From positions 310,001-374,000 of the forward strand of contig JASTWF010000339.1 of the NCBI GenBank assembly GCA_030390025.1: 64,000 nucleotides of DNA, given 5' to 3'. The notes beneath the pieces were generated by a model. The model was given only the letters and a program-made list of their open reading frames with translations. It searched no databases and was not told the origin of the DNA. Origin of the DNA: Squalus acanthias (lineage: Eukaryota). The translations under genes were made by a program, and so were the position numbers. This document shows positions 1 through 64,000 of this stretch, piece by piece. The first letter of the stretch is position 1. Every line of letters begins with the position of its first letter.

Positions 1-1915
1 CCTCTCGGCTTACGCCGATGACGTGCTCCTCGCGGTCACGGATCCCGTCGACTTGCGGAGGATGCGAGAATGCCAGCAGATTTACTCAGACGCATCCTCC
101 GCCAAGATCAACTGGGAGAAATGTTCTGGACTCCTGGTGGGCCCATGGCGGGTGGACTCCCTGCCGGAGGAGTTCGGGCCTTTCGCCTGGAGCACCACGC
201 ACCTCCTCTACCTGGGAGTCTACCTCAGCCCGGCCGAGGACGCCTGGCCGGCGAACTGGCAAGAGCTGGAGGCCAAAGTCACCGCTCGCCTAGGGCGCTG
301 GACAGGACTGCTCCGAGTGTTGTCCTACAGGGGTCGAGCGCTGGTCATAAACCAGCTGGTGGCCGCCATGTTGTGGTACCGGTTGGTCACTTTGATCCCT
401 CCCCCTGCGTTTGTCGCCAAGATGCAGAAGAAGCTCGTCGACTTCTTCTGGGACAAAAGGAAGCACTGGGTCTCTGCCGCGGTTTTGAGTCTCCCGCTTA
501 GGGAGGGCGGTCAGGCGCTGGTGTGCCTTCGCACCCAGGCGGCGACTTTCCGTCTTCAGACGCTGCAGAGATACCTGTACGTGGAGAATCCTCCTAGGTG
601 GCGTGCGCTGGCGACGTATTTCTTCCGCCAGCTGCACGGCCTCAATTACGACACGCAGCTCCTGTTTGTGAGAGTGGGTGGCACGCGTGCCAGCCTGCGG
701 GAGCTGCCTGTCTTCTACCAGGAACTGCTATGGGTTTGGAACAGCGTCGCCTCCGAGCGCAGTTCTCCCCCGTCAGGAGCGGCGGCCGTCCTTCGGGAGC
801 CGCTGTTCAGGAATCCGCACCTCCACGACCGCGGGTTCGGCTGGCTGGCGGAGGGCAGGGCTGTGCCCGGTAAGGTGACCAGAGTCGGGGACCTGCTCGA
901 TGGCGGAGGAGCGGGCTGGATGGCGCCGGAGGAGTTGGCGAGGCGCATGTCCTGGGTCAACGTCCGGCTCGCGGTCAAAGCCATCGAGTCGCTAAAAGTG
1001 GCACTGGGCCCCGTCTCCACTAGGTGTGTCGAGGAGGCTCAAGCACGTGGGGCGATCCCGTCCGAACTGACCCCCGTTCGGACGGAATTCCTTATCGGCG
1101 CCCGGCCCCGAATCCTCCCTCGGGAGCCGCCGCCTCACCACTTGAGCCTTCTCGGAGAAATGCCCTCCGTGCCCTTTCAATCCGCACGGAGGCGTTTCCT
1201 GTACGGGCTGCTCCTGCACACTCTCCACTTTGCCATCTTCATCTGCCGTCCGGACACGCCTTGGCGTACCATCCTGCCGTCCGGCGGAGGCGAAGGTCCC
1301 CATTGGAAGGCTCTCTACGCGGGAGTCTTCCCTTGTTCTATTGGGGACTTGGCCTGGAGGGTGTTGCACGGAGCAGTCCCGTGCAATAGGATTTTAAGTA
1401 GGTTTACGGACTCCCAGGCTGCTTGTCATTTCTGCGGCCTGGAGGAGTCCGTCTATCACATTTATATTGAGTGTGAGAGGTTGCAGCCCCTCTTTCATTA
1501 TTTGAAGGGGCTGCTCCTCAATTTCTGGTTGCACTTCAGCCCCACGCTCCTGATCTACGGTCACCCGGTGCGGAGGGGAGCGGGTAGGTCGGAGGACCTC
1601 CTCGTAGGACTGCTCCTGGGCCTGGCCAAGAAAGCCATTAATTGGTCCAGGCAGCGGGCGGTCGAGGGGGTCGTTCGGCCCGATTGCCTGCCTCTCTTCC
1701 GCGGCCATGTTCGCGCCCGGGTGGCCCTGGAGATGGAGCACGCGGTGTCCGCCGGCACGCTTGAGTTTTTCCGCGACCGGTGGGCGCCGCGGGGACTGGA
1801 GTGCATCGTCACCCCGGACTTTCAAATTTTGATTTGATTTATTAAGTTTCATTTAAAGTTTTAATTGATTTACAGTAAATTTTGATTTGTCCAACCTGAT
1901 TTGTCCAACCAAAAA
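1..1915 (+). mobile_element. Tx1-clade non-LTR retrotransposon, 3' part of ORF2 (RT end + C-terminal zinc finger) and short AT-rich 3' UTR; 5' end lies outside the window
   Basis: Frame is open from window start (LSAYADDVLL, YADD at 11-22) to the stop at 1837; LSYRGRALVINQL, LPLREGG and CHFCGLEESVYHIYIEC motifs are typical of L1/Tx1 ORF2; GC/CpG-rich and uninterrupted. Confidence 0.9.
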
Positions 1916-1918
1916 GAT

Positions 1919-1970
1919 CAACACCAGGTTATAGTCCAACAGCTTTATTTGAAATCACAAGCTTTCGGGT
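1919..1970 (-). mobile_element. Penelope-like element 3'-end remnant
   Basis: Reverse complement matches 53630-53680 (ccgaaagcttgtgatttcaaataaa..tgttggactataacctggtgttg). Confidence 0.6.
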
Positions 1971-1987
1971 TTATATCCTGACCCAGC

Positions 1988-2062
1988 GGGAACCCGCTCT
2001 GTGTGGGGGCGGGGCCTGGGTAACCCGCTCTGTGGGTGCGGGGCCTGGGGAACCCGCTCTAT
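1988..2062. repeat. Short tandem repeat, ~31-bp unit, about 2.5 copies
   Basis: aacccgctctgtg..gcggggcctggg repeated. Confidence 0.7.
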
Positions 2063-2067
2063 GAATG

Positions 2068-2262
2068 ACTACTTACAGCGAGACACCAAATCTAGGGACA
2101 ACTTACAGTGTCACACCAAATCCAGGGAACAGTTACACTGAGACACCAAATCCAGGGATCACTTACACTGAGACACCAAATCCAGGGACCACTTATACTG
2201 AGACACCAAATCCAGGGACCACTTACAATGTGACACCAAGTCCAGGGACCATTTACACTGAG
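2068..2262. repeat. 30-bp minisatellite, about 6.5 copies
   Basis: Unit acttacactgagacaccaaatccagggacc. Confidence 0.9.
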
Positions 2263-3327
2263 TCTATAAAATGTGAATCAGAAAGCCTCAGTATGGGGAA
2301 TGGTCATGGTGGTGAAATCAGCTCCTGTGAGGGTGAAAGGTGGGTAATGGATGAAGGTATGACGGTGGAATCAGATGGCGACTGGTGGGGCCTGGTGACA
2401 GGTTATTGTCAGAAGCCCTTTTCAGGCAGGCCAATGATTGGATGTAACCAGAACAACATCTGGATCCGCCTGTTCTCGTCCCAAAGTCTAATGACCCTGA
2501 TTTCTTTTTCTGTGTCAAATGTAAAGATGTGAAAGAAGGGAGGAAATCAGGCTCGGGACAGAAAGATGGTTCCTTGAATGAACAATTCATGACGTTTTCC
2601 GACTCATCATGCATGAGGTTAAAACACCATGAAATGAAAGAGTACATGTCTAGTGACACTGGCGTTGTCAATAGTGGTTTCTATCCCTAATCACTGTCTC
2701 AAAGCCTAACATCCTAACCCGAACCCCAGCCCCTAAACCCTAACCAAGGATTACTGACAGGGATCAATGGAGCAGCTAAAGACCTGATAAAGGAAGTATT
2801 TGAAACAATTATCTCGAATAAAGAAATAGTGCAATGTATGTTAGTAACAAGAGATTAAATCAAAGAGACCATCAAAATCAGCAATGATAATTACAAAGAT
2901 CAGAACATTTCAAAGGCGATCACAAGCAATATGTGTGAAGGAGTTTTTACTAAATCGGATCCAAAAAGGGTTAAATGATACAGAAAATAACGGATTTCAA
3001 ATCTTATGCAGGATAGTTCTATAGAGGGGTGGACACTGCAGTTCAGTCTATGACACCCACAAGCCATGTACTCAAACGGAACAAGCTTGGGGTTAGATGT
3101 GGTAGAAAGTGAACTAGGTGAGAATCGTTATAATCTAGAGTAAGAAATGCCCCAAAATGGAACAGTCAGTAACAGAACATCAATGTGTCTCCTCTTATCA
3201 CAGAGAAATCAAATATTCAATACACTGTACAATAGCAAAATACTGCGGATGCTGGAAATCTGAAATAATGACAGAAAATGCTGGAAATACTCAGTAGGTC
3301 AGGCAGCATCCATGGAGAGAGAAACAG

Positions 3328-3364
3328 AGTTAACGTTTCAGGTCTGTGACCCTTCGTCAGAACT
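3328..3364 (-). ncRNA. Minimal type I hammerhead ribozyme motif
   Basis: Minus strand AGTT-CTGACGA-A-GGGTC-ACA-GACCT-GAAACGTT-AACT: core, stem II, palindromic stem III, stem I AGTT/AACT. Confidence 0.8.
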
Positions 3365-3998
3365 GGAAAAAGTTCGAGATGTAACAGATTTTAAGCAGGT
3401 GCAGAGGCAGAGAAAGGGGATGGGGAGGAAAGAACAAAAGGGACGGTCTGTGATTGGGTGGAAGGCAGGAGTGGTTAAATGTTGCAAATGGGGATGGCAG
3501 AATCATCAACGCCTGAAAAAATAGGGGCAGGGGTTATAGTCTGAAATTGTTGAACTCAATGCTGAGTCCAGAAGGCTGTAATGTGTCTAAACAAAAGATG
3601 AGGTGCTGTTCCTCCAGCTTACGTTGAGCTTCTTTGGAACAGTGTAAGAGGCCGAGGACGGAGAGGTCAGAGTGGGAGTGGAGTGGAGAGTTAAAGTGAC
3701 AGGCGACCGGAAGCCCAGGGTCACCCTTACGGACTGAACAGAAGTGTTCTGTAAGGGTCACCCAATCTGCGTTTGGTCTCCCTAGTGTAGAGGAGATCAC
3801 ATCGTGAGCAGTGAATACAGTATACTAATTTCCAAGAAGTACATGTAAATCACTGTTTCACCTGGAAGGGGTGTTTGGGGCCCTGGACAGTGGGAAGGGA
3901 GGAGGTAAAAGGGCAGGTGTTGCATCTCCTGTGCTTGCACGGGAAGGTACCGTGGGGAGGAGAGGGGCTGTACATCTGTTACATCTCTAACTTTTTCC

Positions 3999-4035
3999 AG
4001 TTCTGACGAAGGGTCACAGATCTGAAATGCTAACT
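3999..4035 (+). ncRNA. Degenerate hammerhead ribozyme motif (inverted copy)
   Basis: AGTT-CTGACGA-A-GGGTC-ACA-GATCT-GAAATGCT-AACT; stem III palindrome is mutated. Confidence 0.55.
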
Positions 4036-4604
4036 CTGTTTCTCTCTCCACGGATGCTGCCTGATCTGCTGAGTATTTTCAGCATTTTCTGTTGTTATTG
4101 AATACACTGTGTTTGAAACAAAGCTGATTTATTCAATATTTATACAGAATATTAATCTCCAGCCCAGGTATAGGGGTTATTAAGATCAGCAGAAACAGAC
4201 TCTAACTGCTAGAATTAACATGGTTCAAATATTTTTATTCAAAAACAATAATACCTGTACAACTCATCAATTACATAGTAAATCCATTACATAGTAAATC
4301 CATTACATTCATCCATCACAGTAAAAACTAAAGCCTTAAAAACAGCCTTATAGTTAATATAAATGCAATGATTAATTGTACAAATAATCAATAATGTTTA
4401 CAGTACAAATACCCTTAAACAATACCACACAACCTTTTAGATTTAAAATAATAAATCTCAAAGTTAACTCCACATAGAACAAAAACCATTTCAACACCAG
4501 TGTATAAACACATAGCACCATCATAATCCAATTAAATGCTACAGATAACATTTATTCCAATAAACCAAGAAAAAACCCGTTTTACGCCAGTCCTACTGGC
4601 ATTG

Positions 4605-5075
4605 TTCGTTCGATCATTTGATCATTCATTCAATTGTTCATTCGTTCATTCAAGCGTTCGTTCGTTCGATCGAGTGTAAGTTCCAATATGTATGTATGAG
4701 TGCGTGCATGCGTATCATTTGTCTAAGTGCGCGCCTGCGTGCGTTCGCTCGAATCGTTCGTCTGATCGTTCAACACGTGATTATTCATTCGATCGAGTGT
4801 AACTTCCAATGTGCATGCTTGCGTTCGCTCGAATCGTTCGTTCGACCACTACACCATGAGGTCGTTCGTTCGATCGAGTGTAAGCTCCATTATGTATGTC
4901 TGAATGCGTGCGTGCGTATCATTTGTCTAAGTGCGCGCTTGCGTGCGTTCGCTCGAATCGTTCGTTCTATCACTGCACAAGTGATCATTCGTTCGATCGA
5001 GTGTAAGTTCCAATATGCATGAATGCGTTCGTTCGAATCGTTCGTCCGTTCGTTCACTCGTAGTCCGTTCGTTCA
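4605..5075. repeat. CpG-dense complex repeat, ~204-bp dimer with four TTCGATCGAGTGTAA cores
   Basis: Cores start at 4665, 4788, 4869 and 4992 (spacing 123/81/123), embedded in CGTT/CATT microrepeats. Confidence 0.85.
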
Positions 5076-5879
5076 ATAAATTACCAATATTAATTTACTT
5101 TATCTTTTCAACCACACCAACACTAGACAATAACCTCAAAATAAGTTCCTACATAACCACCAATACATCATCATGTGCAAATTCCCACAGTCCTTATCAG
5201 AAAATCAATTAAGCTTCAAGTAAACTGCTTTCAAACAGAAAACCTGAAACCTTCCCAACAAAACAATTAAATACCAGTTCTACGCCAGTCCTATTGGCAA
5301 TCCATTATCGAATATCATTTGATGTTGTCGAACCATGTAAAGTCATAGTCCTTGTCCACAGTCTTCAGCCCTTCCACGGAAAAAGCCATCCATCCACTTC
5401 CTGAAATCCCGTAAAAAAAGACCGAACACTCAAATCTTCTTCTGCTTGCTGTTATCGCTCACAGGACCCAACCATCAAAGAATACTCATCATTCCTTACT
5501 GATATTACTTTGCTCTGTCTTTTAATTTCCTTTTATTTTCCGTCTTTTAACCATTCACATTTTCCATCTTGTAACTGCTCACATACCACATTACAGATGG
5601 AAACAGTTTGTCTTTCCTCCCCCAATATGGCGACGCATAAACCGGTCCTATGACCAAGAAAAAGGTTTCACAGCTGCCGCCAGGCAGAGCAGATGCTGGG
5701 CCGCTGGAACTCATTCAGGCCCGAAACCATTCTGTAACTTTCAGAACCAGTGCAGCAATGCTCACCAATCGCATCTCCCGACTCCACCTCTGCTGACCAG
5801 CCGCCCTGCCCTGGGCCCCCCGCCTGGGGTTCTCCGTGCTGGGCCTCCCGCCCAGGCCACTCTCCTCCGGGTCTTCCAC

Positions 5880-6085
5880 CTTGGGCCTTCTGCACCGGGC
5901 CCTCCGCACCGGCATTCCCCCGCGAGCAGCCGGGGTGTGGAGCAGCCCGTTCACACAGCACCGAGTTAAGCCGAGTTGAAAATCTCACAGCCTTTCCTCC
6001 CCGGGCCTTCTGCACCGGGCCCTCCGCACCGGCATTCCCCGCAAGCAGCCGGGGTGCGGAGCTCACCCGTTCACACAGCACCAAA
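5880..6085. repeat. 120-bp GC-rich tandem duplication
   Basis: gggccttctgcaccgggccctccgcaccggcattcccc at 5883 and 6003. Confidence 0.85.
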
Positions 6086-6199
6086 CTGAGCTGAGAATCT
6101 TGCAGCCTGGGCTTCGATTTTGTCATTGGGGCGGGCTGGGCATGAACATGGTTCAGTGCTCAATTTAATCCTTGTAAATACTCTTCCATTCACTAATGC

Positions 6200-6570
6200 A
6201 GCCTTTCAATGGCGGAGCTTTTACCCAGCATTCCCCGCGGGGGAGAATGTGCCGCACCCAGACTATAAAAGCCCAGTGCGCAGGCGCGGGACCCGCTTGA
6301 GTTTGGAGCATGAGTGTGTCATCGCATAAGACGGAGGTTGTAGACCAGGCCCGCATGAAATGTTAAGAAACGGCCCGACGGAGCGGAGTAACGGACCGGC
6401 GAGTCTTCATAAATAACTGGTGTAGGCTGCAAGTACCGAATAATAAACTGAAGGTCCCGCATTTGCAGCTTCGGGGCTTCTCCCGGTCACAGGCCCAGGA
6501 TAACGGCCGCCATCTTGATTCAGTGAGTAGTAAAGCGCATGCGCGATCATATTGGCGCAGGAACAAAGAG
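6200..6570 (+). promoter_or_regulatory. CpG-rich promoter of ZNF gene A
   Basis: ZNF143/Staf-like TTACCCAGCATTCCCCGCG 6221-6239, TATAAAA ~6264, YY1-type CCGCCATCTTG 6507-6517, NRF1-type GCGCATGCGC 6535-6544; homologous to the ZNF B promoter. Confidence 0.6.
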
Positions 6571-7058
6571 TGGTAAATCTGAGCTTTGAGCCTATATTGA
6601 AGGTGTTGTGTGATGGTGGGGTTCGGCCCCAGTCACTGTTTGCCCTCCAGTACCTTGCCGATTGCTAATTCTGAGCTGTGAGCCTATACTGAAGGTGCTG
6701 TGTGATGGTGGGGTTCGGCCCCAGTCACTGTTTGCCCTCCAGTACCTTGCCGATTGCTAATTCTGAGCTGTGAGCCTATACTGAAGGTGCTGTGTGATGG
6801 TGGGGTTCGGTCCCAGTCACTGTTTACCCTCCAGTACCTTGCCGAGTGGTAATTCTGAGCTGTGAGCCTATACTGAAGGTGCTGTGTGATGGTGGGGTTC
6901 GGTCCCAGTCACTGTTTGCCCTCCAGTACCTTGCTGAGTGGTAATTCTGAGCTGTGAGCCTATACTGAAAGTGTTGTGTGATGGTGGGGTTCGGTCCCAG
7001 TCACTGTTTGCCCTCCAGTACCTTGCCGAGTGGTAATTTTGAGCTTTGAGCCAATACT
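6569..7058. repeat. 90-bp minisatellite, about 5.4 copies
   Basis: Unit aattctgagctgtgagcctatactgaaggtgctgtgtgatggtggggttcgg...ccagtaccttgccga. Confidence 0.95.
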
Positions 7059-7414
7059 ATGAGCTGCCAGCACTTCGACCATGGGGAGCAGCACAGCTGC
7101 CGTCCCTGGCTGATTCTGTCTGGCGAAGCTGAGGGCAATGGTAGCACACCAACAACAACTTGCATTTACATAGCGCCTTTAATGTAGTAAAACGTTCCAA
7201 GGTCCTTCACAAGAGCGAAATCTGTCAAAAACTGACTCCGAGCCAAAGAAGGAGAGATTCGGACAGGTGACCAAAGACTTGGTCAAAGATCTTGGGGCCG
7301 AGGTAACTGAAGGCACGGCTGCCAATGGTGGAGCCTAGGGAGTGGGGATTGTACAAGAGGCCCGAGTGGGAAGAACGCAGATTTCATAGAATCACAGAAT
7401 GATACACAAGAAGT

Positions 7415-7980
7415 TATTTCACTAAATTAGGGCTCATGGGGTTAGGGGTAAAATATTAGCATGGATTGAGGATTGGTTAACGGGCAGAAAACAGGGAGTA
7501 GGGATAAACAGGTCACTTTCGGGTTGGCAGGCTGTAACTCGTCGGGTACAGCAAGGATCAGTGCTTGGGCCTCAGTTATTTACAATCTGTATCAATGACT
7601 TCGATGAGGGGACCGAGTGTAATGTATCCAAGTTTGCTGACGATACAAAGCTAGCTGGGAAAGTAAGCTGTGAGGAGGACACAAAGAGCCCGTGGCAGAT
7701 GGAGTATAATGTGGAGAAATGTGAAGTTATCCACTTAGGTGGGAAAAATAGAAAAGCAGAATATTTTTTAAATGGTGAGAGATGGAAATGTTGGTGTTCA
7801 GAGGGACCTGCGTGTCCTTGTACATGAATCACAGAAAGTTAACATGCAGGTACAGCAAGCAAGTGGTAAGTTAGCCTTTATTACAAATGCATTGGGGTAT
7901 AAGAGTAAAGAATTCTTCCTACAATTATACAGGGCCTTGGTGAGACCACACCTGGAGTACTGTGGACAGTTCTGGTACTC
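7415..7980 (+). mobile_element. Decayed CR1 LINE RT fragment
   Basis: [32 protein letters not shown] in broken frames. Confidence 0.85.
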
Positions 7981-8551
7981 TCAGAATGCTGTTAGGTGAG
8001 GAGTTCCAGGATTTTCACCCAGCGACGATGTAGGAATGGCGATATATGTCCAAGTCAGGATAGTGTGTGACTTGGAGGGAACTGGGAGGTGATGGTGTTC
8101 CCATGCACCTTCTAGGTGGTGGAGGTTGCGTGTTTGGGAGGTGCTGTCAAAGTTCTAGTCGAGTTACAGATGTATAAAGTCGCTCTCCTTCACTCCTCCC
8201 CCTCCCACCTCACTCTCTCTCCTCCCATAGAGGCCAGAGTCTTGTGTAGGCCCGGACCGGGTGGCGGGTTCCCTTCCCTGAAGGACATTAGTGAACCAGT
8301 TGGGTTTTTACGACAATCCGGCAGCTTTCATGGTCACTTTTTTCTGGTGCCGGCCCCGCAAATTCCCAGATTCATTCAGCTCAATTTCACAACCTGCCTT
8401 TGTGTTTTTCTGGGTTCTCGTACCCTCCCTTTTTCCTGTTTTAAATTCATTTTACAGGCTGTTCGAAGGGGAGGATTTGCAGACAGGAAACTCAAACCAA
8501 ACATCACTTCAAGACCTGACAGAGTCACTCAATTCATCAGGACATTGGAGC

Positions 8552-9085
8552 ATGGAAGCAGAAAGCACCATTCAGAGCGGGGAGAAACCGTACACGTGTT
8601 CTGTGTGTGGACGAGGCTTCAGCCGATCCTCTTGCCTGTCGAGACACAAGCGCAGTCACACCGGGGAGAAACCGTGTAAATGTGGGGACTGTGGGAAGCG
8701 ATTCAACTACCCGTGTGAGCTGGAAACTCATCGACGAGTTCACACTGGGGAGAGGCCGTTCACCTGCTCCGAGTGTGGGAAGGGATTCATTGATTCATCC
8801 CACCTCCTGAGACACCAACTTGTTCATACTGATAAGAGACCTTTTAAATGTTCTGACTGTGAGAAGAGATTTAAAAGAAAAACGGATCTGCTGACACACC
8901 AGCGAGTTCACACCGGGGAGAGACCATTCACCTGCACTGAGTGTGGGAAGGGATTCAGTCTGTCACCCGACCTGCTGAGACACCAGCGAGTTCACACCGG
9001 GGAGAGACCATTCACCTGCTCCGTGTGTGGGAAGGGATTCACTCGGTCATCCAACCTGCTGAGACACCAGCGAGTACACAAGTGA
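8552..9085 (+). CDS. C2H2 zinc-finger protein A (6 fingers, no KRAB seen)
   Basis: Six CxxC..HxxxH repeats with TGE(K/R)P linkers; acceptor tttacAG at 8456-8457; first in-frame ATG after the acceptor at 8552 (start inferred); AATAAA 9222-9227. Confidence 0.85.
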
Positions 9086-9692
9086 CTGCAGGGGTTGGAT
9101 TCTGATGTTATTACTGCTACTAATTACATCCCGGACTGAACCATGATCATTCTGACAGCTGGGGTTTGTTTCTGCTGATGTTAATAACTGGGCTGGAGTT
9201 TAATATTCTGGATATATGTCAAATAAATCAGCTTTGCTTTAAACACATTGTTGTGGATTTTTGTCATTCCCACCTGAGTGTTTAGCATCACCTGGCTGGA
9301 GCTCAGAAAGGACAATCTGGGGGGAGGATCGTATGGCGGGAACAGAACTACAGCCTGGACACAGTCCTTCAGGGCCACACTGAGAGGGGCTAACGGCACT
9401 TTGGTCTTTCTCGTCTCTCTTCACTGAAAGGAAAGTTGCCGGGCAGATTAAGAACATAAGAAAAGATCATAAGAATTAGGAGCAGGAGTAGGTCACACGG
9501 CCCCTCGACTCAGGACTGTTTCACACACACATATTAAATCTTCGTGGAATAATTACCAGCCATTTTTAGACTGGAAACTTAACCCTGCCGTTTCACTTTC
9601 AGTCAGGAACAGATCGCAGTTTGACACCAATCTCTGATTTGACAGCATGTTTCCAGCATTCACCGTTGTTCTTCCTGACTCTAAACACAGTT

Positions 9693-10560
9693 AGAAACAT
9701 AGAAACTAGGAGCAGGAGTAGGCCATTCGGCCCGTCGAGCCTGCTCCACCATTCAATAAGATCATGGCTGATCATCCACCTCAACTCCACTTTCCCACCC
9801 GGTCTCCATATCCCTTGATTCCCCTAGAGTCCAAAAATCTATCTCAGCCTTGAATATACTCAAAGACTGAACATTCACAGCCCTATGGGGCAGAGAATTC
9901 CAAAGATTCACAGCCCTCTGAGTGAAGAAATTCCTCCTCATCGCAGTCTTAAATGGCCGACCCCTTATCCTGAGACTATGCCCCCTAGTTCTAGACACTC
10001 CAGCCAGGGGAAACAACCTCTCACCATCTACCCTGTCAATCCCCTTCAGAATCTTGTATGTTTCAATGAGATCACCTCTCATTCTTCTAAACTCCAGAGA
10101 GTATAGGCCCATTCTACACAATCTCTCATCATAGGACAGCCCTCTCATCCCAGGAATCAATCTCGTGAACCTTCGTTGCACCGCCTCCAAGGCATGTATA
10201 TCCTTCCTTAGATAAAGAGACCAAAACTGTACACAGTACTCCAGGTGTGGTCTCACCAAGGCCCTGTACAATTGTAGCAAGACTTCCTTACTCTTATACT
10301 CCAACCCCTTGCAATAAAGGCCAAAATGCCATTTGCCTTCCTTATTGCTTGCTGTACCTGCATGCTAGCTTTCTGTGTTTCTTGCACGAGGACACCCAAA
10401 TCTCTCTGAACACCAACATTTGAAAGTTTCTCACCATTTACAAAATATTCTGTTTTTCTATTCTTCCTACCAAAGTGAATAACCTCACATTTCCCTACAT
10501 TATACTCCATCTGCCACCTTACTGCCCACTCACTTAGTCTATCTATATCCCTTTGCAGAC
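9693..10560 (-). mobile_element. CR1 LINE 3' fragment with tail
   Basis: LYRALVRPHLEYCVQFW..RRMRGDLIETYKI..FFTQR; ggcctactcctgctcct..(ctatgttt) tail. Confidence 0.9.
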
Positions 10561-10647
10561 CTATATCCCTTTAATCTTGAGGCCGATAAGGAATGTGTCC
10601 CAGCCGCTCTCTTCCATGGGTCAGAGCTCCTAGGCACGGAACAGAAG

Positions 10648-10940
10648 GTCCAAAAATGTGCGGGTTAGGTTGATTTGGCTATGATAAATTGACCCTTAGT
10701 GTTAGGGGGGGATTAAATATGTGGGGTTATGGGGATAGGATGGGATATGTTAGGGGGAATTAAATACGTGGGGTTAGAGGGATAGGGTGGGATATGTGTC
10801 GGTGCAGGCTCGATGGGAATTCTGTGTGGGAAAGCAGGGACAGGGTACTGGATTTGGATGATCAGCCATGATCGTATTGAATGGTGGAGCAGGCTCGACG
10901 GGCCGAATGGCCTACTCCTGCTCCTAGTTTCTATGTTTCT
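10648..10940 (+). mobile_element. 5'-truncated HE1-like SINE with CR1-type tail
   Basis: Matches 60440-60735 and the reverse complement of 55630-55910. Confidence 0.8.
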
Positions 10941-11480
10941 AACTGTGTTTAGAGTCAGGAAGAACAACGGTGAATGCTGGAAACATGCTGTCAAATCAGA
11001 GATTGGTGTCAAACTGCGATCTGTTCCTGACTGAAAGTGAAACGGCAGGGTTAAGTTTCCAGTCTAAAAATGGCTGGTAATTATTCCACGAAGATTTAAT
11101 ATGTGTGTGTGAAACAGTCCTGAGTCTACCATTTTAAGGCAGGTGTTAGCTCATTTAAAATAAACCCGTTTAAAATAAATTGGTTAAAGTCTGCATTAAA
11201 ATAGCAGAGGGAGGAGTTCACAGGAGCCTGTTAACTGCTGGTACAATTATACAACAGACATTTGATCTCCAGATAAAGAAGGACCTGCAGCGTGTTTCCA
11301 GGAATTCCCTGTTTTATTGATGTGTGCGTGTTAGACACCAGGATAACTAAAAATACACGACCCAGAACATCCACGGGGTGCGATCCTGACAGTTACTCTG
11401 GGATCACTCCCGCTGCGGAACTCCAACACTGACCCTGCTGAAGGTTGTAGGCTCAGGGAGTGGGGCCTCCAGGAGTGGAC

Positions 11481-13820
11481 TGTGAGAAAGCTGGGTTTCA
11501 GTATCCTGACACATATATGGTGTTAGATTCGAATTTTTTGCAGCAAAACCAAACGGAGACGGAACTGAAGACAAAGTAAAAGTTTATTAGAAACCAGCCA
11601 GAAGGCCTTGTGCACAAAGGGAGAGAGGTTGATCTCCTCAGACCCGCACCTAACTCTCAGAGGAAAACCTACATACAAGCATTGATATACCTTTCGATAG
11701 GCAACACTCACCGGCTACAAAAGTGGGCGTACACATACAAACAGCGTCGCTACCATTGCTCCCTTATTGGTTAATGATCAGTCACTCAATGTTGGGAGCC
11801 GCCCTGAAATGTTCTGTGACATTAAACATAACACACAATTGTTATACATGGGGCCTTCATCTAGTCTCTGGGAGCGAGGTCTACCAGACTCCATCTTATC
11901 TCTCAAGGTCATACCACACTTATCTTTCCTTTCCCATGCGGTTGTACCTGACCAACACTTCGTTAATTCTCGAGAAAAGCTTATTATGGTAAACAATGTC
12001 AGCTCCAAAGGGAGATAAGGGGTCTGAGGCCAAGAGAGAAATGTCCGACTCCCTGTGAAGTTCAGTTTCCCTTATCTCTTCAGAAGGCAAATGGAATGTT
12101 GGCTTTCATTGCTAGGGGGATAGAATATAAAAATAGGGAGGTATTGCTTCAGTTGTACAAGGTATTGGTGAGACCGCACCTGGAATACTGCATACAGTTT
12201 TGGTGTCCTTACTTAAGGAAAGACATCCTTGCTCTCGAGGCAGTGCAAAAAAGGTTCACTCGGTTAATCCCGGGGATGAGGGGGTGGTCATATGAGGAGA
12301 GGTTGGGTAGATTGGGACTCTACTCATTGGAGTTCAGAAGAATGAGAGGCGATCTTATTGAAACATATAAGATTGTGAAGGGGTTGGATCGGGTGGATGC
12401 GGGGAGGATGTTCCCGATGACGGGTGAGACGAGAACTAGGGGACATAGTCTTAGAATAAGGGGCTGCTCTTTCAAAACTGAGATGAGGAGGAACTACTTC
12501 ACTCAGAGGGTGGTAGGTCCATGGAATATGCTGCCACAAAAAGCTGTAGAAGCTACAACATTAATTAAATTTAAAACAGAAATAGACAGTTTCCTAGAAG
12601 TAAAGGGCATTAAGGGTTACGGGGAGCGGGCAGGAATTTGGACATGAGTCTAGGTTCGGATCGGTCATGGCCCTGTGGGTAGTGGAGCGGGCCCAGGGAC
12701 TGTGTAGCCTGATTCTGCTCCTATTTTGTGTGTGCAATTCTGTTAGATGCAGGAGATGGTTCTGTGATAGATAGTAGATTGGCAGTTAGGATCAGATCAG
12801 CCATGATCTTATTGAATGGCGGAGCAGGCTCGAGGGGCCGATTGGCCTACTCCTGCTCCTATTTCTTATGTTCTTATGTACATCAACACTGCTTCTGTAG
12901 CACGGATAACGACATTCTGGAATGCTTGGAAATCAGTAGAATGGCACCAATAGTCTGGTTGTAAGCAGCTGTTCTTATAGTACTAGTTAAAGAAAAGGGT
13001 TAATAAATATAATGGACATCGTGCTTTGCAACTATCTAAAGGCTATATGTGTGCCTTTAATATATCTCTATAAGTGAACTAACCATCCTTTAAACATGAT
13101 TTCTAATATTACTGCCCTACAGCCTTGGTTAATATATATTTAAAGACTAGTGGATTCAGGTTTGTTTCACAGGCCTATTTTGCGATCCCACAGTCCCCCC
13201 TTTCAACCCCCGAAAAGGACTCTTGGAGCGGGGTTGAAGAATGTGCTCTCTACGCTACGTTAGTCTGATAAACTGCTGGGTTTATAGTATTGCAGAACCA
13301 CATATAGGTTTTTCCAGCTCAAATTGTGTGAATGATGAAGTTTCCCTGTAACCATCCCCCTAGTTTGTTCTATATTTCCTCCCCCCTTTAGGCCTTTGGC
13401 TATTCCAGGTAGGCCACACATTTGTTGCATATGGTTCGGTGCGAATCCTGTCGGGGTGGCCAGCCGTCGAGGCACCAGGTATGCATCAGATGAGTAGAAT
13501 TAATATTTAGGCCTTCCCCAATTCATCATACGATTGCTTCATCATTCATACACTTGATTTTTCCAACAAACGATCAAAGTCGTCCGAGATACACTTATGA
13601 GGAGCAGTGCTTGCACTAACAGTTTGAATCATTTGTTTTGCAATTCGTTTTGCCCGAATCCGTTTCCATTTCCTGCATGTCATACATAGAATGTCAGGAC
13701 AATTACTAACTGCACCACGACTAATACATGTGAAATCAGTCGGATCCATGGATGGATCTGTATATTTAGTCCCCAGTCCCAAATGTCATCCAGCCATGTG
13801 GTCACCTTGATCCCGTCGAT
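11481..13820 (-). mobile_element. Endogenous retrovirus-like 3' end: ~0.9-kb LTR (13192 to 11481, split by a CR1), PPT and short upstream internal sequence
   Basis: Minus strand GAAAGGGGGGAC then TGTGGGA at 13192; ends TCTCACA at 11481; CCAAT ~11767, TATA-like ~11688 and AATAAA 11588-11583 in correct order. Confidence 0.55.
12082..12879 (+). mobile_element. CR1 LINE 3' fragment inserted in the LTR
   Basis: 183-aa ORF2 C-terminus; nearly the same sequence as 29567-30345; (ttcttatg) tail. Confidence 0.9.
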
Positions 13821-13829
13821 GTCCTAGGG

Positions 13830-14222
13830 GGAGTGTTTGCTAGTGCTGTTGGGGAGGGTTTAAACTAAAATGGTAGGGGGTTGGGAACCTGTGCAGGGAA
13901 ACAGAGGAAAGGGAAGCCAGGATAAAAGCAAAAGACAGGAAGGAGAAAAACAAAAGTAGAAGGCAAAGAACTCAACGGTTTAAATCAAACATGGTCACAG
14001 TAAATAATAATTCATATAGGTCTAAGAGCGATAAAAAAACAAGCCTGAAGGCTTTGTGTCTTAATGCAAGGAGCATTCGGAACAAGGTGGATGAATTAGC
14101 TGCGCAAATAGAGGTAAATGAATACGATTTGATTGGGATTACAGAAACATGGCTCCAGGGTGGCCAAGGCTGGGAACTCAACATTCAATATTTAGGAAAG
14201 ATAGGCAAAAAAGAAAGGGACG
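13830..14222 (+). mobile_element. CR1 fragment (ORF1 end / APE start)
   Basis: LNARSIRNKVDEL..DLIGITETWL. Confidence 0.8.
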
Positions 14223-14225
14223 TGG

Positions 14226-14685
14226 ATCAGAACATTTCAAAGGCTGTCACATGCAGTACCTGTGGAGGAGTTGGACTAACCGGATCCAAGAAGTGTTAAA
14301 CCATGCACACAATAACTGGTTTCAAATCTGAAGCAAGAGAGTTCTTTCAAGGGTTGGTTGAAAGGAACTTCAGATGAGTATAAAGTGAGACACTGTAGTT
14401 CAGTCTATGACACCCACAAGCCATGTAGTCAAACGGAACCAGCTTGGGGTTCGATGTGGTAGAAGGTGAACTAGGTGAGAAGTGATATAATCAAGAGTAA
14501 GAAAAGCCCAAAAATGGAACAGTCGGTAACAGAACATCAATTAGTCTCCTCTGATCATGGAGAAATTAAATATTCAATACACTGTGTTTGAAACAAAGCT
14601 GTTTTATTCAATATTGACACATAATATTAATCTCCAGCCCAGGTATAGGGGTTATTAAGATCAGCAAAAACACACTCTGACTGTG
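14226..14685 (-). pseudogene. Second orphan ZNF 3' UTR/downstream segment
   Basis: Paralogous to 2898-4210, without the Penelope insert. Confidence 0.6.
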
Positions 14686-14925
14686 TACTAGAGGTGGAAG
14701 TATTACCATATTAGATAGGAGCAGACTAAGAAAGACTACGAAAAATTCAAAAATGGGTTTAGAATGCATGTACGTAAACGCACAAAGTGTGGTGAATAAG
14801 GTTGGTGAGCTACAAGCACAATTAGCCGTGCGGCAATATGATGTTGTGGCAATAACGGAAACGTGGCTTAAAAACGGTGAGGACTGGGCACTAAATATTC
14901 AAGGGTACAAGGTGTTCAGAAAGGA
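14686..14925 (+). mobile_element. CR1 APE-domain fragment
   Basis: YVNAQSVVNK..DVVAITETWL..GYKVFRKD. Confidence 0.8.
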
Positions 14926-17900
14926 TACTCTCCAACACCCTCACCCCAACTCCTCTTTCACCCCTACTCTCCAACACCCTCACCCCAACTCCTCTTTCAT
15001 CCTTACTCTCCAACCCCCTCACCCCAACTCCTCTTTCACCCCTACTCTCCAAATCCCCCTCACCCCAACTCCTCTTTCATAGATACATAGATACATAGAA
15101 GATAGGAGCAGGAGTAGGCCATCCGGCCCTTCGAGCCTGCTCCGCCATTTAATGAGATCATGGCTGATCCTCCAATTCAGTATCCCGTCCCCGCCTTCTC
15201 TCCGTAACCCTTAACCCCTTTTGCCTGTAGAAATATATCTAATTCCCTCTTAAATATATTTAATGAGCTGGCGTACACTGCCCTCTGTGGCAATGAGTTC
15301 CACAGGTTCACCACCCTCTGAGTGAAGAAATTCCCCCTCATTTCTGTCCTAAATGGTTTAGCCCTTATCCTTAAATTATGTCCTCTAGTTCTGTTCTCAC
15401 CCGCCAAGGGAAACATTCCTTCTGCATCTAGTCTGTCTAGACCTGTCAGAATTTTATACACTTCTATGAGGTCCCCTCTCAATCTTCTAAACTCCAGTGT
15501 GTACATCCCTAAACTACATAGTCTCTCCTCATAGGTCAATCCCGCCATTCCTGGTATCAGCCTGGTGAATCGCCGCTGCACCCCCTCCATGGCAAGAACA
15601 TCTTTCCTCAGATGAGGCGACCAAAACTGTACACAGTACTCGAGGTGTGGTCTCACCAGTGCCCTGTACAGCTGCAGCAAGGTATCCCTGTTCCTGTATT
15701 CCAACCCTTTTGCTATGAAGGCCAGCATACCGTTTGCCTTCTTGACCGCCTGTTGCACCTGCATGCTCGCCTTCAGTGACTGGTGTACAAGAACACCCAG
15801 GTCTCTCTGTACTTCCCCCTCTCCCAATTTATTGCCATTTAAATAATAATTTGCCCTCCCGTTCCTGCACCCAAGGTGGATAACTTCGCACTTGTCCACA
15901 TTATAGTGCATCTGCCATTTATCCGCCCAATCACCCAGTCTGTCCAAATCGCTCTGGAGCTTCCTGGTCTCCTCCTCTGAGCCCACCCCCCCTCCTAGTT
16001 TAGTGTCGTCTGCAAATTTGGAAATGCTGCATCCGACTCCCTGATCCAGGTCATTAATGTAAATTGTGAACAGCTGGGGACCCAGGACAGATCCCTGTGG
16101 TACCCCACTTGTTACTGCCTGCCATTCAGAAAATGAGCCGTTTATTCCAACTCTCTGTTTTCTATCTGACAGCCAGTTCTCTATCCACGTCAATACTTTC
16201 CCCTTTATCCCATGAGCTTCAATTTTCCCTGCTAATCTTTTATGTGGGACCTTATCGAAGGCCTTTTGGAAGTCCAGGTACACCACATCTACTGGCTCTC
16301 CCCCATCTATTTTACCAGTTACTCCCTCAAAAAATTCCAATAGATTAGTCAAGCACGATTTACCCTTTGTAAATCCATGTTGACTCTGTCCTATCCTGTC
16401 CCCATTTGCTAAGTGCTCCGCTATTTCATCCTTAATGATGGACTCCAGCATTTTGCCCACAACTGATGTAAGGCTTACAGGTCTGTAATTACCTGCTTTT
16501 TCCCTACCCCCCTTTTTGAATAGTGGGGTAACGTTAGCTACCCTCCAATCCATGGGCACTGTTCCCGAGTCTAATGAATTCTGAAAAATCATACTTAGTG
16601 CATCCGCTATCTCTAGGGCCACCTCCTTCAGCACCCTAGGATGCATGTTATCAGGCCCTGGGGATTTGTCCGCCTTCAATCCCTTTAGCTTCCTTAACAC
16701 CATATCCTTAGAGATATTGACTTGCGTCAGTTCCTCCTTTGCAAATGTCCCTATTTTTCCCGATATCCCAGGGAGGTTTTTTGTGTCTTCCTTCGTAAAG
16801 ACTGACCCAAAGTATGCATTTAGTTGGTCTGCCATTTCCTTATTTCCCGTTATATATTCCCCCGTATCTGACTGCAATGGGCCAACTTTGGTTTTCACCA
16901 GTCTTTTCCTCTTGATATACTTATAAAAGCTTTTGGAGTTAGTTTTTATATTTTCCGCCAGCTTGCTTTCGTAAGCTATTTTGCCCCTCTTGATTAAGCC
17001 CTTTGTCCTCCTTTGCTCTATCTTAAACTGTTCCCAATCTTCCGCTCTGGCGCTTTTTTTGGCTATTTTATACGCCCTATCTTTGGATTTTATGCTGTCT
17101 CTAATTTCCCCTGTTATCCACGGTTGAGTCACCTTTTTAGATTTCCTTTTATGCCAGATTGGTATAAACAATTTTTGCAATTTTGTCATTCTATCTTTAA
17201 ATGCTTGCCATTGTTTATCTACCTCCAGTCCTCCCAGGAACGTTGTCCAATCAGACCTACTCAGTTCCCGTCTAATGGCATCATAATTCCCCTTGTTTAA
17301 ATTCAGGACCTTAGTATCTGAGTCAATTTCTTCGCTCTCCATTTCGAGTGAGAAATCGATCATGTTATGATCGCTCTGACCCAAGGGTCCCCGTACAACA
17401 AGATTACTAATTAGTCCCTTCTCATTGCACAGTACCCAGTCCAATATAGCCTGTTCCCGAGTTGGTTCCTCGACATATTGATCCAGATAACCATCCCTTA
17501 AACACTCAAGGAATTCCTCCTCCTCATTATTTTTACTGATTAGGCTATTCCAATCTATATGTAAGTTAAAGTCACCTATGATGACAGCTGTGCTCTTATT
17601 GCACGCTTCTCTAATTTCCCTCGTGATGCCCTCCCCAACCTCTATTTTACTATTTGGAGGCCTATATACCACTCCTATTAATGTTTTTCGCCCCTCGCTA
17701 TTTCTTAGCTCCACCCATATAGATTCTGTATTAACTGAGTTAATATCCTTCCTTTCAATTGCATTTATCCCTTCTTTTACCAGCAATGCTACCCCTCCTC
17801 CCTTTCTTTTTTGTCGATCCTTCCTAAATACTGAATAGCCCTGTATGTTAAGCTCCCAGCCCTGCTCACCCTGCAACCATGTTTCCGTAATCCCAATTAG

Positions 17901-19345
17901 ATCATAATTATTAACCTCTATTTCCACAGCTAATTCATCTACCTTGTTCCTGATGCTTCTCGCATTAAGGTATAAAACCCTCAGGCTTTTTTTATGCTCA
18001 CATTTTTTATGAATTAGTTTGGCCCTTTGTTTTTTGTTCCTCACCCTTTTACCATTTATTTCACCCCTACTCTCCAACCCCTCTCACCCCAACTCCTCTT
18101 TCACCCCTACTCTCCAACCCCCCTCACCCCAACTCCCCAACCCCCATCACCCCAACTCCTCTTTCCTCCTACTCTCCAACCCCCCTCACCCCAACTCCTC
18201 TTTCCTCCTACTCTCCAACCCCCCTCACCCCAACTCCTCTTTCACCCCTACTCTCCAACCCCCCTCACCCCAACTCCTCTTTCACCCCTACTCTCCAACC
18301 CCCCTCACCCCAACTCCTCTTTCACCCCTACTCTCCAACCCCCCTCACCCCAACTCCTCTTTCACCCCTACTCTCCAACCCCCCTCACCCCAACTCCTCT
18401 TTCACCCCTACTCTCCAACCCCCTTCACCCCAACTCCTCTTTCACCCCTACTCTCCAACCCCCCTCACCCCAACTCCTCTTTCACCCCTACTCTCCAACC
18501 CCCCTCACCCCAACTCCTCTTTCACCCCTACTCTCCAACCCCCTCACCCCAACTCCTCTTTCACCCCTACTCTCCAACCCCCTTCACCCCAACTCCTCTT
18601 TCACCCCTACTCTCCAACCCCCCCTCACCCCAACTCCTCTTTCACCCCTACTCTCCAACCCCCCTCACCCCAACTCCTCTTTCACTCCTACTCTCCAACC
18701 CCCCTCACCCCAACTCCTCTTTCACCCCGAATCTCCAACTCCCCTCACCCCAACTCCTCTTTCACCCCTACTCTCCAACCCCCCTCACCCCAACTCCTTT
18801 TTCACCCCTACTCTCCAAACACCCCTCACCCCAACTCCTCTTTCACCCCTACTCTCCAACCCCCCTCGCCCCAACTCCTCTTTCACCCCTACTCTCCAAC
18901 CCCCCTCGCCCCAACTCCTCTTTCACCCCTACTCTCCAACCCCCCTCGCCCCAACTCCTCTTTCACCCCTACTCTCCAACCCCCCTCGCCCCAACTCCTC
19001 TTTCACCCCTACTCTCCAACCCCCCTCGCCCCAACTCCTCTTTCACCCCTACTCTCCAACCCCCCTCGCCCCAACTCCTCTTTCACCCCTACTCTCCAAC
19101 CCCCCTCGCCCCAACTCCTCTTTCACCCCTACTCTCCAACCCCCCTCGCCCCAACTCCTCTTTCACCCCTACTCTCCAACCCCCCTCACCCCAACTCCTC
19201 TTTCACCCCTACTCTCCAACCCCCTCACCCCAACTCCTCTTTCACCCCTACTCTCCAACCCCCCTCACCCCAACTCCTCTTTCACCCCTACTCTCCAACC
19301 CCCCTCACCCCAACTCCTCTTTCACCCCTACTCTCCAACCCCCTT
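14926..19345. repeat. 40-bp C-rich minisatellite in two blocks (14926-15079 and 18060-19345, ~36 units in total), split by a CR1 insertion
   Basis: Unit tcacccctactctccaacccccctcaccccaactcctctt. Confidence 0.95.
15080..18059 (-). mobile_element. Young CR1 LINE, 5'-truncated just upstream of an intact APE+RT ORF2
   Basis: Uninterrupted 966-aa frame 15177-18077 with LNARS, GDFN, SDH, YRPVSLTS, QGSVLGP, FADD; (ctatgtat)n tail; no native Met before the APE domain. Confidence 0.95.
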
Positions 19346-19629
19346 TCATCTTCCATTGATATTTGGAACCTGTCAGAATTTGAAAGATATTTACAAATGA
19401 TTTGATTGTTTCTTAGAGTTGGGATCTTTCTTCATTCTGTTGCCTTCTGATTGAAATGAAACCGACGGTTTTTACCAGTCGGGATTTGAAAGGTATTTGT
19501 AACAGATTGTAGATGTTCTTCGAGTTGGGATCTTTCTCTATTCCATCCACTCGAGGAGTTAGATAACAGACTTTCTCCTGTGAATATAGAGCTGGAGTAT
19601 TGGGTCGTGATGTGTTCACTTGTTCATCT

Positions 19630-19975
19630 TCTTGACTCTAAAAATTGAGTCTTGTGGTTTCAGACACCAGATAATCAAGCTCACAACAACAGATTGTATT
19701 TTACTGACTTTATTAACAGCATTGGAATAATACAGACAGAGTATAGTTACCCGTCCGGAGACAGGGATAATACAGTGGATTCAGAGCTCTCTTCTCCCCA
19801 GGTCTGTTATAACAAGCTGCGGCTACACTGGTGAGAGTTATACTGAACTTGTTTACTGCATTCGTGATCTGGCCCTGCTCAAAGCTGAGATATCTGTGCA
19901 TTGTTCTGACTGTCACCACAAGGCTGTGTCACTATCACACAGACACCGTTTCCATGTTTCACATCTCCATACACA
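19630..19975 (-). mobile_element. Solo LTR, same family as 47708-52629
   Basis: Minus strand TGTGTATGG...gctgttAATAAAg...tgtgagcttgattatctggt...gactc..ttagagtcaa matches the 47.7-48.1 kb/52.6 kb sequence. Confidence 0.6.
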
Positions 19976-20009
19976 GACCATCTCTTTACACATCCCCTTC
20001 CATCCTCAA

Positions 20010-20196
20010 TCAACATCAGGAAAATAGATTATCTGCTCAATACCATCGTGCTGTGTGTGGGATCTTGCTGTGCGCAAATTGGCAGCTGCATTTCCTACAT
20101 TCCAACAGTGACTACACTTCAAAAGTATTTCATTGTCTGTAAAGTGTTTGGGACGTCCTGAGGTTGTGAAAGGCGGGATAGAAATTCAAGTCTTTT
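20010..20196 (+). mobile_element. Deu-domain SINE 3' fragment
   Basis: Matches 55060-55249. Confidence 0.75.
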
Positions 20197-20558
20197 TGAT
20201 TTCATAACAGCAAAAGTTACACTGGGACAAATGTTCAGTCATTCTCTATTACACGCACTCTGGAAGGTCTGGGGAGCTGGGACTTGAGAGTAAGAGAAGG
20301 TCTGAGAACTGAAATTATCTAGACTGAAAAAGGAGAAAAGGCCCAGAAATGGAGCAGTCGGTGACAGGACACCAATTAGTCTCCTCTTATCTCAGAGACA
20401 TCAAATACTCGATTCACTGAGTGTTTGACATTTATCCCGAATATTAAACTCCAGCCCAGTTATAGGGGTTACTAACATCAGCAGAAACAAACCCCAACTG
20501 TCAGAATGAACATGGTTCAGTCCGGGATGTGATTAACATCAGAATCAAACTCCTGCTG

Positions 20559-21540
20559 TCACTTGTGAACTCGCTGGTGTGTCAGCAGGTGGGATGACTG
20601 AGTGAATCCCTTCCCACACTCAGAGCAGGTGAATGGCCTCTCCCCGGTGTGAACTCGCTGGTGTCTCAGCAGGTCGGATGACAGAGTGAATCCCTTCCCA
20701 CACACAGAGCAGGTAAACGGCCTCTCCCCAGTGTGAACTCGCTGGTGTCTCAGCAGGTCGGATGACTGAGTGAATCCCTTCCCACACACGGAGCAGGTGA
20801 ACGGTCTCTCTCCAGCGTGAACTCGCTGGTATCTCAGCAGGTTGAATGTGTGAGTGAAGCTCTTTCCACACACGGAGCAGGTGAACGGCCTCTCCCCACT
20901 GTGAGTGCATTGGTGTGTCAGCAGATCCCTTGTGCTTTTAAAGCTCTTTTCACAATCAGAACATTTAAATGGTCTCTTATCAGTGTGAACTCGCTGGTGT
21001 GTCAGCAGGTGGGATGACTGAGTGAATCCCTTCCCACACTCAGAGCAGGTGAACGGCCTTTCCCCACTGTGATTGCGATGATGAATTTCCAGCTCAGATG
21101 GGTTACCGAATCCCTTCCCACAGTCCCCACATTTCCCCGGTTTCTCCGTGGTGCAGGTGTCCTTGTGTCTCTCCAGGTTGGACGATCAGTTGAAGCCTCG
21201 TCCACACACAGAACACGTGTACGGTTTCTCCCCGCTGTGAATGGTGCGATGTTTTTTCAGGCTGTGTAACTGTTTGAAATCTTTTCCCACAGACAGAACA
21301 GACAAGCTCTTTCCACAGTCAGTGCACTGGAACACTCTCACTCGGGTGTGTGTCTCGGTGCTTTTCCAGTCATACTGATGTTTGAAATCTTTTCCCACAG
21401 ACAGAACAGACAAACATTTCTCCTTCCACATTCAACGGCCGATGATATTCAGATCCTGAGTAATCGAGTGACTCTGTCAGATCTTGATGTGATGTTTGGT
21501 TCGAGTTTCCCGTGTGTAAATCCTCCCGTTCTAATACCCT
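20559..21540 (-). pseudogene. C2H2 zinc-finger gene B; 7-finger frame 21149 to 20559 starts with ACG instead of ATG, upstream fingers disrupted
   Basis: In-frame TGA at 21188-21186, then acc-ACG-gag-aaa-ccg (21149-21147) and an open frame to TGA at 20559; one finger has H->Y; acceptor ttttacAG ~21540. Confidence 0.75.
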
Positions 21541-21813
21541 GTAAAAGGAGTTTACAAAACTCATTACTGTAAATACAGGACAGAACTATGGAACATTCTT
21601 TCCTCTATTGTTTCCCCAAAGCTGTAAATCCCCGTCCCACACACTCTCCCTCCTGTCAGTGCTGAAATCCAAACCCGTCGCACCATCTCCAACATTTTCT
21701 CCCCCACTCCCAGTTTTTTCCCTCCCTCTCTTCTGGCTGAGTTCAGTTCTGCACCCGCTGTGTGCAGAGTGAGAGTAAAATCAATGAGTCAATGATTGTC
21801 TCTCCTGATCACT

Positions 21814-22000
21814 GGGACCCTGAAGCCCCGCCCACTCTTTGTTCCTGTACCAAGATGGCCGCGCATGCGCCGCGATCCCTCCCTGACCAAGATGGCGGCC
21901 AGTGACCCCGCTCACCCGGGCGGCCGGGCCTGTCGTCAATGATAGGGCACATTCTCCACCGCCAGGAATTCTGGGGAAACATACCGCCATTGAAAGCCCC
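21814..22000 (-). promoter_or_regulatory. CpG-rich promoter of ZNF B
   Basis: GC box, NRF1-type GCGCATGCGC 21861-21870, YY1-type CAAGATGGCGG 21888-21898. Confidence 0.6.
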
Positions 22001-22174
22001 AATCGGTGAAGATAAAATCAATTTTTTGTCCACCGATTGAGATTGGGCCTTTTTCACTGCCTGTAGAGGTGACACTAAGTTGCCCCAGTTTCACCAGATG
22101 GGAACAAGTTAAGGCAAGGGCCCTAGTGCACCACAAGTATGAAACATACTGTACAATACAGCGACACAAATAAT

Positions 22175-23110
22175 AATAATATCAGAATGTGAATGTGAGG
22201 ATCGATTATCGCCTCTTTAACCAGCGGTGCCCACCAGTCTGGGAAGGTATCAAGCTTACCAGTGGACACCGCCTGCTCCCTCTCCAGGGCCACATGGGCA
22301 CGGACAAGAGAAGGAGGCAGCCAAAGCGACCGCCCCATGGGCCCCGCCTATACTGGACCTACAAATTGCTGTTTTAGACAGACCCAAGTAGCAATCCTCC
22401 AACTTACCCACACCCACCCTCCCCCACGGCCAAAGATTAGGAGTGTGGGACTAAAGACTAACCAACAGAAAGACTTGCATTTATATAGCACCTTTCACAA
22501 CCACCGGACGTCCCAAAGCGCTTTACAGCCAATGAAGTACTTTTTGAAGTTAAGCACTGTTCTAATGTAGGAAAAGCAGCAGCCAATTTGCGCACAGCAA
22601 GCTCCCACAAGCATCACTGTGATAATGAACAGATAACCTGTTTTTGTTATGTTGGTTGAGTGATAATTATTGGCCAGGACACCTCCCCTGCTCTTATTCG
22701 AAATAGTGCCGTGGGATCTTTTATTTCCACCTGAGAGTGCAGACGGGGCCTCGATTTAACATCTCATCCGAAAGACTTCACCTCTGACAGTGCAGCACTC
22801 CCTCAGCACTGCACTGAAGAGTCAGCCTAGATTGTTGTGCTCAAGTCTCCGGAGTAGGACTTGAACTGTATGGCCCAGCCCTGACAACCTGCGGTCTTAG
22901 AGGCGAGGGTGCTGCCCACTGAGCCACGGCTGACAGTCATAGTTGAGGAGCAGCCCCTTCAGGTAACTCTCCAGGGGCTGCAGCCTCTCACACTGAATAT
23001 ATACCTGGCCCATGGACTCCTCGAGACCACAAACATCACATGGGAGTGGGTGAAGGTGCTGAAAAAGCTGTTGCCCAGGATGCGCCATCTCCCGGGCACT
23101 GGGATCCGGT
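22175..23110 (-). mobile_element. Old Tx1-clade 3' remnant, interrupted by a SINE
   Basis: CDVCGLEESMGQVYIQCERLQPL..YLKGLLLN and RAHVALEREQAVSTG..WAP match the C-terminus of the ORF at 1-1837. Confidence 0.75.
22465..22937 (-). mobile_element. SacSINE1-like Deu-domain tRNA-derived SINE
   Basis: Reverse complement of 54797-55249. Confidence 0.8.
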
Positions 23111-23118
23111 TGGGAACA

Positions 23119-23510
23119 GGGACCCTGAAGCCCCGCCCACTCTCTGCTCCTGTACCAAGATGACCGCGCATGCGCCGTGATCCCACCCTGCCCAAGATGG
23201 CGGCCAGTGACCCCGCTGACCCGGGCGTCCGGGCCTGTCACCGCGGGGCAAACACGGGGCCTGTGGGCTCTTATTCGGGGCCTGAGGCCTACCCCAGATG
23301 TTGCTGGAGCTTCCCGGCCCACCCACGGGTCCAATTCCTTCCCCGGGCCCACAATCTCAGCTCGCCTCCCGAGCCGCCTAGTCGGCCGCAGTCCGTCCCC
23401 ACCACTCACACTGCGCATGCTCAGAGCACAGTCCAGTCCCGCGCCTGCGCACTGGGCTCCAGTAGTCATTGATAGAGCACGTTCGACCGCGCGGGGAATC
23501 CTGGGCTAAG
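23119..23510 (-). promoter_or_regulatory. Duplicated CpG-island promoter module
   Basis: 23119-23240 repeats 21814-21936; additional NRF1-like sites at ~23412 and ~23441 and a ZNF143-like site at ~23490. Confidence 0.55.
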
Positions 23511-23839
23511 TGGAGTTGAGCTCGAAGATCAGGCAATGATCATATCGAATGGCGGAGCAGGCTCAAGGGTCTGTATGGCCCAGCCCTGCTCCTAATCCTT
23601 ATGTTCTTATGTAACTCGCACCAAGTCCCACTCACCCAGCACTCCTGTGCTCACTGACCTACACTGGCGTTTTTCACCACTTTCCACTTTAAAAAAAGCT
23701 TGTTGCCAGCTTATTGAACCCTTTAACAGCCTCTCAAGATGGAATCACCAGAAATGAGGCCTCATAAGTTTTTCTCACAATGACAGGCCTGAACTCGAGT
23801 TAGAAAACAGTCAGAAAACATTTAGCAATTAAATATATG

Positions 23840-25589
23840 TAGACATGGTAGAGAGGGGAAAGGGGGAGGTGGAGTAGCTGTACTTATTCGGGATAACATA
23901 ATGGCAGTAGAGAAAAGTGACGCAGCTATCAGCAAGACAGAAATAGAATCCATGTGGATAGAGATAAAAGATAATAAAGGATCAATCACACTAATGGGGG
24001 TAGTCTACAGACCACCTAATAGTGGAAGGGAGGTGGAGGAAGAAATATGCAGACAAATTAGGGAAATGAGTAACAAACATCGAATAATAATCATGGAGGA
24101 TTTAAAATACCCCAAAATTAATTGGCCAGAAGAGGTAGGTAACGGGGATAAGGAAATTGAGTTCCTACAATGTGTACTGGACTCCTTTCTAACCCAGTAT
24201 GTAAGAAGCCCAACAAGGGAGGATTCGCTACTGGATCTAGTAATGGGGAATGAACCAGAGCAGATAAGAGAAGTAAAAATAGGGGAACATCTAGGCAATA
24301 GTGACCACAATATAATACACTTTGAGATAATAATTGAGAAGGACATAAGTATGACAAAGACCAGGGTAATAGATTGGAAAAAAGACGATTTGGAGAGGCT
24401 GATAATACAACTTGGGAAATAAAATGGACAACAATATTGGCAAACACTGATGTAGAACAGCAATGGAAACATTTAAACCGGTGTTCAACAGAGTGCAGGT
24501 AAATATATTCTGCTAAAAACACGAACAGGCTAAACACTATTGAGACACCATGGATGAATGAAGACATAAGGGAAAAATTGAGGGTAAGGAAAGAGGCATA
24601 CACTAAGTACATGGACAGCAGGGGAGAGCATGACAAGGGAGAATATGAAGAGATTAGGAGAGAAGTCAAAAAACAATTAAGAAGGCAAAGAGGAACTATG
24701 AAATTCAATTATCAAGGAACATAAAACAAAATAGTAAAATATTCTACAGGCACGTAAAAAGAAAAAGGAAAGTCGGGATGGGAATATGGCTACTAAGGGA
24801 TGGTCAGGATAAAATCACAGGTAGTGATAGCAAAATGGCAGAAATATTAAATAATTACTTTGCTTCAGCATTTACCAGGGAAACAGATCAGGTGGGCATG
24901 ACATCGGATGATGAGATTAGAAATGATATAACCACATTTAAAATAAAAAGAGGAGAAATATTAAATAAACTAATCAAACTTAAAGAGGATAAAACCCCTG
25001 GTCAGGACGGATTACATCCGAGTATTTTAAAAGAATCTAGGGAAGAGATAGCAGAGGCACTATTACACATATTTGACAATTCGTTAGAAAAAGCTGTAGT
25101 GCCAGAGGACTGGCGGAGCGCTAACATATTACCGATATTTAAGAAGGGAGATAGAACATGTCCAGAAAACTATAGACCAGTTAGCTTAATAGTGGTGGTA
25201 GGAAATACAGAGGAGGAATTTCTTCACCCAGAGAGTGGTGAACCTGTGGAATTCTCTACCACAGAAGGCAGTTGAGGCCAATTCATTAAATATATTCAAG
25301 AAGGAGTTAGATATCTTTCTTAAGGCTAAGGGGATCAAGGGATATGGAGAGAAGGCAGGGACAGGGTACTGAATTTGGATGATCAGCCATGATCGCATCG
25401 AATGGTGGAGCAGGCTTGAGGAGCCGACTGGCCTACTCCTGCTCCTATCTTCTATGTTTCTATGTTTCGATAATGGAATCCCTCTTAAAAGAAAAAAATA
25501 GAAGAACATCTCAAAACCAAAAATATAATTATGAATAGTCAGCATGGATTTCAAAAGGGAAAGTCTTGCTTGACCAAACGCATTGAATA
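23840..25589 (+). mobile_element. Old CR1 ORF2 fragment with nested CR1 3' piece (25205-25467); resumes at 30346-30608 and ~32500-32565
   Basis: GVVYRPPNS, GNSDHN, YRPVSL, then SQHGFQKGKSCLTN and later PQGSVLGP. Confidence 0.8.
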
Positions 25590-28500
25590 TAACAATGCAG
25601 AGTATAAAAAGACCAGTGCTAGTGCGAGTATGTTAGCAAGCACTGAGTGCGAGTCAGCAGAGAGAGCTGAGTTTGGGTAAGTGTGAGAGTTCTTTAATTG
25701 TTAGTTCTCTTTAAATCATTCTTGATAAGAGTACTTAAGCAGTTTAAGTGAAGGGGAAAAGTTAAATATTTGGGATTCTGTTGGTTTAAGAAGAGTAAAA
25801 CAAGGTTACACTGCAGTAGGAGTAAATTGGCACAGCAGGCAGTGGAAACCAGTTTTCTAATCAATCAGCAGGGGTGACTCATTTGGCTGTAAACAAACAA
25901 ACAGTATAAAAAGACCAGTGCTAGTGCGAGTCAGCAGAGAGTGCTGAGTTTGGGTAAGTGTCAGTTCGGGTGAGTGGGGTGCAGAGTGCTCTTTTCAAAC
26001 TTTAACTCTGTGGGTTGCAGTTAATAAGGCCTTTCTGGTGCAGAGTGACTGTTGGTAAACCATTTAACTGGTGTAATTTAGAGGGATTGATTTAATTTAA
26101 ATCCAATTAATTAGAGGGGATACTAGCATCTATAATCGGGCAGAGAGTGTCCATAACGAACAATAAAAAAATGTAATTAATTACATAGAATGGAGCAGGT
26201 GATGTGTTACTGTTGCGAGATGTGGGAGCCGGTGGACCCCATTGAGGCTCACAGTGATTACATCTGTGACAAGTGTCTGCTGCTACAGGAACTCCAGCTC
26301 CGTGTTGATGAGCTGGAGTCTGAGCTTCAGACACTGCAACACATCAGGGAGGGGGAGAAGTACCTGGACTCTGTGTTTCAGGAGGTGGTCACACCTATGA
26401 AGTTAATTAATTCAGATGTAGCCCATGGTCAGGGACAGGACGGTGTTACTACGAGTGAGGCAGGTACAGGGATACAGGAGGTAGTGTTGGAGGAGCTGCA
26501 GCCCTTGCTCTTGTCCAACAGGTTCGAGGTTCTTACTCCCTGTCGGGACAGGAGCAGGGACTGCAGAAGGATGAGCAACCTGGCCACAGCACTGTGGAAC
26601 GGGGGGCCATTCAAGAGGGGGGAGTAAATAGAAATGTTGTAGTGGTAGGGGATAGTATTATTAGGGGGATAGATAGAGTTCTCTGCAGCCGAGAGCGAGA
26701 GTCCCGTAGGCTGTGTTGCCTGCCCGGTGCCAGGGTTAAGGACATCTCCTCTGGGCTGGAAAGAAACTTGCAGTGGGAAGGGGTGGATCCAGTTGTCGTG
26801 GTCCATGTTGGTACAAACGACGTAGATAGGACAAGGAGGCCGGTTCTGTTAAAGGAGTATGAGCAGCTAGGGATCAAATTAAAAAACAGAACCTCAAGGG
26901 TAATAATCTCTGGATTATTACCTGAGCCACGAGCGAATTTGGCTAGGACAAATAAAATTAGAGAGTTAAATGAGTGGCTCAAAGACTGGTGTGGGAGAAA
27001 TGGGTTTTGCTTCCTGGGACACTGGCACCAGTACTGGGGCAGGAGGGAGCTGTTCCGTTGGGATGGGCTTCACTTGGCCAGTGCTGGGACTAGAGTCCTG
27101 GCGGATCATATAACTAGGGCTGTAGAGAGGGCTTTAAACTAATTAGTGGGGGGGAGGTTCCTAGAGAGCAAATAATAAAAATGACAACAGAGAAGGTCAT
27201 AGACTTAGGTAGCAGTGGGGAAATTAAAAACCAGAGTGTGTCAAGAAGGCACGGAAAGTATGGAGTAAAAGGTAAAGTAATAAAAAGGGCAAAAGCAGGA
27301 ACTAAGTGTCACAAAACATATTTGAAAGTTCTCTATCTGAATGCACGTAGCATTCGTAACAAAATAGACAAGTTAATGGCACAAATAACTACATATGGGT
27401 ATGATCTTGTGGCCATTACAGAAACATGGCTGCAGGGTGACAATGCCTGGGAATTAAACATACCAGGTTAATTAACGATCAGGAAGGACAGGCAGGAAGG
27501 AAGGGGAGGTGGGGTGGCTATGTTAATAAAGGAAAGAATCACTGTAATACAGAGAAATGATATTGGGTCAAAAGATCAGGATAATGAAACAGTTTGGGTG
27601 AGATAAGGAATAATAAGGGGAAAAACACAGTAGTGGGTGTAGTCTATAGGCCTCCGAACAATTGCAACTCTGTTGGACGGTGTATCAATCAGGAAATAGT
27701 TGAGGCTTGTAATAAGGGAACATCTATAATTATGGGGGATTTTAACTATCATATTAATTGGACAAATCAAATTGGGCAGGGCTGCCTTGAGGATGAGTTC
27801 ATTGAGTGTATTAGGGATGGGTTTCTTGAGCAGTATGTAACTGAACCGACCAGGGGGCAAGCAACCTTAGATCTGGTCCTGTGTAACGAGACAGGATTAA
27901 TTAAAAATGTCCTAGTAAAGGATCCCCTTGGAATGAGTGACCATAACATGGTTGAATTCCATATTCAATTAGAGGGTGAGAAGGTTGGATCTCAAACAAG
28001 CGTGCTAAGCTTGAATAAAGGAGACTATGAAGGTATGCGAGCAGAATTGAGTAGAGTGGATTGGGAAAATAGATTAAAGGGTAAGACGATACATGATCAG
28101 TGGTGTACATTTAAGGAGTTATTTTACAACTTCCAAAAAATATATATTCCACTGAGAAGAAAAGGGTGTAAAAGAAAAGACAGTCATCCGTGGCTAAGTA
28201 AAGAAATTAAGGATAGTATTCGACTAAAAACAAGGGCTTATAAGGTAGCCAAACTTAGTGGGAGGATAGAGGATTGGGAAAACTTTAAAAGACAGCAAAA
28301 AAATAACAAAAAGATTGATTAAGAAAGGGAAGATAGATTATGAAAGTAAATTAGCAAAAAATATAAAAACAGATAGTAAGAGTTTTTATAGTTATATAAA
28401 AAGAAAAAGGGTGGCTAAAGTAAATGTTGGTCCCTTAGAGGATGAGACCGGGAAATTAATGGTGGGAAATATGGAGATGGCAAATACACTGAATGAATAT

Positions 28501-30345
28501 TTTGTATCAGTCTTTACAGTAGAGGACACTAAGAATATCCCAACACTGGACAAACAGGGGGCTATAGGGGGGGAGGAGCTAAATACGATCAAAATCACTA
28601 AGGAAGTGGTACTCGGTAAAATAATGGGACTTAAGGCGGATAAATCACCTGGACCTGATAGCTTACATCCTAGGGTCTTGAGGGAAGTGGCGGAAGGGAT
28701 TGTGGATGCATTGGTAATAATTTTCCAAAACTCCCTGGACTCAGCAAAGATCCTGGCAGACTGGAAAACTGCTAATGTAACACTCTTATTTAAAAAGGGC
28801 AGTAGACAGAAGGCTGGAAACTTTAGACTGGTTAGCCTAACATCTGTGGTAGGTAAAATTTTGGAGTCCATTATTAAGGAGACAGTAACGGGACATTTGG
28901 ATAATCATAATTTAATAGGACAAAGTCAGCATGGTTTTATGAAGGGGAAGTCATGTTTGACAAATTTGCTGGAGTTCTTTGAGGAAGTAACATACTGGGT
29001 GGATAAAGGGGAACCAGTGGATGTGGTGTATTTAGACTTCCAAAAGGCATTTGACAAGGTGCCACACAAAAGATTATTGCTTAAGATAAAAAATCACGGG
29101 ATTGGGGGTAATATTCTGGCATGGATAGAGGATTGGCTATCTAACAGAAGGCAGAGAGTTGGGATAAATGGTTCATTCTCAGACTGGCAATCAGTAACTA
29201 GTGGTGTTCCGCAGGGGTCAGTGCTGGGTCCCCAACTCTTTACAATCTATATTAACGATTTGGAGGAGGGGACCGAGTGTAACATATCAAAGTTTGCAGA
29301 TGATACTAAGATGGGAGGGAAAGTAGTGAGTGAGGAGGACATAAAAAATCTGCAAGGGGACATAGACAGGTTAAGTAAGTGGGCAGAGATTTGGCAGATG
29401 GAAAACAATACTGGAAAGTGTGAGGTTATGCACTTTGGCAGGAAAAATAGTAGAGCAAGTTATTATCTTAATGGCAAGAAACTGGAAAGTACTGAAGTAC
29501 AAAGGGATCTGGGGGTCATGGTGCACGAAACTCAAAAGGTTAGTATGCAGGTGCAGCAAGTGATTAAGAAGGCCAATGGAATGTTGGCTTTCATTGCAAG
29601 GGGGATAGAATATAAAAATAGGGAGATATTGCTTCAGTTGTACAAGGTATTGGTGAGACCGCACCTGGAATACTGCATACAGTTTTGGTGTCCATACTTA
29701 AGAAAAGACATACTTGCTCTCGAGTCAGTACAAAGAAGGTTCACTCGGTTAATCCCGGGGATGAGGGGATGGACATATGAGGAGAGGTTGGGTAGATTGG
29801 GACTTTACTCATTGGAGTTCAGAAGAATGAGAGGCGATCTTATTGAAACATATAAGATTGTGAAGGGGTTGGATCGGGTGGATGCGGGGAGGATGTTCCC
29901 GATGATGGGTGAAACTAGAACTAGGGGGCATAGTCTTAGAATAACTGAGATGAGAAGGAACTACTTCACTCAGAGGGTGGTAGGTCCATGGAATATGCTG
30001 CCCCCAAAAAGCTGTAGAAGCTACATCATTACATAAATTTAAAACAGAAATAGACAGTTTCCTAGAAGTAAAGGGAATTAAGGGTTACGGGGAGCGGGCA
30101 GGAATTTGGACATGAGTCTAGGTTCAGATCGGTCATGGCCCTGTGGGTAGCGTAGCGGGCCCAGGGGCCGTGTAGCCTGATCCTGCTCCTATTTCGTGTG
30201 TCCAATTCTGTTAGGTTCAGGAGATGGTTCTGTGATAGTAGATTGGCGGTTAGGATCAGATCAGCCATGATCTTATTGAATGGCGGAGCAGGCTCGAGGG
30301 GCCAATTGGCCTACTCCTGCTCCTATTTCTGATGTTCTTATGTTC
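25590..30345 (+). mobile_element. Full-length decayed CR1: 5' UTR, ORF1 (zinc finger/coiled coil + SGNH esterase, 26190-27142), ORF2 (27181-~30115, frameshifted), 3' tail
   Basis: CYCCEMWE..ICDKC; VVGDSIIRG, HVGTND, DGLHL; APE and RT motifs in successive frames; 5' UTR direct repeat at ~25600 and ~25902; flanked by a ~104-bp duplication. Confidence 0.92.
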
Positions 30346-30608
30346 TTAAAGGAAAAAAATAGAAGAACATCCAGAAACCAAAAATATAATAATGAATAGT
30401 CAGCATGGATTTCAAAAGGGAAAGTCTTGCTTGACCAACCTCATTGAATTCTTTGAAGAGGTAACAGAGAGAAGACAAGGGTAATGCAGTAGGTTTCATT
30501 TATCTAGATTTCCAAAAGGTCTTCGTTAAGGTACCACATAATAGACTGATGAATAAGCTCAGAGAATGCGGAGTCATGGGACAAGTAGCAGAGTGGAGAG
30601 CGAGCTGG

Positions 30609-32456
30609 TGAAGTAAATGAAGTTGGTAAAGACCCACGTTGACTCTTTACTTGAGTAGTAATGAAAATAGTCGTTGCTTCAGGTTCAAGAGCTTTATGTC
30701 TTCCTTCAGCATGCAAAGCAATTTAAAAGTGGTGTAGATTCACAGACAGAGTACAATAGATGTAAGCATGCATCCTGACACTGTACCAAACTCTAAAACA
30801 CAAAGGGGTAAAAATTCAGTTGGTTGCGCCTCCCGTTAGCGCCTTAAGAGGGCGCTAATGGGGCACAAAGCCGCTAACGCCCGGGCGCAGCGATGTTTGC
30901 GCCGCTCGGGAACTTAACTTGACATTGTGCGGCGGCACTAAAACTTACCGCTGCGACCACCTGCGCGCGCAGATTGTGACGTCATTCCATGGTGCAACGC
31001 CCTTGTGGCGCCCCGGAGCGGAAATTGAGTGGCGCCCCCTGCCTTACCGCCTGGCGCTTCCAACGACCAGAAGACTGGAACGCTATCAATCGCTGTGGGA
31101 CTGGGGGGGGCGCTATTTAAAGGGGGCCTCTTCCTGTCTTTTATTGTTGGTGGCATTTTTGAATTACGCATTCTGAGAGAGAGAGGGAGAGACTTCTGGA
31201 GAGATTCAACGTTGTGTGAAGGAGTTTTGGGTACTGAGCAGCACTTTGCAGGTTCATTTTGATTTGCCATTCCTTGTATCGATTTAGCAGAGACTGTGGG
31301 AGCTGCACTCTGAGCTCTTTGCCTGGTACTCTCCATTGTTCTTTCCAGCACATTTGATGTGCAAGTCTCTCCAGGCCGAGATTCAAGGCTGCAATGAACA
31401 GGATGTGGATGGAAAGCAAGATTAACCATCCCCTTTAAGAACTGGCCCGTGCCATTGTGTGTGTGTTCCATTGCTGACTGACATTACATGAGCTTCGCCA
31501 GCGCTCTGAGTTAGCGCCTCACTGCTCGGCCTTTGCGCCTTAAGACAGGTGTGCAGCGCCTGCTTTAGCGCTCCACTCACCTCCCGGGGCGGTAAAAGTG
31601 AAGTTTCCAGTCAGTGCCGATAATTAGCGCCAGGCGCTAATATTTGCGTCCAGACGATATTTGCGCCCCAAATGGGGCGCGACCTAATTTCTACCCCAAA
31701 AGGTCTGTTTTTCAATAACTCTGTGCCTGTCGGGAACTCAAATCTACCTCTTTTCCCTTGATTGGATTCCTTCTGTCACCTGACTTAACGTGGCCCCTCC
31801 CCTGCAGTACATTTCCATCACAGCCAGCCGAGCCCAAAGACTAAACTCAATGGGCTGTAACATGTCCCTTATCTCATCGGCTCCCAGCTCCTATTTGGCC
31901 TGCTTTTCTGTGTGAACAAGGGAGTTAGACCGTTTTGCAGATGTATGTCCAATCTGGTTTACAGGCAACTATCTAAAAAGCTCTTCTTCAGCAAGGTTTT
32001 TTAAGGTCCAGGTACAATGTCTTTTGTTCAATGAACTGTTGCTAACAAGCTCACACACACACTATCTATGGATTATTACGATGGTGCACACTGTGCCCAG
32101 CCCTATTCTAATTAGACAGAGACAAGGCTTAGGTTCCCTTATCTTTGTATTTAGCTTCCTACAAACTTTCTTTATTCAACAGTTAATGGAGATCTTGAAA
32201 CCCAGGACTATTCTAGCTGGAAGGAAATACTCATTGAAACACCAAGCTCGTTCATTCGCCTCATAAGCTAATGCTAAGCTTGCCTTCATTTCCCATCAAC
32301 CTTTCTGACTCTTCCTTCTCCATGTTCCAACATGTCCCACTCTTTTTTAATTGTTTTGTAATCTGCACCTTTTATATCGACCAGGTTCTCTCAGTGTCCT
32401 TGTTCTCTCTCTACCTTTTCTGATAGTATCTATGTCTCTCATCGACTTCCTTACAC
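30609..32456. mobile_element. Possible solo LTR inserted in the old CR1 and hosting the MITE
   Basis: Non-CR1 block starting TG and ending CA between two collinear CR1 pieces; no clear TSD. Confidence 0.3.
30805..31697. mobile_element. Non-autonomous PIF/Harbinger-like DNA transposon (MITE)
   Basis: TIRs GGGGTAAAAATT / AATTTCTACCCC, 3-bp AAA flanks on both sides, GC-rich subterminal (TAGCGCC) repeats. Confidence 0.7.
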
Positions 32457-32594
32457 AGCATAACGCAGTGACCAGAATCCCTAAGGCTATTATCTGTGTG
32501 GGTAAAGGGGAGCTATTCAGCAGGGCAGAAGTTGGAATCCCACAAGGATCAGTGCTGGGACCAATGTCTTGCCTGCATGTGATTCCAGACCCAC

Positions 32595-32825
32595 AGAATT
32601 GAGGTTGACTCTTAACTTTACTCTGAAATGGCCCAGCAAGCCACTCATGTTTATCAAACTGCTAAAAGAAGTTTACTAAGAGTAAAACCAGACAGACCAC
32701 CCGGCTTCGACCTCAGCGTCGGACACGACAAAGGCACACCCAGACCAGTCGATCCTGCAAAGTCCTCCTCACTAACATCTGGGGACTTGTGCCAAAATTG
32801 GGAGAGCTGTCCCACAGACTGGTGG
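32595..32825 (+). mobile_element. LINE 5'/APE fragment
   Basis: Matches 63130-63345. Confidence 0.7.
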
Positions 32826-32879
32826 AAGGATGCTGGCTTTCAGTGGGACCGACACTGCTTTCTAAAATGACAGGCTAGC

Positions 32880-33111
32880 TTTAAGATAACGCTGTTCTTG
32901 CTCCAGGGACCTTACGGCCAAGCTACATTGGGCCTCCTGCTGAGAGTAGCGCCCGAAAACCAGCCTTACACGGTAAGTTTAGAGCTGTGCTAATTTAAAT
33001 TGGCCCGTAGCACCAAAATACCTAAGCTGCCTGCGCTATTAATTCGGGCGGCCGTTAACTGCGGGCTTTGGTGGCACCGGCAGGTTTTCGGCGCACTGGA
33101 ATTTCTAGGCC
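32880..33111. mobile_element. Harbinger-like terminal fragment
   Basis: CpG-rich; ends AATTTCTAGGCC, similar to the MITE TIR; partner end not found. Confidence 0.35.
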
Positions 33112-33157
33112 ACTGAACATTATCCGCGCCCCGCAACTGCCCGCCAATTCAGCGAGA

Positions 33158-36100
33158 TCTGTAAATGAGGTGAAATGGAGACTGGTCAGGGAGCGTCTGT
33201 AAATGAGGTGAAATGAAGACTGGTCAGGGAGCGTCTGTAAATGAGGTGAAATGGAGACTGGTCAGGCTGCGTCTATAAATGAGGAGAAAAGGAGACTAGT
33301 CAGGGAGCGTCTGTAAATGGAGGAAAAATGGAGACTAGTCAGGGAGTGTCTGTAAATGAGGTGAAATGGAGATTGGTCAGGGAGTGTCTGTAAATGAGGT
33401 GAAATGGAGACTGGACAGGGAGCGTCTGTAAATGGAGGATAATGGAGACTGTTCAGGGAGCGTCTGTAAATGGAGGAGAAGTGGAGACTGGTCAGGGAAA
33501 GTCTGTAAATGAGGTGAAATGGAGATTGGTCAGGGAGCATCTGTAAATGAGTTGAAATGGAGATTGCTCAGGGAGAGTCTGTAAATGAGGAGAAAAGGAG
33601 ATTGGTCAGGGAGCGTCTATAAATGAGGAGAAAAGGCTATTGCTCAGGGAGCGTCTGTAAATGGCGGAGAAAAGGAGACTGGTCAGGGAGCGTCTGCAAA
33701 TGAGGTGAAATGGAGACTGGTCAGGCTGCGTCTATAAATGAGGAGAAAAGGAGACTAGTCAGGGAGCGTCTGTAAATGGAGGAGAAATGGAGACTGGTCA
33801 GGGAGCATCTGTAAGTGGAGGAGGAATGGTGACTGGTCAGGGAGCATCTGAAAATGAGGAGAAATGGAGACTGGTCTGGGAGCGTCTGTAAATGGAGGAG
33901 AAATGGTGACTGGTCAGGAAGCATCTGTAAATGAGGTGAAATGGAGACTGGTCAGGGAGCGTCTGTAAATGGAGGAGAGATGGAGATTGGTCAGGGAGAG
34001 TCTGTAAATGAGGTGAAATGGAGATTGGTCAGGGAGAGTCTGTAAATGAGGTGAAATGGAGACTGGTCAGGGAGCGTCTGTAAATGAGGTGAAATGGTGA
34101 GTGGTCAGGGAGCGTCTGTAAATGGAGGAGGAATGGTGACTGGTCAGGGAGCATCTGTAAATGAGGAGAAATGGAGACTGGTCAGGGAGCATCTGTAAAT
34201 GAGGTGAAATGGAGACTGCTCAGGGAGCGTCTGTAAATGAGGTGAAATGGAGATTGGTCAGGGAGCGTCTGTAAATGAGGTGAAATGGAGACTGGTCAGG
34301 GAGCGTCTGTAAATGGAGGAGAAATGGAGACTGCTCAGGGAGCGTCTGTAAATGGAGGAGAAATGGAGACTGGTCAGAGAGTGTCTGTAAATGGAGGAGA
34401 AATGGAGACTGGCCAGGGAGCATCTGTAAATGCGGTGAAATAGAGATTGGTCAGGGAGCATCTAAATGAGGTGAAAAGGAGATTGGTCAGGGAACGTCTG
34501 TAAATGAGGAGAAAAGGAGACTGGTCAGGGAACGTCTGCAAATGAGGTGAAATGGAGACTGGTCAGGGAGCGACTGTAAATGAGGAGAAATCGAGACTGG
34601 TCAGGGAGCGTCTGTAAATGGAGGAGAAATCGAGACTGGTCAGGGAGCGTCTGTAAATGGAGGAGAAATGGTGACTGGTCAGGGAGCGTCTGTAAATGAG
34701 GTGAAATGGAGACTGGTCAGGAGCGTCTGTAAATGGATGAGAAATGAAGACTGGTCAGGGAGCGTCTGTAAATGAAGAGAAATGGAACTGGTGTCGAAGT
34801 TTGACTTCCGATTAAAGACTCTTGTAAACAATATCGTCAAAGAAGGCTTTTTATTATATTTTACTTGCAAGGAGACTGCAACCATAGCCCAATTAGCTAT
34901 GATGACAGACTGCCGAATCACAGAAAATGGAGTATTCTTATACAGTATAATATCACATGACATGTTGTTTAAGGTAAGCTAAGTTAACAATTAGAAAAAA
35001 CACATAAGAAATGCCTTACAATGAGACTAGCTAATCTCTATAGAATGGAGTCTATCTATTTTACTTCTCTCACCAAGGCCAAGGCGCCTGGTTTGTTTAC
35101 TTTACTAGCCCTTGGTTATCTCAATATTAAGCCTGTTTTCTTTTGTGAAGGCAGTCTTTTGCTGACAGCATAGTCTAAGACTTTAAAGTTATTTTCAGAA
35201 AATAACATAACAATGGATTTTTTCCCTTTTCCACACAAGTCAGAGTCGGCCATTTTATTAGTTTAAATTCAAGGACACCATTTTGTCCGAGTCAAAAACT
35301 GCACTTCCACACTGGTCAGGGAGCATCTGTAAATGGAGGAGAAATGGTGACTGGTCAGGGAGCGTCTGTAAATGACAAGAAATTAAGACTGGTCAGGGAA
35401 CGTCTGTAAATGAGGAGTAATGCAGACTGGTCAGGGAGCGTCTGTAAATGCAGGAGAAATCGTGACTGGTCAGGGAGCGTCTGTAAATAGAGGAGAAATG
35501 GAGACTGGTCAGGGAGCGTCTGTAAATGAGGAGAAATGGAGACTGGTCAGGGAGCGTCTGTAAATGGAGGAGGAATACAGACTGGTCAGGGAGCGTCTGT
35601 AAATGGAGGAGGAAAGGAGACTGGTCATGGAGAGTCCATAAATGGAGGAGAAATGGAGACTGGTCAGGGAGCGTCTTTAAATGGAGGAGGAATGGAGACT
35701 GGTCAGGGAGCGTCTGTAAGTGGAGGAGGAATGGTGACTGGTCAGGGAGCGTCTGGAAATGAGGTGAAATGGAGACTGGTCAGGGAGCGTCTGTAAATGG
35801 AGGAGAAATGGAGACTGGTCAGAGAGTGTCTGTAAATGGAGGAGAAATGGAGACTGGCCAGGGAGCATCTGTAAATGCGGTGAAATAGAGATTGGTCAGG
35901 GAGCGTCTAAATGAGGTGAAATGGAGATTGCTCAGGGAGAGTCTGTAAATGAGGAGAAAAGGGAGAGTCTGTAAATGAGGAGAAAAGGAGACTGGTCAGG
36001 GAACGTCTGCAAATGTGGTGAAATGGTGAGTGGTCAGGGAGCGTCTATAAATGAGGAGAAAAGGAGACTGGTCAGGGAGCATCTGTAAATGAGTGAAATG

Positions 36101-36818
36101 GAGACTGGTCAGGGAGCATCTGTAAATGGAGGAGAAATGGTGACTGGTCAGGGAGCGTCTGTAAATGGAGGAGAAATGGAGACTGCTCAGGGAGCGTCTG
36201 TAAATGGAGGAGAAATGGAGACTGCTCAGGGAGCGTCTGTAAATGGAGGAGAAATGGAGACTGGTCAGAGAGTGTCTGTAAATGGAGGAGAAATGGAGAC
36301 TGGCCAGGGAGCATCTGTAAATGCGGTGAAATAGAGATTGGTCAGGGAGCGTCTAAATGAGGTGAAATGGAGATTGCTCAGGGAGAGTCTGTAAATGAGG
36401 AGAAAAGGAGACTGGTCAGGGAACGTCTGCAAATGAGGTGAAATGGTGAGTGGTCAGGGAGCATCTATAAATGAGGAGAAAAGGAGACTGGTCAGGGAGC
36501 ATCTGTAAATGGAGGAGGAATTATGACTGGTCAGGGAGCGTCTGTAAATGAGGAGTAATGGAGACTGGTCAGGGAGCATCTGTAAATGGAGGAGAAATGG
36601 TGACTGGTCAGGGAGCGTCTGTAAATGACAAGAAATGAAGACTGGTCAGGGAACGTCTGTAAAGGAGGAGAAATGGAGACTGGTCAGGGAGCATCTGTAA
36701 ATGGAGGAGGAATAGAGACTGGTCAGGGAGCATCTGTAAATGGAGGAGGAAAGGAGACTGGTCAGGGAGCGCCTTTAAATGGAGGAGGAATGGAGACTGG
36801 TCAGGGAGGTTCTGTAAA
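33158..36818. repeat. 38/39-bp purine-rich satellite array (~80 units), split by a solo LTR
   Basis: Unit ctgtaaatg(g)agg(t/a)gaaatggagactggtcagggagcgt. Confidence 0.97.
34792..35311 (-). mobile_element. Solo LTR, 520 bp
   Basis: Termini TGTCGAAGT...ACTTCCACA, 4-bp TSD CTGG (34788-34791, 35312-35315), minus-strand AATAAA ~34852. Confidence 0.8.
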
Positions 36819-37084
36819 GAATCATCCTTACCTAATTAACACACAGGCTTAAAGTCAAAATAAGGACAATATAAAGACAATGCATTGTTATATTAGCACC
36901 TTCAGCTGATCACCTCAAGTCAGTTTGCAAAACACGGTTGCTACTATGATTAACCCTTTGTTTGAAGAGACACAACTCCTCCTGCCTCCCCTGGACCATG
37001 ACCCCACTACTGAACACCACACCATCAATTCTCAGGCCGTCACTGAACTTACCTCTTCTACAGGAGAACCCAACGATTGTAGAA

Positions 37085-37420
37085 CTGAACCCAGCCAGAG
37101 TCAGCACCTTCAAAGGAGGGAGAGGAAGCAGTCAGTATCGAACTGAACCCAGTCACCTTAATCACCTTCAGGGGAGGGAGGGGAACCAGTTATTGCGGAA
37201 ATGAACCCAGTCACCTTAATCACCTTCAGGGAAGGGAGGGGAACCAGTTATTGCAGAAATGAACCCAGTCACATTAATCACCTTCAGGGGAGGGAGGAGA
37301 ACCAGTTATTGCAGAAATGAACCCAGTCACATTAATCACCTTCAGGGGAGGGAGGAGAACCAGTTATTGCAGAAATCAACCCAGTCAGAGACATCACCTT
37401 CAGGGGAGGAGAGGGAAGCC
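37085..37420. repeat. ~58-bp tandem repeat, about 5.5 copies
   Basis: gaacccagtcac..taatcaccttcaggggagggagg.gaaccagttattgcagaaat. Confidence 0.85.
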
Positions 37421-37650
37421 AGTAAGTGAAAAAATGAACACAGAGTTGTGGCACACAGAAAACAGTGAAGAGAGGAAAACAGTTTGGAGAAAGTGCGATT
37501 GGTTTGGAATACAGCACAGGGAGGAGGGAGAGTGTGTGGGACGGGGATTTACAGCTTTGGGGGAACAAGAGGAAAGAATGTTCCACAGTAACTAGAATTG
37601 TCTGTTCTGAATTTCTGTCCTGTACTTAGTGATGACTTCAGTAAACTCCT

Positions 37651-40600
37651 TGACGTAATAAAGACTCACTACGCACTTGAACATAAAGCAAGGCTTTAAT
37701 CAACTTGTAACAAAACATGGAGGTCTAGTTAGCAGTCACTAGCTTCCTGTTTCCAGATTGTCTCTCCCCAAGGTGGGCCCATGCCTGAGTATTTATACTC
37801 CCTGGACGGCGCCCCAGCTGGCCGCCCAGTAGTACTTCCTGAGTTGTTACTTGCGATTTATGACATTCTTCCTCCCTAAAAGGTTTGGAAGTCCAGTCTT
37901 CCTTTAACGGACTAGGCGGACCAGAAATAGCCGCAGACGTTTAGCTCTCTGCTTGTGACTGGAAGGCACGTCTCCCCGGACCGTGTCCTGGTCCCTGGGT
38001 CGCTTGGCCCGTACCGGTAAGTCAGTAGAGTCCGCGTCATCTTGATCATCCTGTGGAGGACTGGGAATATCATGACTCCGGGTGCGGGTCCCCACAGGTG
38101 CTGAGCTGGCCTCATCCCGGGTCGTGGCTGGAGATTGTCCGGCGTCCTGGTTTCGGGTGGCCATCCTACTGGGAGCGTCCAGCTCCCTGAGTTGATCCGG
38201 TAGCGTTGCCGGCAGATCCCCCGATGTCCCAGGCGGGGCGTCATTTTCATAGGGGTGCGGAGTGTTGATATCATTGTCGGGGAATCCTTCATCATTCGGG
38301 CCCGTGTGACCGGTTGGGCAGGGAGCCAGATCTCGGAGCGAGACGGTGGTCTCCCGGCCATCAGGATACCGTACGTGCGCATACGTGGGGTTTACCTCCG
38401 TTAACTCCACCTCGTCAACGAGAGGGTCGTTTTTGGCAGACCGGACGAACCTCCGGAGTAGCACCGGGCCTGGAGCCACCAACCATGACGGTAGAGACGT
38501 CCCATGTGTAGAGCGACGCCGGAATTTGAAGAATCGCTCATGAGGCGTGACATTAGTAGATGTGGAGAGAAGAGACCTGATAGAGTGTAACGCGTCGGGG
38601 AGCACCGTTTCCCACTGCTGGTCCGGCAGGTTGCGTGACCTTAGTGCCAGACGGACAGCGTTCCAGATGATGGCATTGTATCGTTCAACCTGTCCGTTAC
38701 CGATTGGGTGATATGGTGTCGTCCTACTTGAGGCGATTCCCCGTTGGGAGAGATAACTTTTAAGTTCACTCGACATAAAGGAGGGACCCCGATCAGTGTG
38801 GATAAAATTGGCCGTCCCGCAAAGGGAAAAGACCTGATCGAGGCATTTAATTACCGTAGAGGTAAGCATTAGGGCAGGGGAAGGCGAAGGGAAAGCGTGA
38901 ATACTCGTCCACCATCGTAAGTAGGTAGGTGTTCCTTGTCGACGAAGGCAATGGCCCTTTAAAGTCTATGCTGAGCCTCTGCATAGGCTGCATTGCATGT
39001 GTGAGTAAGCCATCTGATGGGCGAAAGAATTGTGGTTTCAATTCTGCACAAATCCTACAGGAGGAGCATGTTTTCTTTACGTCCTCGGTTGAAAATGGTA
39101 GATTTTTGGAGCGCACAAAGTGCAACATGCGGGTCACACCAGGATGGCATAAGTCCATATGCAAATCCGCCAGAGTCGACGTTGACATTGAGGAGCAAAA
39201 TGCCCGTGTGAAGGTATCTGGGGCCACGTTCTGTTTGCCGGGTCGGTAACAGATAGTATATCCAAAGGCAGCCAGCTCCATCCTCCAGAGTTGAATTTTA
39301 TTATTTTTGATTTTCGTGCGCCTCCGGTTATCCAACATGAAGGCCACAGAGCGCTGGTCAGTTATAAGCGTAAAATGACGCTGAGCAAGAAAATGACCCC
39401 ATTGGCGTACAGCCTCGATGATGGCCGTAGCCTCCTTCTCGACGGGGGGGGTAATGGAGCTCGCTACCCTGCAAGGTTCTGGATAGGAATGCCACGGGTC
39501 GGCCACCTTGATTCAAGGTAGCGGAGATCGCCACCTCCGATGCATCGCATTCGACCACAAAAGGAAGATTTTCGTCAATGGAGCGAAGCGTGGCTTTCTC
39601 CAGCTGTCGTTTGAGGAGGTTGAAGGCAGAAATAGCCGTAGCTTCCAATGGAAAAGACTTCGCATGGAGCAGGGGCTGTATTTTATCGGAGAAGTGTGGT
39701 ATCCATTTTGCGTAATAAGCAAACATGCCAAGTGCCCGACGAAGAGAGCCGAGGTTCGTCGGGGGAGGGAGCTCCTGAAGTGGACGAAGTCGCTCTGGGT
39801 CCGGTTTAATAACACCGTTGCCCACCCAGTAGCCAAGAATGTTCACCGATGGCACCGACTTCACCGATTTGGATTCGTTTAACGTTAAGTGGCGACGGCG
39901 GAGTACGTCAAAAAATCTCTGAAGATTGGCGTCATGCTCCTTTTGATCATGGCCGGCAATAGTGATATTGTCTAAATACAGAAAGGTATCCGTCAAGTTC
40001 TCTTGCCGGACTAGGCCATCCATGGCCCGTTGGAAGACGGCCACCCCATTGGTGACCCCAAATGGAAGGCAGCGAAACTGGAAAAGCCGACCATTGGCCT
40101 CAAAGGCCGTATACTTCTTGTCGGAGTCTTGCAGTGGCACCTGATGGTACACGCTTTTTAAATCGAAGGTCGAGAATACCTTGTATTTGGCAAGGTTGTT
40201 GACCATGTCATCTATGCGTGGCAGCGGGTAGGCATCCAGATCGGTATATAGATTAATAGTCTGCGAATAATCGATACACAGACGTTTTTTATGTTGTTTT
40301 AAGGGATTCCTCACGATGACGACCTGAGCCCGCCAGGGAGATGAACATGGCTCGATAATACCGTCGACTAAAAGGCGAGAGATTTCCGCCTCAATAAACG
40401 CTCGATCATCTTGGCTAAAGCGCCGCGATTTGGTGGCTATGGGTTTACAGCGGGGGGGAAGATTGGCAAACAGGGAGGGTTCACCGAGTAAGGCCGCCGA
40501 GAGTGCACAAAACGGCACCTTAGAAATGGTAAGCCTTGACCCTCCAAACTCAAAAGTGATCTTCTTGTGCTGCTTCTGGAAGTCCTGTCCCAGAAGCACA

Positions 40601-42152
40601 TCGCTGCATAAGTTTGCGAGTACTCCGAGCCGGGTGGAGAGATACGTGCGGCCGTTGAGGATGAGGTTGACCAGACAGAAGCCAGAAGAATTGTTGGTCA
40701 GAGTCGTCAGAGCCATTGCTATCTCCCTGTCCGAGGGATAAATGTGCAGTTTTAACCTGTTGACAGCCCGCTTACTAATGAAGCTGTCAGAGCTGCAGGA
40801 GTCGATTAGCGCGCTTAGAGTGTGCCCATTTACTGAAACCTTCGTGGCTGCATGGGACAAACTTTGGGGAAAAACAGCCGTGATGGGAGGAGGGGCAATT
40901 TTCCCTTCGGCAACTGTAGCCTTAACAGTAGTTCTTGGGGGAGGAGCAGCTCCATAGATAGCAGCTGTGAAGCTAACAGGAGCTCTCGACCGGTATACTT
41001 TAGAGGAGCGGCCTTTCTTGTTAGCAAAGGCCCGTGACTGGCATACCTTGGAAAAGTGTCCTTTCTTGCTGCAATGATTGCAGGTCACATTACGAGCCGG
41101 GCAAAATTTTCTGTGATGGCACGCCCCTCCACAAAAGAAACACTTTCTTCCTGATTGCCAGGATGCTGCTAGGGCGGGGTCGTCATCAGCGAAGGCCTCT
41201 AGGGTAGGGTCGTCGTCTGTTAGAGTAGAGTCAACATCAGTGGGGGCATCCGCCCGAGACCTACCGAAAGACTCATTAAAGGAGATAGCCGCCGCCCGTG
41301 CACGTGGTGGGAGATAAGTGTCTGCATTTTTCTTGGCCAAGTCCAAGGAACACGCCTGGTCATAAGCAGCCCGTAAATTGAGGGTTTTATTTTCCAGCAG
41401 GCGCTGACGTATAAAAGGGGACGCGATTCCATTGATAAAGGAATCGCGGATTAGTTCCTCTTGATACTGTTCAGCTGAAACTGCTTTAAGGTTACAATCC
41501 TTGCTGAGCCTGCGAAGTTTCTGGAGAAATTCATCGAGTGATTCCCCAGGCTGCTGCCGAGTTGTGGCCAGTAGGTGTCGAGCAAAGATTTCATTTGGGG
41601 ACTTGACATATAGCTGCTGTAAGATTTCGATAGCAGTGTCATAGTCTATACAGTCCTCAATATAATCATACACATGAGGAGACACGTAGTTGATAAGCAT
41701 TCATAACTTATTAGGGACATCCGCCCCACATTCTTCAAGAAAGTTGCTAAAGGTACGAAACCAATGCTTCCATACCTTTGCTGCCGCAGGTGCATTCGGG
41801 TCCAGGTCGAGACGAGCGGGTCTAAGGAGTTTTTCCATGATGGATCAGTTTCTTGCCCAAGTTCCCTTCTGTGGTTCGAGTTGCAGCTGGTTGTTCCGAA
41901 TCACCCAAAGCGTGGAGACGATATCAAGTTGATTAAATTGACGTAATAAAGACTCACTACGCACTTGAACATAAAGCAAGGCTTTAATCAACTTGTAACA
42001 AAACATGGAGGTCTAGTTAGCAGTCACTAGCTTCCTGTTTCCAGATTGTCTCTCCCCAAGGTGGGCCCATGCCTGAGTATTTATACTCCCTGGACGGCGC
42101 CCCAGCTGGCCGCCCAGTAGTACTTCCTGAGTTGTTACTTGCGATTATGACA
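37651..42152 (-). mobile_element. Full-length Ty3/Gypsy (Mag-like) LTR retrotransposon, copy 1
   Basis: LTRs 37651-37865 and 41939-42152 (differ by one indel), TG..CA, 5-bp TSD CTCCT, PPT; gag with two CCHC knuckles, protease, RT, RNase H, integrase; two frameshifts. Confidence 0.97.
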
Positions 42153-42273
42153 CTCCTTTTACAGGGTATTAGAAGGGGAGGATTTGCAGACGGAAAACTC
42201 AAACCAAACATCACATCAAGCTCTGACAGAGTCACTTGATTCATCAGGACCTGAATATCATCGGCCTTTGCAC

Positions 42274-42888
42274 ATGGAAGGAGAATGCAGCGATCGCAGC
42301 GCGGACAAACTGCACACATGGTCCATGTGTGGACTCAGATTCAGCCAATTGCCTGACCTGGTGAGACACGTGCACCGTCACACCGGGGAGAAAGGCGGGG
42401 ATGGCGGGAAGGGATTCAGTTCCCCATCTGTGTTGGAAGAACATCAGCGCAGTCACACCGGTGTCAGTCCGTTCACCTGCTCCGTGTGTGGGAAGAGATT
42501 CACTCGGTCATCCAACCTGCTATCACACCAGCGAGTTCACACTGGAGAAAGGCCGTTCACCTGCTCCATGTGTGGGAAGGGATTCACGCAGTCGTCCAAC
42601 CTGCTGACACACCAGCGAGTTCATACTGGGGAGAGACCATTCACCTGCTCCGTGTGTGGGAAAGGATTCATTCGGTCATCCAACCTGCTGACACACCAGC
42701 AAGTTCACACTAGGGAGAGGCCGTTCACCTGCTCCGTGTGTGGTAAGGGATTCATTGATTCATCCCACCTGCTGACACACCAGCGAGTTCACACTGGGGA
42801 GAGGCCGTTCACCTGCTCCATGTGTGGGAAGGGATTCACTCAGTCATCCCACCTGCGGACGCACCAACAAGTTCACCCTGCTCCATAG
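42274..42888 (+). CDS. C2H2 zinc-finger protein C (5 intact + 2 degenerate fingers)
   Basis: Open frame 42184-42888, ATG at 42274 (start inferred), acceptor AG 42163-42164; upstream intron sequence 37400-37650 is homologous to that of ZNF B. Confidence 0.8.
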
Positions 42889-43516
42889 GGCAGGGCCCTG
42901 CCGGCAGCTGGGGTAATGTGAACGGGGAAAATGTTTTATAAATTTTGTACTGCTGTTTAATCTTTCAGCCTGTTGAGCTGATGGTTCCTGGGGAACACAA
43001 GCCTAGTCTGTGCAACCTGTCCTCATAATTTAACCCTTTTAGCCCCGGTATGATTCTGGTGAATCTGCGCCAATATATCCTTCCTGAGGTGCGGTGCCCG
43101 GAACGGAACAGGAGAGCAGACTGACTGCGGCCTGCTAGACTGTTCAAGGTCAAAGCTCACCTAATCTGGTGACAGTAACAAAAGTGTGAGACGTAACAAA
43201 GGAAGAGATAAGGCGGCTGTTGAACTATTGGAAAAACAAGTCTACATATTGTATTCTGCCCAGCAACAGACTCAGGAAGCTAAGGCTACAAAACATCCAG
43301 ACTTACAGTGATTGTCTGGAGAACCATGAGCAACAATGGAGCAAGAAGAACGAGAACATCCTCAGCTCTCCCACAACAGGGCCCTGATCACCCTCAGCTC
43401 TGAGTGGAGCTCCCCAGAATAAGGTTGAATGACTTTGTTACCTGGTAAAAGTGTCAGGTCTGAATGTCAATAAAAATTATTCAAAACAATTCTAGAGTCT
43501 CGCGTGATTCTTCCAT

Positions 43517-43945
43517 GGCAGGTACAGCGCGGGTTAGATACAGAGTAAAGCTCCCTCTAAACTGTCCCATCTAACACTCCCAAGGCAGGAACAGCTCGGG
43601 GTTAGATACAGAATAAAGCTCCCTCTACACTGTCCCATCAAACACTCCCAGGGCAGGTACAGCGCGGGTTAGATACAGAGTAAAGCTCCCTCTAAACTGT
43701 CCCATCTAACACTCCCAAGGCAGGAACAGCTCGGGGTTAGATACAGAATAAAGCTCCCTCTACACTGTCCCATCAAACACTCCTAGGCAGAGACAGCAAG
43801 GGTTAGATACAGAGTAAAGCTCCCTCTACACTGTCCCATCAAACACTCCTAGGCAGAGACAGCAAGGGTTTGATACAAAATAAAGCTCCCTCTACACTGC
43901 CCCATCAAACACTCCCAGGACAGGTACAGCACGGGTTAGATACAA
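43517..43945. repeat. 67/68-bp tandem repeat, about 6.4 copies
   Basis: gggttagatacagagtaaagctccctctacactgtcccatcaaacactccca.ggcaggtacagc. Confidence 0.92.
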
Positions 43946-43947
43946 GA

Positions 43948-44085
43948 GTGTCAGCCGTGGCTCAGGCGGTAGCACTCTCGCCTCTGAGTCAAAAGGTTGT
44001 GGGTTGAAGTCCCACTCCAGAGACTCGAGTCCAAAACTCTGTGCTGCCACTCCAGTGCAGTGCTGAGGGAGTAAAGCACAGTGCA
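43948..44085 (+). mobile_element. Deu-domain SINE 5' (tRNA-like) fragment
   Basis: A box tggctcaggcgg and degenerate B box ggttgaagtcc; matches 54797-54920. Confidence 0.75.
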
Positions 44086-44348
44086 GAGTAAAGTTCCCTC
44101 TGCACTGCTCCACTAACATGCCTGAGCCCTAAACTCAGAAGAGCGCCCTCTACTGCATTCCACTTGTCTCAGCAGCGGGAGATGCAGGCGGCGGAAGTCC
44201 CGCCCCTCGGGCACCCCGATTGTTTGGAGGACCATCCGCCATCTCAGTCCTCCGAGCTCGGCCGCGCTCTCCCTATTGGTCGGAGCTCACGTCAGTCACC
44301 GCCGTGAAGTTGATCACGTGCCCCAGTCCGGCTCCCTGCAGAAGACAA

Positions 44349-45287
44349 ATATCAACAGAAAACGCTGGAAAAACTCAGCAGGCCAGGCAGCATCCGTGGA
44401 GAGAGCAAGAGAGTTAACGTTTCAGGTCGATGACCTTTCATCAGAACTGGGAAGAGCCGGAAATCAAATAGATTTAAGGCCAGGGTAAAGCTGGGAAAAG
44501 GGGGAGGGGATAAAGGAACAAAGGGGGAGATGAAGAGACATTAAGAGACATTAAGAGATATGCAAGGAACAAGGTTGAAGAGCCAAACGGAAATCCCGTC
44601 GAAGAGAAGAGCAGAACTTCTTCAGCCAGAGTAAAGCTGGGAAAAGGGGGAGGGGATAAAAGAACAAAGGGGGAGATGAAGAGACATTAAGAGACATTAA
44701 GAGATATGCAAGGCTAGAGGTGGTGTTAATGTGACAGATTAAGGCTGAAAGAAGTGTGAAATCCACTGGCAGAATGAAGGACAGCTGCCAGCTTCTAGGA
44801 GGAAAAAAAAGGTGGGGGAGGCAAATAAAAGGATGGAAAAAATAAAATATAAATGTGATTGGAGCTGAGGTTATGATCTAAAATTGTTGAACTCGATATT
44901 GAGTCCAGAGGGCTGTAGCGTGCCTAAACGAAAGATGAGGTGCTGTTCCTCGAGCTTACGCTGCGCTTCCGTGGAACAGTGTAATAGGCCGAGGACGGTG
45001 AGGTCAGAGTGGGAGTGAAGCGGTGAATTAAAGTGACAGGCCACCGGGAGCTCGGGGTCCCCCTTACGGACTGAACGGAGGTGTTCCGCAAAGCGGTCAC
45101 CCAATCTGCGTTTGGTCTCCCCAATGTAGAGGAGACCACATCGTGAGCAGCGAATACAGTATACTAAATTGCAGGAAGTACAAGTAAATCGCTGTTTCAC
45201 CTGGAAGGGGTGTTTGGGGCCCTGGACAGTGGGAAGAGGGGAGGTGTAAGGGCATGTGTTGCATCTCCTGCGCGTGCACGGGAAGGT
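44349..45287 (-). mobile_element. 5'-truncated Penelope-like element
   Basis: GIY-YIG ORF VYCIRCSRCGLLYIGETKR; TSD GAAGACAA 44341-44348 and 45288-45295; near-identical to 56090-56866. Confidence 0.92.
44412..44448 (-). ncRNA. Minimal type I hammerhead ribozyme motif
   Basis: AGTT-CTGATGA-A-AGGTC-ATC-GACCT-GAAACGTT-AACT. Confidence 0.82.
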
Positions 45288-45850
45288 GAAGACAACGGGC
45301 TGCGGCCGCTCAATCCGCTCCGCTCGGTGCCGGGAGGGCGCTGGGACGCTCCGGTTTGTATTTTATTTTTATTTATCTCCCCGCCCGCGCTTCTCTCCGC
45401 TATATATGAACAAAAACCTTACAAAACTCACTTTCCGCCGGTGATCCGGACGCTCAGACGGGGTGTGTGCTGAGCATGCGCGGTGCGGGCCGACGCCAGT
45501 GGAGCAGGAGGGGGGCGGGGCCATGGGGCGCATGCGCGGTGTCAGCCACAACTCAGCGCGGCGGCCGGAGCGCTTTCTGGAGCGCGGGGACTTGTGGGGA
45601 TTGCAGCCGCCATTACTGTTGATTCTTTCAACTAACCTGTGCAGCAGCTGGGGCCTGAAAATCAGCTACACTGCCCCTGGGCTGGGAAAGAGCGACATGG
45701 GACAACATTCTCCCTCTTACCCCTTTCTACACTCCTTTTACAGGGTTTTAGAAATGGAGCATTTACAGACAGGAAGCTCAAACCAAACATCACCTTAAGA
45801 TCAGACAGTCGTTCGATTCATCAGGACCTGAATATCATCGGCCTTTGCAC

Positions 45851-47230
45851 ATGGAAGGAGAGAGCAGTGATCGCAGCGTGGACAAACTACACACGTCTTC
45901 CGTGTGTGGACTCGGATTCAGCCGATCGCCTGACCTGACGAGACACGTGCACCGTCACACCGGGGAGAAACCGGGCAACGGTGGGGACGGCAGGATGGGA
46001 TTCAGTTCCCCACCTGCATCGGAAGTTCATCAGCGCAGTCACACCAGGGACAGTCCGTTCACCTGCTCCGTGTGTGGAAAGGGATTTGTTTATCCATCTC
46101 ACCTGCTGAGACACCAGCTTGTTCACACTGACGAGACACCGTTTAACTGTTCTTACTGTCGCAAGAGCTTTAAAAGCTCCGGGGCTCTGAAGGAACACCA
46201 GCTTATTTATACCGATGAGAGGCCATTTACATGTTCTGACTGTGGGAAGAGCTTTAAAAGCTCTCAGAATCTGACGACACACCAGCGAGTTCACACTGGG
46301 GAGAGGCCGTTCACCTGCTCCGTGTGTGGGAAGGGATTCACTCGGTCCTCGAGACTGCTGGAACACCAACAATTTCACACTGGGGAGAGGCCGTTCTCCT
46401 GCTCTGTGTGTGGGAAGGGATTCACTTGGTCATCCAACCTGCTGAGACACCAGCGAGTTCACACTGGGGAGCGACTGTTCACCTGCACCGTGTGTGGGAA
46501 GGGATTCGCTCAGTCCTCGACTCTGCTCGAACACCAGCGAGTTCACACTGGGGAGAGGCCGTTCACCTGCTCCGTGTGTGGGATGGGATTCACCTGCTCA
46601 TCCAACCTGCTGAAACACCAACGAGTTCACACAAATGAAAGGCCTTTCACCTACTCCGTGTGTGGGAAGGGATTCACTCAGTCATCCAACCTGTTGGCAC
46701 ACGGGCAAGTTCACACTGGGGAGAGACCGTTTAAATGTTCTGACTGTGGGAAGAGCTTTAAAAGCTCTGGAAATTTGACGACACACCAGCTTGCTCACAC
46801 CGGGGAGAGGCCATTCTCCTGCTCTGTGTCTGGGAAGGGATTCACTTGGTCATCCAACCTGCTGAAACACCAGCGACTTCACACTGGGGAGAGGCCTTTC
46901 TCCTGCTCTGTGTGTGGGAAGCGATTTACTCAGTCCTCGACTCTGGTTGAACACCAGCGAGTTCACACTGGGGAGAGGCCGTTCACCTGCTCTGTGTGTG
47001 GGAAGGGATTCACTCAGTCATCCAACCTGTTGCCATACCCACGAGTTCACACTGGGGAGAGGCCGCTTAAATGTTCTGACTGTAGGAAAAGTTTTAAAAG
47101 CTCCCAGGAGCTGAAGAGACTCGAGCTGGAGCGAGCAGGAGAGAAGCCGTTCACCTGCTCCATGTGTGGGAAGGGATTCACTCAGTCATCCCAGTTGCTG
47201 AGACACCAGCGAGTTCACAATGTCCATTAG
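45851..47230 (+). CDS. C2H2 zinc-finger protein D (16 finger repeats, 9 with intact C2H2 ligands)
   Basis: 459-aa open frame from ATG 45851; acceptor ttttacAG 45742-45743. Confidence 0.85.
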   Translation: MEGESSDRSVDKLHTSSVCGLGFSRSPDLTRHVHRHTGEKPGNGGDGRMGFSSPPASEVHQRSHTRDSPFTCSVCGKGFVYPSHLLRHQLVHTDETPFNCSYCRKSFKSSGALKEHQLIYTDERPFTCSDCGKSFKSSQNLTTHQRVHTGERPFTCSVCGKGFTRSSRLLEHQQFHTGERPFSCSVCGKGFTWSSNLLRHQRVHTGERLFTCTVCGKGFAQSSTLLEHQRVHTGERPFTCSVCGMGFTCSSNLLKHQRVHTNERPFTYSVCGKGFTQSSNLLAHGQVHTGERPFKCSDCGKSFKSSGNLTTHQLAHTGERPFSCSVSGKGFTWSSNLLKHQRLHTGERPFSCSVCGKRFTQSSTLVEHQRVHTGERPFTCSVCGKGFTQSSNLLPYPRVHTGERPLKCSDCRKSFKSSQELKRLELERAGEKPFTCSMCGKGFTQSSQLLRHQRVHNVH

Positions 47231-47707
47231 CACAGGGCTCTGCAGACAGCTGGGGTGACATGAACGTGGAATGGATGAATGTTTTATAAATTCTTGTACT
47301 GATGTTTAATCTTTAAGACTGTTGAGCTGATGATTCCCATTGTTTGACTGTTCATGGTGTTCCATAGAATGTACAGCACAGAAACAGGCCATTCGGCCCA
47401 ACTGGTCCATGTCAGTGTTTATGCCCCACACCCACCCTACTTCAATTAACCCGATCAACATCTCCTCCCATTCCTTTCTCCCTCATGTGGCTTCCCCATA
47501 AATGCATCTGTGCTGTTCCTCTCAACTACTCCTTGTGGTAGCGAGTTCCCCATTCTACCACTCGCTGGGTAAAGACATTTCTCCTGAATTCCCTGCTGGA
47601 TTTATTTATGCTCCCATAAATATGATGAGATTCTGTTAAGCTGACCAGTATGTTGTTGTACTTTGTCTTTTTCTGATGAATGAAACATTACTGAGCCCCT
47701 GTACCCG

Positions 47708-50700
47708 TGTTATGGGATGAAGTGCCAGACAAGTAAAGGCACAACGTCTGGGTGTGAATCTAATAATAACCTCACGGACCGTATAGGTGTGATAACCAGA
47801 CGGGCTTGTGGTTATGGTCTGGTCACAGATGGACTAAATTCCCCGAATTAGCAGGAGTTCAGGAGGCGGTCAACAGACGGGTCCAAACAATCCCATTTCC
47901 TGAGCGGTAACCAAGCTTGTGTATAAGAACAGGCCACTTAAGCCGTTGTCAGTTGGAACAGACTCGAGAAGATCGCGCGTGAATCCACGGTACTTCTATT
48001 CTCCAGATTGAGGGAATTATCACCCGATCTGTGTTATGCAGCGCTGTTAATAAAGCCTGGAGAGACAATTTGTGTTCTTGTGAGCTTGATTATCTGGTAT
48101 TCGAAACCCTGGGACTCCCGATTGTCATAAATCGCAAGTAACAACTCAGGAAGTACTACTGGGTGGCCAGCTGGGGTGCCGTCCAGGGAGTATAAATACT
48201 CAGGCATGGGCCCACCTTGGGCAGAGACAATCTGGAAACAGGAAGCTAGTGACTGCTAACTAGACCTCCATGTTTTGTTACAAGTTGATTAAAGCCTTGC
48301 TTTATGTTCAAGTGTGTAGTGAGTCTTTATTACGTCAATTTAATCAACTTGGTATCGTCTCCACGCTTTGGGTGATTCGGAACAACCAGCTGCAACTCGA
48401 ACCACAGAAGGGAACTTGGGCAAGAAACTGATCCATTATGGAAAAACTCCTTAGACCCGCTCGTCTCGACCTGGACCCGAATGCACCTGCGGCAGCAAAG
48501 GTATGGAAGCATTGGTTTCGTACCTTTAGCAACTTTCTTGAAGAATGTGGGGCGGATGTCCCTAATAAGTTACGAATGCTTATCAACTACGTGTCTCCTC
48601 ATGTGTATGATTATATTGAGGACTGTATAGACTATGACACTGCTATCGAAATCTTACAGCAGCTATATGTCAAGTCCCCAAATGAAATCTTTGCTCGACA
48701 CCTACTGGCCACAACTCGGCAGCAGCCTGGGGAATCACTCGATGAATTTCTCCAGAAACTTCGCAGGCTCAGCAACCTTAAAGCAGTTTCAGCTGAACAG
48801 TATCAAGAGGAACTAATCCGCGATTCCTTTATCAATGGAATCGCGTCCCCTTTTATACGTCAGCGCCTGCTGGAAAATAAAACCCTCAATTTACGGGCTG
48901 CTTATGACCAGGCGTGTTCCTTGGACTTGGCCAAGAAAAATGCAGACACTTATCTCCCACCACGTGCACGGGCGGCGGCTATCTCCTTTAATGAGTCTTT
49001 CGGTAGGTCTCGGGCGGATGCCCCCACTGATGTTGACTCTACTCTAACAGACGACGACCCTACCCTAGAGGCCTTCGCTGATGACGACCCCGCCCTAGCA
49101 GCATCCTGGCAATCAGGAAGAAAGTGTTTCTTTTGTGGAGGGGCGTGCCATCACAGAAAATTTTGCCCGGCTCGTAATGTGACCTGCAATCATTGCAGCA
49201 AGAAAGGACACTTTTCCAAGGTATGCCAGTCACGGGCCTTTGCTAACAAGAAAGGCCGCTCCTCTAAAGTATACCGGTCGAGAGCTCCTGTTAGCTTCAC
49301 AGCTGCTATCTATGGAGCTGCTCCTCCCCCAAGAACTACTGTTAAGGCTACAGTTGCCGAAGGGAAAATTGCCCCTCCTCCCATCACGGGTGTTTTTCCC
49401 CAAAGTTTGTCCCATGCAGCCACGAAGGTTTCAGTAAATGGGCACACTCTAAGCGCGCTAATCGACTCCTGCAGCTCTGACAGCTTCATTAGTAAGCGGG
49501 CTGTCAACAGGTTAAAACTGCACATTTATCCCTCGGACAGGGAGATAGCAATGGCTCTGACGACACTGACCAACAATTCTTCTGGCTTCTGTCTGGTCAA
49601 CCTCATCCTCAACGGCCGCACGTATCTCTCCACCCGGCTCGGAGTACTCGCAAACTTATGCAGCGATGTGCTTCTGGGACAGGACTTCCAGAAGCAGCAC
49701 AAGAAGATCACTTTTGAGTTTGGAGGGTCAAGGCCGGAGCTTACCATTTCTAAGGTGCCGTTTTGTGCACTCTCGGCGGCCTTACTCGGTGAACCCTCCC
49801 TGTTTGCCAATCTTCCCCCCCGCTGTAAACCCATAGCCACCAAATCGCGGCGCTTTAGCCAAGATGATCGAGCGTTTATTGAGGCGGAAATCTCTCGCCT
49901 TTTAGTCGACGGTATTATCGAGCCATGTTCATCTCCCTGGCGGGCTCAGGTCGTCATCGTGAGGAATCCCTTAAAACAACATAAAAAACGTCTGTGTATC
50001 GATTATTCGCAGACTATTAATCTATATACCGATCTGGATGCCTACCCGCTGCCACGCATAGATGACATGGTCAACAACCTTGCCAAATACAAGGTATTCT
50101 CGACCTTCGATTTAAAAAGCGCGTACCATCAGGTGCCACTGCAAGACTCCGACAAGAAGTATACGGCCTTTGAGGCCAATGGTCGGCTTTTCCAGTTTCG
50201 CCGCCTTCCATTTGGGGTCACCAATGGGGTGGCCGTCTTCCAACGGGCCATGGATGGCCTAGTCCGGCAAGAGAACTTGACGGATACCTTTCCGTATTTA
50301 GACAATATCACTATTGCCGGCCATGATCAAAAGGAGCATGACGCCAATCTTCAGAGATTTTTTGACGTACTCCGCCGTCGCCACTTAACGTTAAACGAAT
50401 CCAAATCGGTGAAGTCGGTGCCATCGGTGAACATTCTTGGCTACTGGGTGGGCAACGGTGTTATTAAACCGGACCCAGAGCGACTTCGTCCACTTCAGGA
50501 GCTCCCTCCCCCGACGAACCTCGGCTCTCTTCGTCGGGCACTTGGCATGTTTGCTTATTACGCAAAATGGATACCACACTTCTCCGATAAAATACAGCCC
50601 CTGCTCCATGCGAAGTCTTTTCCATTGGAAGCTACGGCTATTTCTGCCTTCAACCTCCTCAAACGACAGCTGGAGAAAGCCACGCTTCGCTCCATTGACG

Positions 50701-52629
50701 AAAATCTTCCTTTTGTGGTCGAATGCGATGCATCGGAGGTGGCGATCTCCGCTACCTTGAATCAAGGTGGCCGACCCGTGGCATTCCTATCCAGAACCTT
50801 GCAGGGTAGCGAGCTCCATTACCCCCCCCCGTCGAGAAGGAGGCTACGGCCATCATCGAGGCTGTACGCCAATGGGGTCATTTTCTTGCTCGGCGTCATT
50901 TTACGCTTATAACTGACCAGCGCTCTGTGGCCTTCATGTTGGATAACCGGAGGCGCACGAAAATCAAAAATAATAAAATTCAACTCTGGAGGATGGAGCT
51001 GGCTGCCTTTGGATATACTATCTGTTACCGACCCGGCAAACAGAACGTGGCCCCAGATACCTTCACACGGGCATTTTGCTCCTCAATGTCAACGTCGACT
51101 CTGGCGGATTTGCATATGGACTTATGCCATCCTGGTGTGACCCGCATGTTGCACTTTGTGCGCTCCAAAAATCTACCATTTTCAACCGAGGACGTAAAGA
51201 AAACATGCTCCTCCTGTAGGATTTGTGCAGAATTGAAACCACAATTCTTTCGCCCATCAGATGGCTTACTCACACATGCAATGCAGCCTATGCAGAGGCT
51301 CAGCATAGACTTTAAAGGGCCATTGCCTTCGTCGACAAGGAACACCTACCTACTTACGATGGTGGACGAGTATTCACGCTTTCCCTTCGCCTTCCCCTGC
51401 CCTAATGCTTACCTCTACGGTAATTAAATGCCTCGATCAGGTCTTTTCCCTTTGCGGGACGGACAATTTTATCCACACTGATCGGGGTCCCTCCTTTATG
51501 TCGAGTGAACTTAAAAGTTATCTCTCCCAACGGGGAATCGCCTCAAGTAGGACGACACCATATCACCCAATCGGTAACGGACAGGTTGAACGATACAATG
51601 CCATCATCTGGAACGCTGTCCGTCTGGCACTAAGGTCACGCAACCTGCCGGACCAGCAGTGGGAAACGGTGCTCCCCGACGCATTACACTCTATCAGGTC
51701 TCTTCTCTCCACATCTACTAATGTCACGCCTCATGAGCGATTCTTCAAATTCCGGCGTCGCTCTACACATGGGACGTCTCTACCGTCATGGTTGGTGGCT
51801 CCAGGCCCGGTACTACTCCGGAGGTTCGTCCGGTCGGCCAAAAACGACCCTCTCGTTGACGAGGTGGAGTTAACGGAGGTAAACCCCACGTATGCGCACG
51901 TACGGTATCCTGATGGCCGGGAGACCACCGTCTCGCTCCGAGATCTGGCTCCCTGCCCAACCGGTCACACGGGCCCGAATGATGAAGGATCCCCCGACAA
52001 TGATATCAACACTCCGCACCCCTATGAAAATGACGCCCCGCCTGGGACATCGGGGGATCTGCCGGCAACGCTACCGGATCAACTCAGGGAGCTGGACGCT
52101 CCCAGTAGGATGGCCACCCGAAACCAGGACGCCGGACAATCTCCAGCCACGACCCGGGATGAGGCCAGCTCAGCACCTGTGGGGACCCGCACCCGGAGTC
52201 ATGATATTCCCAGTCCTCCACAGGATGATCAAGATGACGCGGACTCTACTGACTTACCGGTACGGGCCAAGCGACCCAGGGACCAGGAGACGTGCCTTCC
52301 AGTCACAAGCAGAGAGCTAAACGTCTGCGGCTATTTCTGGTCCGCCTAGTCCGTTAAAGGAAGACTGGCCTTCCAAACCTTTTAGGGAGGAAGAATGTCA
52401 TAAATCGCAAGTAACAACTCAGGAAGTACTACTGGGTGGCCAGCTGGGGCGCCGTCCAGGGAGTATAAATACTCAGGCATGGGCCCACCTTGGGCAGAGA
52501 CAATCTGGAAACAGGAAGCTAGTGACTGCTAACTAGACCGCCATGTTTTGTTACAAGTTGATTAAAGCCTTGCTTTATGTTCAAGTGCGTAGTGAGTCTT
52601 TATTACGTCACCGATCATTAGAGTCAACC
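47708..52629 (+). mobile_element. Solo LTR (~430 bp: 47708-48122 + 52616-52629) interrupted by Gypsy copy 2
   Basis: Starts TGTTATGG, TATA-like gtataag ~47921, AATAAA 48049-48054; homolog at 19630-19975 shows the continuity across the insertion. Confidence 0.6.
48123..52610 (+). mobile_element. Full-length Ty3/Gypsy (Mag-like) LTR retrotransposon, copy 2
   Basis: LTRs 48123-48337 and 52396-52610 (3 substitutions seen), 5-bp TSD CCGAT, PPT 52381-52395, gag-pol 48438-52349 with two frameshifts. Confidence 0.97.
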
Positions 52630-52632
52630 TCA

Positions 52633-52830
52633 GTGTGTGGAAAGGGATTCCCTGGTGTATCCCACCCGCTGACACACCAGAGTGTCCACATTGTGACTGC
52701 GGTGGGTCGATTCCACTGTTTACGATGCCTTTAATCACATCCAGGACTGAACCATGTTAATTCAGGTAACTGGGGCTTGTTAATGTTAAGAGCCCCCAAT
52801 AAGTGGGCTGGATTTAAAGATTATTCCCTG
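52633..52830 (+). pseudogene. Remnant of a ZNF last finger plus 3' UTR
   Basis: VCGKGFPGVSHPLTHQSVH followed by sequence like 9085-9210. Confidence 0.65.
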
Positions 52831-52859
52831 TTTTCTCAGTACTGGTGAGCAGAGAGAAG

Positions 52860-53255
52860 CTGATGGTATAGAATCATAGAGCACAGTAGGATGCCTTTCG
52901 GCCCATCGTGCTGGTGCCGGCTCTCTGAAAGAGCGATGCAATTAGTCCCACTGCCCTGCTCTTTCCCCATAGTCCTGCAAATTTTTGCCTTTAGTATATA
53001 TCCAATTCCCTTTTGAAATTTACTATTGAATCTGCTTCCACCTCCCATTCAGGCAGTGCATTCCAGATCATCACAATTCGCTGTGTAAAAAAATCTCCTC
53101 ATTTCCTCTCTAGATTCTTTCACCAATGATCTGAAATCTGTGTCCTCTCGTTACCGACCCTCCTGCCAGTGACAACAGCTTCTCCTTGTTTGCTCGATCA
53201 AAAACCCTCAATTTTGAGCCCCTCGTTCACATCTCCACTTAACCATCTCTGCTCC
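52860..53255 (-). mobile_element. CR1 3' fragment
   Basis: Typical CR1 ORF2 end and tail on the minus strand. Confidence 0.75.
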
Positions 53256-53261
53256 AAGTTA

Positions 53262-53734
53262 CATGATGTGATCCGGACTCGAGTCATCATTGGCTTGTTC
53301 ACAGATGTGATTCCCAGTAAAAAAGTAAAAATTTTCCCAGTAAAAAAGTAAAAATTTTAAAGCTTTTCATTTTACATACAGACGGCAGCTTTTGACACGT
53401 TAGAACCCCTGCGACTACACCTCATTGTCTCAGTTGTATCTTGCTATGTCTTTGATGTGGTACCTTCCTGGCTGACTTGATTAACTTTATCACACCTCGG
53501 CAGATAGTCAGGATGATTTAATTTAGTGGTCTGCAATTGTAAGATACACATGCTTTGTTCTCTATCTATATATGCTTTGGCGATTCTGTATCTAATTTAC
53601 TTCACCTGAGGAAGGAGCAATCGATAGCTCCGAAAGCTTGTGATTTCAAATAAAACTGTTGGACTATAACCTGGTGTTGTGCGACCTCTCAATTTTGTCC
53701 ACCCCAGTCCAACACCGGCATCTCCGCATCATGA
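53262..53734 (+). mobile_element. Short non-coding Penelope-like terminal element of a second family
   Basis: TSD CCAAGTTA 53254-53261 and 53735-53742; contains a hammerhead motif followed by AATAAA. Confidence 0.65.
53602..53643 (+). ncRNA. Minimal type I hammerhead ribozyme motif
   Basis: TCAC-CTGAGGA-A-GGAGC-AATCGATA-GCTCC-GAAAGCTT-GTGA. Confidence 0.8.
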
Positions 53735-53929
53735 CCAAGTTATATTGCCATTGTTTTGTGAATTGTTGCTGTGATCGAGGTGCTGGATGTCCGTACCTGG
53801 GGAATGGGACATTCTATCCTCGTGAGCACCGAGTGTCAGCATCCAGCAATCTCTGGTCAGGGACTGTCTTTTTAAACTGCCTCACCTGAGTTTTTTGACT
53901 CCCTGATTTCATTATTAAACATTTCAGAG

Positions 53930-54760
53930 TTTTTGCAGAGTGACCAAGTCTAAACAGATAAATGTGAGGTATTACATTTTGGTAGGAAGAATGGGGAGGT
54001 CACTATCACTTGGAGGTTGCGAGTCTAGGTGGGGTAGAGGAACAAAGGGATCTCGGAGTACAAATCACAAATTAGTAAAAGTTGCGACACAGGTTAGCAA
54101 GGACTTAAAAAAAGCAAACCAAGCACTAGGGTTTATTTCTAGAGGTATAGAATTGAAAAGTAGTGAAGTTATGCTAAACCTGTATCGAACCTTGGTTAGA
54201 CCACACTTAGAGTACTGCGTACAGTTCTGGTCGCCATATTATAAAAAGGATATAGAGGCACTGGAGAGGGTGCAGAGAAGATTTACAAGGATGATACGAG
54301 AAATGCGAAGGTATACATATCAGGAAAGGATGAACAGGCTGGGTCTCTTTTCTCTTTAAAAAAGAAGGCTGAGGGGTGACCTAATAGAGGTCTTTAAAAT
54401 TATGAAAAATGTTGATAGAGTGGATAGAGAGAGAATGTTTCCACTTGTGGGGAAGAGCATAACTAGAGGCCATCAATATAAGATAGTCACCAAGAAATCC
54501 AATAGGGAATTCAGAAGAAACTTCTTTACCCAAAGATTGGTGAGAATGTGGAACTCGCTACCACAGGGAGTGGTTGAAGCGAATAGTATCGAAGCATTTA
54601 AGGGGAGGCTAGACAAGCATATGAGGGAGAAGGGAATAGAGGATTATGCTGATAGATTTAGATGAGGAAATACGGGAGGCGGCTTGAGTGGAGCAGAAAC
54701 ACCGGCATGGACTGGTTGGGCCGAATGGCCTGTTTCTGTGCTGTATATCCGATGTAATCC
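53930..54760 (+). mobile_element. CR1 3' fragment
   Basis: LYRTLVRPHLEYCVQFW..RRNFFTQR, tail. Confidence 0.88.
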
Positions 54761-54796
54761 TGTGTCAAGTATCCCAGCTGGCTTAGCTCCAGGCAC

Positions 54797-55249
54797 TTTA
54801 GCTCAGTGGGCAGCACTCTCACCTCTGAGTCAGAAGGTCGTGGGTTCAAGTCCCAGTCCAGAGACTTGAGCATAAAAATCTAGGTTGACACTCCAGTACT
54901 GAGAGAGTGCTGCACTGTCAGAGGTGCCGTCTTTCGGATGAGATGTTAAACCGAGGCCCCCGTCTGCTCTTTCAGGTGGATGTAAAAGATCCCATGGCAC
55001 TACATTGAAGAAGCGCAGGGGAGTTCTCCCCGGTGTCCTGGGGCCAATATTTACCCCTCAATCAACATCACTGAAATAGATTACCTGGTCATTGTCACAT
55101 TGCTGTTTGTGGGAGCTTGCTGTGCGCCAATTGGCTGCCGCGTTTCCTACATTACAACAGTGACTACACTTCAGAAGTTCTTCATTGGCTGTAAAGCGCT
55201 TTGGGACATCCTGAGGTTGTGAAAGGTGCTATATAAATGCAAGTCTTTC
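54797..55249 (+). mobile_element. Full-length SacSINE1-like Deu-domain SINE
   Basis: Pol III A box 54799-54809, B box GGTTCAAGTCC 54843-54853, central domain and gctatataaatgcaagtctttc tail; family name from recall. Confidence 0.8.
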
Positions 55250-55629
55250 TCAGCAAGAGGGCGAGTGTCAGTGGTTGGAAGGAGGAGCTCAGTGTTGTCA
55301 CTGGGTGGACACAGACAGATTGAAGCTAAAAGACAGAGAATGCTGAAGTTTGGAATGATAACACCCAAAGTCAGGAGATGAGCCCTTTGTCTAGATAAGG
55401 GAGTTGGTTGCTAAGAGACCCACAGACCTAATAACACTGCAAACTGCTCAGGCAGCAGACTTGTTGCAACATGTGAGGTAATGAGTGGGTTGGTGCACAG
55501 ACAACAGAGCCTTGGGCATTCCTGAGAGACACAAACTGGTTCTGTAACCGGGAGAACAGGTTGAAGCTCGTCTGAGGTGTTAACACAGAGTCAGCTTGGG
55601 GATGGGATGATCAATGACTAGTGGATAAT

Positions 55630-56065
55630 AGAAACATAGAAACATAGAATCTAGGAGCAGGAGTAGGCCATTCGGCCCGTCGAGCCTGCTCTGCCATTCA
55701 ATACGATCATGGCTGATCATCCAAATCCAGTACCCTGTCCCTGCTTTAATCCCCACAGTACACATATCCCACCCGACCCCCGTAACCCCACGTATTTAAT
55801 TCCCCCTAACATATCCCATCCTATCCCCATAACCCCACATATTTAATCCCCCCTAACACTAAGGGTCAATTTATCATAGCCAAATCAACCTAACCCACAC
55901 ATTTTTGGACTGTGGGAGGAAACCGGAGCACCCGGAGGAAACCCACGCAGACACGGGGAGAATGTGTAAACTCCACACAGACAGTCACCCGAGGTCAGAT
56001 TCGAACCCGGGTCTCTGGCGCTGTGAGGCACCAGTGCTAACCACTATGCCACCGTGTTGCCCCAG
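55630..56065 (-). mobile_element. Full-length HE1-like V-SINE
   Basis: tRNA-like head (tggcatagtgg; ggttcgaat), V-domain gtgggtttcctccgggtgctccggtttcctcccaca, CR1-type tail. Confidence 0.82.
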
Positions 56066-56089
56066 GCAGCTGAATAGTATCAAGGTGGA

Positions 56090-57429
56090 ATAACAACAGA
56101 AAACGCTGGAAAAACTCAGCAGGCCAGGCAGCATCCGTGGAGAGAGAAAGAGAGTTAACGTTTCAGGTCGATGACCTTTCATCAGAACTGGGAAGAGCCG
56201 GAAATCAAATAGATTTAAGGCCAGGGTAAAGCTGGGAAAAGGGGGAGGGGATAAAGGAACAAAGGGGGAGATGAAGAGACATTAAGAGATATGCAAGGCT
56301 AGAGGTGGTGTTAATGTGACAGATTAAGGCTGAATGAAGTGTGAAATCCACTGGCAGAATGAAGGACAGCTGCCAGCTTCTAGGAGGAAAAAAAAGGTGG
56401 GGGGGGGGACAAATAAAAATAAAATATAAATGTGATTGGAGCTGAGGTTATGATCTAAAATTGTTGAACTCGATATTGAGTCCAGAGGGCTGTAGCGTGC
56501 CTAAACGAAAGATGAGGTGCTGTTCCTCGAGCTTACGCTGCGCTTCCGTGGAACAATGTAATAGGCCGAGGATGGTGAGGTCAGAGTGGGAGTGAAGCGG
56601 TGAATTAAAGTGACAGGCCACCGGGAGCTCGGGGTCCCCCTTACGGACTGAACGGAGGTGTTCCGCAAAGCGGTCACCCAATCTGCGTTTGGTCTCCCCA
56701 ATGTAGAGGAGTCCACATCGTGAGCAGCGAATACAGTATACTAAATTGCAGGAAGTACAAGTAAATCGCTGTTTCACCTGGAAGGGGTGTTTGGGGCCCT
56801 GGACAGTGGGAAGAGGGGAGGTATAAGGGCATGTGTTGCATCTCCTGCGCGTGCACGGGAAGGTGCCGGGCGAAGGGGAAGGGGTGCTGGGGGTGGTAGA
56901 GGAGTAGACTAGGGTGTCGCGGAGGGAGCGGTCCCTACGGAATGCTGAAAGGGGAGGTGAGGGGAAGATGTGTTTGATGGTGGGATCACGCTGGAGGTGG
57001 CGGAAATGGCGGAGGATGATCCGTTGAATGTGGAGGCTGGTGGGGTGAAAGGTGAGGACAAGGGGAACCCTATCGTGGTTCCGGGAGGGAGGGGCAGGGG
57101 TGAGGGCAGAAGTGCGGGAGATAGAACGGACACGGTCGAGGGCCGTGTCGACCACGGTAGAGGGGAATCCTCGGTTGAGGAAAAAGGAAGACACGTCAGA
57201 AGCACTGGTATGGAAGGTGGCATCATCAGAGCAGATGCGGCGGAGACGGAGAAACTGGGAGAATGGAATAGAGTCCTTACAGGAGGCGGGGTGGGAGGAA
57301 GTGTAGTCCAGGTAGCTGTGGGAGTCAGTGGGCTTGTAGTGAATGTTAGTCAATAACCTATCCCCAGAGATGGAGATGGCGAAGTCGAGGAAGGGAAGGG
57401 AAGAGTCGGAGATGGACCATGTGAAGGTG
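56090..57429 (-). mobile_element. 5'-truncated Penelope-like element (RT C-terminus + GIY-YIG)
   Basis: Open ORF 56448-57429 (LPFLD..YKPT..YIGET); 14-bp TSD AGTATCAAGGTGGA 56076-56089 and 57430-57443. Confidence 0.95.
56153..56189 (-). ncRNA. Minimal type I hammerhead ribozyme motif
   Basis: Identical to 44412-44448. Confidence 0.82.
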
Positions 57430-57619
57430 AGTATCAAGGTGGAGCCTGTGTCCTGCAATAGTTCGAATTCTCGGGACGGCCGGAAGTCCACAGCCGAGCA
57501 GGCAGTCTAGAGAGCCGGAACTGCTGGCTCCGGGGTCGAGGAACCAGGTTGTGCTACTTGCGTGTCATTCAATGTAATCTGAAGACAGTTGTATTGTGAG
57601 TAAAGTATTACACAGTATT

Positions 57620-60150
57620 TACAGCACAGAAACAGGCCATTGGCCCCAGCAGATCTCTGCCGGTGTTTATGCTCCACACGAGCCTCCTCCCAGCCTTCTT
57701 CATCTTCCCCCATCAACATATCCCTCATGAGCTTATCGAGCTTCCCCTTGAAAGCATCTAAACTATTCGCCTCAACCACTCCCTGTGGTAGCGAGTTCCA
57801 CATTCTCACCACTCTCTGGGGAAAGAAGTTTCTCCTGAATTCACTATTGGATTTATTAGTGAATATCTTCTATTTATGGCCCCTAGTTCTGGTCTGGCCG
57901 CAAGTGGAAACATCTTCTCTGTATCTACTCTATCACACCCTTTGATAAACTTAAAGGCCTTCATCAGGTCACCCCACAGACTTCTCTTTTCTGGAGAAAA
58001 GAGCCCCAGCCAGTTCAATCCTTTCAATAGGTATAATCTCTCAGTTCTGGGATCATTTTTTCTGCACCTTCTCCGGTGCCTCTATATCCTTTGTGAGGCA
58101 AGGGAGAAGATTGCAGGGGCTCTGACACAAATTTTCAGAACCTCTCTGGCCACAGGGGAGGTGCAAGAGGACTGGAGGACAGCTAACATAGTACCATTAT
58201 TCAAGAAGGGTAGTAGGGATAAACCAGGGAATTACAGGCCAGTGAGCCTAACATCAGTGGTAGGGAAATTATTGGAAAAAATTCTGAGGGACAGAATTAG
58301 TCTCCACTTGGAGAGGCAAGGATTAATCAAGGATAGTCAGCATGGCTTTGTCAGGGGGAGATCATGTCTAACCAATTTGATTGAATTTTTCGAGGGGATG
58401 GCTAGGTGTGTGGATGAGGGTAGTGCAGTTGATGTAGTCTACATGGACTTCAGTAAGGCTTTTGACAAAGTCCCGCATGGGAGACTGGTCAAGAAGGTAA
58501 GAGCCCATGGGATCCAGGTGGTTGGAGTCTGGAACTCACTGCCTGAAAGGGTGGTAGAGGCAGGAACCCTCACAACATTCAAGAAGCATTTAGATGAGCA
58601 CTTGAAGCGCCATAGCATACAAGGCTGCGGACCAAGTGCTGGAAAATGGGATTAGAATAGACTGGGCTTGATGGCTGGCGCGGACACGATGGGCCGAAGG
58701 GGCTCTTTCTGTGCTGTATAACTCTATGACTCTATAATATGGACACCAAAACTGTGCCCAGTGCTCCAACTGTGGTCTAACCAAGGTTCAATACAAGTTT
58801 CACCTAACCTCTCTGCTTTTCAATTCTGACCCTCTAGTGCTACTTGTCTCTCCCAGTCCCCTCTACACCTTGTTTCTCCTCTCTAATGTTTCATCCTGGT
58901 GCCCACCCCCCTGTCAAATTAATTTAAAGCCTCCCCCACAGCACTAGTTAACCTTCCCGCGAGGACATTGGTCCCAGCTCTGTTGAGGTGCAACCCATCC
59001 ACCTTGGACAGGTCCCTCCTGCCCCAGAACTGGTCCCAATGCCCCAGGAATCTGAAGTCCTCCTTCCTATCGAATCCCCTGTGACCACTGCATTTCTACA
59101 CTTTGCTGTGCCCTGCTGTGCAGTCATTTCATAGAATCATAGAATGGTTACAGCACGGAAGAAGGCCATTCGGCCCGTCGAGCCCGTGCCGGCTCTCTGC
59201 AAGAGCACCTCAGCTAGTCCCACTCCCCCGCCCTTTCCCCGTAGCCCTGCAATATTTTTTCTTTCAAGTAATTATCCAATTCCCTTTTGAAAGCCGTGAT
59301 TCAGTCTGCCTCCACCACCCTTTCAGGCAGTGCATTCCAGATCCTAACCACTCGCTGCGTAAAAAAGGTTTTTCTTATGTTGCCTTTGGTTCTTTTGCCA
59401 ATCACCTTAAATCTGTGTCCTCTGGTTCTCGACCCCTCTGCCAATGGGAAGAGTTTCTCTCTATCTACTCTGTCCAGACCCCTCATGATTTTGAACACCT
59501 CTGTCAAATCTCCTCTCAATCTTCTTTGCTCTAAGGAGAACAACCACAGCTTCTGCTGTCTATCCACGTAACTGAAGTCCCTCATCCCTGGAATCATTCT
59601 CATAAATCTTTTCTGCAGCCTCTCTCAGGCCTTTACATCCTTCCTAAAGTGCGGTGCCCAAAATTGGACACAATACTCCAGTTCAGGCCGAACCAGTGTT
59701 TTATACAGGTTCATCATAATTTCAATGCTTTTGTACTCTATACCTCTATTCATGAAGCCCAGTTTCCCGTATGCTTTTTTAACTGCTTTCTCAACCTGCC
59801 CTGCCACCTTCAACGATTTGTGCACATATACCCCCAGGTCTCTCTGTTCGTGCACCCACATTAGGATTCTACCCTTTAGTTTATATTTCCTTTCCTCATT
59901 CTTTCTACCAAAATGTATCACTTCACATTTTTCTGCGTTAAATTTCATCTGTCACGTGTCCGCCCAGTCCACCAGCCTGTCTATGTCCTCTTGAAGACTA
60001 TCACGATCTTCCTCACTGTTCACTATACTTCCAAGTTTTGTGTCATCTGCGAATTTTGAAATTGTGCCCTGTACACCCACATCCAAATCATTAATATAGA
60101 TCAAGAAAAGCAGTGGTCCTAGAACCGACCCCTGGAGAACACCACTGTAT
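57620..60150. mobile_element. Nest of CR1 fragments (- 57620-58092 and 58735-59060; + 58093-58730 with internal deletion at ~58517; - 59130-60150)
   Basis: CR1 RT and 3'-end motifs on both strands. Confidence 0.85.
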
Positions 60151-60387
60151 GCTCATTTACCCGGGCCAGATCCTTTCTCACCCCACTGAAATTGGCCTTG
60201 CCCCACAGTGCAGTGGATGTGCTCTAGATTGCACTCCCCCCGAGGTGTCGTCACCCTCACTGGTATTCAGCACTGAAAACCGGTTTGAGAGCGCCGCACT
60301 CCCGGGGGATTCCTGCACTGCCTTGCCTCCTCAAACCCTGCTGGGCGGCCACCCAGTTACAATTCCCACGAAAGTATTGATTAATAT

Positions 60388-60735
60388 ACATTCTCCCCGT
60401 GTCTGCGTGGGTTTCCTCCGGGTGCTCCGGTTTCCTCCCACAGTCCAAAAATGTGCGGGTTAGGTTGATTTGGCTAAGATAAATTGACCCTTAGTGTTAG
60501 GGGGGGATTAAATATGTGGGGTTATGGGGAGAGGATGGGATATGTTAGGGGGAATTAAATACGTGGGGTTACGGGGGTAGGGTGGGATATGTGTACTGTG
60601 GGGATTAAAGCAGGGACAGGGTACTGGATTTGAATGATCAGCCATGATCGTATTGAATGGTGGAGCAGGCTCGACGGGCCGAATGGCCTACTCCTGCTCC
60701 AAGATTCTATGTTTCTATGTATGTTTCTATGTTTT
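60388..60735 (+). mobile_element. 5'-truncated HE1-like SINE
   Basis: Reverse complement of 55630-55965. Confidence 0.82.
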
Positions 60736-60859
60736 CCCCCTGTTTATTATTCAATCAGTGATTGTCCCTCTCCCAGATTCCAGCCCCAGCTCTGTGCTGA
60801 CTGAGCTGCTCTCACCTGGGGACAGCGCGTCACAATCGGCCCCAGCGCACCTGAGCTGG

Positions 60860-61410
60860 TCACCAGGTCCCACCCCCTTGCCGCGCCGCCATTGGTTGGA
60901 GGACCCGCAGCCAGTTGGCTCCGCAGCCAGTTGGCTCCGCCCGCGCTCTTCCTATTGGTCAGAGCTTCCGTCAGTCACAGGCTGTGCCCCGGGGATCACG
61001 TGCTCCGGTGCACTCCGCCCCCTCGCCACCCCACGTGACGGGCGCGGCTGAATCCATTGGATTCCATTGGTGTCCCGGGAGTTATGCCCGACTTTCAGGC
61101 TTGGATTCCCCTTTATTCTTTCCCCTCCTCTGATCTCAATCGGATCTGGGGGAAAACTCACTTTCCCTCGCTGATTGCGGCTCTTAACCAACACCGACTT
61201 TACAAAGAAAGCCCCGCGCGGCAGCCTGGAGCTCAGGGGCCCAGCGCGCAGGCGCGGGGCAGGATGATTGACAGGGGTCCAGGGTGTGTCCAGAGCATGC
61301 GCAGTGCGGGCCAGGCGCCTGTGGAGCAGGAGAGGGCGGGGTCATAGGGCGCATGCGCGGTGTCAGCCACAACTCAGCGCGGGGGCTTGTGGGGATTGCA
61401 GCCGCCATTA
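60860..61410 (+). promoter_or_regulatory. CpG-rich promoter/first intron of ZNF E
   Basis: Reverse CCAAT boxes, two CACGTG, NRF1-type GCGCATGCGC 61349-61358. Confidence 0.6.
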
Positions 61411-61647
61411 CTGTTGATCCTTTCAACCAACCTGTGCAGCAGCTGGAGCCTGAAAATCAGCTTCACTGCCCCTGGGCTGGGAAAGGGCGACATGAGGCAA
61501 CATTCTCCCTCTTACCCCTTTCTATACTACTTTCACAGGGTTTTAGAAGTGGAACATTTACAGACAGGAAGCTCAGACCAAACATCACGTCAAGATCAGA
61601 CAGAGTCGCTCAATTCATCAGGACGTGAATATCATCAGCCTTTGCAC

Positions 61648-62437
61648 ATGGAAGGGGAGACCAGTAATCGCAGCGCGGACAAACCGCACACGTGTTCCGT
61701 GTGTGGGAAGGGATTTGTTTATCCATTACACCTGCAGACACACCAGCTTGTTCACACTGATGAGAGACCCTTTACATGTTCTGACTGGGAAGAGCTTTAA
61801 ATGCTCTGGCGATCTGGAAGGACACCAGAGAGCTCATACTGATGAGAGGCCATTTACATGTTCTGACTGTGGGAAGAGCTTTAAAAGCTCTGGGGTTCTG
61901 ACGACACACCAGCGAGCTCACACTGGGGAGAGGCCCTTCACCTGCTCCATGTGTGGGAAGGGATTTGTTTATCCATCTCACCTGGGGAGACACCAGCGAG
62001 TTCACACTGACGAGAGACCATTTAAATGTTCTGACTTTGGGAAGAGCTTCAAAAGCTCCCAGGAGCTGAAGCAACACCAGCACCTCCACACTGGGGAGAG
62101 GCCGTTCACCTGCTCTGTGTGTGGGAAGGGATTTGCTCGGTCTTCCAACCTGCTGAGACACCAGCGTTTAAACAGTGGAGAGAGACCGTTCACCTGCTCG
62201 GTGTGTGGGAAGGAATTCTCTCTGTTTTCGAATCTGCAGACACACCGGCGAGTTCACACAGATGAGAGACCATTTACATGTTCTGACTGTGGGAAGAGCT
62301 TTAAAAGGTCCGGGGATCTGAAGGGGCACCAGCGAGTTCACACTGGGGAGAGGCCTTTCACCTGCTCCGTGTGTGGGAAGGGATTCACTCAATCATCCCA
62401 GCTGCTGAAACACCAGCGAGTGCACACTGTCCATTAG
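61648..62437 (+). pseudogene. C2H2 zinc-finger gene E, paralog of D, with a 2-nt deletion at ~61786
   Basis: gactGGGaag in place of gactGTGGGaag shifts the frame to TAA at 61800; downstream fingers are open to 62437. Confidence 0.75.
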
Positions 62438-62909
62438 CGCAGGGCCCTGCAGACAGCTGGGGTGACATGAACGTGGAATGGATGAATGTTTTAGAAATTC
62501 TTGTGCTGCTGTTTAATCTTTAAGACTGTTGTGCTGATGATTCCCTTCATTTGCCTGTTCATGGTGTTACATAGAATGTACAGCACAGAAACAGGCCATT
62601 CGGTCCAACTGGTCCATGCCAGTGTTTATGCTCCACACCCACCCTACTTCAACTAACCCTATCAACATATCCTCCTATTCCTTTCTCATGTGATTTCCCC
62701 ATAAATGCAGCTATGCTATTCACTTCAATCTTCCTTGTGGTAGTGAGTTCCACATTCCCACCACTCTCTGGGTAAAGAAATTTCTCCTGAATTCCCTCCT
62801 GGATTTGTTGGTGACTATTTTATATTTATGGCCCCATAAATATGATGAGATTCTGTTAAGCTGACCAGTATGTTGTTGTACTTTGTCTTTTTCTGATAAA
62901 TGAAACATT

Positions 62910-64000
62910 ACAATGGGGAACGGTAACATAGTGGTTATGTTACTGGACTGGTAATACCACCAAGGCAGCTGGGAATTGAAATTCAGTTCATTCAATAAAA
63001 CTGGAATAAAAAGCTAGTATCAGTAAGGGTGACCATGAAACTATCGGATTGTGGTAAAAACCCATCTGGTTCACTAATGTCCTTTAGGGAAATAATCTGC
63101 CGTCCTACAGGTGACTCCAGACCCACAGCAATGTGGTTGACTCTTAACGGCCCTCTGAAATGACCTCACAAGCCACTCACTATGAAAAACAATAATAAGA
63201 ATGAAACCAGATGGACCACCCGGCATCAACCTCAGCACCGGCTTCGGACATGACAATGGCTCACCCAGCCCAGTCGACCCTGCAAAGTCCTCCTCACTAA
63301 CATGGGGACTTGTGCCAAAATTGGGAGAGCTGTCCCACAGACTAGTCAAGCAACAACCTCATAGTCATACTCACAGAATCATACCTTTCAGGCCAATGTC
63401 CCAGACTCCTCCATCACCATCCCTGGGTATGTCCTGTCCCACCGGCAGGACAGACTCACCAGAGGTGGCAGCACAGTGGTATACAGTCGGGAGGGAGTGG
63501 CCCTGGGAGTCCTCAACATTGACTCCGGACTCCATGAAGTCTCGTGGCTTCAGGTCAAGCACGGGCAATGAAACCTCCTGCAGATTATCACCTACCGCCC
63601 TCACTCAGCTGATGAATCAGTACTCCTCCATGTTGAACACCACTTGGAAGAAGCACTGAAGGTAGCAAGGGCACAGAATGCACTCTGGGTGGGGGACTTC
63701 AATGTCCATCACCAAGCTCAGTAGCACCACAACTGACCGAGGTGCCCAAGTCCTGAAGGATATAGCTGCCAGACCAGGACTGCGGCAGGTGGTGAGAGAA
63801 CCAACACGAGGCAAAAACCTACTTGACCTCGTCCTCACCAATCTACCTGTCGCAGATGCATCTGTCCATGACAGCATTGGTAGCAGTGACCACTGAACAG
63901 TCCTTGTGGAGACGAAATTCTGCCTTTATGCTGAGGACACCCTCCATCGTGTTGTGTGGCACTACCATCGTGCTAAATGGGATAGATTCAGAACAGATCC
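62910..64000 (+). mobile_element. Decayed LINE 5' region with APE endonuclease, runs off the window
   Basis: Broken frames with ..GGGT.., YRP, WVGDFNVHH, EPTRGKNLLDLVLTN, GSSDH. Confidence 0.8.

Follow-up and report, generated by a model that had tools for sequence, protein, structure and literature searches.

Self-primed reverse transcription has been shown for the fission-yeast element Tf1 and is regarded as characteristic of the Tf1/sushi group. Tf1 and Tf2 of S. pombe, Tj1 of S. japonicus and Tf1/sushi elements in general are described as having a primer-binding site (PBS) after the 5' LTR that complements a stretch of their own LTR, and within the group a tRNA site is absent and stem-loops lie between primer and PBS (PMC10085805; PMC4600332). 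The reverse transcriptase (RT) of Tf1 is described as putting nontemplated bases on cDNA 3' ends, with the copied PBS kept in about half of the cDNA (PMC11042837), and in Tf2 alternative transcription starts are described as deciding whether the primer is present (PMC5341516). Self-priming has also been predicted, from complementarity alone, for the plant Tcn1 chromoviruses and the TAR copia elements Houba and Osr-1 (PMC6317226); the available part of that paper names no animal non-chromovirus Gypsy element as self-priming. Animal Gypsy elements of the Mag lineage, the A, B and C clades, CsRN1, Cigr-1 and MolGy are described as having short LTRs and a single ORF and as being widespread in aquatic animals (PMC3601003; PMC6238403). 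Our literature search, whose scope excluded most subscription papers and the Repbase reports, returned no account of self-priming in animal non-chromovirus Gypsy elements, or of the YLDN motif described below.

The window analysed here is a stretch of 64,000 nucleotides from Squalus acanthias, and all coordinates are positions within it. A 4.5-kb Ty3/Gypsy LTR retrotransposon without a chromodomain occupies 48123-52610 on the plus strand, as do all of its features given below. It is flanked by the target-site duplication CCGAT (48118-48122, repeated at 52611-52615), and its 215-bp 5' LTR (48123-48337, TG...CA) differs from the 3' LTR (52396-52610) at three of 214 compared positions. Between them lie gag-pol (48438-52349), with two CCHC knuckles, protease, RT, RNase H and an integrase in which Pfam found no chromodomain, and a polypurine tract, read from the sequence, that adjoins the 3' LTR (52384-52395). 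In this copy gag-pol is split across three frames, with the breaks in RNase H and integrase. The Pfam domain order (PR-RT-RH-IN) is that of Gypsy elements, LTRs and a target-site duplication are present, there is no env, and the closest solved RT structure is that of Ty3. A second copy of the family, 98.8% identical, lies on the minus strand at 37651-42152 with the target-site duplication AGGAG.

The 5' LTR terminates with CA at 48337, and a one-nucleotide spacer (48338) therefore separates it from the putative PBS, TTTAATCAACTTG (48339-48351), which over all 13 nt is the exact reverse complement of CAAGTTGATTAAA within the LTR (48281-48293). The latter, the LTR arm, is the predicted self-primer, and its 3' part is the ATTAAA poly(A) signal (48288-48293). 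These features had been picked out by the first-pass annotation, and we find them as described, including the same pair in the other copy (arm 41983-41995, PBS 41925-41937, minus strand) and the absence of a TGG-starting PBS of the tRNA-primed kind next to the LTR. The window copy does read TGGTATC at 48350, yet the second G is the variable base 48352, where most copies have A (79 among the first 100 young junctions listed, by hand count); the TGG hinges on a letter missing from most of the family, so no tRNA site is hidden there. The 3' LTR adjoins host DNA directly, and the hairpin can thus form only at the 5' LTR, again as had been proposed. Both minimum-free-energy and centroid folds predict a further stem-loop in U5, between arm and PBS, that contains the LTR end (48313-48337); a similar hairpin is found in the families L240 and L042 and is not present in every family. 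When the LTR was shuffled 5000 times with dinucleotides preserved, the best complement of the post-LTR stretch reached 11 nt once and 13 nt never, whereas the leader as a whole folded no better than shuffles (z = 0.57). The signal is a placed 13-bp helix and not general leader stability.

The family is young and large, as judged from its approximately 1900 LTRs in the genome (1970 pattern matches, versus 46 for a control pattern) and 645 exact LTR-end/PBS junctions, and many of the 150 genome places listed contain an open frame of ~1315 codons. Two CCHC knuckles are present in 54 of 60 long homologues, and YxDN replaces YxDD in 96 of 120 homologues (P0001-P0120), whose named hosts are crustaceans, cnidarians, molluscs, a tunicate, a nematode, a fluke and cartilaginous fishes. 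The window element itself has YLDN, not YxDD, at the RT active site (~50340-50360), yet its family amplified recently; the second catalytic aspartate has been lost clade-wide, a change that might conceivably be tied to self-priming. The Pfam chromodomain (E<=0.1) was found in none of nine proteins (eight full-length homologues and the integrase end from the window), and none of the 16 chromodomain loci of the genome matched the element's pol queries. Of 32 candidates for an RT tree, one gave only a short match and another no hit; the 30 rows that remained split at 100/100 into 21 clade members and nine other Gypsy rows of this genome. The tree sets the YLDN clade apart from those nine alone, which have ~30% RT identity to it and among which the TGG-type elements carry YLDD. 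A motif search of the readable supplement files of PMC6238403 and PMC8556966, some files being unreadable, returned neither YLDN nor YMDN, and no relative was found among viral contigs.

To see how the helix behaves across relatives, we turned to 80 metagenome loci, of which 31 matched the gag start and 28 were examined, the remaining three having too little upstream DNA. The first-pass annotation had named loss of complementarity in related active families as evidence against self-priming; a pair of 12-15 bp lies immediately before gag in 18 of the 28 loci, where shuffles average ~7, and the other 10 have no pair. Eight of these 10 were printed and, by eye, look truncated or lack a clear gag start; none of the eight shows a TGG site by eye. 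The pair is the best inverted repeat in 17 of the 18 loci, and in L089 a 12-bp pair stands beside a longer unrelated repeat. At that locus a perfect inverted repeat of 21 bp spans the start of the LTR (~570-730) and is apparently an inverted LTR fragment adjoining the element.

Twelve families, comprising metagenome families and L240, a second family of this genome, were then compared; the set was selected for presence of the pair, which bears on both the pairing and the covariation counts. In all 12, at RT identities down to 47%, the PBS pairs with its own arm over 11-15 nt and the hairpin loop measures 24-53 nt, and in 11 a CA plus one base directly precedes the paired stretch. Pairing of a PBS with other families' arms averages 4.25 nt and reaches 11 nt in four of 132 cross-pairs. 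In an alignment of nine families (L051, L062 and L089 omitted), 98% of cells pair, a figure that leans high because rows were chosen for having the pair; seven of the 13 pairs change on both sides, six are invariant, and none of 500 shuffles scored as high. The suggested check for covariation of the two 13-mers is therefore positive. Because arm and PBS covary, chance complementarity of AT-rich sequence is refuted and we give it a negligible probability: the AT-rich arm and the ordinary folding energy of the leader would suit it, but shuffles gave no more than 11 nt, and the covariation holds both among the 12 families and within this one (see below). Three TGG-type Gypsy copies of the genome (L298, L299 and L303) show self-pairing of only 4-5 nt. 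A genome pattern for families of the AATAAA type gave 57 matches versus 12 for its control, and was discarded when none of 30 fetched matches had gag behind it.

The element shares a 32-nt stretch that contains the TATA box (48188-48219 and 52461-52492) with a repeat of greater abundance seen in sequencing contigs. That repeat was recovered by neither of two genome patterns, one of which revealed an older subfamily of the element instead, with a mean minor-allele share of 2.7% versus 0.6% in the young family. In this subfamily PBS position 8 is G (35 junctions) and the facing arm position is C (144 LTRs), so that both arms have changed together, from T-A to C-G. The C is kept in at least one LTR by 30 of the 35 elements, whose 5' arms read CG in 21, TG in eight, CA in three and GG in one, with two unread; the T and A cases would fit CpG decay. 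Among 30 fetched loci, all five 5' LTRs with arm C have the PBS G, and one young copy with arm C facing PBS A is a counter-case. As judged from these alleles, the compensatory change within the family is one inherited event, at a CpG.

Immediately 3' of the PBS lies a hypervariable base (48352), which we read as the probable footprint of the primer's 5' end. In 32 older copies (three of 35 were excluded as rearranged or not of the subfamily) it is A in 17, G in six, C in five, T in two and deleted in two, while among 1838 other non-CpG internal columns, counted on reference-anchored alignments, none has four bases and one has three. An earlier background count (76 three-base and six four-base columns of 1915) was inflated by misaligned truncated copies and was rejected. 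On a tree of the 26 best-covered older copies, which is poorly resolved, 48352 needs 11 changes versus 12.3 for shuffled labels (P = 0.14), and seven other informative columns, which helped build that tree, need one to five. Across 643 junctions of the young family the base is C in 16 and T in none, and the first 100 include, besides the A copies noted above, 20 G and one C. The 16 C copies fall on five haplotypes, and four of them share a private variant. PBS positions 9, 11 and 12, by comparison, vary in zero, one and zero copies against 645 unchanged. The simplest reading is that the variability at 48352 is the mark expected from an RT running off a primer whose 5' end is 48281; a primer one nucleotide longer would dictate T. 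The footprint would thereby tie the helix to reverse transcription and set the primer's 5' end, and template switching could also scatter the alleles. As a control we examined 30 loci of TGG-type elements, 28 of which proved to be one family; a single two-base site lay 21 nt inside its leader, and none had all four bases. This family is too young to bear on the footprint idea. If the reading holds, in any family that is numerous enough the hypervariable base that follows the PBS would let a primer's end be mapped using genomic copies alone. In one copy of the L240 family, locus L199 (~1480-1560), the 5' LTR starts at the very base where the arm does and is preceded by unrelated DNA, an isolated instance of truncation where the primer is predicted to start.

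The PBS is complementary to the element's own LTR, not to the end of a tRNA, and we think it likely that 13 nt of the element's RNA (48281-48293) serve as the primer of its reverse transcription. The RNA would fold back to lay the arm onto the PBS; a cut behind 48293, probably made by the RNase H of the element as happens in Tf1, would create a new 3' end, from which the one-nucleotide spacer and U5 would be copied. Between this cut and the poly(A) site lie 15-25 nt that would be used in the first strand transfer, and this use would account for an arm that does not extend past the poly(A) hexamer. Plus-strand synthesis would then copy the primer and run off its 5' end at 48281, and one untemplated base added at run-off would become 48352. 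Copying of the primer would rewrite the PBS from the LTR arm and so keep the two in step. The self-priming originally proposed for this family gains support, at the level of DNA, from the covariation, the register to the LTR end, the TGG-type controls and the variability at 48352; the pairing is real and selected, and is most likely a self-primer.

Where transcription begins bears directly on this model. The TATA box, TATAAATA (48191-48198, assigned from sequence), lies 90 nt upstream of the arm, and the start that it predicts, near 48220, ~60 nt upstream. In contigs from eight sequencing runs we saw neither transcript ends, 5' or 3', nor poly(A) tails. The doubt raised at first pass, that either the start is misplaced by the TATA box or the geometry differs from that of Tf1, stands: a TATA-like box precedes the arm by 70-113 nt in five of the 12 families, by ~30 nt in one, and is absent from six. 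The position of the TATA box thus points against a primer at the mRNA 5' end, and the 48352 footprint points to a primer that starts at 48281; either transcription has a second start, at 48281, or cuts are made on both sides of the primer. A Pol II start on a C, as at 48281, would be atypical. We tentatively propose, as a possibility that is more doubtful than not, that in an animal-wide YxDN Gypsy clade self-priming evolved apart from Tf1, with transcription starting ~60 nt upstream of the primer and with one cut ahead of 48281 and another behind the poly(A) hexamer to release it; the 5' poly(A) signal would then be silenced by the very helix that supplies the primer. The TATA position would fit priming by another copy of the arm (from the 3'-end R, a co-packaged second genome or short LTR transcripts) in RNA begun at the predicted site. 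At 48222, 31 nt after the start of the TATA box, C is replaced by G in ~98 and by T in three of the ~1900 LTRs, the G sometimes occurring in only one of an element's two LTRs, and this could mark copying of the cap at a start at 48223. The variant may instead be a sublineage allele, since five 5' copies that carry it have one common internal haplotype and it was not seen in three or more of 51 older-subfamily LTRs. Moreover, with loops of 24-53 nt in every family the local hairpin should form first, and a long primer without a further cut at 48281 would leave the 48352 footprint unexplained; we regard priming by another arm copy as unlikely.

The arm ends exactly with AWTAAA in 10 of the 12 families, and the helix is possible only at the 5' LTR, as it would be if it served to hide the 5' poly(A) signal or had a structural role such as packaging, with another RNA as the primer. 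That reading has no need of a one-nucleotide register with respect to the LTR end, or of variability in the base that follows the helix, a site for another primer is absent, and the L062/L079 arm stops 7 nt before AATAAA while that of L051 has no hexamer. We consider it quite improbable. The masking of premature polyadenylation suggested at first pass is plausible as a side benefit, but two of the 12 arms (L062 and L051) are free of AWTAAA, so it is not the sole purpose. The comparison with host tRNAs that had been called for did yield a candidate, the 5' fragment of tRNA-Ile(AAT), cut in the D-loop, which the LTR arm would merely resemble. The genome has 34 D-arm-like matches (control, 0), the identity being taken by eye from the AAT anticodon, and a 24-nt 5' piece pairs with the PBS over 11 nt, two of them G-U, at -12.9 kcal/mol versus -14.9 for the self arm; in L240 and L042 it is also close in strength. 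In all 12 families the self arm is nevertheless the stronger partner, and pairing of the tRNA piece falls to -7 kcal/mol or weaker in seven. A copied tRNA primer would be expected to leave its letters in the PBS, yet tRNA-dictated letters occur in none of the junctions, and the PBS change in the older subfamily tracks the LTR, not the tRNA. A search for the 10-nt arm core before a T-loop motif gave 45 places, and no tRNA was called in the 33 scanned. Compared with tRNA-Ile and these 33 places, the PBS does not track the sequence of a host tRNA fragment, and priming by tRNA-Ile(AAT) is largely refuted and, in our estimation, very improbable. The arm with the following GC (48281-48295) resembles the D-loop of tRNA-Ile (L243), which is A-box-like, in the L042 family as well; this could be coincidence or a trace of origin.

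Self-priming from the element's own LTR, the reading that we favour, invites comparison with the systems outlined at the start. As in Tf1/sushi elements, the PBS lies just after the 5' LTR and is complementary to it, and a tRNA site is absent. Of the three duplexes of the Tf1 'pretzel', the central one and the U5 stem-loop are predicted here, and the one on the 3' side of the PBS is weak, if it exists at all. Unlike Tf1/sushi elements, this one has no chromodomain but two CCHC knuckles, a single ORF and a YxDN RT, its arm and the poly(A) signal overlap, away from the 5' end that the TATA box predicts, and the named hosts of its homologues are crustaceans, cnidarians, molluscs, tunicates, nematodes and cartilaginous fishes. 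Most likely it works as Tf1 does, but it lacks the chromodomain expected of a Tf1/sushi member. For Tcn1 and TAR, too, self-priming was proposed from sequence and outside Tf1, although these are plant lineages of the copia or chromovirus type. With the Mag lineage and other animal non-chromovirus Gypsy elements it has in common short LTRs, a compact single ORF and aquatic-animal hosts. If self-priming is confirmed, a large animal clade without a chromodomain would also self-prime, from a different LTR position, one linked to the poly(A) signal; such elements would be missed by tools that require a tRNA site, and they would presumably lie beyond defences based on tRNA fragments.

Several further observations concern related elements and the surroundings of the insertion. 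Another young Gypsy family of the genome (L298-L300 and L430-L459) carries a TGG site, LTRs of 224 bp and a frame of 1335 codons; we counted 68 junction matches for it. Locus L031, the contig of a relative, is circularly permuted, its only LTR lying between pol and gag, and could be a one-LTR circle, a tandem copy or an assembly collapse. Both Gypsy copies of the window lie within a cluster of C2H2 zinc-finger genes, seen as arrays of an 84-nt repeat at 8500-9200, 20500-21250, 42300-42990, 45850-47250 and 61700-62450. The window also contains long minisatellites with strong strand skew at 18000-19430 (units of 39-40 nt) and 33090-36860 (units of 38-39 nt).
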